Positions 1 through 64,000 of a stretch of 64,000 nt of DNA are shown here, one piece after another. Source of the stretch: Vulcanimicrobiota bacterium (GTDB taxonomy: Bacteria > Vulcanimicrobiota > Xenobia > Xenobiales > JADMJV01); the NCBI GenBank assembly GCA_050250895.1, contig JBFWNU010000004.1:96001-160000 (forward strand), given 5' to 3'. Every line of letters starts with the position of its first letter. Positions within the stretch are counted from its first letter, which is position 1. The notes below the pieces were generated by a model that was given only the letters and a program-made list of their open reading frames with translations, was not told the origin of the DNA and made no database searches. The translations under genes were made by a program, and so were the position numbers.

Positions 1-405
1 GTCGTCTGGATTCAGGTAGCCACCGGCACTCCCTTTTCGGTGATGTCGTTCATGGGAGTCATCATGATGACGGGTATCGTCGTCTCCAACGGCATTCTGT
101 TGGTCGAGTTCGCCAAGACTCTGCAAGAACGTGGCCGCCCTCTCGGCGAGGCCATCGTCGAGGCCGGTCAATCTCGCTTGCGGCCGATTCTGATGACTGC
201 GCTATCGACGGTGGTGGGTATGGTTCCCATGGCCACCGGCATGGGTAGCGGCGGCGACACCAACGGCCCGCTCGCGCTGGCCGTGATCGGCGGGCTGACC
301 GTCTCGACCGTGCTCACCCTGCTAGTTCTGCCGCTGTTTTACCGCCTGGCGGCGTCCCGAGTCAGTCCTCGAGTTCCTGGCCCAACCAGTGATAGAACAG
401 AATGA
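1..405 (+). CDS. RND efflux permease (AcrB/AcrD/AcrF family), C-terminal part; 5' truncated by the window
   Basis: Frame is open from base 1. Motifs GIVVSNGILLVEF, RLRPILMTALST and PLALAVIGGL match RND C-terminal TM helices. Confidence 0.9.
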   Translation, partial: VVWIQVATGTPFSVMSFMGVIMMTGIVVSNGILLVEFAKTLQERGRPLGEAIVEAGQSRLRPILMTALSTVVGMVPMATGMGSGGDTNGPLALAVIGGLTVSTVLTLLVLPLFYRLAASRVSPRVPGPTSDRTE

Positions 406-2275
406 GCGGCAGAACGCAGGCCAGAGTGTTGACGATGGCCACCGACGCCGGCGCCGGCGGAATCGGGTAGGAGGGCTGTAACGGCACGTACAGCATCGGC
501 GCGAAGTTGCTGGCCAGCAGCGGCAGCAGGGCTACCAGCAAGAGACTGAGCGCCCGGGCCGCTCGGGGAGACGCAGAGAGGGCCAGCCACACCCCGGCTA
601 GAGCAACCAGACCACACCAGAGTTGCCAACCGGTAAACCCCCAGAACAACATGAAAGAGGGCGACACCCAGGCGATGAAGTCGCGGGAGTGGCCATAGGG
701 CAGGTCGTACTGCTGCTCATAGAGCCAGGCGTTGGCCGCGTTGAGCACCCACACAAAGCCCGCCGCGGCCGCCAGGCCGCGCAGGCGCAGGCGCGAAGGA
801 CGAGCCAGAATCACCCCCACGCCCTCCCAGGCGAACAGCACCGCCGTGACCACCACCAGGCCAGCCTGCAGCGTCATCGTGGCCGAATAGCCCTCGCCGC
901 CAAGCCAGGCGGCCAGCGAGTAGACGGCCATCAGCCCGAACGGCACCGTGCAAGCCAGGGCGCCAAAGGGCGGCAGCTCTCCGCGACCCCGCAACAGGTA
1001 GAAACTCAACATGGCGCAGCCGAGGAAAAGCAGCAGACTCTGCACCGGAGCGAAGCCGCTTTGACCCAGCAGGCGGTAGCCCCGCCCAACGTGCTCGAGC
1101 AAGAGCCGATTGAAATCTTGATACTGAAGGATGAAGATCGGAAAGGCCAGCAGGGCGGTGGGCAGACACAGTCGACCGAGCCGCAGTAGCCGGTCATCCT
1201 GGCGAGAGCCCAAATCGAGAGGGTCGGGGGCTGGCGCGGCGGCCGGCGGTGGGGCCAACTCGAGGGTGACGGCGTGAGCGTAGAGTTGATCGACCATCCA
1301 CTCGCGGTCGGGGTCGGCCAGGGCCTTGCCAAATTGCAGGCGGGTCCGATCGCTAATGGCAAAGACCCCGCCTCCTCCAGGGTGCAGTTCTTCGAGTTCG
1401 TCCCAGGGGATGGTCGTGGTTCGCTCGCCCAGCGGTGATACTGTCGTCAGGGCCAGTCCTGCCATGTCCACCTTCAAGGCCCGCTCCGTCGGGGTGAACA
1501 GCAAGACCAAGAAAAACATCACGGGTAGGATCGAGAACACCACCAGAGCGACCTTGAGGCCGGCTCCGAGCAACGCCACGGCGCCCAGAAAGATCGCTAC
1601 CAACAGCACCTTCCCGAACAGGACCACCAGATCCACCGTCGGCATCTCGAAGGTCAGGACCTGACCCGCGCGCTCAAATCGCAGGCGGGTTCCCTCAGGA
1701 GGATCGCACCGTTGAGACGGGCGAGGCTCAGCTTTGAGACGAGCGATCAGTGGCTCGTCGAGTTGCCCTGGCTCACGAACGACCAGGCGTCCAGTGGAAT
1801 CGTCGTGGAGCGGTAAGCCGGTGAGTCGCGATACCGATTCGGCCGCCCGACGTCCGGCCAGCGGGTCCTGGCTCTCATGCACGGCCAGCATGTTCGCCCC
1901 CTGGAGTTTGGTACAGAAGTGATAGGTCGTTCGCGAACTATTCTTGTTGCCATGGACTCGCCTTTCCAGATGATGGCGGACCGACTCGAAAGCATCAAAG
2001 TTCACCGACTCTTTCAAGAGCGGAAACAGGAAGCCGGCGTAATACTCGGCCTTACCTTGCTCGGGATACAGTATCACCTCGGCGCGATAGCACAGCATTC
2101 CCACGCCGATCAACAGCAGCGGGATCGCCGCTAGGAGGGAAGTCCAGTGTTGATTTGCGCCGGCCAGAAAAAGACCACCAAGGGCGAAAGGAATGATACT
2201 GCCGACACTCAGACCACGGGGAACTTGATCGAAACGGGCTTTGTCCATCCCTGCTTGTTCCATATAGGAAAACAT
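362..2275 (-). CDS. Multi-pass membrane protein of unknown function
   Basis: 637-aa ORF with many hydrophobic segments and host-like codon usage. Exact start uncertain. Confidence 0.7.
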   Translation of the reverse strand: MFSYMEQAGMDKARFDQVPRGLSVGSIIPFALGGLFLAGANQHWTSLLAAIPLLLIGVGMLCYRAEVILYPEQGKAEYYAGFLFPLLKESVNFDAFESVRHHLERRVHGNKNSSRTTYHFCTKLQGANMLAVHESQDPLAGRRAAESVSRLTGLPLHDDSTGRLVVREPGQLDEPLIARLKAEPRPSQRCDPPEGTRLRFERAGQVLTFEMPTVDLVVLFGKVLLVAIFLGAVALLGAGLKVALVVFSILPVMFFLVLLFTPTERALKVDMAGLALTTVSPLGERTTTIPWDELEELHPGGGGVFAISDRTRLQFGKALADPDREWMVDQLYAHAVTLELAPPPAAAPAPDPLDLGSRQDDRLLRLGRLCLPTALLAFPIFILQYQDFNRLLLEHVGRGYRLLGQSGFAPVQSLLLFLGCAMLSFYLLRGRGELPPFGALACTVPFGLMAVYSLAAWLGGEGYSATMTLQAGLVVVTAVLFAWEGVGVILARPSRLRLRGLAAAAGFVWVLNAANAWLYEQQYDLPYGHSRDFIAWVSPSFMLFWGFTGWQLWCGLVALAGVWLALSASPRAARALSLLLVALLPLLASNFAPMLYVPLQPSYPIPPAPASVAIVNTLACVLPLILFYHWLGQELED

Positions 2276-2346
2276 AAACCTGCAAAACCAACAACATCGT
2301 GCGAAAAGGTCAGGAACCGCCCCGAGACCGAAAGGGTTCCACCTGT

Positions 2347-2679
2347 ATGGACATCGCCATCGAAGGATTCGATACCGTCGCCTACTTCACCGAGGGTCAG
2401 GCCCGCCCTGGCTCGCCCGACTTCACTCACGAGTGGAGAGGTCAAGTGTGGCAGTTTGCCACGGCCGAGCATCGTGACCAGTTCGCCGCCGACCCGGGCA
2501 GCTATGCTCCTCAACTCGACGCCCAGTGCGCCATGTCGTGCGCCCTCGGCCGACCCCATCCCGGCAACCCCCGAGTCTGGAAGATCGTCGACGGGAAGCT
2601 CTATTTCAACAACAATCCCGTGGCTGGCTGGCTGTGGAGGAGCATTCCCGGCATGGTCGCTCGTTCGCAGCAATCATAG
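2347..2679 (+). CDS. YHS-domain-type protein
   Basis: AIEGFDTVAYF...WQFATAEHRDQFAADPGSYAPQ...WKIVDGKLYFN family motifs. ATG at 2347. Confidence 0.85.
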   Translation: MDIAIEGFDTVAYFTEGQARPGSPDFTHEWRGQVWQFATAEHRDQFAADPGSYAPQLDAQCAMSCALGRPHPGNPRVWKIVDGKLYFNNNPVAGWLWRSIPGMVARSQQS

Positions 2680-3696
2680 GGCTTTGAGCCGCTGGGCCAG
2701 GGACTTGAGGTGGCGCACCTGTTGTTCGTAAATCTCATCCTCGACCGCCGCCAACCCAGACAGGTCGGTAGCCAGGCGACCACAGGCGCAAAAAGCCTCG
2801 ACCTCGGGCACTCCCAGGGCCTGATGCATGTCGACCCCGACGTGGAGGCCCTCCTTGAACCACTCGATCCAGGCTTTGCGGTCGCCACCGGCATAATGAG
2901 CCAGCAAGTATTGGCAGCGCAACATCTCGCCAGACCTGGCCGTGCGCGGATTGCCGCGATGGTCCTCGAGCTTTAGCTTCGAGCCCAGCTTGGGGTCAGG
3001 GGCGGGCACGAGAAAGCCCGACTCGAGGCCTCGGGGCGGCGCCGTCACCACCAGCAGGGCCCGGACTCCCTCATCAAAGAGAGGATAGGGCTCCACAGCA
3101 CGCCCGTCGATCACCAAACGTAGCGGGGCCTGGCGACAATGCCGAGCGATGATGGCGTGTTCATCGCTCCAGCTCCCCCGCGAAAGCAGGCCCATCCAAC
3201 TCCAGCGCCGTTCGAATTCGAGGCGGAAGAGGCTGGGCTTGCCGGCCTGCGGGTCCGTTTTCAAGCTGCGGGTGACCTGCAGCTTCTGGCCCGAGAACTC
3301 GAGCAATTCCTCCCGCTCGCCGTTCTCTAGACGCCAGCGCAACCGAGGAGGGTCGAGCGCCATCGCCGACTGCAGCGCTCGCGTCAAGTGGCCCGCAGGG
3401 TTGTCGGGGGGGAATGGGTTGCCGAGCTTCTCCAGGATCTCTTGCAGATAGCCGTAGCGGCCGCAGGCTTCGAGGGTGAAGGAGGCCACGGTCCGGCCCC
3501 GCTCGATGGTGATGGACAGCCCTCGCGCGCCGATACCAACGGCCGATTGCAGCAAACGCATCAGATAGGCGGCCGGCTGGCGAAGCTGGTGCTCGCGGAG
3601 CTTTTCGAGGGTGCGAGCCAGATCGATCGTGAACTGACCGGACGACTCTTGACGTCCCTCGGACCTGGCCTGGGCCAGGAACTCCTCGAGCTGCAC
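2674..3696 (-). CDS. Degenerate HtpG/GHKL-like family protein, paralog 1
   Basis: Shares N-terminal EG..SSG.F...L...K and YL..L.Q.AV motifs and C-terminal K(D/E)G...DLS motif with 7084-8775 and 62564-63874. Confidence 0.7.
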   Translation of the reverse strand: MQLEEFLAQARSEGRQESSGQFTIDLARTLEKLREHQLRQPAAYLMRLLQSAVGIGARGLSITIERGRTVASFTLEACGRYGYLQEILEKLGNPFPPDNPAGHLTRALQSAMALDPPRLRWRLENGEREELLEFSGQKLQVTRSLKTDPQAGKPSLFRLEFERRWSWMGLLSRGSWSDEHAIIARHCRQAPLRLVIDGRAVEPYPLFDEGVRALLVVTAPPRGLESGFLVPAPDPKLGSKLKLEDHRGNPRTARSGEMLRCQYLLAHYAGGDRKAWIEWFKEGLHVGVDMHQALGVPEVEAFCACGRLATDLSGLAAVEDEIYEQQVRHLKSLAQRLKAL

Positions 3697-4148
3697 TAAA
3701 GCTCGGCCAGCAGGCGATCGTGCAGGTGCTTTACCAGGTCAAGACTCGAGATGATGCCGACCACTTTGCGATGACCACTGGTTACGATGACGCGATGCAG
3801 TTGGTGCAAGGTCATCAGACTGGCCACGCTATGGAGCGGCGTCATCTCGCCGACATGAAAAGTGGTCGCGCTCATGATGTCGCTGACCGGCGAGTCTTCA
3901 TTGATCCCTCGCAGCGGCTGCGTCAAACGAGCGAAGTCGAGAAAGAATCCCTCGCGTTGATAGCTGTGCTCCCCCTCGGCCCCGAGCAGGTCGGTGACCG
4001 AGATGACCCCCACCAACTCGCCGTCTTCGTCGACCACGGGCGCACCGGAAATGCCTTTTTCGAGAAACAGCTCGCGCACTTTGGAGAGGCACTGATGAGG
4101 ACGAACCGTCAGCACCTCGCGCGACATCACATCCTGAGCTAAAATCAT
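3696..4148 (-). CDS. CBS domain pair protein
   Basis: DVMSREVLTV...ISGAPVVDEDGELVGVISVTDL and DIMS...HRVIV...VGIISSLDL. Confidence 0.92.
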   Translation of the reverse strand: MILAQDVMSREVLTVRPHQCLSKVRELFLEKGISGAPVVDEDGELVGVISVTDLLGAEGEHSYQREGFFLDFARLTQPLRGINEDSPVSDIMSATTFHVGEMTPLHSVASLMTLHQLHRVIVTSGHRKVVGIISSLDLVKHLHDRLLAEL

Positions 4149-4185
4149 GGCCGCCTCTTCTCTAACGCGGCCGCCCCGGCCTTCT

Positions 4186-4644
4186 CTAGTCCGTGAGGTA
4201 AAGTGTCAAAGACTCGATATGGCCATTGAGGCTATAGGACGACAGCCTGCAGCCGCGGCCTTGCCATTCACACTTGCGATGGCCTTCAGCGGTGAAAATG
4301 GAAGGCGACCCGCCCCAGCCCTCCAGCACTTCATCGGGTTGCCCGACCTCCAATCGGCGATCGGGGAGGGTCAGCACCCGGCCGGTAATGGAAGTGGCTC
4401 GAAGGCCCCACTTGCCCAACCCGACCTCCGTGCCAGAATGCCAGCGAGAGAAGAACTTGTCATAGTCTTCGCTCTCTATATCGGGCTTGAGCTGGCGAAG
4501 CTCGACCTGGTTGGTGCCCAGAGCGATACCATCGATTCTAGCCGTGGCCACATCCAGCACCGGCGGCGACGAAGGACGCAGCGCCATGGCCACCAGAGCG
4601 ATGAGAGACACCAAAACCAACCCCTCTAGAAGACGTCTCTTCAT
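4186..4644 (-). CDS. Exported or membrane-anchored hypothetical protein
   Basis: Start MKRRLLEGLVLVSLIALVAMA is signal-anchor-like. AAATCT-N6-ATG upstream. Confidence 0.6.
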   Translation of the reverse strand: MKRRLLEGLVLVSLIALVAMALRPSSPPVLDVATARIDGIALGTNQVELRQLKPDIESEDYDKFFSRWHSGTEVGLGKWGLRATSITGRVLTLPDRRLEVGQPDEVLEGWGGSPSIFTAEGHRKCEWQGRGCRLSSYSLNGHIESLTLYLTD

Positions 4645-4702
4645 GCTGGAAGATTTGACCGTGGCGCAGGACCCTCCCCCCGCCGCCCGAGAAACATCAG
4701 GC

Positions 4703-4951
4703 ATGGATATCGAAATTCGTCATTGCGTGCGTTGAGGCTACGGTGACAGAGCGGCGAGTCTCGCCGCGACCATCGAGCGCGAATTGGGCGAAAAGCCCAA
4801 ACTGGTGCCGGGTAAAGTCGGGCAGTTCGAGGTCTTCGTCGACGGACAACTGGTGGTCGAGAAAGATCAGGTCGGGCTGTGGGCCAAGCTGCTGGGCAAC
4901 AAAGGGATCCCCAGCGACGAGAAGGTCCTCCAGTTGCTCAAGAAGCCCTGA
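4703..4951 (+). CDS. SelW/SelT/SelH (Rdx) family selenoprotein, Sec encoded by TGA at 4733-4735
   Basis: Reading through TGA gives MDIEIRHCVR-U-GYGDRAASLAATIERELG...GKVGQFEVFVDGQLV...GIPSDEKVL (82 aa). It has the CxxU motif and Rdx GxFEV signature, with a hairpin just downstream of the TGA. Confidence 0.9.
4751..4767 (+). promoter_or_regulatory. Candidate bacterial SECIS hairpin
   Basis: GCGGCGA-GTC-TCGCCGC is a perfect 7-bp stem. The apical loop starts with GU, 23 nt after the in-frame UGA. Confidence 0.75.
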
Positions 4952-4952
4952 T

Positions 4953-4984
4953 TTAAGGGTTCCTTAAGAACGGCCTAATAGACT
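4953..4984 (+). promoter_or_regulatory. Direct-repeat (11-bp period) box plus -10 hexamer
   Basis: TTAAG-N6-TTAAG-N10-TAGACT. Same spacing recurs at 55519-55550, 56819-56850 and 58136-58167. Confidence 0.7.
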
Positions 4985-5104
4985 CGCTGCAGGACTGGGA
5001 AGCTGTCGAGAGTTCCACGCATTTTCGCTTCGACAGCGGGCGCAGGGCGTCCCGGTTGAAGAATTGCGTCCATGCGTCTTCAGCCGAAAACGAAAGGCGT
5101 GGAG

Positions 5105-6079
5105 ATGAAAGTCCAACCCCTCACCAACCAGCAAGCCATCGACAGGCTGCAAGCAGAAGAAATGCGTCTGTTGCGCGACAACCATCCGTCCGACGCGGCG
5201 CAAATGGTCGAGAATCGCGAGATTCTAGCCAAAGGGCGAGGAGACGACCTGTGGGACGTGTTTCGCAACGCCCACGAAGCCGAAGCAAAGTGGGACAAGG
5301 TCAAACAGGCCATCACTCCCGAGGACAGCAGCGAAGTCGGATTCTATGGCGCCTTCGCGGGCTTCGTGGCCGCAGGAGCGGTGGGTAGCGCGGTGGGTAA
5401 CTACTTGCACACGGGCAATCTGGGGCAGTCGCTGCTGCTGAGTTTGATCCCGGTGGCCACAGGCCTGCTTGGAGCTTTGATAGCTTTTGTTCCCTACGAA
5501 GACGAGGATATCGACCTTAGTCGTCCCATCGGCGGCGTCATCGCGGCCACCTCCATCGCAGCCATGGCCTCTCATCACTGGCTTCCCCCGGTCGCGGCCG
5601 GGCTGGCCACGATCGGCGCCAGCGTGGCCATTCCTCTGGTGGCCGCCCATAAGTCCGAGCAAAACAGGCGCATTCAGGAGGTCATCGAGACCAACAAGAA
5701 GCTTCTGGAGACCCCCCTGAGTCCCTCCGCCAAACTTGGTTCGGCCATCAGCAAGCGCGATGTGCTAGGCACCCTCTCGAGGCTCGAAGCCAAGGCGGTG
5801 GAGGAATCGAACTACACCGGCGCGGTGACGATCCACGAAGACCTGGAGCGGTTGGGCGACCTCAAGGGCGACACCTTCCACGATATGTTCGTGGCCAGTC
5901 GCGGCCACGAGAAAAGCAAGAACACTCTGATTCGGTATGCCGACAAGATTCTCGAGGACGCCCGTCAGCGCGACGAGATCGACGCGCTGCTCAAAGGCAA
6001 TCCCTCGGCCACCCAATTGCTGGTGGAGGAAGAAGCGATCGAAGTGGGCGACCAGCGCCTGCCGGTCGTGACCCAGTAG
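5105..6079 (+). CDS. Orphan membrane protein, tandem paralog A, with C-terminal IEVGDQRLPV motif
   Basis: ATG at 5105. Central hydrophobic segments. Clear similarity to the next ORF (MKVQ.L..Q.A..RLQAEE.RLL.DN.P.DAA). Confidence 0.8.
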   Translation: MKVQPLTNQQAIDRLQAEEMRLLRDNHPSDAAQMVENREILAKGRGDDLWDVFRNAHEAEAKWDKVKQAITPEDSSEVGFYGAFAGFVAAGAVGSAVGNYLHTGNLGQSLLLSLIPVATGLLGALIAFVPYEDEDIDLSRPIGGVIAATSIAAMASHHWLPPVAAGLATIGASVAIPLVAAHKSEQNRRIQEVIETNKKLLETPLSPSAKLGSAISKRDVLGTLSRLEAKAVEESNYTGAVTIHEDLERLGDLKGDTFHDMFVASRGHEKSKNTLIRYADKILEDARQRDEIDALLKGNPSATQLLVEEEAIEVGDQRLPVVTQ

Positions 6080-6087
6080 GAGGAAGT

Positions 6088-7071
6088 ATGAAAGTCCAAT
6101 CACTCAACCGCCAGGAGGCGGTCCATCGGCTGCAGGCCGAGGAGGTTCGCCTGCTGGGCGACAACCGCCCTAATGATGCCGCCGAAGTCCTCAAAGCTCG
6201 CAAACTCATCAGCGACGCCCCGGGAGACACCCTGTGGGACGCCTATAGTCAGGCCGGCGACAAGGCCGAGAAGTCTCAGCGACTAAGCGATACCCTGGTC
6301 CCGAGATTCGACTATTACGGCGAGGCCAAGCTGGACTTGCGCCCCCCTCTGGCCCTGCTCGGGGTCGGCATGGCCGGCACCGCCCTGGCCAACTATGTGC
6401 GCACTGGTGACCTGGGGACTTCACTACTGGTCGGCTTGATACCGGCCGGAGTGGGGGTCTTGGCCGGACTGGTCAATCTCTTCACGACCGAAGAGGGTGG
6501 ACGGGACACCTCGCGGGTGTCGACCGCCACCATCGCGACCACATCGATTGCGGCCGCGGCCACCGGCAACTGGGTGGCTCCCGTCATTGCGGGTACGGTG
6601 ACTATGGGGGCCCTGGTGGCCGCAACCCGGGTCAGTGGACAAGCCGCCCAGAAGCAAATGGCCATTCAGGCCGCCATCACCAACAACCGCGAGCTCTTCA
6701 AGACCCCGCTCAACCCATCCCAGGTGCTGGGCACCAAGATTAGCAAACAGGAGGTCGTGCAGACCCTCTCGCGGCTCGAGAGTCAGGCCATCACCGAAAA
6801 CCAGTTTGAAGACGCCATGAAAATCCGCAAAGACCTGGCCACAGTGGCCACCCTCGGCGGCCAGAACTTCCACGAGATGTTCGTCGAGTGCCAGGCCCAC
6901 GGGGGTGACCGGGCCAAACTGCTCAACAACTATGCCGAGGCGATTCTTGACGATGCCCGCAAGCGGACCGAGATCGAGGACCTGGTGAAGGGAAATCCCA
7001 AGCCCGGCGAACTGCTGGTGGGAGATGAACTGGTGGACGTGGTGGATCAACAGGTGCCCGTCTATCGCTAG
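6088..7071 (+). CDS. Orphan membrane protein, tandem paralog B
   Basis: AGGAGG RBS. Full-length similarity to 5105-6079. Ends ELLVGDELVDVVDQQVPVYR. Confidence 0.82.
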   Translation: MKVQSLNRQEAVHRLQAEEVRLLGDNRPNDAAEVLKARKLISDAPGDTLWDAYSQAGDKAEKSQRLSDTLVPRFDYYGEAKLDLRPPLALLGVGMAGTALANYVRTGDLGTSLLVGLIPAGVGVLAGLVNLFTTEEGGRDTSRVSTATIATTSIAAAATGNWVAPVIAGTVTMGALVAATRVSGQAAQKQMAIQAAITNNRELFKTPLNPSQVLGTKISKQEVVQTLSRLESQAITENQFEDAMKIRKDLATVATLGGQNFHEMFVECQAHGGDRAKLLNNYAEAILDDARKRTEIEDLVKGNPKPGELLVGDELVDVVDQQVPVYR

Positions 7072-7083
7072 ACGGGAGTCTGC

Positions 7084-8775
7084 TTGGAGCTAGCCGACTA
7101 TCTACGCGAACTCAAAGCGGCCGGGCGCCCCGAGGACTCAGGCTTCTTTACCCTTTCGCTCGAGTCCCTGCTGGAAAAGGTGGCCCGCTTCGGCGGGGCC
7201 GAGGTCGGATCGCACTTGCTCCACGCCGTCCAGGCGGCCGTGGCTCTGGAGGCTTTGATGGTCGACATCAAGGTTGGCCGGGCCCACACCGAGGTGTGTT
7301 TCGAGCCTGGCCAGACCCCCAGATTCGACCCCCACGATTTGCTCAGCGAGCCGTCGGATCCGCAACCTGGACAGGAACAACTCAAAGACACCTGGATGCG
7401 GGCCATGGCCGAGCAGCCCGCCAGCCTCGAGTTAGAGTGGCGCAGCCCGCACCAGTGGTGGACCTGGTCGCTCGTCTCGGGGGTGGTGCCGCGGACCCCC
7501 AGGCCCGATCAGCCGCCTCGCTTTCGCCTGTCTGCCGCGGCTGGCGGCAGTGCTTGGAATATTTTTCGCCATCTGCGCCAGCGCAGCCAAACGCTGGCCC
7601 GGCTCGAATCACGCTGCGCCTTTTGCCCCATCGTGGTCAAGGTCGACCGGCGAGCCATCAACCAGCCCTTCCCCGAGCGCGTCCCGGGGTGGCTCGAGTC
7701 AGCCCGGTCGTGGCGAGCTCCGGCCTTTCGCGAGCATCGGTGGGCCGTCGAGGAACTCGAACTCGCGCCCGAGCAAGGCTTCGCCCTGGCCAGCTATCGC
7801 GAGCGACCACCCCTGCGAGTCGAGCACCAGGGGACGATCTACCCACGCCAGGTCTATCCCGAACCGGGAACCTTCGACCACCCCGGTCCTACGGCAGTAT
7901 CGCGGCTCGTGGCCGGGTCGACCTCGGCGCGTGAAGGTGAGCTTTGGCTCGGTGAAACCCAGGGTCGACCGACCACCCTGACCGGTCTGGCGCACTTCGA
8001 GGGCCGCTATCTGACCTCGGAATTCCCACCGTTGCGGGTCCGTCGCTGGCTGGCACTACCCAATCGAATGACTGACGAAGGATACCTCCTCTATGTTAAA
8101 GACGGAATCCTACTCGACCCGGTCAAGGTGCCCCAGAACTCCAGCCGGGCCATCGTGTGGACATCCGGGCACCGGGTGGATCTCAGCCGCCTGGCGGCGG
8201 TGCGCGATCATAAGGTGGAAGCGGACACGGTCTGGATGCGCCAGTGCGAAAAGAGACTTCAACTCGAGCTGCCCCGGCTCTTGCCGCGATGGGCCAATAA
8301 TGGAGGTTATCAGCCCGACCTGCGGCGCGTTTGGAACCGCAAAGGTGGCCTGGAATTCTCCCCGGTGCGCCTTATCCTGGGTCGGGCCTCGGAAGTCTTC
8401 GAGTTGCCCGAGCGCTTCGACGAGCCCGTTCATCTCCAAGCATGCTTCGAGCAAGAGACTCTGGAGTTGGTCTGCGGCGAGCAGAACGCCCAAGCGCGGA
8501 TCCCGGTCGCTCGTATGAGCGAGTTCACCGGAGTTCGGGTCGATTTCTGCCGCTACCTGCACGAGCGAGACTGGCCGGCCGAAGATGAAGAGGCGATACA
8601 AATCCGCGTGCTTTTGACCAGGGGCTCGGATCGTCTCGAGCACTCGCTGGGTGGCTATGAAAAATTCGTCAAGTCCTACCACTTCGAGAGCAAGCTCGAA
8701 GCCTGGGCTACCCGCCTGGCCGAGTGCGCCAAAGTTCAGGTAAGCTTTCGCCGCCCGACCAGCAAGGACTGGTAG
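7084..8775 (+). CDS. Degenerate HtpG/GHKL-like family protein, paralog 2
   Basis: GRPEDSGFFTL...LLHAVQAAVA, RCAFCP..VKVD and YVKDG...DLSRLA. GGGAG RBS with TTG start. Confidence 0.72.
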   Translation: MELADYLRELKAAGRPEDSGFFTLSLESLLEKVARFGGAEVGSHLLHAVQAAVALEALMVDIKVGRAHTEVCFEPGQTPRFDPHDLLSEPSDPQPGQEQLKDTWMRAMAEQPASLELEWRSPHQWWTWSLVSGVVPRTPRPDQPPRFRLSAAAGGSAWNIFRHLRQRSQTLARLESRCAFCPIVVKVDRRAINQPFPERVPGWLESARSWRAPAFREHRWAVEELELAPEQGFALASYRERPPLRVEHQGTIYPRQVYPEPGTFDHPGPTAVSRLVAGSTSAREGELWLGETQGRPTTLTGLAHFEGRYLTSEFPPLRVRRWLALPNRMTDEGYLLYVKDGILLDPVKVPQNSSRAIVWTSGHRVDLSRLAAVRDHKVEADTVWMRQCEKRLQLELPRLLPRWANNGGYQPDLRRVWNRKGGLEFSPVRLILGRASEVFELPERFDEPVHLQACFEQETLELVCGEQNAQARIPVARMSEFTGVRVDFCRYLHERDWPAEDEEAIQIRVLLTRGSDRLEHSLGGYEKFVKSYHFESKLEAWATRLAECAKVQVSFRRPTSKDW

Positions 8776-8866
8776 CATCCTATCCTCTGGGGTGGGTGGG
8801 CCAGAACCCCGACGGTGATTCGCCTGGCCTTTGACCTTGCTAGTCTGAAGGTGATAGGAGTGAATT

Positions 8867-9433
8867 ATGCTACCCACTGTTAGAGAAGCTACTGAACATC
8901 AATTGACCGACCTGGCCGGCGCCAATCGTCATATCCTGGGTGTGGTCGAAAGCCAGCAGAACCTGGAAGAACTGCGGCTCAATCCCGCCGCCCTGGCTCT
9001 ACTCGGTGAGATCGAAGCAACCCTGCAGGGCCACGATGTGCGTCTGAGAACCGTGGCCGCCCTCAAAGATCGCGATTTCGAAAGCGGCATCAAGCGGGCT
9101 CTCTCGGCTCTCTCAGGAGCGGTAGTGGGAAGCTACAACCACCTGCGCCGCCAGGCTGTCAGTCGGGCGCTACGCGACACCTACGCCGGACTGGCCTTTA
9201 TGAGCGCCGGCTACGTCAACCTCAAGACCTATGGCCTGACCCTGGGGGACCTCGAGATCTCGAAAATGGCCTACGACCATTTCGTCGACTTGACCAAGCT
9301 CCTGGTGCGGCTGAGCCAGGAGATGGTGGTTCAGACCCATCGCGAGATCGTGGCCACCCGCAATACTCCGTTCCAGCAAGAGATCGTCGACCGGGTCATC
9401 GCCGCCACCCAACGAGCCTGGCGCGACGCCTAA
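8867..9433 (+). CDS. Ferritin-like (DUF892-like) helical protein
   Basis: AGGAG RBS. All-helical pattern with SRALRDTY...GY..L..GL.LGD. Confidence 0.6.
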   Translation: MLPTVREATEHQLTDLAGANRHILGVVESQQNLEELRLNPAALALLGEIEATLQGHDVRLRTVAALKDRDFESGIKRALSALSGAVVGSYNHLRRQAVSRALRDTYAGLAFMSAGYVNLKTYGLTLGDLEISKMAYDHFVDLTKLLVRLSQEMVVQTHREIVATRNTPFQQEIVDRVIAATQRAWRDA

Positions 9434-9606
9434 TAGGTAATGGGGGCGCTCAGACGCTCCCACTCACGCTCGCTGAGCACCAGCAATTCATCGAGATGCC
9501 GGCGCAGCAACTGGCTCACCAGGCGACGGTCGCGGGCCACCACCACGGTGCGCCCGCCGGAGGTCGCGGCCTCGATCCGGGCTGCCCCGAGCTTGGAGGC
9601 GGCCCT
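9430..9606 (-). pseudogene. 3' half of host gene split by the island
   Basis: RAASKLGAARIEAATSGGRTVVVARDRR...ITY* joins in frame to 22109-22420 through a shared AGG codon. Confidence 0.65.
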
Positions 9607-10118
9607 TCGAGAGGGTCCGGAATCACGTGCGCGTAGACATCGGACGTCAGTGTGATGCTCGAGTGTCCCAACATTACCGACACTCGCTAGGCACGATAAT
9701 GCCACCCGACACCAACTCTGCGATTCTGGACCAGTTAGGATATGCCGAGAACCCCTCTTTGTCAGCCTCGGTATAGTAGTCGACATCAACTCGGATGGCT
9801 TCAGGAAAGGCCGGGGTCATCGTCTGAACAGCTCGCCATTGCTTCGATTCTGTAGCCAGTCTCTTCTTCGCGGGGCAAAGCTATCCCCTCCGGTCCGGGC
9901 GAGCAGGTAACGCCGAACCTGCCTGGGCGACCGAGATCAAGTGAAGAGTCGAGGCGACGACGTACCCACCACCAGGGAACGTGATGCCGCGCCGCCGTCG
10001 CAGGCCTTCCCAGCGTAGGGGACTCATCAACCCGACCCCTAGCGGGGCTCGTCGTCGCTCCTCCCCGAGATTGACTTCATCCCCTGTGCCGGCTTCGTCC
10101 CGCTTCCGCCTTCGCTTT

Positions 10119-10613
10119 TCAGGCTTCGGTCGTGTTAGATTTGGAGTTCGGCCTCACTGTTTCCCAAAAACCTTGAGAAAGCTCTGCACGAAGACCCTCA
10201 AGACCGGCATCATCATCTCTGTTGGTCTCCTCCAGCTCCTCGTCCTCTGGCATCGGGCAGGGCTTCAGAGCGCGAATCACCTCATTGCGAAGTTCCACGC
10301 CGGCCGACGAACATCTCTCAGCGTCCTCCAGCAGCCCCAGCACGACCCGGAATCGCTCCTCGGGAATGAGCCTCTGCAGTTGAACCAAGTTTGCGACCGT
10401 GAACGAGACCACGACCCGAGCCCTGACGAAGGCAAGCGTATAGGCGAGGACATACGCGAAAACAAGCACGTAGACCAACAGGATGGGCGCCGAGGGTTCG
10501 CCATAGGAGTCGGGGTACGGGTTGTAACCATCTCCCATAGGCCTGTAGAGGAGGCCCAGAAACTCGGTTCCGAGCGACGAATCAACTACCGAATCCCCTT
10601 CTTCAACACCCAC
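10119..10613 (-). CDS. Hypothetical membrane protein, possibly frameshifted at its 5' end
   Basis: One TM segment. A second hydrophobic segment (MAYRYPGALAFVAAFVQVWLF) lies upstream in another frame. Confidence 0.4.
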   Translation of the reverse strand: MGVEEGDSVVDSSLGTEFLGLLYRPMGDGYNPYPDSYGEPSAPILLVYVLVFAYVLAYTLAFVRARVVVSFTVANLVQLQRLIPEERFRVVLGLLEDAERCSSAGVELRNEVIRALKPCPMPEDEELEETNRDDDAGLEGLRAELSQGFWETVRPNSKSNTTEA

Positions 10614-10884
10614 ACGAACAGCCAGACCTGGACGAACGCCGCCACGAACGCCAATGCGCCTGGATAACGATAGGCCATCCGACGAAACCGATCAAGCATC
10701 CTGTGACGCTTCCACAGCTCTCAAGATTCGCCCTCCGATGGACCCCGGGGGGAGGGGGGGTCCCGGAACCAAATCCGATCCCCTCGCCCCCCTCCGAAGG
10801 CCACGCTCTCTGCGCCGAAAGATCATAAAAAAGGAAAAAAGCCCCTGTGACTGACCCGAAACCTAAGATCCAGTCCTCACCGGC

Positions 10885-10992
10885 CGCCGTGGGGCTCTTT
10901 GGGTCGGTGCCTTTTGGGGGTCACGGTCGCGATTTTTCAAATGAAGGGAACCATCAATGCGCGAGGAGGTGAAAGTCGCCGTGGGGCTCTTT
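10885..10992 (+). repeat. 16-bp direct repeat CGCCGTGGGGCTCTTT x2
   Basis: Exact copies at 10885-10900 and 10977-10992. Confidence 0.8.
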
Positions 10993-11138
10993 ACGCTGAC
11001 CACTGGGGCAAAGAATCAAGTTTTGAAGCGCCTGTCTGAACCTCCCCATCTCTCGAATCCATCCTGAGACTCTTTAGGTCGACCCCCTAGAGGTGAATAG
11101 ATAGGTTACGAGAAGCCATTCCTGGGAGGGTGTTCTCG

Positions 11139-13019
11139 ATGTATCTGGAGACGTTGGCCTTACGAAACTTTCGGTCGTTCACAGACTTAGAGATTCCGCT
11201 TTGCAAAGACCTCACCGTATTCGTCGGCGAGAACAATGGCGGAAAGAGCAACGCCGTCGATGCTATTCGTCTCCTCATCCCGCCATTGAACGGCCGCCGA
11301 GACATCTACTGCGAGACCACAGACATCCGGTTTGGGAGTGACTCTTCGCGCTTCGAGATAGAGGCCCGATTCACGGAGTTGAGTGCCGCTCAACAGGGCC
11401 GACTCTTAACGGCTCTCACTGATGAAGAGATGACTCACGCGGCATTTGGGCTCGAATACGTGGAAGACAACGCCGCTACTCGGCCGAAGATCACACACTG
11501 GGCCGGCAAGTTCAAACACACGCCTGAAGCCGGTTCCAGGGAAATGATCCGGCACGTCTATCTCCCTCCGCTTCGTGACGCTCGCCACGCGTTGGCCTCG
11601 GGCAATCCTACCCGAATCTTTGCCCTTCTTACTCATTTTCTCAACGGCGAGAACCCCGACCAGGTAGCGAAGGAGCTAAGAAGGCAAAACGAGCATCCGA
11701 TTCTCCAGAGAGTTGAGGGCGCCGTTGGGGGCCACCTGACGACATTGACCGACGGTGTTCGGGCTCAGGCCAGCAAGCTTCAATTCCCCGGGGAAGAGCG
11801 ATTGTTCGACATTGCCAGAGACCTTCGCTTCAAGCTTGCGGATCACGGCCTGGCACCCGAGGATCTTCGCCACTCCGGCCATGGCTTTGCTAACCTCTTA
11901 TACATGGCGACGATTGCGGTCGAACTCGAGAAGATCAAAGACGCCGACCTGACCATATTCCTAGTGGAAGAACCTGAGGCACACTTGCACCCTCAGCTCC
12001 AAGCAGCGGTACTGAGCTTTCTTGAGGAAAAGGCGCAAGAATCTAGGAAGGGCAGCACATCAGGGCCGGCAGGGGAGCTTCAAATCGTGGTCGCTACTCA
12101 CTCCCCCAATCTGTCAGCCTGGGTGGAGGGAGAAAAACTCCTCGTCTTCAAGACCCACCAAGCCGCCGCCGCCGTGTCTGACGCCGAAGAACCTACGGCG
12201 GGTGCCGGCGAGCCGCTTGAGGGCTCTCCGAACCCGCCGAGGCGAGAAACGAAATGCATCCCGCTTAGAAAGCTCGGTGTTGAGGCGGACGACTGGAGAA
12301 AGATCAACCGCTATTTGGATGTGACACGTTCCGCTCTCCTGTTCGGCGGAAGGGTCTTGCTGGTCGAAGGGATCGCCGAGGTTTTGGTTCTCCCGATCAT
12401 AGCAAAGGAGTTTGTTCTCAAAGAACGGCCGAAGGAATTCCGCAGATTCCGGAGCGCCGTCTTTGTCTCGATCGACGGCGTGGATTTCGACCCTTGGGTC
12501 ACCCTTCTTCTCAAGAGTTGCGATGGGACCCGGGTGGCTGAACGTGTGGTGGTAATTACCGATGGTGACGCTCATAATGTTACGCCGGTATCTGATGAGG
12601 AGGACAAGCCCGACGCAGAGTCTTCGTCGAAACCGAAGCCCAAGTCAAAGTCTGAATCAAAGCGGCCGGCCGGCGAGGTCAGGAAGGAGAGACTTCTGAA
12701 GCTCGCTGAAGACCTCGACGCAACCGACTACCTTCATGTAGAGACAAACACCTACTCATTCGAGAGCGAGCTTGTTATAGCGGGCAACAGTGACCTCGTC
12801 GAGGCGGTATTTTCGCATTGCCACTCCAGATCGAAAGGCAAGTGGGACGCTGCCATCGCGCTCACCGACGGGTCCGCGCAAGCGACGGCTGTCCAGAAGC
12901 TCTTCACCAACACCCGCAAGGGGGACTTCGCTCACCAGCTAGCGGAGGAGATCAGGAAGCGGCCAAGTTTCATTGTTCCAAAGTATCTCCAAGATGCAAT
13001 CGAGGCGCTCGTGAAATGA
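11139..13019 (+). CDS. gajA: OLD-family ATP-dependent nuclease (ABC ATPase + TOPRIM), Gabija GajA-like
   Basis: RNFRS, Walker A GENNGGKS, signature SGHG, Walker B EEPEAHLHP, H-loop THSP, TOPRIM VEGIAE...TDGD. GGAGG RBS. Confidence 0.88.
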   Translation: MYLETLALRNFRSFTDLEIPLCKDLTVFVGENNGGKSNAVDAIRLLIPPLNGRRDIYCETTDIRFGSDSSRFEIEARFTELSAAQQGRLLTALTDEEMTHAAFGLEYVEDNAATRPKITHWAGKFKHTPEAGSREMIRHVYLPPLRDARHALASGNPTRIFALLTHFLNGENPDQVAKELRRQNEHPILQRVEGAVGGHLTTLTDGVRAQASKLQFPGEERLFDIARDLRFKLADHGLAPEDLRHSGHGFANLLYMATIAVELEKIKDADLTIFLVEEPEAHLHPQLQAAVLSFLEEKAQESRKGSTSGPAGELQIVVATHSPNLSAWVEGEKLLVFKTHQAAAAVSDAEEPTAGAGEPLEGSPNPPRRETKCIPLRKLGVEADDWRKINRYLDVTRSALLFGGRVLLVEGIAEVLVLPIIAKEFVLKERPKEFRRFRSAVFVSIDGVDFDPWVTLLLKSCDGTRVAERVVVITDGDAHNVTPVSDEEDKPDAESSSKPKPKSKSESKRPAGEVRKERLLKLAEDLDATDYLHVETNTYSFESELVIAGNSDLVEAVFSHCHSRSKGKWDAAIALTDGSAQATAVQKLFTNTRKGDFAHQLAEEIRKRPSFIVPKYLQDAIEALVK

Positions 13020-14713
13020 CTGAATTCACGCCGACCGACGAGCAGCGAAAGGTCATCGAATGGCCAGGCTCAGCCTTTATTTCGGCGTGTCCAGGGGCGG
13101 GAAAGACACGGGTCATGGTCGAGCGGGCCCGAGTGCTGCTCAGCGAACAGACGGGAAAGGGAATCGCGTTTTTGTCGTTCACGAACGCGGCGGTTTCCGA
13201 GTTGGCGCACCGTCTGAACGCCGAAGACCTCCTGCAGCGTCCACCTTTCCCGCACTTCGTAGGCACGTTTGACAGCTTCCTGTGGCACTTCTTCATTACA
13301 CCTTTTGGGATACCCGGGTCTTCATCGCGGCCTTGGTTGATGCCAGACAAGAATGAGCGAAGGGTTTCACTTGGTGGTAAGGCTCGTCCCATTCCGTTGC
13401 AGTGCTTTGACCGCGACACCGGCGAGATGTTGGCTAACGAAGCGGCCCGCATAGGCTTCAAGCCAGATGCATCTGCGGCTGCGCGCTATGCCACAGCTGT
13501 TCGGGGTCTTCGCAGGACACTTCTGGAGTCTGGTGGCCTCGACCACGACGACGTCCGCGAATTCTCGATCGCGCGCACCCAAGATGAGCGACTGGCGCCG
13601 AGATTGCAGAAAGCCCTGGCCTCGCGCTTTGCTGAGGTTATCGTCGATGAGGCACAGGACTGCAACCCGCAAGACCTCGTTCTGGTCAAGTTTCTGCGCG
13701 ACTCGGGGATCGTGGTAAAGGTCATCTGCGATCCCCAGCAATCCATCTACGGCTTCCGCGGCGGCGTAGCCGATGAACTGATTGCTTTTGGAAAAACCTT
13801 CGTCGAGGAGCCCGACCTGACTTTGACCGGCACTTTTCGGACAACACCCGCCATCTGTCGCGCCCTAGCGGCGTTGCGACCGAATGGCACAGGCACGACG
13901 GATCAACCGCTAGGGCGTTACAGGGAGGACGCTACCCCTATTCACGTGTTTCGACTTGCGAAGATTTCTGACCGCGTGGCGTCGAGCTTCTATGAATTGG
14001 TCCGAAGCCTCGATCTCAGTCCATCGGCGTGCCCGATCCTCGCGGCCACGAAACGCATGGGTGCGAACGCTACCGGGCAGGCTCCACCTAGCGATAGTGA
14101 AGCGCTCACCATCCGTCTCGCGGAGGCTGTCATGGACTTTCACTTCGCCATAGAGCCTAGCAAAAGAATTTCGTCTCTTGAGCGCGTCTATCGTATGATC
14201 CTCGAACTGGAGGGCCGTCTAGGTGAACTCTCCTTCCGCGAATTCTTGGTGAAGGAGGGTGCCGAACCGATGGGTTGGCGACCGGTTGCGCTCGGTGTGG
14301 TGAAGGCGCTGAAGTATACCGTTGATCAGGGGGTCGAGCAGTGGTTGGCACAGGCGCGTAAGACACTCGGTCCTCACCTTCGGGCAGGTCGGAAAATCGG
14401 GAACCTGCTCAAATCAAATAAAAACCTTCCCAACACCCTACGCGAACGGCGTGACGTGGGAGGAGCCCGAACCATCCACTCTGCAAAGGGCCAAGAGTTC
14501 CCAGCTGTTTGCGTTGTCTTGCCGAGGGCCTCATTCTTGGATTTCCTCGAAAATGGGACGCCTGCCGAGTTGGCCGAGGATGCTAGAAAGATCTATGTGG
14601 GGGCCTCTCGCGCCCAAAGACTTCTCTGTTTCGCCATTCCCGAGAATCAATCGCCAAGAGTAATTGCTCGGCTTGAGTCTGCGGATGTGCCCGTGAAAGT
14701 CATCGATATCTGA
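13016..14713 (+). CDS. gajB: UvrD-like SF1 helicase, Gabija GajB-like
   Basis: ACPGAGKT, SFTNAA, GTFDSF, VDEAQD, DPQQSIYGFRG, TIHSAKGQEF, YVGASRA. ATGA overlap with the upstream nuclease. Confidence 0.88.
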   Translation: MTEFTPTDEQRKVIEWPGSAFISACPGAGKTRVMVERARVLLSEQTGKGIAFLSFTNAAVSELAHRLNAEDLLQRPPFPHFVGTFDSFLWHFFITPFGIPGSSSRPWLMPDKNERRVSLGGKARPIPLQCFDRDTGEMLANEAARIGFKPDASAAARYATAVRGLRRTLLESGGLDHDDVREFSIARTQDERLAPRLQKALASRFAEVIVDEAQDCNPQDLVLVKFLRDSGIVVKVICDPQQSIYGFRGGVADELIAFGKTFVEEPDLTLTGTFRTTPAICRALAALRPNGTGTTDQPLGRYREDATPIHVFRLAKISDRVASSFYELVRSLDLSPSACPILAATKRMGANATGQAPPSDSEALTIRLAEAVMDFHFAIEPSKRISSLERVYRMILELEGRLGELSFREFLVKEGAEPMGWRPVALGVVKALKYTVDQGVEQWLAQARKTLGPHLRAGRKIGNLLKSNKNLPNTLRERRDVGGARTIHSAKGQEFPAVCVVLPRASFLDFLENGTPAELAEDARKIYVGASRAQRLLCFAIPENQSPRVIARLESADVPVKVIDI

Positions 14714-14815
14714 AGCTTGGCGTTCGGACTCTGGCGAGTTCAGCAGCTCTGCAAATGTTTCATTGAGCCAGCTGCTTGAGTGTTCGTTCACTTAGCACCT
14801 TGACCACCGCCTCGG

Positions 14816-16198
14816 GAGTTATGATGATTTCTGGTGTTTGGCAGGGATAAAAAGGTAGCGCACCCTACTGGTTTTTTGAACGAAAAACTAACGAAGGGAT
14901 ACGCTATGGAAGACAATACGATCATCGAATTCAAGAGACCTGCGTCGGCATCGGCAGATCCGCTCACCGACCTGCTCCGGAAGGGTGCTCGAGAGCTCTT
15001 GGTGAGGGCCGTCGAGGCCGAGCTGGAGGACTTTCTCAGCCAGTTCAATGGGCTCCGGCTGGAGGACGGCCGCCAGGCTATCGTTCGAAACGGCTTCCTT
15101 CCCGAACGGGAGATTCAGACCGGAATCGGGCCTGTGGCCGTCAAAGTCCCGAAGGTCAGAGACCGCACGAGATCAGGGATCAAGTTCAACTCAAAATTGC
15201 TCCCTCCTTACCTCAAGAGGACGGCCAGCGTCGAGACGCTACTGCCCTGGCTTTACCTCAAGGGAATCTCGAGCGGCGACTTCAAGGAGACCCTCGTGGC
15301 GCTGGTTGGCGAGAAGGCGAAAGGTCTGTCCCCGCAGACCATCGGCCGGCTCAAGAAGCAGTGGGAGGAAGAGCCCGAGACCTGGGCTGCGAGCAGCCTC
15401 GCCGGCAAACGCTATGTCTACTGGTGGGCTGACGGCATCTACTTCAACGTTCGTGGCGACGACGCCAGGAGTTGCATACTTGTCGTTATCGGCGCCAACG
15501 AGCGAGGCGAGAAGGAGTTCGTCGCTCTCGAGGAAGGCCTTCGGGAATCCGAGCAGAGCTGGCTCGAAGTCCTCTCGTCACTCAAGCAACGCGGCCTCGC
15601 GGAGGGTCCGGCGCTGGCCGTCGGTGATGGCGCTCTCGGCTTCTGGAAGGCTCTCACCAAGACCTTCGGCGAGACGCGGCACCAGCGCTGCTGGGTCCAC
15701 AAGACCGGAAACGTCTTGAATAAGCTGCCTAAGAGTTCGCAGAAGCAGGCGAAGTCGATGCTCCACAATATCTGGCAGGCAGAGACCAAGAAGGCCGCAG
15801 ACATCGCCTTCGGCCTCTTTGTCGACACCTACCAGGACAAGTACCCAAAGGCCACCGCGTGCCTCGAGAAAGACAGAGACCTGCTTCTGAGCTTCTATGA
15901 CTTTCCCGCCGCCCATTGGCAGCACATCAGGACCACCAACCCCGTGGAATCGACGTTCGCCACAGTTCGCCTACGGACCGACAAAACGCGAGGCTGCGTC
16001 TCCCGACGAACCATCCTGGCAATGGTCTACAAGCTGGGCCAGAGCGCCAAGAGACGCTGGAGGCGCCTGCGAGGCTTCAAGCATCTGGCTGAGGTAATCG
16101 AAGGGGTCAGGTTCGTCGACGGCGTCAAACAAAGTGTTGAGGAGCCTCTGGGGAGTGCTGCCTAGCCCGACGCCAAACACCAGATTTGACCATATCTC
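14816..16198 (+). mobile_element. IS256-family insertion sequence
   Basis: Terminal IRs GAGTTATGATGATTTCTGGTGTTTGGC / GAGATATGGTCAAATCTGGTGTTTGGC. 9-bp DR CCGCCTCGG at 14807-14815 and 16199-16207. Confidence 0.92.
14906..16165 (+). CDS. IS256-family transposase
   Basis: RNGF..R.IQTGIG.V.VKVP.VRDR, WADG, VGDGALGFW, QRCWVHK, IRTTNPVES. Confidence 0.95.
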   Translation: MEDNTIIEFKRPASASADPLTDLLRKGARELLVRAVEAELEDFLSQFNGLRLEDGRQAIVRNGFLPEREIQTGIGPVAVKVPKVRDRTRSGIKFNSKLLPPYLKRTASVETLLPWLYLKGISSGDFKETLVALVGEKAKGLSPQTIGRLKKQWEEEPETWAASSLAGKRYVYWWADGIYFNVRGDDARSCILVVIGANERGEKEFVALEEGLRESEQSWLEVLSSLKQRGLAEGPALAVGDGALGFWKALTKTFGETRHQRCWVHKTGNVLNKLPKSSQKQAKSMLHNIWQAETKKAADIAFGLFVDTYQDKYPKATACLEKDRDLLLSFYDFPAAHWQHIRTTNPVESTFATVRLRTDKTRGCVSRRTILAMVYKLGQSAKRRWRRLRGFKHLAEVIEGVRFVDGVKQSVEEPLGSAA

Positions 16199-16437
16199 CC
16201 GCCTCGGCGATCTCATCAGCTGTGTCAAAATCGCCTGCAATAACACCATTGACTCGAAGTGTCCAAAAAGCGCCGAGGCCTCTAGGCACGATAATCTCAA
16301 CACCCGGTTCTGCGAAATCCACCGACCAGCCGTCTCTGTGGGCGGAAAATCCTTCCTCACGAACCCTTAGCACAAGCGCCGTGAGTTGTCGGCAAGCTCG
16401 CTTGGAGATGGCCGCAGCCCGATGGTAGCATCGGTGT

Positions 16438-16824
16438 ATGACCAAGCAAGCGACGACGGAACTTCACCAATTGAGCAGAGAGCTCCGTCGGTGGCGCGAG
16501 CAGCACAGCGCCCCGACGCCGATCCCAGATCGAATCTGGGAGAGAGCGGCTCAACTCGCCCGTGAAAACGGCGTTGGCCCGATCTCGAAGAGCTTGCATC
16601 TCGACCACGCGAAGCTCAAGCGCCTCACTGGCAAAGTCACGCCGGACGGGCCGGTGGCCACCTTCATTGAGGTTCAGTCCTGGCTGGGATGTTCACTTCC
16701 GTCCGCCGCCGGCCTCTGCTGTCGCGTCGAGGTCCAAGGGTCGGGGGGAGCGGTCATGCGGGCTGAGCTTGAAAACGCTTCCGCTGCAGACCTGGCCACC
16801 ATCTTCCGCGGCTTTGCCGGGTAG
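16438..16824 (+). CDS. tnpA: IS66 accessory protein TnpA
   Basis: WR...IPDRIWERAAQLA HTH-like segment. First ORF of the IS. TAGCAT-N6-ATG. Confidence 0.8.
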   Translation: MTKQATTELHQLSRELRRWREQHSAPTPIPDRIWERAAQLARENGVGPISKSLHLDHAKLKRLTGKVTPDGPVATFIEVQSWLGCSLPSAAGLCCRVEVQGSGGAVMRAELENASAADLATIFRGFAG

Positions 16825-16829
16825 CTTGG

Positions 16830-17204
16830 ATGCTTCAAATCACGCCCCAAATGCGTGTCCTGGTCGCCGTGGAAGCGGTTGATGGGCGAAAGGGCATCGA
16901 CTCGCTCGCCCGATTGTGCCGAGAGAAGCTCGAGGAGGACCCATTTTCCGGGACGGTCTTTCTCTTCCTCAACCGGAGCCGTACGACCTTGAAGGCGCTC
17001 GTTTACGACCAGCAGGGATTTTGGTTGGCCAGCAAGCGCCTCTCCCGAGGGACCTTTCGATACTGGCCAACCGGTGATTCCGCCGGCAAGCCCCTCGAGG
17101 CTCATCAGGTGCAGATGCTCTTTGCCGGCGGCGATCCTGAGGCCAGGTCGGCGCCGTTCTGGCGGCCAATCTCGAAGGTTGGAATGTCTTCCGCCGCCTC
17201 CTAA
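16830..17204 (+). CDS. tnpB: IS66 accessory protein TnpB
   Basis: VDGRKGIDSL...DPFSG..FLFLNR...D.QGFWL..KRL..G.F. Confidence 0.93.
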   Translation: MLQITPQMRVLVAVEAVDGRKGIDSLARLCREKLEEDPFSGTVFLFLNRSRTTLKALVYDQQGFWLASKRLSRGTFRYWPTGDSAGKPLEAHQVQMLFAGGDPEARSAPFWRPISKVGMSSAAS

Positions 17205-17298
17205 TTCCCTTCGAGTTCTTGCATGGATCTGACCGCCACCGGAGAAGTGCCTTGCAACGGAGGTTGGTCAGCTGAGTAAGCGCGCAAAGAAAGAGGTC

Positions 17299-18836
17299 GT
17301 GGAAGTGGATGTCGCCGAGTTGGATGCGATCATCGACGCCGCCGCGTCCGGCCCTCTCGACGAAGAGCAGCGCCAGACTCTCAGGAGCGCTCTCCATCTG
17401 CTCCTCGCCAAGCTTGAGCCGAAGGGGCGCACGTCCGAAAGATTGGAAGAGCTCATCAAGAAGCTCATGCCTCAGGACAAGCCCGACTCCGACGACAAGT
17501 CGACTGGCCAGGAGAAGCCGGGGCACGGTCGCAACCCATCCTCGGCCTATTGGGGCGCTCAGAGGTTCGTAATCACCCACGGCACACTCCAGGCTGGCTC
17601 GCATTGCCCCGACTGCGCCACGGGCAAGGTCTATCCGACCAAAACTCCTAAGACGCTTCTCAGCATCGTGGCGGCTCCGCCGGTGCAGGCCAAGGCCTAC
17701 GATTTGGAAAGATTGCGCTGCAACCTCTGCGGTGAGACTTTCGTGGCCGAAGCGCCCGAGGGTGTCGGGGACAAGAAATACGACGCCACGGTGCCGGCCA
17801 TGCTGGCCGTCCTCACTTACGGCAGCGGCTTCCCGCGCAATCGCTTGACGACCCTCCAGGGGCAGCTGGGCGTGCCGATGCCCCAGTCGACTCAGTGGGA
17901 CCTTCTCGATGAAGCGGCCGACCAGCTCGAGCCCCTTTACCGCGAGGTGGTCGAGCACGCGGCCCAGGGCGACGTTCTCCATAGCGACGACACGAGCCGC
18001 AAAGTGCTAAAACTCGAGCGGCCGCCAGAGGACGCCAGGACGGGGGTCTTCACCAGCGGAATTGTCTCGACGGCAAACGGTCACGGGCCCCGGATCGCGC
18101 TGTTCTTCACCGGTCGCCAACACGCCGGCGAGAACCTCCGAGACATCCTTCTTCGGCGCGCTCAGGAACTGGCCCAGCCATTGCACATGTGCGACGCACT
18201 TTCAAGAAACACGCCCAAGAAAGACGGCGTGGCCATGGATGTGGCCGCGGCGAACTGTCTTGCCCATGGTCGACGCTACTTCGTCGAGAGCTTCGAAAGC
18301 TTTCCCGAGCAGTGCAGGCACGTCCTCGAAGAACTCGGGGTGGTCTTTCTCGTTGACCGTCTGGCCAGGCTGATGGAGCTGACGCCCGCCGAGCGACTTG
18401 CCTTCCACCAGAAGCAAAGCGGCCCGGTCATGGAGAGCCTGAAAGCCTGGCTGGGCAAGCAGTTCAAGGAGAAATTGGTGGAGCCGAACTCCGGGCTGGG
18501 CAGAGCGATCAAGTATTCCAGAAGCACTGGGAGAAACTGACGCTCTTTCTCAGGGAGCCTGGAGCCCCAGTGGACAACAATTTGTGCGAGAGGGCCCTCA
18601 AGAAGGCGGTTTTAGACCGCAAAAACAGTCTGTTCTTCAGGACCAAAAGGGGCGCCGAAGTGGGCGACCTCTTCACCAGCCTGGTGCACACCTGCGAACT
18701 GAACAAAGTGAACCCGTTCGCCTATCTGACGCTGGTGCTGCGACACTCGGACGAGGTGAAAAAGGCACCGGCCGACTGGCTTCCTTGGAATCGGCAAGAA
18801 CCTGGCCTCAGGCCGCCACAGACGCAAGAAAGCTAA
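17299..18836 (+). pseudogene. tnpC: IS66 transposase TnpC with 1-nt deletion near 18517
   Basis: CPDC zinc finger, HSDDT, CLAHGRR. After AIKY the natural continuation QKHWEKLTLF...DNNLCERALK is in another frame. Confidence 0.85.
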
Positions 18837-18966
18837 GTCTGAGCGCGCTCACCGACAACTCACAAGCTCCAAGAGGTCTTCCTCTATCTGCGAATCGAGC
18901 ATCAATCTCACGACAGCAAGTGTGCGTGTGCGCGAAAGTCCCGCCGAACGAGATCTAGATGCAGAT

Positions 18967-18997
18967 GTGTCCCCCACTCCGACGAAGTGTCCCCCAC
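18967..18997 (+). repeat. 11-bp direct repeat GTGTCCCCCAC x2, candidate operator
   Basis: Copies at 18967-18977 and 18987-18997, between divergent small ORFs. Confidence 0.7.
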
Positions 18998-19011
18998 CGC
19001 TACACACACCT

Positions 19012-19217
19012 ATGAGCAAACGACGAGGACATCCGAAGATCTCCCTACGCTTACACCCAACGGCGCTCAAGCAGCTCCGCGCGAAGGCCGAAGACCCATT
19101 CGAGGCCAGAAGGGCGGAGGGGTCGGCGCCTACGTTCGCACGTTGATCTATTCGGATCTCGGCTTTGACTCAGGGAAACACGAAGCCATCAACGGAGACA
19201 ACACCGACGACGGCTAG
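19012..19217 (+). pseudogene. Small ribbon-helix-helix-like protein, frameshifted
   Basis: MSKRRGHPKISLRLHPTALKQLRAKAE continues in another frame as ...GGGVGAYVRTLIYSDLG (beta-alpha-alpha pattern). Confidence 0.5.
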
Positions 19218-19472
19218 ATACCCAAGAAAAGAGAGGAACCCAGCGCACACTTCGAAGTCTTCTCCCGCCTCGTCAACACGGTTTTCTCTCCCACCGGCCC
19301 GCCGCCCCTCAGCCCCAGTAAACACCCCTCTCACACCGATCTCCTCGACTACGGGGTCGACCGCGGAAACGTTTTGGCTCTTGAAATCGAAGGCTTTAAG
19401 GCTCCGACGGCCACCTGTTATGTCAGACAATTGTCGGGCGCGTAACTAACCTTAACATCGACACCGCTCGCC

Positions 19473-19850
19473 ATGGTCCAAAACTCTACAAGCCCGCAAT
19501 GTTGTTGCCCGCGTTCGAAGTCATTCATCGCGGCGGTGATGGTCAGCGCATCTTCATCGATGATCTGCTCGAGGATTACGGGCGCATTCTCCTGGAAGCC
19601 AAAGCCGAGCAGAACAATGCCCCGGATGGCGTCCTTCCCTTCGTGCATCTTGCCTCAAAGGGGTTTTGGCATCTTCATGCCGTATCTGGGGCCATGGTCG
19701 AACCCGCAGCAAATCCGCTCGAGGAAGGCCCTCGACGCTACCATATCCTTCGCCAGTCTCGATGCGGCCCTTTGCGTCTTAAGTGGGCTACCGCGCTCCT
19801 GTCCGGTCTTTCCAGACGACCGGTTCCGAACTAAACGGCAAGTGTCGCTC
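19473..19850 (+). pseudogene. Remnant of SBD-like (ScoMcrA-type) N-terminal domain of modification-dependent restriction nucleases
   Basis: YKPAMLL...PFVHLASKGFWHL, then FASLDAAL in a second frame. No HNH domain follows. Confidence 0.5.
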
Positions 19851-22077
19851 CGAAGTCTCCCACGCAAATCATTGGCGCCCAGAAACAGGGGTGAACAAGT
19901 TGTTCTCTAGCTGCTTGACTGGCTGCCTGGCAAGCAGCCGCGATACCCTGTCCTTGGCCGAGTGATTGGTAGAACTTCTTCATCCAGAGACCAGTGGCCA
20001 CGCCGTCGACGGGATAGACGGGAGCTACCAAGGCTCTAAAATCACCACCGTCGACAACTGTTGTGAATCCTCGAAGGTCCAGCCCCCCGTGACGCGTTGC
20101 TCCCGTGCCACACGCGGCCATCACCAAACAGGAAAACTTGCTCCGGACAATCGTCTCGTCGTTCCAACATTTGTCGTGAAACACGGGATAGTATTCGCCC
20201 TCAACTGGGCGGCCATGTGCGCGAACATGAATCCAGCCGGTCGCCATGGCCGACTCTGCCAGTTGATCAAGGCTTGCCGCTGTGCCGACAAACACCTGCG
20301 CATTCGGCCTTGCGGCCCTAATCGCGTCGATGTCGAGTTGACCGCCGCGGTTCTCATTGACATCGAGATCTGGCGCCAGGATAACGACACCGTCTGTACT
20401 GCTACGCCGCCTCCGCAATATGTCATGAATTCCCATTGATGACTGAACGAGCGAGAGTGTCCACGTTTGGTCGACCAAGACTCCACGTCTACCGAGGCCA
20501 AGCGCTGACCACGGCAGGCTGAACATCCGTGGGTCCGGCGACAAAACAACGTGTCCTACCTTAAGCTCTTCGAGCATCTCCAATATCGGTTCTGGAAAGA
20601 GCCAACGGCCAAGCGTATCGAGGTCTTCCTTGTAGCATGCGTAGTCAGCTTCAGCTGCTTCCTTGCCTTGAGCAGTTAGAGTCCCCGTATCGTCAGTCTC
20701 CAAGTACACGAGCATGTCAGAGAAACGCTCGAAAGCTTCTACGATACGCTCTACCAGCCCACGACCACGTGAGCCTTGATGGCGTCCGAGGACCGCTCCT
20801 ACGTGTCTATTCGGGCAATTCGGTTGAGTCCAGGGAGCAACAAGAATGCCGGATTCGCTATCATCCGGTTCAGCGACGCAAACGAAGACAACTAGCGAGT
20901 CTCCGGACATAGCGTAATGCTCTAGAAAGGCGACGGGATGGTCAGCCTCCTCGGCCAGCCGCATAGCAGCCCGCGGCAACGTATATGCACCGAGTTGCTC
21001 AGTCGAGTATTTAGACAAATCGAAGTCGGATGTCGATTCTCGGTAACCCTCAATTTGCTCTTTCCAGCCGTTCTCTCTGAAGACACGTTCAATGCGGCCC
21101 TTTTGCATCGCGAGCAGCGGCCACGCTCGGCCAGGGGCTTCCTGAAGAGCACACATGTGAAGCTCTGTCTCCATGTTATTGTAAAGATTCTGTGCTCTGA
21201 CCGTCAGTGAGGCACGCGATGCCTCTGGACTCGAAATCGCTCTCTCCCAGAGGGTCTCGCGAGCATGGTGGCCCATGGTTGCAAATCGGTCAGTGGCGGT
21301 CAGCCAAGCCTCATGCCCGGTCTCTAAATAGAGGCAAAGGAAACTTCGCGCCAAGTCACCAGAGATACGTTCAATCGCCGGGTAATCGTCTCGACCACAA
21401 GCTTCGTTAAGCGCGCGACCCAGTAGCATGAGCGATTCTTCGTCCTGACTGCCCTCGCCCCGGAGGTTTGCCCCCAGCATATGAAATGAGTCTGCGAGTT
21501 TCGCCCTATCTGCGGTGGGAGAGATGAGGTAATATGCCAGCGCGACCTTCCAAAGCACTTCTGCCTCAGGGCTGCCTTGCATTTTGAGGATGGTGGCCAG
21601 GTTGAAGGCAGCATTCCCGGCTTGGTGCCAATCATTCAATTCAAGAGAGCGACGCAGACTCTCGCGAAAGCCGTCCAGCACGGTCTGGTCCACGATTCCT
21701 TGCCGCATCTCGATTTCCGCGTAGGCGTGGGCGACTAGGTGGTCATAGTCGAGGCCTTTTTCTTGTGTGAACTCTCGAGCCGACTTCAACTTGTTTTTTG
21801 CAAGGGAAAATTCACCTCGACGGCACGCTAGGCTACACTCGTGGAAGCGCACGTCCGCCTCGCATCGATCCATGAATTCCTTGAGTTCCTGCTTGGCATT
21901 CTCTGGCAAGTTTCCAGGCAACGCTTGTAGGTGGCCTCGCACTGTTTCAATCAGTTTCTCGACATCGTCGAGGCTTTCGGCGCTCAGACTTCGTTGAATA
22001 GCCTGCAAGCACACTGCCAATTGTGTTAGGGCTTCGCGCAAGGTAAGGTAAACTACGTGATGGCCACCTTTGTCCAC
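19831..22077 (-). CDS. TPR-CHAT (caspase-like) protease, cytoplasmic
   Basis: Helical repeats followed by CHAT motifs SPD..F.LPW, IHVRAHG, VMAACGTG, HPCFWAP. GTG at 22077 is the likely start inside the island. Confidence 0.82.
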   Translation of the reverse strand: MDKGGHHVVYLTLREALTQLAVCLQAIQRSLSAESLDDVEKLIETVRGHLQALPGNLPENAKQELKEFMDRCEADVRFHECSLACRRGEFSLAKNKLKSAREFTQEKGLDYDHLVAHAYAEIEMRQGIVDQTVLDGFRESLRRSLELNDWHQAGNAAFNLATILKMQGSPEAEVLWKVALAYYLISPTADRAKLADSFHMLGANLRGEGSQDEESLMLLGRALNEACGRDDYPAIERISGDLARSFLCLYLETGHEAWLTATDRFATMGHHARETLWERAISSPEASRASLTVRAQNLYNNMETELHMCALQEAPGRAWPLLAMQKGRIERVFRENGWKEQIEGYRESTSDFDLSKYSTEQLGAYTLPRAAMRLAEEADHPVAFLEHYAMSGDSLVVFVCVAEPDDSESGILVAPWTQPNCPNRHVGAVLGRHQGSRGRGLVERIVEAFERFSDMLVYLETDDTGTLTAQGKEAAEADYACYKEDLDTLGRWLFPEPILEMLEELKVGHVVLSPDPRMFSLPWSALGLGRRGVLVDQTWTLSLVQSSMGIHDILRRRRSSTDGVVILAPDLDVNENRGGQLDIDAIRAARPNAQVFVGTAASLDQLAESAMATGWIHVRAHGRPVEGEYYPVFHDKCWNDETIVRSKFSCLVMAACGTGATRHGGLDLRGFTTVVDGGDFRALVAPVYPVDGVATGLWMKKFYQSLGQGQGIAAACQAASQAAREQLVHPCFWAPMICVGDFGATLAV

Positions 22078-22108
22078 CGTGGGGTCTTCTCCCGGCCTGC
22101 TAAGATTA

Positions 22109-22420
22109 CCTACTGACCGTCTGGGCCTGGCCTGGTCGCTTTGCTCCATCCAGGCAGATGCCGGCCACCAATCGCTCGAGGCTGACCTTGAGGGCGCGGC
22201 TCGACTGACGATGCAAGACCAGTACCAGCAACCCGAAGAGCACCAGCGAGTGCGGGTCGGGCGCGTTGGACAACTCGAGTTCGGCCACCGCCCCCAGCAA
22301 GAAAATCAAAGACCAGCACCCGGTCCGCAAGAGCCAGATCTGGCGGGCAGGGGGCTGGTCGAAGGCGAGCCCGATCAGGCTCAGGGCGAGACAGGTCGAG
22401 GTGAAGAGAAGAAGTTCCAC
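22109..22420 (-). pseudogene. 5' half of host membrane-protein gene split by the island
   Basis: GGGGAGG RBS and TM segments. The stop falls immediately inside the island boundary. Confidence 0.65.
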
Positions 22421-22450
22421 CCTCCCCCCTCACGCCCCAGCGGCTAGATG

Positions 22451-22975
22451 TCAACGTTTGGCCGGCTGCTGACTGAAGAGCTTGATCATTTCGCGGTTGA
22501 AATCGGGAATGTCTTCAGGCTTGCGCGAGGTGACCAGGTTGTCGTCCACCACCACACTCTTGTCTTCAAAGCGAGCCCCGGCGTTCTTGAGGTCGACGGC
22601 CACCGAGGCATAACAGGTCGCCTTCTTGCCGCGCACACCGTCAGCCGAGATCAGCAACTGCGGACCGTGACAGATGGCCGCGATCGGTTTGTTCTGCTTG
22701 ACGAAGTGGCCCACGAACTCGACCGCTCCCTTCTCGAGCCGAAGCTGCTCGGGCGAGCTTCCACCGGGAATCACCAGGGCGTCATAGTCGGACGGGTCCG
22801 TGTCGGCAATGGCTTTGTCAGACTTGAGCTGGCAGCTGCCTTTCTTGCCGCGATACGCCTCGCCGGCGGTGGGGGCCACCACATCGACTTCAAAATCGTT
22901 CTCGCGCAGACACTTCAGCGGTTGGCCCGCTTCCGAATCCTCGAACTGGTTGGTCAGAATCATTGCGACTTTCAT
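22451..22975 (-). CDS. PfpI/DJ-1 family protein (type 1 glutamine amidotransferase-like)
   Basis: FEDSE, YDALVIPGG, AICHGP, LVTSRKPEDIPDF. Confidence 0.95.
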   Translation of the reverse strand: MKVAMILTNQFEDSEAGQPLKCLRENDFEVDVVAPTAGEAYRGKKGSCQLKSDKAIADTDPSDYDALVIPGGSSPEQLRLEKGAVEFVGHFVKQNKPIAAICHGPQLLISADGVRGKKATCYASVAVDLKNAGARFEDKSVVVDDNLVTSRKPEDIPDFNREMIKLFSQQPAKR

Positions 22976-23078
22976 AACAGTCTCCTTTCAGGGTTCACTC
23001 TCGAGCATCTCGCAGGCGCCGGTGCAGCGCAGCATCCCCTGGGCCACGGTACCCCCATCCCAAAAACCTTCTGCCATC

Positions 23079-23132
23079 TTGATGGCTCACACGAAATCCT
23101 TGACGCCTTCTTGAGATCGACCCACCCATAAT
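23079..23132 (+). promoter_or_regulatory. Candidate response-regulator repeats and -10 of kup operon
   Basis: TTGAT (23079), TTGAC (23100) and TTGAG (23111) at 21/11-bp spacing, then CATAAT 8 nt before ATG. Confidence 0.55.
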
Positions 23133-23140
23133 AGAAACCC

Positions 23141-25075
23141 ATGGAACAAACCGTTACCGCACCGGCCACTACCTGGGCCCAACCGTCGACTCACGCCGAC
23201 GACCAACCCGAGGCCGGCAACCGCCTTGCCCTTCTGATGCTGGGAGCCCTGGGCGTGGTGTATGGAGACATCGGCACCAGTCCCCTCTATGCGCTGCGCG
23301 AGTCCTTTCACGCTGGCATCCACCCGTCTCCCTCGAATGTCATGGGAGTGCTCTCGCTGATCTTCTGGTCGCTGGTGCTGGTCATCTGCGTCAAATACCT
23401 GGTCTTCATCGTCCGCGCCGACCACTACGGAGAAGGCGGCATTCTGGCTTTGTCGGCCCTGGTGGCGGGCAGCCCCGCCCGTCGCGCCCGAGGCGGCAAA
23501 CTGGTATTGACGTTGGGATTGTTCGGCACCGCGCTGCTCTATGGCGATGGAATGATCACGCCGGCCATTTCGGTGCTCAGCGCCATCGAAGGACTGGGCG
23601 AGGCCACCCCGGTCTTCGAGCCCTATGTGATTCCCTTGACGATCATCATCCTGGTGGTGCTCTTTTCGGGCCAGTCGCGCGGCACCGATTCGGTCGGGCG
23701 ACTCTTTGGTCCGGTCACGCTGGTCTGGTTCACCGCCCTGGCCAGCCTGGGCCTGTGGCACATCGCCCAGCAACCCGCCATTCTGGCCAGCCTCTGGCCC
23801 GGCCACGCCCTGACCTTTTTCCTCGACAACGGTTGGCGGGGCCTGCTGGTGTTGGGTTCGGTCTTTCTGGTGGTGACCGGCGGCGAGGCGCTCTATGCCG
23901 ACATGGGCCACTTCGGTCGAAAGCCGATCCGGCGCGCCTGGTTTGCCCTCGTCCTACCGGCCCTGCTGCTCAACTATCTGGGCCAGGGCGCTCTGGTCCT
24001 GAGTCGGCCCGAAACGGTCGCCAACCCATTCTTTCGCATGCTACCCAGGTGGGGCTACTACCCCATGGTCTTGTTGGCGGCGGCGGCCACGGTGATCGCG
24101 TCGCAGGCCCTCATCTCGGGCTGCTACTCCCTCACCATGCAGGCAGCCCAACTGGGCTACCTGCCGCGTTTGCGGGTCGACCATACGTCATCGACCGAAA
24201 AGGGCCAGGTCTACGTGGGCCTGGTCAACTGGGTGCTGATGGCCTGTTGCATCGGCCTGGTGTTGGCCTTTCGAACCTCGAGCAATCTGGCCGCCGCCTA
24301 CGGAGTGGCCGTCACAGCCACGATGGTGATCACAACCCTACTGTTCTTCTATCTAAGCCACTACGCCTGGCACTGGCCGCTGTGGAAGTCCGTCATTCTA
24401 TGCGGGATCTTCCTGGTGATCGACCTGGCCTTCTTCGGCGCCAACCTTACCAAGATTGCCCACGGCGGCTGGTTTCCGCTGCTGGTGGGAGGTCTCTTCT
24501 TCACCCTGATGCAAACCTGGAGGTCAGGGCGGCGAATGGTGGGAGCCCGCCTGGCCGCGCGTTCGATGTCGCTGCCACAATTCGTGGCCGAACTCGAGGG
24601 CAGTCCTCCCCGACGGGTCGAAGGCACGGCCGTCTTCATGAGCGGCCAGGCCAGGGTCGCACCGCCGGCCCTGCTGGCCAATTTCCGCTACAATCACGTG
24701 CTGCATGAGAGAGTGGTGCTGGTGACGGTGGTAACCTCGGACCGTCCCTGGCTGCAGCCAGGCGAGCGGGCCGAAATCGAGTCGGTGGGACCGGGAATCT
24801 ACCGAGTGACCTTGAACTTTGGATATATGGCCAAGCCCGATGTTCCGGCCGCACTCGACGGATTGATGCTAGACGACCGGCCCCTTTTAGGGCCCGAGTT
24901 GACCTATTTCCTGGGGCGAGAGACGGTGATCGCGAAGAAAGACCTGGACAGTCCTATGTCCCTCTGGCGCGAGCGGCTCTTCGCGCTACTGTCTCGCAAC
25001 GCCACCGACGCCACGGCCTTTTTCAACATCCCACCCGATCAAGTGGTCGAAATGGGCACGCAGATCGAGCTATGA
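23141..25075 (+). CDS. kup: KUP-family potassium transporter
   Basis: LGVVYGDIGTSPLYA, YGDGMITPAISVLSA, EALYADMGHF, C-terminal VEMGTQIEL. Confidence 0.97.
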   Translation: MEQTVTAPATTWAQPSTHADDQPEAGNRLALLMLGALGVVYGDIGTSPLYALRESFHAGIHPSPSNVMGVLSLIFWSLVLVICVKYLVFIVRADHYGEGGILALSALVAGSPARRARGGKLVLTLGLFGTALLYGDGMITPAISVLSAIEGLGEATPVFEPYVIPLTIIILVVLFSGQSRGTDSVGRLFGPVTLVWFTALASLGLWHIAQQPAILASLWPGHALTFFLDNGWRGLLVLGSVFLVVTGGEALYADMGHFGRKPIRRAWFALVLPALLLNYLGQGALVLSRPETVANPFFRMLPRWGYYPMVLLAAAATVIASQALISGCYSLTMQAAQLGYLPRLRVDHTSSTEKGQVYVGLVNWVLMACCIGLVLAFRTSSNLAAAYGVAVTATMVITTLLFFYLSHYAWHWPLWKSVILCGIFLVIDLAFFGANLTKIAHGGWFPLLVGGLFFTLMQTWRSGRRMVGARLAARSMSLPQFVAELEGSPPRRVEGTAVFMSGQARVAPPALLANFRYNHVLHERVVLVTVVTSDRPWLQPGERAEIESVGPGIYRVTLNFGYMAKPDVPAALDGLMLDDRPLLGPELTYFLGRETVIAKKDLDSPMSLWRERLFALLSRNATDATAFFNIPPDQVVEMGTQIEL

Positions 25076-25734
25076 ATACGCGCGTGCTGGTGGTCGACGA
25101 CGAGCGTTCCGTGCGCCGTTTTCTGCGCACCACCCTGACCGCCCAGGGCTATCGCGTCTTCGAGGCTACCGACGGAGCCAGTGCGCTGACAGAAGTGCGC
25201 AGCCAGCGTCCCGACCTGGTGATTCTCGACCTGGGACTGCCCGATCTCGACGGAACCGAGGTCACGCGGCAGTTGCGCGAATGGACCAGCATACCCATTC
25301 TGATCCTCTCGGTTCGAGATAGTGAAACCGAAAAGATCGAAGCCCTCGATGCCGGAGCCGACGACTATCTTACCAAGCCTTTCGGCGTGGGAGAACTGAT
25401 GGCTCGACTGCGGGCGGCCATGCGGCGCATGGCTCCCGAACAGCAGAGCTTCTCGGAGAGCGGGCTGGAGATCGACTTCGGCTTGCGGCGAGTGGCGGTG
25501 GAGGGCGTCGAGGTCAAGTTGACGCCTACCGAGTATGACCTCTTGCGCGTGCTCACGCAGGCCGCCGGCCAGGTCCTGACCCACTCGCAGTTGCTGCGCC
25601 AGGTGTGGGGACCCGTGGACGAGTCCGATGTCCACACCTTGCGAGTGAACATCAGCAACTTGCGGAAGAAGCTCGGGGGTAACTACATCCTGACCGAGCC
25701 GGGGGTGGGATACCGACTGGGCCTGGATGGCTGA
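25072..25734 (+). CDS. kdpE: KdpE-like OmpR-family response regulator 1
   Basis: VVDDE, LDLGLPD, GADDYLTKPF, LRVNISNLRKKL, TEPGVGYR. Confidence 0.88.
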   Translation: MNTRVLVVDDERSVRRFLRTTLTAQGYRVFEATDGASALTEVRSQRPDLVILDLGLPDLDGTEVTRQLREWTSIPILILSVRDSETEKIEALDAGADDYLTKPFGVGELMARLRAAMRRMAPEQQSFSESGLEIDFGLRRVAVEGVEVKLTPTEYDLLRVLTQAAGQVLTHSQLLRQVWGPVDESDVHTLRVNISNLRKKLGGNYILTEPGVGYRLGLDG

Positions 25735-28045
25735 ACTGCGAGTATTCTTCGGCCCCGCCGAAGAGACCGCCGAAGCCCTGGCCAAAGAGGCGGCCCGGCG
25801 CGGTCTCGAGGTGACGGCCGAGCTTGAGCTCGAAAAGCTGCTCAAAGCCCGACCGGCGGCCGTGGCTGTGGACCGGCTGGCCAAAGTCAACCCCCCGGGC
25901 GGTCGCCACGCGCAACGTTATCTCGATGTGGCCGACTTGCTGGCGGCCGGTATCTCGGTCTACACCACCATGGAGGTTGACCAGCTGGAGAGTCAGGTCG
26001 ATGCCATCGAGCGCATCACCGGCCGCCGGCCCGAGAGTGCCGTGCCGGATCCCTTTCTCGACCAGGCCGAAGTCGTGCTGGTCGACCAGTCCGTCCAGAC
26101 AGCCGAGCAGCTGGCTCTCAGAGAGCTGGCTTTGCGACAGACCGCCCTCTGGGTCGAGCGTCGCTTGCTGCGCGAGGAGCCCCGGGCCACTCCGTGGCCT
26201 AGCGCCGAGCGCCTGTTGGTTTGCGTCGGGCCAAGCCCCTTGAGCGAGAAGCTGGTGCGTGCCGCCAAGCGACTGGCCGACTCTCTGGGGGTCGAATGGC
26301 TGGCCCTGCATGTCGACACCATCGGCCTTCGCCCGGCTGAACGCCAGAGAGTGGCTCAGCATCTGGAGTTGGCCGCTCGGCTTGGGGCCAGAGTGCTGGC
26401 CAGCCCGACTTCCCACTCGCTGGTTGAAGCCGTGGTCGAAGTCTCGCAGCGCGAGAACGTAACTCGCATCGTGGCCGGCAAACCTCTGGGCCCGTCCTGG
26501 CGACGCCTGTTCACGCGTTCTTTGACCGACGAGATCCTGGCCCGTACCCGCGGCATCGACATCTTCGTGCTGGGCTCAGACGAGACCGAACCGCCCCCCG
26601 CCCCCGCCGCCGACAGACCCGCCACCAACGCCTATCTGGCGGCCGCCTTGCTGGTGGCTCTGGCCACTGCCCTGGGCTTGCCACTACAACCCCATCTCAG
26701 CCCCACCAACCTGGTGATGCTCTATCTTGCCGCGGTCGTCACCTCGGCCTATCGCTTCGGTCGCGGCCCGTCTAACCTGGCAGCCTTGCTGAGCGTCATG
26801 GCCTTTGACCTGGTCTTTGTGCCGCCTCGCCTTCGATTGGCGGTGGATGACTCGGAGTACATCATCACCTTTGTAGGCTTTCTGGCGGTGGGGCTCCTGG
26901 TTAGCAGTCTGACGGCCCAGGCCCGCGAGCAAGCCCGCCGGGCTCAGCAACGCGAAGGCCAGGCCCTCGACCTGCTGCGCTTGAGCCGCGAGCTCAGTCG
27001 GGCTAGCAGCGTGCCGGCCGTACTCGAAGCCACCGCCGCCCACCTCCGCCGCCACTTCGGTGAGGCTTACCTGGCGGGGCCCGGAAGCGAGGAAATCGAG
27101 CCGGCGGCCCAACTCGCCCTCGAAACGGGCAGTCCGGTGGGAAAGGGTACCGACACCATGCCCGAGGCGACCTGCTGCTGGCTACCTCTGGGTGCAGAAG
27201 AGCGCAACCTGGCGGTAGTGGGTATTCAAAAGCCGCCACCCCAGGGCGACGTGCTGGCTCAGGAGTTGCTAGAGGCGACCCTGGCTCAGGCCGCCACCGC
27301 CCTGGCCCGGGCCGAACTCGTCGAGACGGCCCGCCAAAACGAGTTGCTGCGGGCCACCGAGCGCCTGCAGACAGCTTTGCTCAACTCTATCTCGCACGAT
27401 TTACGAATTCCGCTGGTGTCGATTCAGGGGGCGCTCTCGAGTCTGCTCGAAGAAAGTCTCGAGTTCGATGCCGAGTCACGACGCAGCCTGCTAGAAAATG
27501 CCGTCTCCGAAGCCGAACGACTCAACCGGCTGGTAGCCAACCTGCTGCAGATGACCCGTCTCGAGTCGGGTGCCCTCAAAGTGCGTCCGGTGCTTTGCGA
27601 TGCGACCGATCTGGTGGCCACCTCGGTCGAGGCACTTCACAGCCGGCTGGCCGACCATCCGGTAGAACTCGATCTTCCTGACGACCTGCCCCTGGTGGCC
27701 ATGGACTATGTGCTGATGCAACAAGTCTTGATCAATCTGTTGGAGAACGCCATTGCGCACAGCCCCGAAACAGCCCCCATTCGAGTCGAGGCCGCTTGCC
27801 AGGGCTCCGGTTTGATTCTATCGGTGCTAGACAGGGGTCCAGGTGTGCCCGAGGAAATGCGGCCGAAGGTGTTCGAGAGATTCGTACGCGGCGAAAGTTC
27901 CGAACCGGGCGGCAGTGGCCTGGGCCTATCCATCTGCAAGGCGTTGGCCGAAGCCCACCAGGGTGAGGTCTGGCACGAGCCCCGGCCCGGGGGGGGCTCG
28001 GCCTTTCGCCTGCGCCTGCCGCTGGAAGCGAGGGAGGGCCCATGA
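25727..28045 (+). CDS. kdpD: KdpD-like sensor histidine kinase with degenerate N-terminal domain
   Basis: RYLDV.DLL.AGI.VYTT, USP domain, 4-TM region, SHDLRIPL H-box, NLLENA, GSGLGL. Confidence 0.9.
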   Translation: MAELRVFFGPAEETAEALAKEAARRGLEVTAELELEKLLKARPAAVAVDRLAKVNPPGGRHAQRYLDVADLLAAGISVYTTMEVDQLESQVDAIERITGRRPESAVPDPFLDQAEVVLVDQSVQTAEQLALRELALRQTALWVERRLLREEPRATPWPSAERLLVCVGPSPLSEKLVRAAKRLADSLGVEWLALHVDTIGLRPAERQRVAQHLELAARLGARVLASPTSHSLVEAVVEVSQRENVTRIVAGKPLGPSWRRLFTRSLTDEILARTRGIDIFVLGSDETEPPPAPAADRPATNAYLAAALLVALATALGLPLQPHLSPTNLVMLYLAAVVTSAYRFGRGPSNLAALLSVMAFDLVFVPPRLRLAVDDSEYIITFVGFLAVGLLVSSLTAQAREQARRAQQREGQALDLLRLSRELSRASSVPAVLEATAAHLRRHFGEAYLAGPGSEEIEPAAQLALETGSPVGKGTDTMPEATCCWLPLGAEERNLAVVGIQKPPPQGDVLAQELLEATLAQAATALARAELVETARQNELLRATERLQTALLNSISHDLRIPLVSIQGALSSLLEESLEFDAESRRSLLENAVSEAERLNRLVANLLQMTRLESGALKVRPVLCDATDLVATSVEALHSRLADHPVELDLPDDLPLVAMDYVLMQQVLINLLENAIAHSPETAPIRVEAACQGSGLILSVLDRGPGVPEEMRPKVFERFVRGESSEPGGSGLGLSICKALAEAHQGEVWHEPRPGGGSAFRLRLPLEAREGP

Positions 28046-28719
28046 CCCGGGTGCTGGTGGTCGAAGACGAGCCCTCGGTTCGCCTCTTCCTGGAGGAGTG
28101 CCTGAGTGGCGCGGGTTTTTCGGTGGAGATCGTCGACACGGCCACCGCGGCCTACGAGCATCTACGCGCCGACCCTCCCGACCTGCTGTTGCTCGATCTG
28201 GGGCTGCCCGACCTCGATGGTCTGGATCTGCTGGCGATGCTTCGCGAATGGAGCCGTCTGCCCGTGATTGTCCTGAGCGTGCGTGATGACGAAGAGACGA
28301 TCGTGGCCGCCCTCGACGCCGGCGCCGATGATTATCTCAGCAAGCCTTTTCGGACCAGCGAATTGTTGGCGCGTCTGCGGGTAGCTCTGCGCCACACTGG
28401 CGGCGAGGCCGAAGAGGAGGTCTTCGAGAGTGGACCTCTGCGGGTCGACCTGGCCGCCAGGGTGGTCGGTCTAGCCGGCCGCGAGGTGCAGTTGACCCCC
28501 ACCGAATATGACCTGCTGCGAGTCTTGATCGCCGACCAGGGCCGGGTCCTGACCCACCACCAGTTGCTCACTCGGGTGTGGGGCGAGGGCTTTCTGGAAG
28601 ACATCCAGGTCCTGCGGGTCAACATCAGCAACCTGCGCAAAAAGATCGAGCCCGACCCGCGCCACCCGCAACTGCTGGTGACCGAACCGGGTGTCGGCTA
28701 TCGCCTGCGACTTCTTTAG
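28042..28719 (+). CDS. kdpE: KdpE-like response regulator 2
   Basis: VVEDE, LDLGLPD, KIEPDPRHP.LLVTEPGVGYRL. ATGA overlap with kdpD. Confidence 0.88.
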   Translation: MTRVLVVEDEPSVRLFLEECLSGAGFSVEIVDTATAAYEHLRADPPDLLLLDLGLPDLDGLDLLAMLREWSRLPVIVLSVRDDEETIVAALDAGADDYLSKPFRTSELLARLRVALRHTGGEAEEEVFESGPLRVDLAARVVGLAGREVQLTPTEYDLLRVLIADQGRVLTHHQLLTRVWGEGFLEDIQVLRVNISNLRKKIEPDPRHPQLLVTEPGVGYRLRLL

Positions 28720-28785
28720 GATCTCTTTAGGTGGAACTCGACCTTCGAGAGGGGGTATTGAGGGGCAGGCGGCTAGCATGAGAAC

Positions 28786-29181
28786 ATGCGCTGCCTCAAA
28801 GCCAGCTTTAGCCAACCGAATTTGGCCCAACGGGCCTATGGAGCCCTGAGTGACCACGGCGTGCGTCGCTGCGACCGGAGCCTGCTCAACGCCGAACCCG
28901 CGCCGCTTACCCTGGCCACCTGGGCCGACGCCCGCCAGGCCGCCCTGCGCGCCCTGCTGGTGAGCCTGGTGCCGGCCTGGTGGTGGGGACCGCAATGCAT
29001 GGCCGTGGCCGTAGTGCTGGGGTTGGTGTATGGCCTGCTGGTGGATCAGGGGGCTCCCTCTCGAAGGATGCTGTGCGCGGGCCCGATCCACGTTTTGATC
29101 AACCTCCGTCGCGATGGCCCCTCAGAAAGTCTGGTAAGGGCCATCATTCGCAAGTATGGAGGGGTCGCAACCAGCCTCTAA
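28786..29181 (+). CDS. Small membrane protein, hypothetical
   Basis: TAGCAT-N6-ATG and two hydrophobic segments. Confidence 0.55.
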   Translation: MRCLKASFSQPNLAQRAYGALSDHGVRRCDRSLLNAEPAPLTLATWADARQAALRALLVSLVPAWWWGPQCMAVAVVLGLVYGLLVDQGAPSRRMLCAGPIHVLINLRRDGPSESLVRAIIRKYGGVATSL

Positions 29182-29217
29182 GCCAGGTTCCCGCCGGCAG
29201 GCGACGAACCGGGGCAG

Positions 29218-30999
29218 ATGAGCGGTCAACCAAATCTGGGCCTAGGCTGGACGCTCGAGCTGCTCGACCGGGCCGGACGCCGCCAATTGCTACTGGTGCT
29301 GGCCCTAACCGGGCTCCTCTCGATAGCAGAGTTGGCCGGGGTCACCTCGGTCCTTCCCTTTATGGGACTGGTAGCCAATCCCGAGCTGCTGCATGAGAAC
29401 CGCTGGCTGCGCGCCTTCTATGAGGCCAGCGGTTTTACCAGCGAGCAGAGTCTGTTGTTGGCGCTGGGTTTATTGATGTTGGCGGCCGTGACCATCGCCA
29501 ACCTGCTCGGCCTGCTGGTGACCTGGGTCTCGCACCGCTTCGTGCTGGCTCAGTATTATCGACTGGTCGAGCGACTGCTGACCGTCTACGCCCGCCGGCC
29601 CCACTCCTATTACCTGGGTGTGAATACGGCCCAGTTGGTACGCATGCTCGAGTCGGTGAACGAGGTCTTGCTCTACAATCTCGAACCGTTGCTGTTGCTG
29701 CTGACCAGACTCGGGTCGGTGGCCCTGATCCTGGCTGGCCTGCTGTGGGCCGACCCGGTGGCCACGATGCTGGCCACGGCCATGCTGGGCGGAGCCTATT
29801 TCTTCGTTTACCTTCGCTTGCGTCGTCAGTTCGCCCACCTGGGAGAGCGCGAGTGGAGCGGTCAACAAGAGAGCGCCAGACTCCGACACCAGCTCTTGCA
29901 AGGTATGAGAGAGGCACGTCTAGCAGGCCGCGAGGCCTTCTTCGTCGCCCAGGCCCTCGACGAAGCCCGAGGCTTTCTCAAGGCTCGCGAGCGGGCTCAC
30001 CTGCTGGGGGTCACTCCCCCCCTGGCCATGCGCACCGTGGTTTTCGCCGGCCTGTTGACGCTCACGCTGTGGGTGCTTTCTCAACAACGCTCACCCGCCG
30101 AGGCCATCCCCTGGATCAGTCTTTATGCCCTGGCCGGCTACCGCCTGCTGCCGGCTTTCCAGCAGACCTTCACCGCCATCGCCCGCATGCGCGGTGGCCT
30201 GACCCATCTCGTCATGCTGCGTCGTGAACTCGAAGACGACGATGGACAACCTCTTGCGCCTCCACCTCTCAGGTTGAGCTTCGAGCGAGAGTTGGCCCTG
30301 GAAGAGGTTCGCTTCGCCTATCTCGAGGGCGAGCCGACGGTCGAGCTGTCGCTGGTGATTCCTCGCAGCAGCCGGGTCGGCATCGTGGGCCGGACCGGCA
30401 GCGGCAAGTCCACCGTGATGGCGCTGCTGATGGGATTGTTGCAACCGACCCAGGGTCGCCTGCTGGTAGACGGCCGAGAGGTAGAGGTCAAGGCCTATCA
30501 GCAAGGCCTGGGGGTGGTTCCCCAAGATGTGTTCCTGCTCGACGAGAGCCTGGCCCGCAACGTAGCCTTCGGGATGGCCGATGCCGAAATCGATCAGGCC
30601 CGCCTGGACGAGGTGGCGGTCCTGGCCCGTATCGACGGCTTGGTGACAACGCTGGAACAGGGGTGGCAGACCAGGGTGGGCGAGCGAGGCATCCGTCTCA
30701 GCGGCGGCGAGCGCCAGCGCGTGGGCATCGCCAGGGCCCTCTATCACGACCCCGACATTCTCTTCTTCGACGAGGCCACGGCAGCCCTCGACAATCAAAC
30801 AGAACAAGAGGTGCTGGAGGCTATCGATGGGCTGTCGGGCTCGCGCACCATCGTCATGGTCGCCCACCGCCTCACCACCGTCAAAGAGTGCGACGCTATC
30901 TATGTGCTCGAGGGGGGACGAGTGGTAGCCTCGGGCACCTACGCCGAACTTTGTGAGGGCTCAGCCCTCTTCCGAGAGCTGGCCAAGGCGGTCGGTTAA
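29218..30999 (+). CDS. ABC exporter, fused TMD+NBD (PglK/HepA-like glycan flippase type)
   Basis: ELAGV..VLPF...ANP N-terminus, YRLLPA.Q, GRTGSGKST, LSGGERQR, DEATAALD. Confidence 0.92.
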   Translation: MSGQPNLGLGWTLELLDRAGRRQLLLVLALTGLLSIAELAGVTSVLPFMGLVANPELLHENRWLRAFYEASGFTSEQSLLLALGLLMLAAVTIANLLGLLVTWVSHRFVLAQYYRLVERLLTVYARRPHSYYLGVNTAQLVRMLESVNEVLLYNLEPLLLLLTRLGSVALILAGLLWADPVATMLATAMLGGAYFFVYLRLRRQFAHLGEREWSGQQESARLRHQLLQGMREARLAGREAFFVAQALDEARGFLKARERAHLLGVTPPLAMRTVVFAGLLTLTLWVLSQQRSPAEAIPWISLYALAGYRLLPAFQQTFTAIARMRGGLTHLVMLRRELEDDDGQPLAPPPLRLSFERELALEEVRFAYLEGEPTVELSLVIPRSSRVGIVGRTGSGKSTVMALLMGLLQPTQGRLLVDGREVEVKAYQQGLGVVPQDVFLLDESLARNVAFGMADAEIDQARLDEVAVLARIDGLVTTLEQGWQTRVGERGIRLSGGERQRVGIARALYHDPDILFFDEATAALDNQTEQEVLEAIDGLSGSRTIVMVAHRLTTVKECDAIYVLEGGRVVASGTYAELCEGSALFRELAKAVG

Positions 31000-31818
31000 A
31001 GCACTCGTCAGTTTACGAATGCGGATAGGCGAGACGCCGTCTGGCCACAGGTCGGTGAGCAGTTGCAGCCACTTGCCCAGCGCCATTTCCATCGGTTCGG
31101 CCAGGCAGGGTCCGAGCAAAACCTGGATGCGTCCCCGTCCGTTAGGAGCGGTCGCTAGCGGCACCACCCGAGCCTGCGTCTGGCCGGCCAGGAAGCCGAC
31201 CGAGGGGTTGAGCTTCAACCAGGCGTTGCCGTAACGGAAGGCTCGCTCGGTCGAGAAGGAGACATCGGCCATCACCGCCACTAATTCGCCCCGTTCCAGG
31301 GCTCTCAGGGCAATCCGGATGGCTTTCACATGGTCGGCCTGGCGCTGGCCCCCGGCCACCCGGATGTAGTGCAGATTGCCTTCCTGACGGGTGCGTTCTG
31401 GGCCGCCCACCAACAGTGTGCAGGGGCGTTCGAGACTGGCCAGAGCGGCCGCCGCCGCATCCATGCGACCAAAGTGACAAATCCCCACCACCAGGGGCCC
31501 GGCCTCGGCCAAAAGGCCAGGTCCGTCGGGCCAATCGAGTAACTCGATCAGGTCTGCCGTGCCCTTCAAGGCTCGGCGGTAGCGATAGTAGCGCGCCTGG
31601 ACCTTGCGAATATGGATCTGTCGGGCCACCCGCTTGGACCAGGCGGTTGAGCCACCAAACAACGACTGAACCCGACCCCAATGAGGGTCGGGAAAGAACG
31701 GATGGATCAGCCCGGCCTCGAGGGTTAGCAGCGGCAAAGCGGTCTCGGGCGGCAACCCCGCCAACCATCTTCGATAAGCTGCTCGCATCCACGGAAGTTC
31801 CGTGGGTGGCCGGCCCAA
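30961..31818 (-). CDS. LpxL-like (lysophospholipid) acyltransferase
   Basis: CHFGRMD (HX4D) and AL.RGELVAVMAD motifs. Confidence 0.65.
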   Translation of the reverse strand: MGRPPTELPWMRAAYRRWLAGLPPETALPLLTLEAGLIHPFFPDPHWGRVQSLFGGSTAWSKRVARQIHIRKVQARYYRYRRALKGTADLIELLDWPDGPGLLAEAGPLVVGICHFGRMDAAAAALASLERPCTLLVGGPERTRQEGNLHYIRVAGGQRQADHVKAIRIALRALERGELVAVMADVSFSTERAFRYGNAWLKLNPSVGFLAGQTQARVVPLATAPNGRGRIQVLLGPCLAEPMEMALGKWLQLLTDLWPDGVSPIRIRKLTSALTDRLGQLSEEG

Positions 31819-31862
31819 TCCTGGCCGAGAGGACTGGCCTGGCTGCCGTCGTAAACGGGGAT

Positions 31863-32273
31863 ATGCGATGCCTTAAGCCCAACCGGGAACAGATCGCCGC
31901 CAAGGTCCTCGACGGCGAGGCTATTTTGATCAACCTGGACACCGGTGTCTACTACAGCCTCGACGGCGCCGGAGCCACTTTGTGGCAACTGGTCGAGTGC
32001 GGCTGTCCCCTCGAGCAACTCGGGGCCGAACTGGCCCATATTTACGGGGTGAGCCAGGCGCTGGTCGAGGCCGATCTGGTCGAGGTCCTCGAGCAAATGC
32101 GCCAAGAGACCCTGGTTCTCGAAGGAGAAGGTGACAGCCCCTACCTTCGCCCTGAGACGCTATCAGGCCAATATACGCGGCCCGAGTTGATGATTTACCG
32201 CGACATGGGCGACCTGCTCGCCTTGGACCCCCCCGCCCCCCGCCTCGAGCAGATCACCTGGACGCCCAGCTAG
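31863..32273 (+). CDS. PqqD/RRE protein with C-terminal leader-like tail
   Basis: DGEAILINLDTGVYYSLDGAG..LWQL...YGV...DL is an RRE. The tail is YTRPELMIYRDMGDLLALDPP...WTPS*. Confidence 0.88.
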   Translation: MRCLKPNREQIAAKVLDGEAILINLDTGVYYSLDGAGATLWQLVECGCPLEQLGAELAHIYGVSQALVEADLVEVLEQMRQETLVLEGEGDSPYLRPETLSGQYTRPELMIYRDMGDLLALDPPAPRLEQITWTPS

Positions 32274-33106
32274 ACCCTTCGATCGCAACATCGAAGCCCC
32301 CCGATGGTGGAGCCGTGAGCAGCCACGAAATCGTCCAGTTGAGCCCTTTCCGCCGAGGTCAGCAGAGCTTGCCAGCGCTGGTTGCGTCGGCTGTCGATGC
32401 TGGGGATCAGATCCTGAGCAAAGGGACTCAGGCCGAGACCATCGGCCAATCGGTCGAGGCACTCGTGCGGCCGTTGTAGCAGGTCCTCGTGGTGGAAGAA
32501 GAGTGGCCGGTCCGAGGGCTGCAGCTGGGTATCGAGAGTCTGGTAGACTCTCAGCCAGTACTCGGCCAACACCACCACCGAGCCCCCGGGAAACACCCGC
32601 GCGGGGTCACCCTCGCGCCAATCGGGCGGCACTACCCACCAGCAGGCATCGGGTTCTGGAGGCAGGTAATGCTTGTAACCCGTGCGCCGCATGGTTCGCA
32701 TCCACAGCATCTGCGTGCTCAAGACGGTGCTGCGCAAGTCGCGCGAACTGATGACCAACCTGGCCCTGGGCAGGGCCCCTCGCAGCCAGCCCAGCTTGTT
32801 CCAGAAATGGGGATGCTTGAGCAGCAGCCGGCCCTTTCCCCCGTTGAATTGCTGATGAAATTGGGCCAGACCTCGTGCGAGCCGATCCCGCTGGGTGGGG
32901 CCGGCCGGCCGGTCGGAGGGTCCACACCGGCATCCGATCTCGGGGACGCCCAGTTCGAGGTCGGTCCACTGGGCCCAGAGCGAACTCAACTCATAGCCGG
33001 TTTCGGGTGTGTAGGCCCAGCACACGTCGGGGTGCGAACCCAAACAATGAGCCAGGATCGTCGTTCCGCTGCGGACGCTGCCAAGAATGAAGATCGGCTC
33101 GGTCAC
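32270..33106 (-). CDS. PAPS-dependent sulfotransferase
   Basis: GSVRSGTT...SHPDV, KHP, RDLRSTVLS, HEDL. Confidence 0.88.
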   Translation of the reverse strand: MTEPIFILGSVRSGTTILAHCLGSHPDVCWAYTPETGYELSSLWAQWTDLELGVPEIGCRCGPSDRPAGPTQRDRLARGLAQFHQQFNGGKGRLLLKHPHFWNKLGWLRGALPRARLVISSRDLRSTVLSTQMLWMRTMRRTGYKHYLPPEPDACWWVVPPDWREGDPARVFPGGSVVVLAEYWLRVYQTLDTQLQPSDRPLFFHHEDLLQRPHECLDRLADGLGLSPFAQDLIPSIDSRRNQRWQALLTSAERAQLDDFVAAHGSTIGGLRCCDRRV

Positions 33107-34188
33107 GCCACTAACTCGAAGTAGAGGCGCTCGAAAGCGTCTACAAAGCCTTCTACGGTGAACTCGTGGGCGATGCGTCGGCGGGCCTGGCAGCCCAGCC
33201 GACGGGCCAGCATCGGCTCATCCAGGAGACGGATGGTGTGACCGACCAATTCTTGAACGGATTCGGGCGCCATCAGCAACCCTGTCTCACCATCGAGCAC
33301 GGCTTCGGCGTTGCCGTCGACCCGAGAAGCCACTACGGGTCGGGCGCTGGCTCCGGCCTCGAGCAAGACATAGGGCATCCCCTCCAGGCGTGAGGGAGCC
33401 AGAACCAGGGTGCTCTGGCGGTAGTGTTCCCAGATCTTGTCGGGATTGACCATGCCGGTGAACTCGACCTTCTCCTGCAGCGCCAGTTGCCGAACCCTCG
33501 CCTCGAGCCGGCCCCGTTCGGGACCATCGCCCACCAGTCGCAGGCTGGCCTCGGGATGCGCTTTTAGAATGGCGGGCATGGCTTCCACCGCCAGGTCGAA
33601 CCCTTTGACCGCGTTCAAGCGCCCGAGTCCCAGCAGCAAAGGAGGTTGCGAAGGCTCGCCCGGCTCGGGCGGCAGGGCGACAGCGTTGGGGATCACCTCG
33701 ATTCGGGCCGAGGGAACCGCTCGACCCCAGCTGAGGCGGTGGCTTTCGCAGGTGACCACGGTGCGTTCGGCATGGGTCAAGAGTCGATGGGTCAGCGACT
33801 CGGGTCCGATGCTCGGATAAGTTGGGTTCTGAATCCAAACCAGGGTGGGACACGGGTGGGTGGAGTGGCTTTGCAGATGCAGTAGCGCGAGGGGATCGTT
33901 GAAAGAGAAATGCACCAGATCGGGAGCATACTCCCGCTTGAGCTGGGCCATCTGCTTGCTCAATTGCAGCAGCTGGAGGGGATCGGGCTTCTCGAAGAGA
34001 GTCTGGAGAGGCAGCCGGCGAATCTCGACCCCCTCGTGGACGTCGCGAGCGGGAAGGCGACCCAGATCGCTGGTGACCACCAGAAAATCGTGACCCCGCT
34101 TGCGCAAGTGACGAAACAACTCCATCACCCCCAGCTCGACGCCACCAACCACGGGCCAGTAGAAGCCATACATGTAAAGCACTTTCAC
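33103..34188 (-). CDS. GT4 glycosyltransferase
   Basis: PVVGGVE, GRL..VKG, EGMPYVLLEA. GTGA overlap with the upstream GT. Confidence 0.92.
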   Translation of the reverse strand: MKVLYMYGFYWPVVGGVELGVMELFRHLRKRGHDFLVVTSDLGRLPARDVHEGVEIRRLPLQTLFEKPDPLQLLQLSKQMAQLKREYAPDLVHFSFNDPLALLHLQSHSTHPCPTLVWIQNPTYPSIGPESLTHRLLTHAERTVVTCESHRLSWGRAVPSARIEVIPNAVALPPEPGEPSQPPLLLGLGRLNAVKGFDLAVEAMPAILKAHPEASLRLVGDGPERGRLEARVRQLALQEKVEFTGMVNPDKIWEHYRQSTLVLAPSRLEGMPYVLLEAGASARPVVASRVDGNAEAVLDGETGLLMAPESVQELVGHTIRLLDEPMLARRLGCQARRRIAHEFTVEGFVDAFERLYFELVA

Positions 34189-35294
34189 TGCGTCAACTCT
34201 CCATAAAGCTCCAAATACCTGGCCCCATGCTGCTCCCACCCGGCCCCAACCCGAGCGCCCGCGGCCGCCGCCAGTCCCATGCGCCGGGCTCGCTCGGGGT
34301 TTTCGAGCAGCTCGATCATCGCTTGCGCCAGGGCTGAGGTGTCGAAGGGTTCGACCAGCAGCCCGGTCTGACCGGTCTGCACGATCTCGCCGAGCCCGCC
34401 CACCCTGGTAGCCACCACCGCTCGACCGGCAGCGGCAGCTTCGAGGGCCACCAGCGGGTGGCCCTCCTGACGCGAGGGCATCACCACAAAGGAACAACTG
34501 GCCAGCGCCCTAGGCACCTGCTCGGGCAACAGGGGCCCAGCGAAGCTCACCGAGGGAAGGCGCCCTCGACTCTGCAGGGCGGCCAGGTCCGGCCCATCCC
34601 CCCACAGGATCAAACACGCCTCAGGCCGAGCGACCACCACCGCGGGCCAGGCATCGAGCAGCAGATCGACCCCCTTCTGGTGGCACATTCGGCCCAAGAA
34701 ACCTACCCGGTCGGCCGGAGCAGCTTCCCCGCCGGTCAGTTCTGGATAGCCGTTAGGAATGACCCGGCTCCGGTGGCCTAGCTCGGGGACGAATTCCAGC
34801 GTGTGGTCAGCCACCGCCTGGGAAACGAACACCACCGCCTCGGCTCGGCGCAAAGCCCGACCCTGGGTGGCCTCGGGCTCGAGGGCGGCAGCTGGCTGGG
34901 GCAGGTGCAGGGTGATCACCCAGGGTTCCTGCTGGCGGGCCATCAGCCGGTTGGCGTAATAGAACGAGAGGGCCCCTCCTGAAAGGTGTCCCAGCTCGGG
35001 CCGTTTGAGCGCCATAAGGTCGAGCAGTTTTTGCTGTTGAGCCAACACGGCCTCAGGACTACGCTGCTCGAGAGCGGCCGTCAAATCGAGGCGATAGAGT
35101 TCGAATCCGTCGATTCGCTCGTATTCGCGCAGCCCGGCATCACGGTCGGTCACCACCACCAATTCGAGCCCGTGCCGGACGAGGCGACGGGCCAGCTCGT
35201 GGCAAGCGCGCGCCGCCCCGCCCAGCCGCGGAGAAAAGTGCTCGGCCAGAAGAATCACTCGCACTCTCCCGGAGTTAGGGACGGCAGCAGCCAT
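34185..35294 (-). CDS. GT4 glycosyltransferase
   Basis: PRLGGA, GRM..QKG, EGHPLVALEA. Start is 35294 or 35264. Confidence 0.92.
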   Translation of the reverse strand: MAAAVPNSGRVRVILLAEHFSPRLGGAARACHELARRLVRHGLELVVVTDRDAGLREYERIDGFELYRLDLTAALEQRSPEAVLAQQQKLLDLMALKRPELGHLSGGALSFYYANRLMARQQEPWVITLHLPQPAAALEPEATQGRALRRAEAVVFVSQAVADHTLEFVPELGHRSRVIPNGYPELTGGEAAPADRVGFLGRMCHQKGVDLLLDAWPAVVVARPEACLILWGDGPDLAALQSRGRLPSVSFAGPLLPEQVPRALASCSFVVMPSRQEGHPLVALEAAAAGRAVVATRVGGLGEIVQTGQTGLLVEPFDTSALAQAMIELLENPERARRMGLAAAAGARVGAGWEQHGARYLELYGELTQ

Positions 35295-35337
35295 TCCTCT
35301 TGCAGGTGCCGGCCCCAAGGCGTTCAACTAGCCTGGG

Positions 35338-36000
35338 ATGAGGGTTTCGGTGGTGATACCGGTCTATAATGGCGAGGCCTATCTGGGCGAGGCTATCGAA
35401 AGCATGCTGGCTCAGACCAGGCCCGCCGACGAGATCCTCGTCGTCGACGACGGTTCGACCGACCATAGTGCCGCGGTAGCCGAGAGCTACCCGGCCGTGA
35501 CGGTCCTGCGACAGGCTAACGCGGGCCATCTGGCGGCCCGCAACCTCGGCTTGAAGACGGCTACGGGCGATCTGGTAGCCCTGCTTGACGCCGACGACCG
35601 CTCCCGGCCGCAGCGGCTGGCGCTTCAATTAGCGGCCTTCGGGGCTCGACCCGAGACGGCTGTTTGCTTCGGCCAGGTGCTCCATTTCTGGACACCGGAG
35701 CACGACCAGGGGCTGCCCCTCCCCTATCCCGACCCCGTCCCGGCCCCGTCCAACACGCTGATGGCCTGGCGCAAGACCTTCGAACAGGTGGGCTACTTCG
35801 ATGAAGCCTGGAACCACGCCGGCCAGACCGACTGGTTGCTCCGCGTGCAAGCGGCCGAATTAGGGCGCCTGGTACTCGATGAGGTGCTGGTCGAGCGACG
35901 CCTGCACCCGGCCAGCCTGAGTGCGAGGGGCGCCGCCGAATCGCGCGAGGAGCACCTGAGGCTGGTCAAAAGAACGCTGGACCGGCAACGGGGTCGTTGA
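35338..36000 (+). CDS. GT2 glycosyltransferase
   Basis: VSVVIPVYN, VVDDGSTD, ARNLG, LDADD. Confidence 0.94.
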   Translation: MRVSVVIPVYNGEAYLGEAIESMLAQTRPADEILVVDDGSTDHSAAVAESYPAVTVLRQANAGHLAARNLGLKTATGDLVALLDADDRSRPQRLALQLAAFGARPETAVCFGQVLHFWTPEHDQGLPLPYPDPVPAPSNTLMAWRKTFEQVGYFDEAWNHAGQTDWLLRVQAAELGRLVLDEVLVERRLHPASLSARGAAESREEHLRLVKRTLDRQRGR

Positions 36001-36845
36001 GCCCTGCCGTGCAGTTTCAGCTGGCCAGGTTCACCGTCGCCCTCTCCACCGACTTGCCCCTAACGCAGGCCTTTTCTCACCTCGAGCCCCGGACCGACCG
36101 ACGGCCCGACCTGAAGGTCCAGGTAAAGGCCGGCCGTTGCCGGGGCGGTTGGGGCCTGCGCCCCTCCCGGGATGGACGGCGGGTCTATTGGGGCAGTCCG
36201 GCGGGCGACTGGGTGCTCGACCGTCAGGCCGACACGATTTTTGGCCGGGTGGACCCAGACCGACTCACCGATTTCGAGCGGGGTCGCCCGTTCTATCCGC
36301 TGCTGGTCGCCTGGTTGGCCGATCAGGGCCTGATGGTTTTACATGCGGCTCTGCTCAGCAGCCAGGGGCGGGGGGTGCTGCTGGCTGGCCCCCGCGGCGC
36401 TGGCAAGTCGACCACGGCCCTGGCTTGCCATGCCCACGGATGGACCTTTCTGGCCGAGGACAAGGTCATCTATGACGCGGCCAGTAACCACGGCTACAGT
36501 CTCTACTGCAGCCTCTTCGAGCCCCGGCCCGAGGGACCCAAGCAGTTACGCTTTCTCGACCAACGAGTGGCTGCCCAGGCGCCCATCGAGTTGATGGCGC
36601 TGCCCCAGGTGGCTGGTCAGACCCGGCTGGCGCGCCTGAGAAAATCGCAGGCGCTCTTGCGCCTGGCTCCCAACAGCCTCTTCCAGGGACAACTCAACCA
36701 GGGAAGAACGGCCTTTACCGGCCTGACCAGTCTGGTAGAAACCGTGCCGACCTATCTTTTCGAACTCGGGCCGCAGGCAGAGGCCAATAGCCGGGCCCTA
36801 CTGGCCACCCTGGCGAGCCTTCCACTTCCAGCGGGCCCAGGCTAG
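35997..36845 (+). CDS. HPr kinase-like P-loop kinase
   Basis: LHAA...GVLLAGPRGAGKSTT...FLAED. TTGA overlap with GT2. Confidence 0.8.
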   Translation: MSPAVQFQLARFTVALSTDLPLTQAFSHLEPRTDRRPDLKVQVKAGRCRGGWGLRPSRDGRRVYWGSPAGDWVLDRQADTIFGRVDPDRLTDFERGRPFYPLLVAWLADQGLMVLHAALLSSQGRGVLLAGPRGAGKSTTALACHAHGWTFLAEDKVIYDAASNHGYSLYCSLFEPRPEGPKQLRFLDQRVAAQAPIELMALPQVAGQTRLARLRKSQALLRLAPNSLFQGQLNQGRTAFTGLTSLVETVPTYLFELGPQAEANSRALLATLASLPLPAGPG

Positions 36846-38510
36846 CAGGCCGGGTGTGGCGCTCGGTCCCAACAAGCGCAAGTGACGCAGCCCCTCGGCC
36901 AGGGAGCGGGCCAGGCCGTGGCCCGACAACAGAGCCCGATAGTAAAGGTGATCCAGCCAGTCGTGGCCGACCAGGCGTTCGTGGTGCGACAGCGGGACCA
37001 CCGGCCCAAACTGGCGGGCCAGACTATCGAACATCTCGCTGAGGGCTGGCTCGAGGCGTCGCCGCCTCACTTCGGCCACCACCACCTCCCAATCCAATGG
37101 TTGGCGCAGGAGAGCGACGACATCGGCCAGGGCCAGGCGCGGGTCGACCAGACGAAATCCATGCGCGACGGCTAGATAGAGACAATCCTCGAGAGCCGGC
37201 ACCCGCACGGCCTGGCCCTCGAGCGAGGCCGGCCTGACCCTGTTCCAGAGCCCTTCGTCGGCCTCTGGCCAGCGGCAATCGGCCAGAGCGACCCAGTGAA
37301 GGTCGAGCTTGTTGCCCTTCGGGTCCTCAAAGCTGGTGGCGTGACGGCCGCCCACTCGGGGTCGTCCCAACGGCTCCCCGTTCCAACCGGCCGCCAGCAG
37401 CGCCTGGCAGGCTCGCCCAAAGGCTGCCGGCCGAACCAGAATGTCGACATCACCCATCGGACGACGGCCGCCGTCGTGGTAGAGCCCGGCCACCAGCGCC
37501 GCTCCCTTTAGCAAGACCGGCTCGGCCCCCGCCTGTTGCAGCAACCCGAAGGCCTCGGTGGCTGCCCGGAGGCGTCCTACATTGGTCAGCCAGGCGCGCC
37601 GGTAGGTCGCCGCCACCAGAGGCTCTGCGCTCTCGCCCTGCAGCAAAGGCGCGGTGCGCGCGGCAAAGGGATCGGCCTGCTGGGGCACCTCGCCCCCGCG
37701 GCCGAGCACCAGGGCCATCAGGCTCCGTTGCGGCTCAGACAGGTCCGGCAGCCGGGGAGCCGCCGTGAGACGTCGGGGCAAAGAGACGCCGAACAGCCTT
37801 CGGCGCGCCAGCAGGTAGCCCGGGACCTCGACCGCCAGTGCCGCTTTGAGCCAGGCTAAAACCCGGGTCAGGTCACGCGACCACGGTCGATAGTCTTCGA
37901 GCAGACTCCAGTCGGCCAATTCGGCCAGCCGAGCCGCATCTAGAGCCCACTGCAGTCCCGGCCAGCCTCCCAGACAGGTCCTGGCCAGCTGGTCGCTCGG
38001 GTGCAGGGCTGCCGGTCCGGCGCGCGCCAACACCCGGTCGTGGCCCAGACCCTTCGGCAAGTCCAGGCGATGGTGCAGCTCGAGCACCAGTCCGTCGGGT
38101 GAGCGCCAACGCTGAGCCCCCTCTCGTCCGTGAGCCATTTGCCACGCGCCCTCCGGAAGCTCGCCGGCCCAGACAGCCAGGAAACCGCAATGCCGGTGGA
38201 CTCCCGGGGGATGAAAGCTCTCGGCCAGGGCGAACTCGTCGAGGAAGAGCCTCCCGGCAAAGGCCGAGGCCTGATCCTGAAAGGCTCGATGGCGCATCTG
38301 TTCGCGCAGGGTGGCTGCGCGGGCCACCGTGACGAACCCTCCTAACTCTTCACCCAGGCCCGCGTAGAGAAACGGGAGCAGGTGCGAGAACTTCTTGTGG
38401 GTCTTGAACGCGTCGGCTCCGTGGCCAGACCACCAGCGCCGCCAGGCGCTGGCATCACCCCGGCAGGCTCGCAAGAGCTCCACATCGGTTGAGGCCGGCA
38501 AGCGCAGCAT
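36798..38510 (-). CDS. Nucleotidyltransferase-family protein with two tandem domains
   Basis: C-terminal domain LLKGAAL...RPMGDVDILV...LDLHW. N-terminal copy is degenerate (LELHH kept, KG and DxD lost). Confidence 0.82.
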   Translation of the reverse strand: MLRLPASTDVELLRACRGDASAWRRWWSGHGADAFKTHKKFSHLLPFLYAGLGEELGGFVTVARAATLREQMRHRAFQDQASAFAGRLFLDEFALAESFHPPGVHRHCGFLAVWAGELPEGAWQMAHGREGAQRWRSPDGLVLELHHRLDLPKGLGHDRVLARAGPAALHPSDQLARTCLGGWPGLQWALDAARLAELADWSLLEDYRPWSRDLTRVLAWLKAALAVEVPGYLLARRRLFGVSLPRRLTAAPRLPDLSEPQRSLMALVLGRGGEVPQQADPFAARTAPLLQGESAEPLVAATYRRAWLTNVGRLRAATEAFGLLQQAGAEPVLLKGAALVAGLYHDGGRRPMGDVDILVRPAAFGRACQALLAAGWNGEPLGRPRVGGRHATSFEDPKGNKLDLHWVALADCRWPEADEGLWNRVRPASLEGQAVRVPALEDCLYLAVAHGFRLVDPRLALADVVALLRQPLDWEVVVAEVRRRRLEPALSEMFDSLARQFGPVVPLSHHERLVGHDWLDHLYYRALLSGHGLARSLAEGLRHLRLLGPSATPGLLAWARWKWKARQGGQ

Positions 38511-38655
38511 ATTTTCAGCGCGTTTCGCTGCCGGCCCCGGAGCAGAACTCGCAGGGGTGGACGCTCAGGGAATGCCGCATGACGAGGGCCTTCCTGTTCA
38601 AGCTGGGAAGTCCTGGAGCAGGGGCCAGACCGGTGGCGTTCAACTATAGCCGTCG

Positions 38656-39651
38656 ATGAAAGACGATGCCCAGCCAGGACCCCCGGTAGCGCCCCCCTGG
38701 GGCCAACTGGTGCATCTGTCCCGCCCCCCTCTGGAAAGCCAGCTGGTCAGTCTGGCCGCTGACCAGGGACTCGAGCCCAAATCGGCCCGACGCCTGGTCG
38801 AGCTTTTAATCGAGTTCGATCAGATGGGGGTTCACACTCACGGTCTGTGGCAGTTTGGGCGCTACCTCGGCGCGTTTCGCGAGGGCGCGCTCAACCCCCA
38901 GGCCCGGCTCATCACCCTGCGCCGGACGCCTTGCTCGGCCGCCCTCTGTTCGGATGGGGGTCTGGGCCTGCTGGTCCTGGACGAGGCCATCGAGCGAGCG
39001 GTGGCCCTGGCCGAAGAGAGCGGGGTGGGACTGGTCACCACCTGTAATCACGGTCACCTGGGCGGCCTCGGCCTGGCGGCTCGCCGGGCCACCCGCCAGG
39101 GGTTGGTGGCCCTCATCTGTGGGGCCAAGGCCCTCGACCCGGCCTGGCTGGCTCCCCACGGCAAGGTGGAGGACTCGGCCCGTCGCAATCCGCCCCTGGC
39201 GTTGGGCCTACCCGGCCCAGGACCGGACTTCGTGCTCGACTTTGGTCTGCGCGCGCGCAAGCCTCGAGAGGTCTGGATCAAGATTCCCGATGTCTTTGTG
39301 TGGGTGTTCGGGCTAGCTCACGGAGTCGGATTGCTCACCGATCTCGCAGCCCACGAAGCCCCGCCCTGCAGCTATCCCGCCGCCGACGAGCGAGCCTTTC
39401 TGATGGTCTTCTCGCCGTCCCTCTTCGGCTCGGTGGAACGGCTGCGTCGCCAGGTCGGTGAACTCTATCGACAGGTATCGCGGCAAGACCCGGTGCCCGG
39501 TCTGACCGCGACCCTTCCGGGAGGTCTCGAGTGGGAACTCAGCCAGCGGCTCCAGGCGGTCGACCAGGTCCGAATCCATCGCTCGACCCTGGAGCTGCTT
39601 CACCGTCTCGGAGTGGAGAACTCACCCGTGGCGGATTGGGGTCCGGGCTAG
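38656..39651 (+). CDS. Ldh_2-family (malate/L-lactate/sulfolactate-type) oxidoreductase
   Basis: D.MGVHTHG, DGGLG, NHGHLG, LPGG.E. Confidence 0.8.
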   Translation: MKDDAQPGPPVAPPWGQLVHLSRPPLESQLVSLAADQGLEPKSARRLVELLIEFDQMGVHTHGLWQFGRYLGAFREGALNPQARLITLRRTPCSAALCSDGGLGLLVLDEAIERAVALAEESGVGLVTTCNHGHLGGLGLAARRATRQGLVALICGAKALDPAWLAPHGKVEDSARRNPPLALGLPGPGPDFVLDFGLRARKPREVWIKIPDVFVWVFGLAHGVGLLTDLAAHEAPPCSYPAADERAFLMVFSPSLFGSVERLRRQVGELYRQVSRQDPVPGLTATLPGGLEWELSQRLQAVDQVRIHRSTLELLHRLGVENSPVADWGPG

Positions 39652-39690
39652 GCCGTTGCTGGTGGCCACCAAATACGCTAGGATGAGCCC

Positions 39691-39993
39691 ATGCGTGCCG
39701 CTCTACTCTCTGTTCTCGCCGCCAGCGCACTCTTTTTGTGCGCCTGCGACGAGGTGGTCGATGCCGACCACGTGCCCCCGCCACCGGTGGTCGAACGAAG
39801 AAGCGACTCTCGCGCCCCGCAGGCGCCTGCCCGGCAGAAGCCGCGCTTCCGGCGGATGAGTGACGCCGAAGTGCAGAACTTCATCCGAAAACACGAGAAT
39901 GAAGTGATTATAGAAACCGAAGGGGTGATTCGCTACCGCGATTGGGTCGCTGAGCGCCAGCCTTCTGGCGACTGGATCGGCTACAAGCCATGA
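39691..39993 (+). CDS. Small lipoprotein
   Basis: Lipobox-like LCAC after a hydrophobic stretch. TAGGAT-N6-ATG. Confidence 0.65.
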   Translation: MRAALLSVLAASALFLCACDEVVDADHVPPPPVVERRSDSRAPQAPARQKPRFRRMSDAEVQNFIRKHENEVIIETEGVIRYRDWVAERQPSGDWIGYKP

Positions 39994-40074
39994 CCCTTGC
40001 CAGGCGCGGCCGTATGGCCAACCCTGGGGCAACTGGACTGGCCGCAGATCCTGAGAGTGGACAGGCTAGCGACG

Positions 40075-43000
40075 CTAATACTGCAGATAGAAACTGGTGA
40101 AGACTCCCGAGCGAGCGGTAGAGTCGCGGTCGTTGAAGATGTTCTGATAACCGACCACCAGGGTCGACTCGGGTAGCGGCGACCAGCTTACGGCGGCGTC
40201 GAGCCGAAAGGCATCGGCCCGATACTGGCCCAGGTTGCGATCGAGGGTAAGGCCCGATTGATAGACCGGATTCAGCTCGAACCCGACCGTGGGTGAGAGC
40301 CGCCGCAGCAGACGCAAATCCAACTCGTGCTCGGGCACATTCAACCACGGCAGGCCCATCTCGGGACCCGAATCAAAGCGGGCGTCGCGCCAGCGATAGG
40401 TGAGCACCCCGGCGGTGTCGGCTCCGTCCCAGAACTCGGCGTCGAAGCGCAACTGGTCGATACTGTGCTGTTCGTTGCGCAACAGGTTGGACGAGCCGGG
40501 AGCCAGCACCTCGAGGTCGCCCTCGCTAAACAACGAGATACCCAGGATGTCGGCTGCCTCGATATCGGTGTGGCCGTACTCGAGGCTCACGAAAACGTTG
40601 TCGTTGAGCTCGTGCGAAAAGCGCGCGCGCCAATCGGTGAGGTCTCCCAGAATGCCGCCCAGGGCGTTGGTCTGAGCCACCGCCAGCTCGTCGATGGTGA
40701 AGGGGAAAGCCGTCGTCGGCGAGATGACCATCGGTCGCAAGCGCGACAGCGGTTCGGTCAGGCGATCGGCGCCCAATCGCTGGAGAGCGCTCGAGCGCAG
40801 ATAAGTGAGGGCCATCTGGGTTCGGTCCGAGAAGTCCACCGTCAGGGCCGCAAAGGGGTCGACCGCGCTGCTCGAGCGCGAGGCTACCCGGCCGATGGGA
40901 CGGCCCGTGGCCGTAAAGCTCAGCTCGCTTTCGGCATAAGAAGCGTTGGCGAAGACCGCGCCCACCACCAGGTTGACTCCGCGCGTGAGATACCAGCTGT
41001 CCTGGAGCCAGAACTGGGACAACTGCTGCTCGATGTCGGTCGAAAGCGCCGAGGTCGGGCGGAAGCCGCTAGCTCGGGCTGGTAAATAGCTGTCGGCGCT
41101 GAGATAACCCAGGCTCACCACATTGGCCGGCGACAGACGCTGGTCGTAACGTAGCTCCCAGGCAAACTCGCGCAGGTCTTGCTCGCTGCGCCGCACCGGC
41201 GACAGTCGGTTCTGGCCGGCCAGTTCGCTATAGGTCTCTTTGGTGCGGGCCAGGGCCCACAGGTTGGCTCCGGGACTCAGCTCGCGATAATAGCCCAGCT
41301 CGTTGCGCGCCGAAGACACGAAGCCGTCGATCAAAAGGCCATCGCTACGGACCTCGCCGCCCTGCACGAACAAGGCCAGGTGGTCGCGGGGCGTGATGGC
41401 CCAACCGAACTCGCCCCGCCCGTCTAGAGCGTCATCGGTCGTGCCGTTGTCGACATTCGAGAGACCGGCCCCCGAAAGCGAGTAAGAAGCGTTGCCCAGG
41501 CGCCCGCGCACGTTGCCGGCCGCTACCGGGCCACCGTCAGGACTGGTGGCCCCGAGCACGAACCAGCGGACGCGGTTACTGGTGTTGACCAGCGGGTCGA
41601 GCAGGCGGGCCTGGACGGCCAGGCTCTTGTAGGCCAGTCGATCGACCTTGCTGGCCACCACTCCCAGGGTCGACAGCAGTTGGGCGTCATCGGGACTGTA
41701 TTCGAGCGCCCGATACACTTCGTTGAGGGCCCGCTGGTTCTGATTGAGCAGACTGTAGATGAAGCCCAGATTGCCTCGGATGACGGGCGAGTCGGGGGCC
41801 TGATCGCGAGCCTTGCGCAGGTTCTTCTGAGCCTCTTGCAGGTCGCCCAGAGCCCTGACTGAGAGAGCCAGGTCGTTGAGCACAAAGGGATCGGACGGGC
41901 GCAAATCGAGGGCACTGCGATAGGCCGCGGCGGCGGCCTGGTACTGATGCCGCTCGGCCAGCACCAGCCCCTGCAAGTCGTAGGCCAGGTAGCGAAGACC
42001 GGGGTCGAGCGTCTCGGAAAGCTGTAGGGCTCTTTCGGCCTCGTCGTTGGCTCCGGCCAGGTCGCCTGAGCGCAGCTTGGAAAAGCCCAGGGCCAGGGCG
42101 TGATGGACATCGGTCCTGGGATCGGCCTCGTCGCGGCGAAACTGCTCGAGCAGGCTCACGGCTTCATCATACTGGCCTTGCTTGATGAGAAAACTGCCCA
42201 GCCGCAGGGCGGTGGTCGGGGCCGGGTCAAGCTGATAAGCCTGGCGCAATTGCTCAAGAGCCGCCCCTCGTCGCGACAGGGCGGCGTAGATGTCGCCCAG
42301 CTGACGATGATAGAGAGCGTTGTCGGGAGCCAGGGTGACGGCCCGTTCGAGCAGACCCGCGGCGGCCGGGTAGTGGCCCTGTTCGAACTCGATGAGATAA
42401 CCGCGGGCGGCTAGAGCGGCCGGGTTCTGTTCGTCTTGCACCAGGCTCGGGTCAACCCGACCCTGAGCCCAGGCGGCCACGAAGGAATCGACCGGCGCTC
42501 GCTGGCCCAGGTGTTGCTGAGCCTCGGCAAATTTGCCCTCGAGCAGCAGAAGCCGTCCCGCGAGGCGACTGCGCTCGTCGGAGGCGGGCAGTTGCTCGAG
42601 GCTCTTGCGAGCCTCGTCGAGCCGTCCCTCATCGAGATAGAGCCTGGTCTGAGCCAGCCGTCCTTCGTTCGAAGCGGGATCGGCGAGAGCCTGGCGGCGC
42701 ACCTCTTCGCGCTGAGCCGGGGGCACCAGCGGCTCGACCGGCAGCCACTCGGGAGCGGTGCCACTCTTGACCCAGGCGCGCCGGGGCGCCACTTCGATGG
42801 CCACCGGCGGATTCCACTCGGCGGCCGTAAAGTCGACCGACTGACCCTGATCGACCGGGATCCCGGCCACCGATGCCTGGCCCTCGAGCACCGACAAGGT
42901 GGCTGCTCCCTGGCCGCTGGAGAGGACCACCTCGGTGTCGGCCAGTTTGACCTCGCGCTCCGGGTTGGCCAGTTCGAAAGGACGATCGGTCTTGAGCCAG

Positions 43001-43386
43001 ACCCGCCCCGTGACCAGACGCACCCGGCCGCCGCTCTCGAGGGTCACCTCGGTGTTCTGGTCGAGGCGCAACTGGACGCCGTCACTGAAGGAGACACTGG
43101 CACCAGCCGAGCCGGTCCGCAGGCGGGACCCGGCTTGCAAGGCCTGACCCTGCTCGGCCCGGGTCCAGGGCGTCACCTGGGTAGAATAGACGTTGTCGGC
43201 CGTGTTAGCATTGAAGGCCTGAGGGAAATAGCTGGCCGCGTCGACCGAAACCGGCTTCTGCTTGATGGCTGTCTCTTGAATCTCGAGCGGTCCCGAGACC
43301 GAAACCACGGCCCCGATGGGGACCTCGGATTCACGGGCCCACAGCGGCAGGCTCAACAAGCACAGGATAGCGAGAAACTTTTTCAT
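40075..43386 (-). CDS. Exported FecR + TPR + outer-membrane beta-barrel protein
   Basis: Signal peptide, FecR-like LRTG...FSDG..LRLD.NT, TPR array, alternating beta-strands, terminal SFYLQY beta-signal. Confidence 0.82.
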   Translation of the reverse strand: MKKFLAILCLLSLPLWARESEVPIGAVVSVSGPLEIQETAIKQKPVSVDAASYFPQAFNANTADNVYSTQVTPWTRAEQGQALQAGSRLRTGSAGASVSFSDGVQLRLDQNTEVTLESGGRVRLVTGRVWLKTDRPFELANPEREVKLADTEVVLSSGQGAATLSVLEGQASVAGIPVDQGQSVDFTAAEWNPPVAIEVAPRRAWVKSGTAPEWLPVEPLVPPAQREEVRRQALADPASNEGRLAQTRLYLDEGRLDEARKSLEQLPASDERSRLAGRLLLLEGKFAEAQQHLGQRAPVDSFVAAWAQGRVDPSLVQDEQNPAALAARGYLIEFEQGHYPAAAGLLERAVTLAPDNALYHRQLGDIYAALSRRGAALEQLRQAYQLDPAPTTALRLGSFLIKQGQYDEAVSLLEQFRRDEADPRTDVHHALALGFSKLRSGDLAGANDEAERALQLSETLDPGLRYLAYDLQGLVLAERHQYQAAAAAYRSALDLRPSDPFVLNDLALSVRALGDLQEAQKNLRKARDQAPDSPVIRGNLGFIYSLLNQNQRALNEVYRALEYSPDDAQLLSTLGVVASKVDRLAYKSLAVQARLLDPLVNTSNRVRWFVLGATSPDGGPVAAGNVRGRLGNASYSLSGAGLSNVDNGTTDDALDGRGEFGWAITPRDHLALFVQGGEVRSDGLLIDGFVSSARNELGYYRELSPGANLWALARTKETYSELAGQNRLSPVRRSEQDLREFAWELRYDQRLSPANVVSLGYLSADSYLPARASGFRPTSALSTDIEQQLSQFWLQDSWYLTRGVNLVVGAVFANASYAESELSFTATGRPIGRVASRSSSAVDPFAALTVDFSDRTQMALTYLRSSALQRLGADRLTEPLSRLRPMVISPTTAFPFTIDELAVAQTNALGGILGDLTDWRARFSHELNDNVFVSLEYGHTDIEAADILGISLFSEGDLEVLAPGSSNLLRNEQHSIDQLRFDAEFWDGADTAGVLTYRWRDARFDSGPEMGLPWLNVPEHELDLRLLRRLSPTVGFELNPVYQSGLTLDRNLGQYRADAFRLDAAVSWSPLPESTLVVGYQNIFNDRDSTARSGVFTSFYLQY

Positions 43387-45020
43387 GGCGCCCCCACCCG
43401 ACCGGCGTCAGGGCCGCCGAAGGCTCCGATATCGTTGCGGCTCGTGCCCTGACCCGGCGGGATCACATCGAAATACTGAGAACCTGGGTCCCCCGCGTCG
43501 ATGGCCGGCGACCCTCCCGCCAGCGTGAAGTCGGCGTTGAGCATCGGGTCGGCCACAAAGCCGTTGGGTCCTAGCGGCAGAGCCCCATCGAGATTGTTGA
43601 ACAGCAGATTGAAATCGCCAAACACGGCTCCGGCGAAGGTGGCCTGGTTGTTGGCCAGGATGCAGTTGACCAGCACGATAGGATCTCCCGAGAAACTCGT
43701 GACCGCGTTGTCGCAGCCGCTGATGACACAATTCTCTGCCAGCACCGGGGTACCTGCGGTAAAGACGCCGAACGGGCAATTCTCGAAGATGCAGTTGCGA
43801 TAACTCAGGGCGGGACCGACATCGCCGGCGCCCCCACCGCCTGTGGTCGCGATGACGTGGCAGCGGATGACTTCGTGGGTCTTGCTGATGGCCGAGGCGT
43901 TGGCCAGGTTGAAGGCGATGCCGTTGAAGCCACCAAACACCGTGTTTTCGACGGCCAAAACCCCGGCGTAGTCGAAGAAGGTGATGCCTTCGGCCCCGGC
44001 CACCACCTGGTTGGAGCGCACCACTACGTCTTGGACGCCCTGAAAACGAATGCCGGCCCCGAGCGGGCCCGCTGCCACCTGGCAATTCTCGACCAGGGCC
44101 CCGGCCACGCTGTTGAGATTGATGGCAAACATCAGAATCCCCCCGACTTCAGAGACCACCGCGAAGTTGCGAACGGTGATGTTCTGGCAATCTACCGACT
44201 GAAAACCCCGGGAGAGATTTCCCCCGGTGGTCAAAAGTCCGCCGTCGAAAACGGCTCCGGTCAGGTCATTGGCCGCCACTCCCAGCAACTGCTCGCCAGT
44301 GAGGGTGACGTTGAGGTTGCTGGCCCGCACCCCGGTGGCCGGTTCGAGAAAGGTGATACCGCCGCTGAGCGTGCCCATCACCAGCCCGGGGTCAGCCGTG
44401 ACGGTCACGGTATCGACCAGAGCCCGATTGGCCCCGCGCAAAATCACGGCGGGAACGTCGAGAGCAGCGGTCAGGTGAACGGTCAGGTTGCGAATGACCA
44501 GATCGTTGCCCTGACAATCGAGGGCCTTGTCACTGGTCGTCATCTGGCAGTTTTGCAGCACCAGGCCGTTGACCCCCAGAGCCAGCAATCCTTTGGTGGC
44601 CGGGCCGGTCCCTAGCAAAGTGATTCCACGCAGGGTGACGCCCGAGGCGCTGGGGTCGATGGCGGCGACCACATCGCCGGCGGAGCGAAAGGTGATCCCC
44701 TCGACCACGGCGCCGGCCGAACCGGCCAGCATCACCAGAGGGGCCAGAGTGCTCTCGATAATGACCTGTCCGCCCTGAGAGGCCACCACCACGCGGCGAT
44801 CGATGGCCAGCCTCCCGGCATAGGTGCCGGGGGCAATCAGGATGGTGTCACCGTCCTCAGAGGCGGCCAGAGCCGCGGCCAGAGTGGCGAAATCCTGGGG
44901 GACCAACAGGGGCTCAGTCTGAGGAAAGTCGCCTTCTTCCGGCAGCTTCGAGTCTTGGGAGGCGGTGCAGCCAGCCAAAAAAAGCACCAGCAAAAGCACC
45001 AGTATACGCAATCTGAACAA
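43383..45020 (-). CDS. Lipoprotein with right-handed parallel beta-helix
   Basis: Lipobox LAGC, GDTILIAPGTY, repeated N/C-ladder strands, SPAIDAGDP...DIGAFGG. Confidence 0.82.
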   Translation of the reverse strand: MFRLRILVLLLVLFLAGCTASQDSKLPEEGDFPQTEPLLVPQDFATLAAALAASEDGDTILIAPGTYAGRLAIDRRVVVASQGGQVIIESTLAPLVMLAGSAGAVVEGITFRSAGDVVAAIDPSASGVTLRGITLLGTGPATKGLLALGVNGLVLQNCQMTTSDKALDCQGNDLVIRNLTVHLTAALDVPAVILRGANRALVDTVTVTADPGLVMGTLSGGITFLEPATGVRASNLNVTLTGEQLLGVAANDLTGAVFDGGLLTTGGNLSRGFQSVDCQNITVRNFAVVSEVGGILMFAINLNSVAGALVENCQVAAGPLGAGIRFQGVQDVVVRSNQVVAGAEGITFFDYAGVLAVENTVFGGFNGIAFNLANASAISKTHEVIRCHVIATTGGGGAGDVGPALSYRNCIFENCPFGVFTAGTPVLAENCVISGCDNAVTSFSGDPIVLVNCILANNQATFAGAVFGDFNLLFNNLDGALPLGPNGFVADPMLNADFTLAGGSPAIDAGDPGSQYFDVIPPGQGTSRNDIGAFGGPDAGRVGAP

Positions 45021-45085
45021 AAGACACTCCTCGCTTTATCACTAAGGGGGAGGGAATTGTTCTGACGGTATGGGAATCTCCCTTC

Positions 45086-46858
45086 TTGCCTGTCCACCGG
45101 ACCCGACAATTATGGCTGAGTCTGCTGGCGCTGTTAGCCACCCTGGTGGTCTTTGCGGCCCAGCAACAAGGTCTTTTCGAGCCGCTCGAGTTTCGCTCGC
45201 TGGACTGGCGCTTCGTGTTGCGCCACCAGCTGGGCTATTCTCCTCGAGTCGAGCGGCCCATCGTGCTGGTGGTGTTCGACGAGAAGGCCCTGGAAACGTT
45301 ACCCGAGCCGTTCTCGCTGTGGCGTCCTCGCATCACTCAAGGCATCCGGGCGGTATTAGAAAAGGGAGCCTCGGTGGTCGCACCCGACGTTCAATTCGAG
45401 CTAGAAGTGGGCGACTTGCCGCCAGCCTACGCCCAGATAGCCTCCGAGCACCAGGCCAGCGACCGCGAGTTGCTGGCGCTGGTGCTCGACCACCCGGTGG
45501 TGGTCGGCTGCCAACTCGACGCCGACGGGACCCTGCACCTGCCACTCAAGCGGTTGGTGGCAGCCGCCTTCAATCGGCTGGCCTTGCTCAACAGCCAGGA
45601 GGCATCCGACGGCGCCGTCCGCTATCTTCCCTCTCGCCGCGGTGTGCAGATGAGCGGAGCGACCTACGAAATCCCCTATCTGGCCGCCGCCACCGCCCAC
45701 CAGGCGGGGGCCGAGGAGCTGCCGCTGACCTACTGGATCAACTACGCCGGCCCGACCGGCACCATTCCCCGAATCTCGCTGGCCGACGTGCTGGCCGGCA
45801 AGTTCGAGTTACCTCCCCAGGCCATCGTCTTCATCGGCAGCTGGGACCGCCGCCTGGGCGACTATCATCGCTCACCCTTTTCCCACTTCGGGGAGGCCGA
45901 TATGGCTGGAGTCGAAGTGCAGGCTCAGGCTGCCCGCACCCTGTTGGCCCGCGATTGGCTACAGCCCTGGTCAGGGTTGCCGACCTTTCTGGCCATCGCC
46001 CTGCTGGCCGGGGTCGCCCCTTGGACCGCCTGGCGCATGCATCCGGCCCGGGCCGCCCTGGCGGGAGTGGTGGTGGTCTTGATCTGGTGGACCGTCGTCT
46101 TCCTGCTTTTTCTGCGCGGTCAGATCGCTCCCGCCGTGGCCCCTACCCTGGCTCTGCTCTTGTCGGGCTTGATGGCTTACGGTTTGCGCACCCTGACCAT
46201 CGAGCGAGAGCGTCAAGCCGTCACCGAAGTTTTCGGGCGCATGGTCAGCCGCCAGGTATTAGAAGCGCTGCTCGAAGACCCCCATCAGCTGGGCCGGCCG
46301 ACCAATCGCGAAATTACGGTCCTGTTCGCCGACATCAACAACTTCACGCCCACCTGCGAGCAATATCCGCCCGGCCAGGTGCTCGGCATGCTCACCGACT
46401 ATTTCGAGACCCTGACCGTGATTGTGCAGGCTCACGGCGGCACCATCAAGCAGTTTGTGGGGGATGAAATCATGGTGATGTTCGGCGCCCCCCAGTTGCA
46501 GTTCGATCACGCCGACCGGGCCGTCCAGACGGCCCTGGCTATTCGGCGGGCCCTGCGCGAGAAAGAAGAAACCAGCCAGGGAAAGCCAGGGTTCTATGAC
46601 GTGAAGATCGGTCTCAATACCGGACCGGTCGTGCTTGGCCGAGTCGGAGCCCGCAGTCGCTGGGAGTACGCGGCCGTGGGCGACCCGGTCAATGCGGCCG
46701 CGCGCGTGATGGGGTTGACCAAACAGATCGACGACAACCTGCTGGTCAGCGAGACCACCCGCGAGGCATGTGATGGAGATTACGGCTGGAAAGACCTCGG
46801 AGAGCATAGTATGAAGGGCAAGCAATCGACTCTACGCATTTTTGGCCTCGACGATTAG
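45086..46858 (+). CDS. CHASE2-domain class III nucleotide cyclase
   Basis: CHASE2 (IVLV.FDE, DGAVR, GVEVQA), 3 TM, LFADINNFT, FVGDEIM, VGDPVNAAAR, MKGK. Confidence 0.92.
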   Translation: MPVHRTRQLWLSLLALLATLVVFAAQQQGLFEPLEFRSLDWRFVLRHQLGYSPRVERPIVLVVFDEKALETLPEPFSLWRPRITQGIRAVLEKGASVVAPDVQFELEVGDLPPAYAQIASEHQASDRELLALVLDHPVVVGCQLDADGTLHLPLKRLVAAAFNRLALLNSQEASDGAVRYLPSRRGVQMSGATYEIPYLAAATAHQAGAEELPLTYWINYAGPTGTIPRISLADVLAGKFELPPQAIVFIGSWDRRLGDYHRSPFSHFGEADMAGVEVQAQAARTLLARDWLQPWSGLPTFLAIALLAGVAPWTAWRMHPARAALAGVVVVLIWWTVVFLLFLRGQIAPAVAPTLALLLSGLMAYGLRTLTIERERQAVTEVFGRMVSRQVLEALLEDPHQLGRPTNREITVLFADINNFTPTCEQYPPGQVLGMLTDYFETLTVIVQAHGGTIKQFVGDEIMVMFGAPQLQFDHADRAVQTALAIRRALREKEETSQGKPGFYDVKIGLNTGPVVLGRVGARSRWEYAAVGDPVNAAARVMGLTKQIDDNLLVSETTREACDGDYGWKDLGEHSMKGKQSTLRIFGLDD

Positions 46859-46867
46859 GAGCAGTAT

Positions 46868-47716
46868 ATGAAAAAGCCAATTCTCACTTTATGCCTGTGG
46901 CTGGCGCTCATGGCCGGCGCTCTGGCCGAGCCGGTGGCCATGGTGGTGGCCGTCAAAGGCGAAATCGACGGCCCCAAAGGTCCTGTGGCCGTCTTTGACG
47001 AGTTCGACGCCAAAACGAAGCTACAGCTCAAAAAGGCCAGCCAGCTCGAACTGGCCTACTTCTCGGACGGCACTCGCTGGCGTATCGAAGGTCCCGGCAC
47101 CGCCGTCTTGACCGGCGACGACGTGCTGGTGGAAGTGGCTAAAGCCCAGCGCATCGACCCCCGCAAGACGGGGGTACCTTCGCTCAAGCCCGTGTCGGGC
47201 CAGATGGCCGCCAGCTTCAACCGCAACCCTGCCACCGGGAACTGTGCGGAACTGCGCCTGCTGACCTTTGGCGGGCTTCGCTCGGGGGCCTTCTCGCCCC
47301 GCTGGGAGCGTTGTCCGAAAGCCGACCGCTATGAGGTCCTGGTCAAACAAGGGAATCAGGTTGTGGCCCAGGCCAGCGGAGAAGACGTTCATTTCGAGCT
47401 GGCTCCAGGTGAATACAGTCTTTCCGTAGAGGCTCTCACCAACCGCATCCCCGGCAGCAAATCGGTGTTGGCCACGGCCGTCGCCGAGGTCCGGGTCCTG
47501 AGCCCTGAAGCGGTGGACCATCTGGAAAGACTCGAAAAGCAGATTCTGGCCAGACCCGACGACTTCGGTTCGCAGACCCTACTGGTCAATCTTTATCTCA
47601 AGCTCGGCCTCTACGAGGACGCCCTCGAGCTGAGCAACAAACTACTCAAACAAAGCGATGACCCGGGCCTGAGAAGGCTGGTGGACAAAGTGGAGAAGCT
47701 CTTTGACGCTGGCTAA
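46868..47716 (+). CDS. Exported protein, FecR-like N-terminus and DUF928-like C-terminus
   Basis: AGGAG RBS, signal peptide ALA, VAMVVAVKG, C-terminal LYLKLGLYEDAL. Confidence 0.7.
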   Translation: MKKPILTLCLWLALMAGALAEPVAMVVAVKGEIDGPKGPVAVFDEFDAKTKLQLKKASQLELAYFSDGTRWRIEGPGTAVLTGDDVLVEVAKAQRIDPRKTGVPSLKPVSGQMAASFNRNPATGNCAELRLLTFGGLRSGAFSPRWERCPKADRYEVLVKQGNQVVAQASGEDVHFELAPGEYSLSVEALTNRIPGSKSVLATAVAEVRVLSPEAVDHLERLEKQILARPDDFGSQTLLVNLYLKLGLYEDALELSNKLLKQSDDPGLRRLVDKVEKLFDAG

Positions 47717-50159
47717 TCTTTTACTGGCGCTGCTGCTGACCGCCAACCCCGCCGTGGCCCAGGGCGAGCAGATGGTCAACCAGCTTCGCTACACCGAGGC
47801 TCTCGAGCTGCTGCTGCCGGCCCTGGCCCAAACCTCGGCCAGCCAACAACCCGGCGAATTTGCCCAGCTGGCCATTCTGGCGGCCCGAGCCCATCACGGT
47901 CTGGGCGAGTTCGAATCGGCCTTCACCCTGCGCAGCCAGGCCTATGACGCGGCCCGCCTGTCGCGAAGCGGTCCTCTGCTGGCGGTAGCAGCCCTCGACT
48001 ACGGACAGGCCCTGGCCTGGCGCAGCCGTTTGCGCCCGGCCCGCCAGCACTATCTCGAGGCCGAAAAGCTCTTTGCGGCGGCCAACAACAAGACGGGCCT
48101 GGCCCTGGTGGCGGTGGCCCAGGCCAACCTCGAACTCGATCTCGGCCGCCTCGACCTGGCCCGCGAGTATCTCGAGAAAGCTCGCCAGCTCGCCCCCCCT
48201 TCCCCCGCCAGCCAGGCGGCCGAGGCCCGTCTGGCCGTGGCCGGCGGCGACCCGCAGTCAGCCACCCGCATTCTTTCGCAACTCAAAGAGCCCATCGCCC
48301 GGGCCAACCTGGGAGCGGCCCTGGTCGAGGCCGGGCAGTACTCCCAGGCCCTTCCCGTGCTCACCGAAGTGGTCGAGAAAGCTCCCACCAGCACGGCCGG
48401 TCTGGTCGCTCGCCTGAGCCTTTCGCGCCTCTATCTGGCCCTGGGCGACTTCGAGCGCAGCCTGTCCGAGCTGCGCGAGGCCCTGCTCAGTAGCGAGGCC
48501 ATGCCGGCCAGCTGGGAGGGCTGGTTGCGCCTCAACCAGGCCCTGGGCCATGCCGCCCTGGGCGAGAACGACATCGCTCGCGAACTGCTCGGTCGGCCGG
48601 CCCCGCCCCTATTGAAGGCCCGCTACCAGCTGGAACTGGCCGCCCTCTCCCCCGACCCGGCCCCGCTGCTGGCCGGCGGTCGCAAAGCCCTGGTCGCCTA
48701 TCCCGACCCGGTCCTGTCGCTGTGGTATGACCTGGCCGAGGCCCAGGCTGCCCAGGACGCTACAGCCCTGGCGGCAGTCGCCAGCGCGGCCATCCGGGCC
48801 GACCAGCCCGAGGTGGTGTGGCGCGCCGAATTCTCGGCCGGCCAACTGGCCCGGGCCAAAGACCAGCCGGCCATGCCCCACTACCAGAAGGCCCTGCAGG
48901 TCATGGACGAGCTCTCGGGCCGGCTCAGTGACCACGATCTGCGCACCAGTTTTTCGCAGGAGAAGCATCGGGTCTACTTCGAGGCCATCGACTTGCTCCT
49001 CTCGCAAAGCCGGGTCGAGCAGGCCTACGAACTCAGCGAGCGCGGACGCGGCCGCCTGCTGGCCGAGCTGTGGCGCCGCGAACGCATGCTGCTACCCGCC
49101 TCGGAGGCCCCCCCCATCCCGGCCGGGACCGTGCTGTTGAGCTATCAGGTCGGGCGCGACCACTCCTACCTCTTTATCCGCACCGGCTCGACCTTGCGAG
49201 CGGTTCGCCTCGAGCCAGGCTCGGCTGAGTTGCTCGGGGCCATAGGCGACGGCAGCGCCCTGGGCCATCTGCGTCCGGCCACTCGAGTGGCCGGCTCGGA
49301 CCATCAGACCTTCCCCGACCAGTTGGCCGCCAACCTGTATCGTCAGCTGATCGAACCAGCCGCCCCCGAATTGGCTGCCGCCCGGCGACTGGTGATTTTG
49401 CCCGATGGCCCCCTCTATTACTTACCATTCGGCCTTTTGCGAGGTTCCAACGGTTTTCTCATCGAGCAACTGCCGCTGAGCCAATCGGTCTCGGCCGAGG
49501 CCCTGCAGGCGCCGAGCCGACACCCCAGTCAGGCTCTGGCCGCCTATGCCGCCCCCACCTGGTCGTCCACGGCGGCCCCGGCCACGCTGCGCTTCTCGCG
49601 CGATTCGCTAGCTCCCTTACCGGGCGCCAAGCAAGAAGCCGAGAACATCGGGGCACTCTATCCCGATTCGGCCCTGCGAGTGGGTAGCCAGTGCCTGGAA
49701 AGCCGCTTCAAGGCTGAAGCCGCCGCCTTTCGCGTGCTCCACTTTGCCACCCACGGCTTCGCCGACGAGGCCAGTCCACTGCGTTCGGGCCTGTTGATGG
49801 CTACCGAGCCGGGTCAGGACGGCGTGCTCGAGGCGCGTGAGGTCGCCGGCATGCGCCTCAATGCCGAGTTGGCCGTGCTCTCGGCCTGTGACACCGGGCT
49901 GGGCCGCGTGAGCGGCGGCGAGGGCATGGTGGGACTGACCTATTCCTTTCAGGCGGCCGGGGTGGCCAACGTGATCGCCTCTTTATGGCCGGTGCCGGAC
50001 GCCGAGACCCGCCAGCTCATGACCGACTTCCACGCCGCGCTCCGCCAGGGGGCCAATCCGGCCGTGGCCCTGCGTCAGGCCCAGCTGGCTCAGCTGGCCA
50101 AAGGCACCTCGCCCTACTCGTGGGGTGCGTTCGAGCTGGTGGGCGCGCTCGAGCGGTAA
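47703..50159 (+). CDS. Exported TPR-CHAT protease
   Basis: Signal-peptide-like start, TPRs, PDGPL..LPF, LHFATHG, VLSACDTG, SLWPV.D, PYSWGAF. Confidence 0.9.
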   Translation: MTLANLLLALLLTANPAVAQGEQMVNQLRYTEALELLLPALAQTSASQQPGEFAQLAILAARAHHGLGEFESAFTLRSQAYDAARLSRSGPLLAVAALDYGQALAWRSRLRPARQHYLEAEKLFAAANNKTGLALVAVAQANLELDLGRLDLAREYLEKARQLAPPSPASQAAEARLAVAGGDPQSATRILSQLKEPIARANLGAALVEAGQYSQALPVLTEVVEKAPTSTAGLVARLSLSRLYLALGDFERSLSELREALLSSEAMPASWEGWLRLNQALGHAALGENDIARELLGRPAPPLLKARYQLELAALSPDPAPLLAGGRKALVAYPDPVLSLWYDLAEAQAAQDATALAAVASAAIRADQPEVVWRAEFSAGQLARAKDQPAMPHYQKALQVMDELSGRLSDHDLRTSFSQEKHRVYFEAIDLLLSQSRVEQAYELSERGRGRLLAELWRRERMLLPASEAPPIPAGTVLLSYQVGRDHSYLFIRTGSTLRAVRLEPGSAELLGAIGDGSALGHLRPATRVAGSDHQTFPDQLAANLYRQLIEPAAPELAAARRLVILPDGPLYYLPFGLLRGSNGFLIEQLPLSQSVSAEALQAPSRHPSQALAAYAAPTWSSTAAPATLRFSRDSLAPLPGAKQEAENIGALYPDSALRVGSQCLESRFKAEAAAFRVLHFATHGFADEASPLRSGLLMATEPGQDGVLEAREVAGMRLNAELAVLSACDTGLGRVSGGEGMVGLTYSFQAAGVANVIASLWPVPDAETRQLMTDFHAALRQGANPAVALRQAQLAQLAKGTSPYSWGAFELVGALER

Positions 50160-50602
50160 AACTCGATCCTCAGCGACACTTCGCCCCGCGGCTCGATGTG
50201 ATGCACCACCTCGGGTTGAACCCAGTGGGATTGGCCGGCCTCGAGGGTCGCCACCAAACCTGTCTCGTCCTGGTAGTGCAGCCGACCTTCGAGCAACTGC
50301 AGATGGCCCCAGTGCCCGGGCTTGAGGCGGTGGTCGCGCAATAGACCGGCCGGTAGCGTGGCGGTCGTGAAGTCGGGGGTGCGGCGCACGAATTCGAGTT
50401 CCTCCGGAGGCTCGCGGCGACTACAGGCCAGGCACTCCATGACGGTCCCCAGCTTCTCGGCCCGGCCTTCGGCGGTGGTCACCCAGGGCCGGGTCTCGCG
50501 GGGTGGCTCGTGGCGAAAGTGGCGACGATGACCGCAGTCGAAGTGGCCCCGCCAATCGCCAACCTCGTCCTGGCTAAAGGCGATGAGTTTGCGAAGTATC
50601 AA
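50114..50602 (-). CDS. DUF3565 + DUF1971 (TehB/YeaR-like cupin) fusion
   Basis: QD..GDW...CGH..H.RH.PP...RPWV...C..C followed by TP.F....P.GL...H...G.WG.L...GRL.Y. Start uncertain (TTG). Confidence 0.75.
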   Translation of the reverse strand: MILRKLIAFSQDEVGDWRGHFDCGHRRHFRHEPPRETRPWVTTAEGRAEKLGTVMECLACSRREPPEELEFVRRTPDFTTATLPAGLLRDHRLKPGHWGHLQLLEGRLHYQDETGLVATLEAGQSHWVQPEVVHHIEPRGEVSLRIEFYRSSAPTSSNAPHE

Positions 50603-50960
50603 GTCCAAATACCAAGGCCAGAGCCCGGTCGATTCGAGCCAGGACCAGGGAGTCAATCTGACCACGGACCCCGACAACTCGAATCCGCCGATCCACGGGC
50701 CTGGTCTGCAAGCAATCCGCGACAGACTTCTTCGCCAGGCCGTTCTCAGGATTCGCCTCCACCACGACGTTGGTAAGGATCCGTCCCTTCTTCTCGCTCC
50801 AGGCAGTGAGAGGAACCACCTGCACAACTGGCACCCGGGCATTGTAGATATCGTTGGTCACCACGACGGCCGGGCGCCGCTTGCCAGTCTCGGAGCCTTT
50901 GACCGGCTCAAGGTCGACCAGGACCACCGTCCCTCGAGTGAGCGCGATCAATCGGGCCAA
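50574..50960 (-). CDS. mazF: PemK/MazF-family toxin
   Basis: RG.VVLVDLEPVKGSE.GKRRPAVVV, NGL.K.S.ADC.Q. Confidence 0.93.
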   Translation of the reverse strand: MARLIALTRGTVVLVDLEPVKGSETGKRRPAVVVTNDIYNARVPVVQVVPLTAWSEKKGRILTNVVVEANPENGLAKKSVADCLQTRPVDRRIRVVGVRGQIDSLVLARIDRALALVFGLDTSQTHRL

Positions 50961-51181
50961 TGGTCTGTGGCCTCGGCCACCCAGGCCTGCCCTTCGCTGT
51001 CGCGGTCATAGAGTTCGGCATAGAGGTCACCGGATCGTTCCAACCGCTCCCTCAAGGCCTCGCGTCGGAAGCGCTCAAGTGCCTCGCGCAGCAAAGCACT
51101 GCGGTCCTTGTAACCCATGGACTCGTGTTCATCGAGAAACGCAACCTGTTCATCGGTGAGACTGAATTTAACCTGACGCAT
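50948..51181 (-). CDS. RHH/CopG-type antitoxin
   Basis: MRQVKFSL...DRSALLREAL. Overlaps the toxin start. GAGGGG RBS. Confidence 0.85.
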   Translation of the reverse strand: MRQVKFSLTDEQVAFLDEHESMGYKDRSALLREALERFRREALRERLERSGDLYAELYDRDSEGQAWVAEATDHWPD

Positions 51182-51226
51182 AGCCCCTCTTTCTGGACCC
51201 TATTCTACGGCCCAACCGAGAGGTCG

Positions 51227-51523
51227 TCAACTTCCATAGCCAAGGTGCTTGACCAGCTGGTCGTGGCTGTCGAACCAGACCGACTCACTGACTTTTTCGG
51301 AGTCACCGAGATAATAGCGGCGCGTCGGACTGGAGAAATCACGGTCGTAGCGGTCCAGGCAAATGACTCGTCCGGCCGCATCGAGCTGGTGGTCCTGGCG
51401 TTCGTGCCGCTAGCTATCCGCAGCTCGCAGGCCCCCGTGGTCGAGGTCTTGACTACCGACAGGATGCCGAATTTCCATCTGCAGCCCAAAGCTGCCGGGG
51501 GTGGCCAGGCCACAGGCCCCCAT
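51227..51523 (-). pseudogene. Small ORF with internal TAG at 51410-51412
   Basis: GGGGAG RBS + ATG. 98 codons with a single in-frame amber. No family recognised. Confidence 0.3.
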
Positions 51524-51548
51524 GGCTCCCCAGGTGCTCGCTTGAAGC

Positions 51549-53147
51549 CTAGCACGGAGCTGATGGGTCCGACTTGACGGGTGTCAAGAAGCAGTTGTCG
51601 AGATAGCCATACAGCCGATCCAGGCGCTTACCGCTGACTTTGGCGCCGATATACCCGTCAGGGCGCACCAGCACCAGGGTCGGAGGCGTAGCCTGATAGG
51701 TGACGGCCAGGGGCTGATCACCCCATACACGGTGTACTTCCAGTAGGGCCTCGAATCGCTGTTCCAGCTGAGAAACCAGAGCCAGGGTGGCGGTGTCATC
51801 CTGGCTGACAAAGACCAGCAAGTGGTGCAAGGGCCCACGAAACAGCTCGAACAATCGACGTGGCTGGCCGTCCGGGTTCGGCAGAATGCCGTCGGGAGCC
51901 CGATCGCCCGCCTGGAGTTCGCGGTCGTTGCGAGGCGCGTCTGGTCGCGCAATGATGGGGCTGTGGCGGTAGTTGATGCAGACCTGGCTCCAGCGGGCCA
52001 TCAGCAGGCGATTGCGCAGCGAATAGAAGCGCCGTTCGCCGAGCTCGAATCGGCTGGGGCTATGCCGGCCCTCCAGGTTAGCCGCCTCGTGGGTGGTAGA
52101 GAGCACCCATTGACCCACCGGCCTTCGCTCGGCATCATAGCTGTCCAACAGAGCTTCAGGACATTCTCCCGCCAGTACCAGAGCCAGCTTCCAGCCCAGG
52201 TTATAGGCATCTTGCAGACCGGTGTTCATCCCCTGCCCACCGGTGGGAGGATGCACGTGGGCCGCATCGCCCGCCAGGAAGGCCCGGCCCTTTCGATAGT
52301 TCGAGGCCAGATGCAGGCCGACCCGGTAGCGCATCAACGAGCTGGGATGGCTCAGCCCGACCGGCCCGGGAGCCAACCGTTCGACCTTCTTGGCCAGCTG
52401 CTCGAGAGTCGGTGCCGCGCCGACCGTGCCGTGATTGACCTCTTCTCCCGACCACTGGCCGGCCTCTTCCCAGGCGGCGAAGCGGTAGCGTCCGGCCCCC
52501 ATGGGCACCGCCACCACCGTCTCGCCCTCACCCAGAAAGCGATGCAGCTCCTCCTGCAGCGGCCAGTCGACCTTCACCTCGCCCAGTGTGTAAGCTCGCG
52601 GATAGGTCGAGCCTTCGAAGGCAATTCCCAGTTGCTTGCGAACCCGGCTGCGGGCTCCGTCGCAACCCACCAGATAGCGGCAACGCACGCGCTCTTCGCC
52701 GTCGGGCCCCTGCAGCCAGGCGGTCACGCCCTCATCATCTTGTTCGAGGCTCTTGAAGTCGACCTTGCGCTCGATGGTCACTCCCTGCTCATGCAAGAAA
52801 CCGGTGAGTAGTTCTTCGACTTTGAACTGCTCGAGGGCCAGCACCATCGGGTAAGGCTCGTCGGGGCAGGCGCCTTCCCCCAATTCGGCCCGTCGCAGTA
52901 GCTCACCATTGCGATAGACGTTGGTGGCCGTGATGCGAAAACCGGCCTGCACGGCTGGCTCGGCCAGGGCGAAATCCTCCAGCACCTCCAAGGTGCGCGA
53001 GTGCAGCGTCAGCGCGCGACTCTGGCGCGAGGGCGAGCTGGCTTTGTCGATGATGCGAAAGGAGACACCCCGGCGGGCCAATTCGCATCCCAGCAACAGT
53101 CCGGTGGGCCCAGCCCCCACCAACAAGACTTCGGTAGAAATGGCCAT
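51549..53147 (-). CDS. FAD-dependent monooxygenase (PheA/TfdB-like)
   Basis: VGAGPTG, GCDGARS, AGDAAH.H.P.GGQGMN.G.QDA, LVRPDGY. Confidence 0.95.
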   Translation of the reverse strand: MAISTEVLLVGAGPTGLLLGCELARRGVSFRIIDKASSPSRQSRALTLHSRTLEVLEDFALAEPAVQAGFRITATNVYRNGELLRRAELGEGACPDEPYPMVLALEQFKVEELLTGFLHEQGVTIERKVDFKSLEQDDEGVTAWLQGPDGEERVRCRYLVGCDGARSRVRKQLGIAFEGSTYPRAYTLGEVKVDWPLQEELHRFLGEGETVVAVPMGAGRYRFAAWEEAGQWSGEEVNHGTVGAAPTLEQLAKKVERLAPGPVGLSHPSSLMRYRVGLHLASNYRKGRAFLAGDAAHVHPPTGGQGMNTGLQDAYNLGWKLALVLAGECPEALLDSYDAERRPVGQWVLSTTHEAANLEGRHSPSRFELGERRFYSLRNRLLMARWSQVCINYRHSPIIARPDAPRNDRELQAGDRAPDGILPNPDGQPRRLFELFRGPLHHLLVFVSQDDTATLALVSQLEQRFEALLEVHRVWGDQPLAVTYQATPPTLVLVRPDGYIGAKVSGKRLDRLYGYLDNCFLTPVKSDPSAPC

Positions 53148-53199
53148 GCAACCATCTTAGGCTAGCCTCGTGGTGGTCTGTATGATTCAAATCATTTCG

Positions 53200-55512
53200 C
53201 TACTCGAAGTCGTAAGACCAGGTGTAACTGGTGGTCAGGGTGGGAGCCGCCGGGTCGTTAGTGGCCGTGGCCAGACCGCTCTTATAGGACTCGCGAAACT
53301 CGAACGCCTCTCGGGCCGGGTCCCAATAACCGGCCACGCCGCTCTTGTAAGACTCTTCCCACTTCTCTTCCCCGGAATATGGATTGGCGGCCCCGGCCAG
53401 ACCGCTCTTGTAGGATTCTTTGAAGGTGACCCCTCCGGTCACCGGATTGCGCAAGCCGGCCAGGCCCGATTTATAGCTAGTGCGGGTCTCGAAGCTGGCC
53501 GTCTCGGGATGATAGACCATGCCCACCCCGTCCTTGTAGGAACTCTCGAACTTCGTCTCGCCCCTGGTGGGGTCGTAGCCGCCGGCCACGCCGTCCTTGT
53601 AGCCTTCGTGCGAGTCGAACTGCCCACTGGCCGGATTGTAGACGATGGCCAGTCCGCTCTTGTAGGACTCGTTCCAGCGAGTCTCGACCAGTTGCTGGCG
53701 CTCGGTCGCAGTATACTCGAAATCTGGCTTGAGTTCGGTGGTCTCAGCGGTGGAGCGCCGGGTCTCGGGAGCAAGCACCAACTCGGTGGCTCGCGGAGCC
53801 TCTTGGATGGCGATCTCCTGACCCCCAACCTCGATATAGCTCTGATTGACCTCCATCTCGAGCCCGGACGCATCCACCCGTGTCTGAAAGGGCAGCGAGG
53901 TCAAGATTCGCTCGAGGTCGGCCAGACTGGCTCCAGAGTCCGCCAGCTTGGCCTGCACCAGCGGGTCGGGGCTGGTGGCCAGACCCTTTTTCACCAGACC
54001 CTCGACAGGCTGGCGCCAGGCCGGGATCATCCACTGGGCCTGGGCCAACTCGCGCCCAAAGGTGACCAACTCTCCCTCATTGGCGGGCAAGCCCCGCGCC
54101 AACAATCGCAGCCCGTGATGGGCGGCGCTGGTGCGCAACCAGAGCTGATTCTCGGGAGCCTCGAGGTGGCAAAGCTGCCACACCAACTCGGCCGCTTGCT
54201 TACCCCAGCCATCGGGCAGGTCGTGGTGCAGCTGAGCCAACCCCTGCTGCAAGATGGTGAACTTCTCGCTGATGGCCGGTGTGGCGTCGCAGCTACGACA
54301 GGCGAGTAGCGCCATCTGCCGGGCCTCGTCAACGGGATTTTCTTCGACCAGGATGCGGGCCCCGCGGGCCTGGGCAAGCGATCGACCCTGGTCGCCCTCG
54401 AACGGCAACTGCCCCAGGCCTACCAGAAAGCTTTTTAGCCGGCTATCAGGGCAGGTGCTCAGCAGGCTCTGAGCCACTCCCAGCAGGGCCGGACCCGGCG
54501 CCGCAGCCGCAATCAAGGCTCGCTCGAGACCGTCTCGTCCTTTACCCAACAGATGCTCGACCCCGGCCTTTTGCAGCGGCGGGCTCAGACTCTGCAAGCG
54601 ATCGAAGGCCTCGACCCAATCGGTTCGCTGCCCCTCCACGGCCACCTGGCGCACCGTCCCCAGCAGTTCGGGATGCTGCTCGAGATGCCCACTCACCGCC
54701 GCCAGGGCCGTCTCGACCCCGAACGCCTCCCCGGCGTAGATCTTTTCCAACACCTCGACCGAGGCCGGCCGCGCCCCCTGCCAAAAGCTCTGCCAGGCGC
54801 CCTGGCTAGCGCCCAGGGCCCACTCGGCCACCTTCTCGCGCTGGTCGCTCGACTGACGCGAGGCGAAGAACTCGCGAGCAAACCCCAACGGCTCGTAAGG
54901 CTTCTCCTGACCCAACTGGTGCACCAGGTGAGCGTCCAGGTCGTCCTGCCACTGGGCATCGGCCAGCTGGTCGTAGGCCTCGAAAGCCTGATTTGGCTCG
55001 AGCTGTCTCAACCGGTCAATGGTCTGGTCGCCCCGGTATTGCTCGGCTACCCTGGCCGCCCTGGTCAGAGTCCAGCTTTGTTCCGAAGCCAGCTCGGTCA
55101 AAGCCTGCTCGGCGGGCAGGCCTTTCAGGCTGCCCAGAAAGTCGCTCTCCCAGCCGGGCTGTAGCTGCCGATTGGCCTCGACCAGAGCTGGGCCGGTCGC
55201 CTCGGCCGCCTGGCTCAGTCGCAAGGCATAGCCCGCCAGACCGCAGACCCCATCGCCCAGCCCCGCCTCGAGGGCCTCGAAGCTGGCTCTGAGCACCTCG
55301 AGCCGATGGGTCGGGTCGGCCTCGTTTCCGGTGCGCGTCTGGGCCACCGCCCGAGCCACCTGCTGGTTGGACTCTTGCCCGGCGGCCCGCTCGATCCGGT
55401 CGAGCGCCTCGAGACTCTCGCGCGTATGGATCTCGCGAGCCTTCCAGAACTTCCAGACAAAGCGCCGGCTAACCTGATTGGCCCTGGCGATTTCCGCGCG
55501 TAACTCACCCAT
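53200..55512 (-). CDS. Orphan helical protein with C-terminal 21-aa repeats
   Basis: 770-aa ORF. Internal IEVGGQEIAI motif, then (E/S/T)SYK(S/D)G(L/V)A...P repeats. Confidence 0.78.
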   Translation of the reverse strand: MGELRAEIARANQVSRRFVWKFWKAREIHTRESLEALDRIERAAGQESNQQVARAVAQTRTGNEADPTHRLEVLRASFEALEAGLGDGVCGLAGYALRLSQAAEATGPALVEANRQLQPGWESDFLGSLKGLPAEQALTELASEQSWTLTRAARVAEQYRGDQTIDRLRQLEPNQAFEAYDQLADAQWQDDLDAHLVHQLGQEKPYEPLGFAREFFASRQSSDQREKVAEWALGASQGAWQSFWQGARPASVEVLEKIYAGEAFGVETALAAVSGHLEQHPELLGTVRQVAVEGQRTDWVEAFDRLQSLSPPLQKAGVEHLLGKGRDGLERALIAAAAPGPALLGVAQSLLSTCPDSRLKSFLVGLGQLPFEGDQGRSLAQARGARILVEENPVDEARQMALLACRSCDATPAISEKFTILQQGLAQLHHDLPDGWGKQAAELVWQLCHLEAPENQLWLRTSAAHHGLRLLARGLPANEGELVTFGRELAQAQWMIPAWRQPVEGLVKKGLATSPDPLVQAKLADSGASLADLERILTSLPFQTRVDASGLEMEVNQSYIEVGGQEIAIQEAPRATELVLAPETRRSTAETTELKPDFEYTATERQQLVETRWNESYKSGLAIVYNPASGQFDSHEGYKDGVAGGYDPTRGETKFESSYKDGVGMVYHPETASFETRTSYKSGLAGLRNPVTGGVTFKESYKSGLAGAANPYSGEEKWEESYKSGVAGYWDPAREAFEFRESYKSGLATATNDPAAPTLTTSYTWSYDFE
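53260..53680 (-). repeat. Coding tandem repeat, 63-nt/21-aa period, 6 full + 1 partial
   Basis: Examples: WNESYKSGLAIVYNPASGQFD and WEESYKSGVAGYWDPAREAFE. Confidence 0.88.
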
Positions 55513-55518
55513 CCTAAG

Positions 55519-55550
55519 AGCCTAGGGGAGCACCCTGAAACTATCCTGAC
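55519..55550 (-). promoter_or_regulatory. Direct-repeat box + -10, leaderless
   Basis: GTCAG-N6-TTCAG-N10-TAGGCT-N6-ATG. Confidence 0.7.
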
Positions 55551-55602
55551 TTCCAGCTGGAAGTCGGCAGGTCGCGCCACCGCCTTCGGCCAAGCTGACG
55601 GG

Positions 55603-56187
55603 ATGCGATTGCTGGCCGTCTTCATCGCACTGTCCGCCATCGGCCTGGCCCAGCCGACCATCGATCTTTCGGGCGACGATTGGGTGAAGCAGCTAGAGGG
55701 CCTCTACGGGGTCACAGTGACTCCGGCCCTGAGGTCGCACCTCGAGAACGCCCTCATGGAATCCGTCGGGACAGAAGTCAGAAATCGCTACTCAACAGCC
55801 CGGAGCCTGCTCGGCATAGACTGGCCTGCCACCGCCTCACGGGACCTCGCCCTGGGCATTTCACTCAACAGTAACGGGTTGAGCGCCGAGGCGCTGCCCT
55901 ATCTCCGCCGTGCGAGTCGCGACCCCTGGACTCCCCCCCACTACCAACAGTGGGTCAGGAGTGAGTGGGCCGATTGCGAGTTGGCGGTGGGTGACCGCGA
56001 AGTCGGCCGGCTCGAGTTGCAGCGCCTCTACTACGAAGACCCCGTCGACCAGACGATCTGGGGGCTCATTGGCAAGTGGTTCCCCGAGGAGCCGTTGGGC
56101 TCCTGGCCCTATCGCCCGGACTATCAACCCCGCGGCTATCCGGCCTCGGACTTTGTACCGATGTTCGAGATGCAAAGGATGAAGTGA
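55603..56187 (+). CDS. Exported hypothetical protein with TPR-like helices
   Basis: Signal peptide MRLLAVFIALSAIGLA-Q. Confidence 0.65.
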   Translation: MRLLAVFIALSAIGLAQPTIDLSGDDWVKQLEGLYGVTVTPALRSHLENALMESVGTEVRNRYSTARSLLGIDWPATASRDLALGISLNSNGLSAEALPYLRRASRDPWTPPHYQQWVRSEWADCELAVGDREVGRLELQRLYYEDPVDQTIWGLIGKWFPEEPLGSWPYRPDYQPRGYPASDFVPMFEMQRMK

Positions 56188-56196
56188 GACCGCTAG

Positions 56197-56812
56197 CTAA
56201 TCTTGGACGGCCACTTCGATCGACCCGATGATGAGCGAATCGTCGAGTTGCTCGAGCCCGGGCACCACCGAAGTAGAGTTGACCCGAAGCTCGGGGCGAG
56301 TGCGGAAATCTTTGGCACGCACCCCCAGCACCGTCACCTGGCCCGCCTCGATGAGAGCGGGTTGACCGTCGCGGTCGGTCCAGAACACCCGGCTGTAGTC
56401 GGTGCCCTCGAAGTCGAGTTGACCTCGAACCTGGCCGGAAGCCGCGTCCAGGCTGAACAGGTGGGTGCCGGTCTTGACGAAGAAGCGCTGTTGCTGCGGG
56501 CTGTGGCAGAACTCGCCCACGCGCTCGTCAGGCTGAAAGTCGAGCTTCACCTGGCCGGTCGTGTCGAGCACGACCAGCCGCCGGCCGTCCCTGGCTGGTG
56601 AAGGCCATCTGTCGCTGGCCGTCGGCACTAACCAGGTGCAGCGTGCCCTCGGGATCGTCGATAGACAGCTTGGTGGTGCGGATGAACTCCTGGTTGGATT
56701 GGCGCTCGAACAGTTCGGTGGCTGCATAGGTGTCGGCTCCCGGTGGCTGCGGTTTGGGGGCGGCCGACCTCGGGCGCGCGGCCATAGGTTGATTAGCCCC
56801 TGAGATGACCAT
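56197..56812 (-). pseudogene. Orphan beta-rich protein with +1 frameshift near 56590 (or sequencing error); C-terminal IIGSIEVAV motif
   Basis: Removing one G from a GGG run joins ...MAFTSQ to DGRRLVVL...LDDSLIIGSIEVAVQD*. Confidence 0.65.
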
Positions 56813-56818
56813 ACGACC

Positions 56819-56850
56819 AGCCTAAGCCAGCGGGCCTAAGGAATGCTGGA
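56819..56850 (-). promoter_or_regulatory. Direct-repeat box + -10, leaderless
   Basis: TCCAG-N6-TTAGG-N10-TAGGCT-N6-ATG. Confidence 0.7.
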
Positions 56851-56882
56851 AATAGCCGAGCTTCGATGGCGACTCCACAGAA

Positions 56883-57299
56883 ATGCGCCGTCGCTTGCTG
56901 GAGTTGATGTTCTTGGTGGTGGGAGTGGCTCTGGGAGCAAGCTTCGCCCAGCCCCAGCCTCCTCCCCCGCCGCCCCCGCCGGCCGTCCAAGGCTTGCCCT
57001 ACGAGGTCTTCAAGCAAGCGATCAGTCCGCACCCCGAGCTGCGCGGAGCCCGCCTCGCCAATCGCATGAGCGAGGCCCAACATCGGGCCTGGATGGCCGG
57101 TGACTTTGTCGTCCCCGACGAGATGGAAGACGGCCACGGAGTCGATGTGATTGGCGACGGCAGTTATCGGATCTGGCTACTGAAAGTGGAAAGCCGCTAC
57201 TGGGTGCTCGACGGGCGCCATCCCTACGAAATTCCTGAAGACCCCCACGCCCGCGGATGGAACTACTATATGTATGCGATTCTGGTGGGCAAGTGCTAG
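56883..57299 (+). CDS. Exported hypothetical protein
   Basis: Signal peptide ending SFA and a poly-Pro linker. Confidence 0.65.
   Translation: MRRRLLELMFLVVGVALGASFAQPQPPPPPPPPAVQGLPYEVFKQAISPHPELRGARLANRMSEAQHRAWMAGDFVVPDEMEDGHGVDVIGDGSYRIWLLKVESRYWVLDGRHPYEIPEDPHARGWNYYMYAILVGKC

Positions 57300-64000: not shown

Follow-up and report, generated by a model that had tools for sequence, protein, structure and literature searches.

RiPP recognition elements (RREs) are understood as receiving a leader in trans, from the product of a separate precursor gene, and in the borosins a catalytic enzyme is fused to its own core. The linear polyphosphorylated peptide (LPP) clusters (lppA-K-B-S-D-N) of the Bacillota, to which LPPs are called restricted by Popov et al. 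(Nat Commun 2026, PMC13381572), combine a precursor, LppA, with an RRE, LppB. According to the same text, the YxxPxV/L motif of the leader is bound as an antiparallel strand, the leader beyond that strand is thought to face the enzymes, and LppB alone is insoluble without its peptide (PMC13381572). In lasso peptide systems, as two papers describe, B1 RREs are found with a kinase and a nucleotidyltransferase, namely PadeK of paeninodin, PsmK/PsmN of pseudomycoidin and BsfB1/BsfK/BsfN of Bradymonas (PMC8498205, PMC10368454), and the RRE BsfB1 boosts the HprK-like peptide kinase BsfK (PMC10368454). Leaders have also been tethered by design, and a review, which mentions OphMA as well, lists fusions of a lanthipeptide synthetase, a cyclodehydratase and ATP-grasp ligases in which the leader activates its enzyme in cis (PMC11048544).

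The gene studied here encodes an RRE that ends in a leader-like tail. In the window, by which we mean the whole stretch of 64,000 nucleotides that was analysed (Table 1), an RRE as a separate protein, a kinase of the HprK-like type (with a Pfam match below the cut-off), a PF14907 transferase and an MsbA-like exporter occur together, as in the LPP set. The likeness extends to a YxxPxV/L-type motif and to an RRE Asp that holds its Tyr (D70 of LppB, D71 of P0001). However, the LPP motif belongs to the separate LppA precursor, whereas in P0001 it is fused to the protein's own C-terminus; in addition, a specific GT2 is the constant partner of the P0001 family, and the family has members in many phyla. 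A kinase, a nucleotidyltransferase and a sulfotransferase are common to the window and to the paeninodin, pseudomycoidin and Bsf clusters, but neither the window nor its contig yielded a precursor gene, a B2 protease or a cyclase to go with P0001, and the terminal Ser of P0001 is not conserved. The engineered in-cis fusions share with P0001 a leader tethered to its recogniser, with the site permanently occupied. They are man-made, whereas P0001 is natural and joins a non-catalytic RRE to a leader-like motif, with no modified core identified. A literature search, with supplements outside its reach, returned no described RRE with a leader in cis, nor such a cassette.

Going by model names, there is also a likeness to HPr-rel-A, which we take to be the TIGR04352 kinase with the TIGR04353 PqqD-family chaperone, and to SynChlorMet, presumably ScmC/ScmD, in that a PqqD-family protein is paired with an HprK-like P-loop protein. 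All scores with the models of these systems lay far below the curated cut-offs; the kinase in the window scored 49.7 bits with TIGR04352, for which the cut-off is 200, and P0001 had no match to TIGR04353.

The P0001 gene and its RRE domain

The open reading frame at 31863-32273 (+) is a real gene, and its translation is a 136-aa protein, P0001, in which a terminal Ser is followed by TAG; the ATG at 31863 is consistent with the N-termini of the homologues. The preliminary description saw in it a PqqD-fold RRE followed by a linker and a YxxPxL tail, and the translation, Pfam, the AF2 model and conservation among homologues confirm this architecture. Residues 19-85 match Pfam PqqD (PF05402) with E = 6.1e-13 and 49.3 bits, the cut-off being 23.4. 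RRE topology is seen in the AF2 model (mean pLDDT 85.7), with DSSP strands at 2-6, 11-16, 19-24, 30-34 and 85-89 and helices at 36-45, 50-61 and 65-81, that is, a winged helix-turn-helix of a three-stranded sheet and three helices whose termini are locked by beta1/beta5, as described for RREs in PMC13381572. The top PDB matches found with Foldseek are TbiB1-leader complexes (5v1v_A, E = 1.3e-5, TM 0.88 on the target; also 6jx3_B), and by both structure and sequence the RRE is closest to the lasso B1 proteins TbiB1, PbaB1 and TfuB1. The lasso PqqD models nevertheless scored P0001 below their cut-offs (NF033536, 44.1 vs 80; NF033530, 25.4 vs 70), and no curated NCBIfam model covers the family when tested with P0001, its paralogue on contig C2, the homologue at locus L020 and the tandem forms.

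Table 1. Coordinates of P0001, its parts and the neighbouring genes in the window
Feature	Positions	Strand	Remarks
PglK/MsbA/HepA-like ABC exporter without peptidase domain	29218..30999	+	
P0001 gene, RRE protein with built-in leader-like tail, 136 aa	31863..32273	+	
RRE/PqqD domain, aa 1-90	31863..32132	+	Pfam, AF2, Foldseek
Variable linker, aa 91-103	32133..32171	+	mean entropy 3.20 bits, columns 89-103
Tail module 1, aa 104-113, YxxPxLxxY(R)	32172..32201	+	leader-like strand, predicted pairing with strand 30-34
Tail module 2, aa 114-133, DMxDLLALDPPxP..W	32202..32261	+	short helix predicted at 115-119, followed by chain of low confidence
Last three residues T-P-S and stop codon	32262..32273	+	non-conserved
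Sulfotransferase (PF13469)	32270..33106	-	relatives in 0/79 related loci; local to window
Two GT4 glycosyltransferases	33103..35327	-	overlapping ORFs 33103-34497 and 34185-35327
Small GT2 glycosyltransferase	35338..36000	+	cassette-specific clade; the family's most constant neighbour
HprK-like P-loop kinase	35997..36845	+	Hpr_kinase_C 26.2 bits, below cut-off 33.3; TIGR04352 49.7, below 200
PF14907 (NTP_transf_5) nucleotidyltransferase, 570 aa	36798..38510	-	domain aa 302-495

Conservation and predicted docking of the tail

P0001 belongs to a large, unnamed family of self-tailed RREs spread over many bacterial phyla. A word index returned 245 homologues, mostly of ~150 aa and covering 96-98% of P0001, and HMMER alone, with 4357 hits in all, gave 548 representatives at E<=1e-10. 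No other part of the family is as conserved as the tail: over 336 unique sequences the mean column entropy is 1.10 bits for residues 104-126, compared with 1.91 for the RRE (10-88) and 3.20 for the linker. Between 127 and 138 of 139 representatives that were found by HMMER only, without the word index, retain each of Y104, P107, L109, D114, M115, A120, D122, P123, P124 and P126, and a strict 20-residue tail motif occurs in 221 of the 269 stored homologues. Taken by itself, Y..P.L is weak evidence: of the 13950 ORFs in the same genome that start with ATG and have at least 120 aa, 45 carry it within their last 45 aa. The tail motif is not due to chance, because it is conserved across homologues. 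An ESM Atlas look-up with the tail gave a best score of 0.77, in the noise range.

The preliminary description also raised the idea of the C-terminal Ser as an acceptor of the paeninodin type, and the alignments speak against this. P0001 does end in Ser, but as a general feature this does not hold: among the 221 motif-bearing homologues the last residue is Ser in 23, Thr in 11, Asp in 39 and Gly in 33, and the alignment column of S136 holds Pro in 57, a gap in 40 and Ser in 13 of 139. We therefore rejected a paeninodin-type terminal-Ser acceptor (23/221 and 13/139). What the homologues do keep is YxxPxL and module 2; beyond the conserved Trp, the C-terminus varies in both length and sequence, and no Ser or Thr is conserved anywhere in the tail in the homologue alignments. 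Position 125 is Thr in about half of alignment A1 and Ala in P0001, and two homologues, P0032 and P0087, are devoid of Ser and Thr after DPPxP. Y104 is the only nearly invariant Tyr of the tail, Y112 being replaced by Phe in 20 and by His in 7 of the 139 representatives. The LPP precursor motif reads YxxPxVLxHQxIxFETxxS, with LppA phosphorylated on S3 at Y+18, whereas the P0001 family has an invariant Asp at that position (D122 = Y104+18). Common to the P0001 tail and LppA are the Tyr, the Pro, a hydrophobic residue at +5, an aromatic residue or His at +8 and a hydrophobic residue at +11.

The tail is a leader-like element that, on the strength of DSSP and pLDDT, a weak pass in complex prediction and analogy, is most likely bound in cis by its own RRE. 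In the AF2 model a strand at 110-112 directly follows L109, and block pLDDT is 91 for residues 101-110 and 74 for 111-120, while module 2 is predicted to be unpacked on the RRE (block pLDDT 52 and 47). When the RRE (1-95) and the tail (96-136) were submitted as separate chains, the complex reached an ipSAE of 0.51 (best control 0.02), a result classed as weak support. Of 80 solved complexes 58 attain the pass mark, as do 2 of 110 mismatched pairs, but passes at <=0.60 comprise only 7 of the 80 solved complexes together with both passing mismatches. The runs share at least 70% of their contacts, with partner pLDDT of at least 52; the pass may reflect memory, because like complexes have already been solved.

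The geometry suggested by known complexes is compatible with this docking, which the preliminary description had expected. In the PbaB1 and LppB crystal complexes, residues just past YxxPxL/V pair with an RRE strand (PMC13381572) that maps to residues 28-34 of P0001. Strands 2-6 and 85-89 correspond to the terminus-locking beta1/beta5 pair, and we therefore infer that 30-34 is the free edge. D70 of LppB hydrogen-bonds the leader Tyr according to the same text (PMC13381572); its counterpart in P0001, D71, is invariant (32/32), and D34, the counterpart of LppB N33, is kept in at least 90% (the LppB chain numbering is offset by 18, as checked on six residues named in that paper). Y104 is predicted to sit buried in the RRE pocket. 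Weak MI-APC covariation links tail positions 105 and 108 with residue 35, and 111, 113 and 116 with residue 29, which traces an antiparallel track along strand 30-34; this signal is confounded by subfamily structure, with tail columns also covarying mutually (111-116, 116-133) and RRE-to-linker pairs reaching 0.113.

Tandem proteins repeat the arrangement. In eight complete multi-RRE proteins an aromatic-xx-P strand of its own comes after each internal RRE, and in the AF2 model of the tandem protein P0121 the internal copy of the motif forms strand 112-115. The full DMxDLLxLDP module is found only at the end of such proteins, once per protein. No fused longer forms turned up in a search of weak reach, which missed tandem proteins present in the HMMER library.

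Related loci and the search for a separate precursor

Near P0001 there are indeed a kinase of the HprK-like type, a PF14907 nucleotidyltransferase and a sulfotransferase (Table 1). As the Pfam domains of the first of the two GT4 frames, 33103-34497, do not set in until about aa 117, its true start is probably internal to the listed ORF. Using a pattern drawn from the tail itself, we collected 79 related loci; having been selected by the tail, they cannot show how often relatives are without it. Among the 49 well-flanked loci (at least 5 kb on either side), the neighbours include GT2 in 49, an HprK-like gene in 41, GT4 in 37, PF14907 in 21 and an ABC exporter in 13, so that within ~5 kb an HprK-like match is absent in 8 of the 49 and PF14907 in 28. 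The HprK-like gene lies directly downstream on the same strand in 39 of the 72 loci with at least 1.5 kb of downstream sequence. At L020 the operon runs ABC, GT4, RRE plus tail, HprK-like, GT2, GT2, PF14907, PF14907. At L001, where there is no HprK-like match, the operon holds three near-identical copies of the gene (445-448 of 450 nt). The genome of P0001 contains a second cassette, with whose GT2s the GT2 of the window matches at 6e-39 to 4e-31, as opposed to 2e-13 or weaker for GT2s outside both cassettes.

A six-frame motif scan of the 9.5-Mb genome found the tail motif only within the two RRE genes. Stand-alone tail peptides (30-73 aa, searched with words from region 96-136) were not found either, which is weak evidence because small ORFs are often uncalled. 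Across the 79 loci true extra copies of the tail are confined to L001, in its two additional complete genes; second matches in L036 and L040 lie inside longer ORFs and look like chance. Trans peptides bearing an aromatic-xx-P-x-L motif are encoded in the genome next to RREs that have no tail, and WxxPxL peptides of the organism lie on contig C1 near 3415909-3416521. Tail-less RREs of the genome adjoin Asn-synthase homologues elsewhere.

We rejected a canonical lasso cluster, there being no cyclase or B2 protease on the contig. The lasso B2 protease (Transglut_core3) and the Asn-synthase-like cyclase have matches on contigs C1, C3, C5 and C9 and none on C4, which carries the window; ten neighbours that were scanned include neither, and a lasso-type separate precursor with a YxxPxL leader was not found in the genome scan or the short-homologue search. 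For the archaeal-type SpI peptidase LppS (TIGR02228), the genome has a single match, on contig C8, of 18.7 bits against a cut-off of 51.85, and the window has none.

Possible roles of the self-tailed RRE

Our tentative reading, to which we give somewhat less than an even chance, is that P0001 is a stand-alone lasso-B1/LppB-like RRE carrying its own ligand and serving as a self-leadered adaptor or activator of an LPP-like kinase/glycosyltransferase cassette. YxxPxLxxY (104-113) would lie in the RRE's own groove as the extra antiparallel strand that is normally supplied by a leader in trans, and as its own motif would fill the groove, the RRE would be permanently 'leader-bound'. Module 2 (114-133) would stay free; since it stands at the place of the enzyme-facing part of LPP and lasso precursors (cleavage site, phospho-Ser), it may be offered to the co-encoded enzymes, of which the HprK-like kinase, the PF14907 nucleotidyltransferase and the cassette-specific GT2 are candidate partners. 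The tail would most likely act non-covalently, as a pseudo-substrate or as a mimic of the product, the acceptor position being taken by Asp, and the adaptor would switch on or organise a cassette that acts on a glycan or another leaderless substrate. If true, the 'in cis activation' devised by engineers would have a counterpart in nature, many 'orphan' RRE/HprK-like/PF14907 cassettes without a precursor gene would be explained, and LPP logic would extend beyond the Bacillota, tied to glycosyltransferase operons. The products of these cassettes could then be sought by way of one 136-aa protein with a tail of 30 residues and its three or four partner enzymes.

Several points weigh against such an adaptor: inhibition, not activation, is what one would expect of a pseudo-substrate, the triplicate at L001 fits a consumed substrate at least as well, and HprK-like matches are missing at L001 and at 8 of the 49 well-flanked loci, as is PF14907 at 28 of them. 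P0001 could instead be a fused RRE-precursor or carrier, whose docked leader presents the distal segment; the kinase would phosphorylate it, PF14907 and GT2/GT4 enzymes would build a phospho-glycan, and the protein would either stay on as carrier or primer or be cleaved later. The kinase/nucleotidyltransferase/ABC set matches the tailoring sets that act on RRE-bound peptides in the LPP and paeninodin systems, and neither a separate precursor nor short proteins with tail words were found in the searches above. Three gene copies in one operon are reminiscent of multi-copy precursor genes, the variable C-terminus after the conserved Trp resembles a core peptide after its leader, and D122 has exactly the spacing given for S3 of LppA. 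We nonetheless regard this as unlikely, given the lack of a conserved Ser or Thr (with a terminal Ser in 23/221, Ala at 125 here and P0032 and P0087 as extreme cases), the predicted burial of Y104, the variation of Y112 and the lack of a peptidase alongside the gene, with no Transglut_core3 on the contig and no SpI above the cut-off in the genome; a PglK/MsbA-type ABC exporter is also an improbable route for a folded 15-kDa protein.

The tail could also be an autoinhibitory mimic of a leader, plugging the groove until a YxxP-bearing peptide or protein from elsewhere displaces it and thereby gating the cassette. YxxP is kept in the tail just as YxxP-binding residues are kept in the RRE, and trans peptides with an aromatic-xx-P-x-L motif do occur beside tail-less RREs of the genome; given that LppB is insoluble without its peptide, a plug in cis could also be a holding state. 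An intramolecular ligand with invariant anchors would be hard to displace, however, no candidate trans ligand travels with the cassette in the genome, short-homologue and 79-locus searches, and the invariance of module 2, outside the groove-binding part, would be left unexplained, so we hold this mechanism to be distinctly unlikely. The insolubility of LppB without its leader would equally suit a purely structural extension that stabilises or solubilises the RRE or mediates oligomerisation, plays no part in recruiting enzymes and merely happens to lie in a generic polysaccharide locus, and glycosyltransferases are indeed common beside any surface-glycan locus. That explanation strikes us as highly improbable: module 2 is predicted to be unpacked and yet is nearly invariant over many phyla, the GT2 partner is of a specific clade, and an HprK-like gene so often (39/72) lies directly downstream.

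A covalent variant, which we consider very unlikely, would have the modification fall on D122. Its carboxylate would be activated as an acyl phosphate by the HprK-like enzyme, or loaded with a sugar-phosphate by PF14907/GT2 enzymes. Glycan synthesis would then begin on the self-leadered RRE, acting as a primer or carrier protein, and the glycan would afterwards be passed to the exporter. Surface-glycan assembly would in that case follow the logic of a carrier protein that has its origin in RiPP machinery. D122 is kept in 136 of the 139 representatives.

An RRE protein with a conserved C-terminal tail

Translation of the gene gave a protein, P0001, that ends, as the preliminary description had read it, in a leader-like tail with Ser at its very C-terminus. 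The Pfam PqqD profile matched aa 19-85 (49.3 bits; cut-off, 23.4), and an AF2 model based on an alignment of 32 homologues (mean pLDDT 85.7) placed strands at 2-6, 11-16, 19-24, 30-34, and 85-89 and helices at 36-45, 50-61, and 65-81. This arrangement of β1-β5 and three helices is that of LppB and PbaB1 (PMC13381572). By sequence and by profile, the PDB yielded TbiB1, PbaB1 (9x90), LppB (9x8z), and TfuB1, which cover only the RRE part; the top Foldseek matches there were TfuB1 and complexes of TbiB1 with its leader peptides (5v1v_A, E = 1.3e-5, 29% identity).

The motif Y..P.L occurs within the last 45 residues of 45 of the 13,950 ORFs of the host genome and is not rare by itself, so that the case for the tail rests on its conservation. 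A word-index search with P0001 returned 245 homologues, mostly of ~150 aa and covering 96-98% of the query, and HMMER gave, among 1.84 billion representatives, 4357 matches at E ≤ 1e-3, 548 of them at E ≤ 1e-10; the lower-scoring matches surely include tail-less RREs. Across 336 unique aligned sequences, mean column entropy was 1.10 bits in tail columns 104-126, as compared with 1.91 bits in RRE columns 10-88 and 3.20 bits in the linker. Since two sequence sources select for tail words, residues were counted on 139 HMMER-only single-domain representatives, drawn from the best 150 matches, to whose score the tail itself adds: Y104 was kept in 133, P107 in 133, L109 in 127, D114 in 132, M115 in 130, A120 in 134, D122 in 136, P123 in 137, P124 in 138, and P126 in 137. 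The tail is therefore conserved as a family character, but its terminal Ser, the presumed phosphorylation site, is not: the last residue is Ser in 23 and Thr in 11 of 221 motif-bearing proteins, and the S136 column of the 139 representatives is mostly Pro or gap. Most homologues continue beyond the conserved Trp to variable, often acidic ends.

As judged from sequence, the tail of the family consists of two modules, aa 104-113 (module 1, YxxPxLxxY(R)) and aa 114-133 (module 2, DMxDLLALDPPxP..W). Eight complete tandem proteins carry two or three RRE units (P0121, P0122, P0123, P0125, P0180, P0181, P0203, and P0267), and in all eight every internal RRE is followed by an aromatic-xx-P-x-hydrophobic stretch of its own; the full DMxDLLxLDP block stands after the last unit only, with a degenerate internal version in two. 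In an AF2 model of P0121 (pLDDT 81.1, from a shallow alignment of 6), the internal tail copy forms strand 112-115 and the final copy strand 231-233 with helix 236-242, which matches the pattern of P0001 (strand 110-112, helix 115-119). A sister tail subtype ends ..DPIH(D/E)V....GWP.

Predicted docking of module 1 in cis

In crystals of PbaB1 and LppB, leader residues right behind the YxxPxL/V motif extend the RRE sheet, pairing with Y38-N40 and Y27-N33, respectively (PMC13381572). The modelled tail strand of P0001 begins directly past L109, and a leader-type strand after YxxPxL is thus predicted. With chain and published numbering aligned on six named residues per protein (offset, 18), the leader-pairing strands map to Y30-S32 (from PbaB1) and residues 28-34 (from LppB) of P0001. 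Strands 2-6 and 85-89 are the counterparts of the β1/β5 pair that locks the termini, which would leave 30-34 as the sole edge of the sheet open to the tail strand. In LppB, the hydroxyl of the leader Tyr is held by D70 and the Pro kink is fixed by N33 (PMC13381572); these two residues align with D71, invariant among the 32 homologues, and D34, kept in at least 90%, respectively.

Complex prediction of the RRE (1-95) with the tail (96-136) gave ipSAE values of 0.51, 0.50, and 0.51 and a grade of "weak support" (best control, 0.02), with at least 70% of contacts agreeing between runs and a partner pLDDT of at least 52. Of 80 solved complexes, 58 attain the mark, as do 2 of 110 mismatches; at ipSAE ≤0.60, however, just 7 of the solved complexes and both of the mismatches do so. 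These counts hold only roughly for a prediction made with a custom alignment. The docking proposed in the preliminary description is thus favoured by the predicted strand and by this prediction, although the pass may reflect likeness, because RRE-leader complexes have already been solved. Among all column pairs of the 336 sequences, MI-APC ranked 29-116 second, 29-113 sixth, 35-105 19th, and 35-108 24th, an antiparallel track along strand 30-34. We count this covariation as a hint only, because the block-shuffle null (maximum 0.082 in 40 shuffles) ignores relatedness, the tail partners of columns 29 and 35 also covary with one another, and RRE-to-linker pairs reach 0.113.

The gene cassette

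Besides the exporter and the acyltransferase-like ORF, the neighbours in the window comprise genes for a sulfotransferase, two GT4s, a GT2, an HprK-like kinase, and a PF14907 nucleotidyltransferase.

Coordinates of the RRE + tail gene, its neighbours, and related loci (L094 = C2:593528-596893)
Feature	Position	Strand	Remarks
772-aa ORF and 225-aa ORF	25727-28719	+	upstream of ABC exporter; by eye sensor kinase and response regulator-like
ABC exporter	29218-30999		
ORF	30961-31818		unassigned; weak acyltransferase likeness
RRE + tail (P0001)	31863-32273	+	136 aa
GT4	33103-34497	-	
GT4	34185-35327	-	
PF14907 protein	36798-38510	-	570 aa; Pfam domain aa 302-495 only
PF14907, second cassette	L094 458-1480		
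RRE, second cassette	L094 1480-1911		sister tail subtype ending ..DPIHEVDE..GWP; start overlaps upstream stop
HprK-like ORF, second cassette	L094 1784-2770		Walker A motif
Third RRE of host genome	C5:243038-244385		tail shortened, degenerate
Two paralogous 46-aa ORFs	C1:3415909-3416521		on either side of a tail-less RRE
RRE + tail, three copies	L001 1959-2405, 7400-7846, 9986-10432		445-448 of 450 nt identical

The two GT4 ORFs, as listed, overlap by ~310 nt; the real start of the first is probably further in, since its N-terminal 100 aa are Arg/Gly-rich and lie ahead of the Pfam domains. The N-terminal 300 aa of the PF14907 protein had no match, and the 3′ end of its ORF shares 48 nt with the convergent kinase ORF. 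Transglut_core3 and Asn-synthase had no match on the contig of the window, and no archaeal-type signal peptidase exceeded its cut-off in the whole host genome.

Genome contigs were scanned with family-derived patterns, including one of the tail, by which the loci are thus ascertained; this gave 129 confirmed relatives, of which 79 loci were kept. Their hosts are Gemmatimonadota, delta-proteobacteria, Bacteroidota, Rokubacteria, Acidobacteriota, Thermoleophilia, Nitrospirota, Verrucomicrobia, Phycisphaerae, Chloroflexota, and others. When the window's neighbours were compared by tblastn with all 79 loci, and with the 49 that have at least 5 kb on both sides (matches within ~5.4 kb), GT2 was found in 70 and 49, HprK-like kinase in 64 and 41, GT4 in 51 and 37, PF14907 in 38 and 21, the ABC exporter in 23 and 13, and the sulfotransferase in none of either; the acyltransferase-like ORF had no match in the 79. 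Of the 72 loci with enough downstream sequence, 39 have an HprK-like match that begins on the same strand <1.2 kb downstream. One low-GC operon (L020) reads ABC, GT4, RRE + tail, HprK-like, GT2, GT2, PF14907, PF14907, and, further along, a GT10-like gene. The operon of locus L001 holds six GT2s, GT4s, a radical SAM protein, a hexapeptide transferase, and an oxidoreductase; each RRE + tail copy adjoins a GT2, and tblastn found no HprK-like gene there.

The host genome has a second cassette (C2, ~588900-597000), comprising an ABC exporter end, PF14907, RRE + tail of the sister subtype, HprK-like, and three cassette-type GT2 genes. The window GT2 matches these three at 6e-39 to 4e-31, as against ~2e-9 for two GT2s of the same contig at ~85 kb distance and 2e-13 or weaker for those on other contigs; on these similarities, the cassette GT2 is a specific clade. 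The third RRE adjoins another HprK-like gene, and its tail has aromatic-xx-P-x-L-xx-Y without a DMxDLLxLDP block after it. Three tail-less RREs on C1 lie beside Asn-synthase homologues; the 46-aa ORFs around one of these RREs (WxxPxLTRL, C-terminal Ser) and a 75-aa Cys-rich ORF near another such pair (near C1:2164152; WxxPxM, terminal Ser) look, from their motifs, like trans lasso-type precursors. Tail-bearing matches occurred in 4 of 30 relatives of the host and were absent from the same-genus genome (98% complete), which points to a patchy distribution.

Possible roles of the tail

The closest known systems are the linear polyphosphorylated peptide (LPP) clusters of Bacillota, with precursor LppA, HprK-like LppK, RRE LppB, SpI-like peptidase LppS, MsbA-like LppD, and the NTP transferase LppN, set within glycosyltransferase-rich capsule loci (Popov et al., 2026, PMC13381572). 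The leader of LppA has the motif YxxPxVLxHQxIxFETxxS, in which S3, the Ser at Tyr+18, is polyphosphorylated by LppK; past its strand the leader does not touch LppB and has been proposed to point towards the enzymes, and LppB alone was insoluble (PMC13381572). From Y104 on, the tail of P0001 shares the Tyr, the Pro, hydrophobic +5, aromatic/His +8, and hydrophobic +11, but has D122 at +18 (136/139 in the family) instead of Ser. This shared spacing suggests that module 2 stands where a precursor has its enzyme-facing part. Searches of the main texts of the literature turned up no description of a leader fused to its RRE or of a multi-phylum cassette of this kind, and a search of the main text of the LPP article no mention of fused forms.

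Prediction and conservation support P0001 as an RRE of the lasso-B1/LppB kind that retains its YxxP-binding residues and has a conserved tail of two modules and a conserved cassette. We infer that the RRE would be permanently filled by its own module 1, and that module 2 would be the part seen by partner enzymes. We tentatively favour a role of P0001 as non-covalent adaptor, activator, or pseudo-substrate, because the tail has no conserved hydroxyl acceptor, the gene is accompanied neither by a peptidase nor by a plausible means of exporting a 15-kDa protein, and glycan enzymes are its constant partners. Precedent exists in engineered leader-enzyme fusions, whose enzymes are activated in cis (reviewed in PMC11048544), and the lasso RRE BsfB1 of Bradymonas strongly boosts phosphorylation by HprK-like BsfK (PMC10368454).

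The earlier proposal that the tail is a fused substrate or carrier appears less likely, but keeps some probability because no other precursor was found in the related loci, the gene stands in three near-identical copies in the one L001 operon, and D122 lies at acceptor spacing. In Firmicute lasso clusters, the kinase targets the C-terminal Ser, and PsmN puts hexose on the phosphate (PMC8498205). Mainly because the invariance of module 2 would be left unexplained by either, we consider it improbable that the tail is an autoinhibitor, and highly improbable that its role is purely structural.
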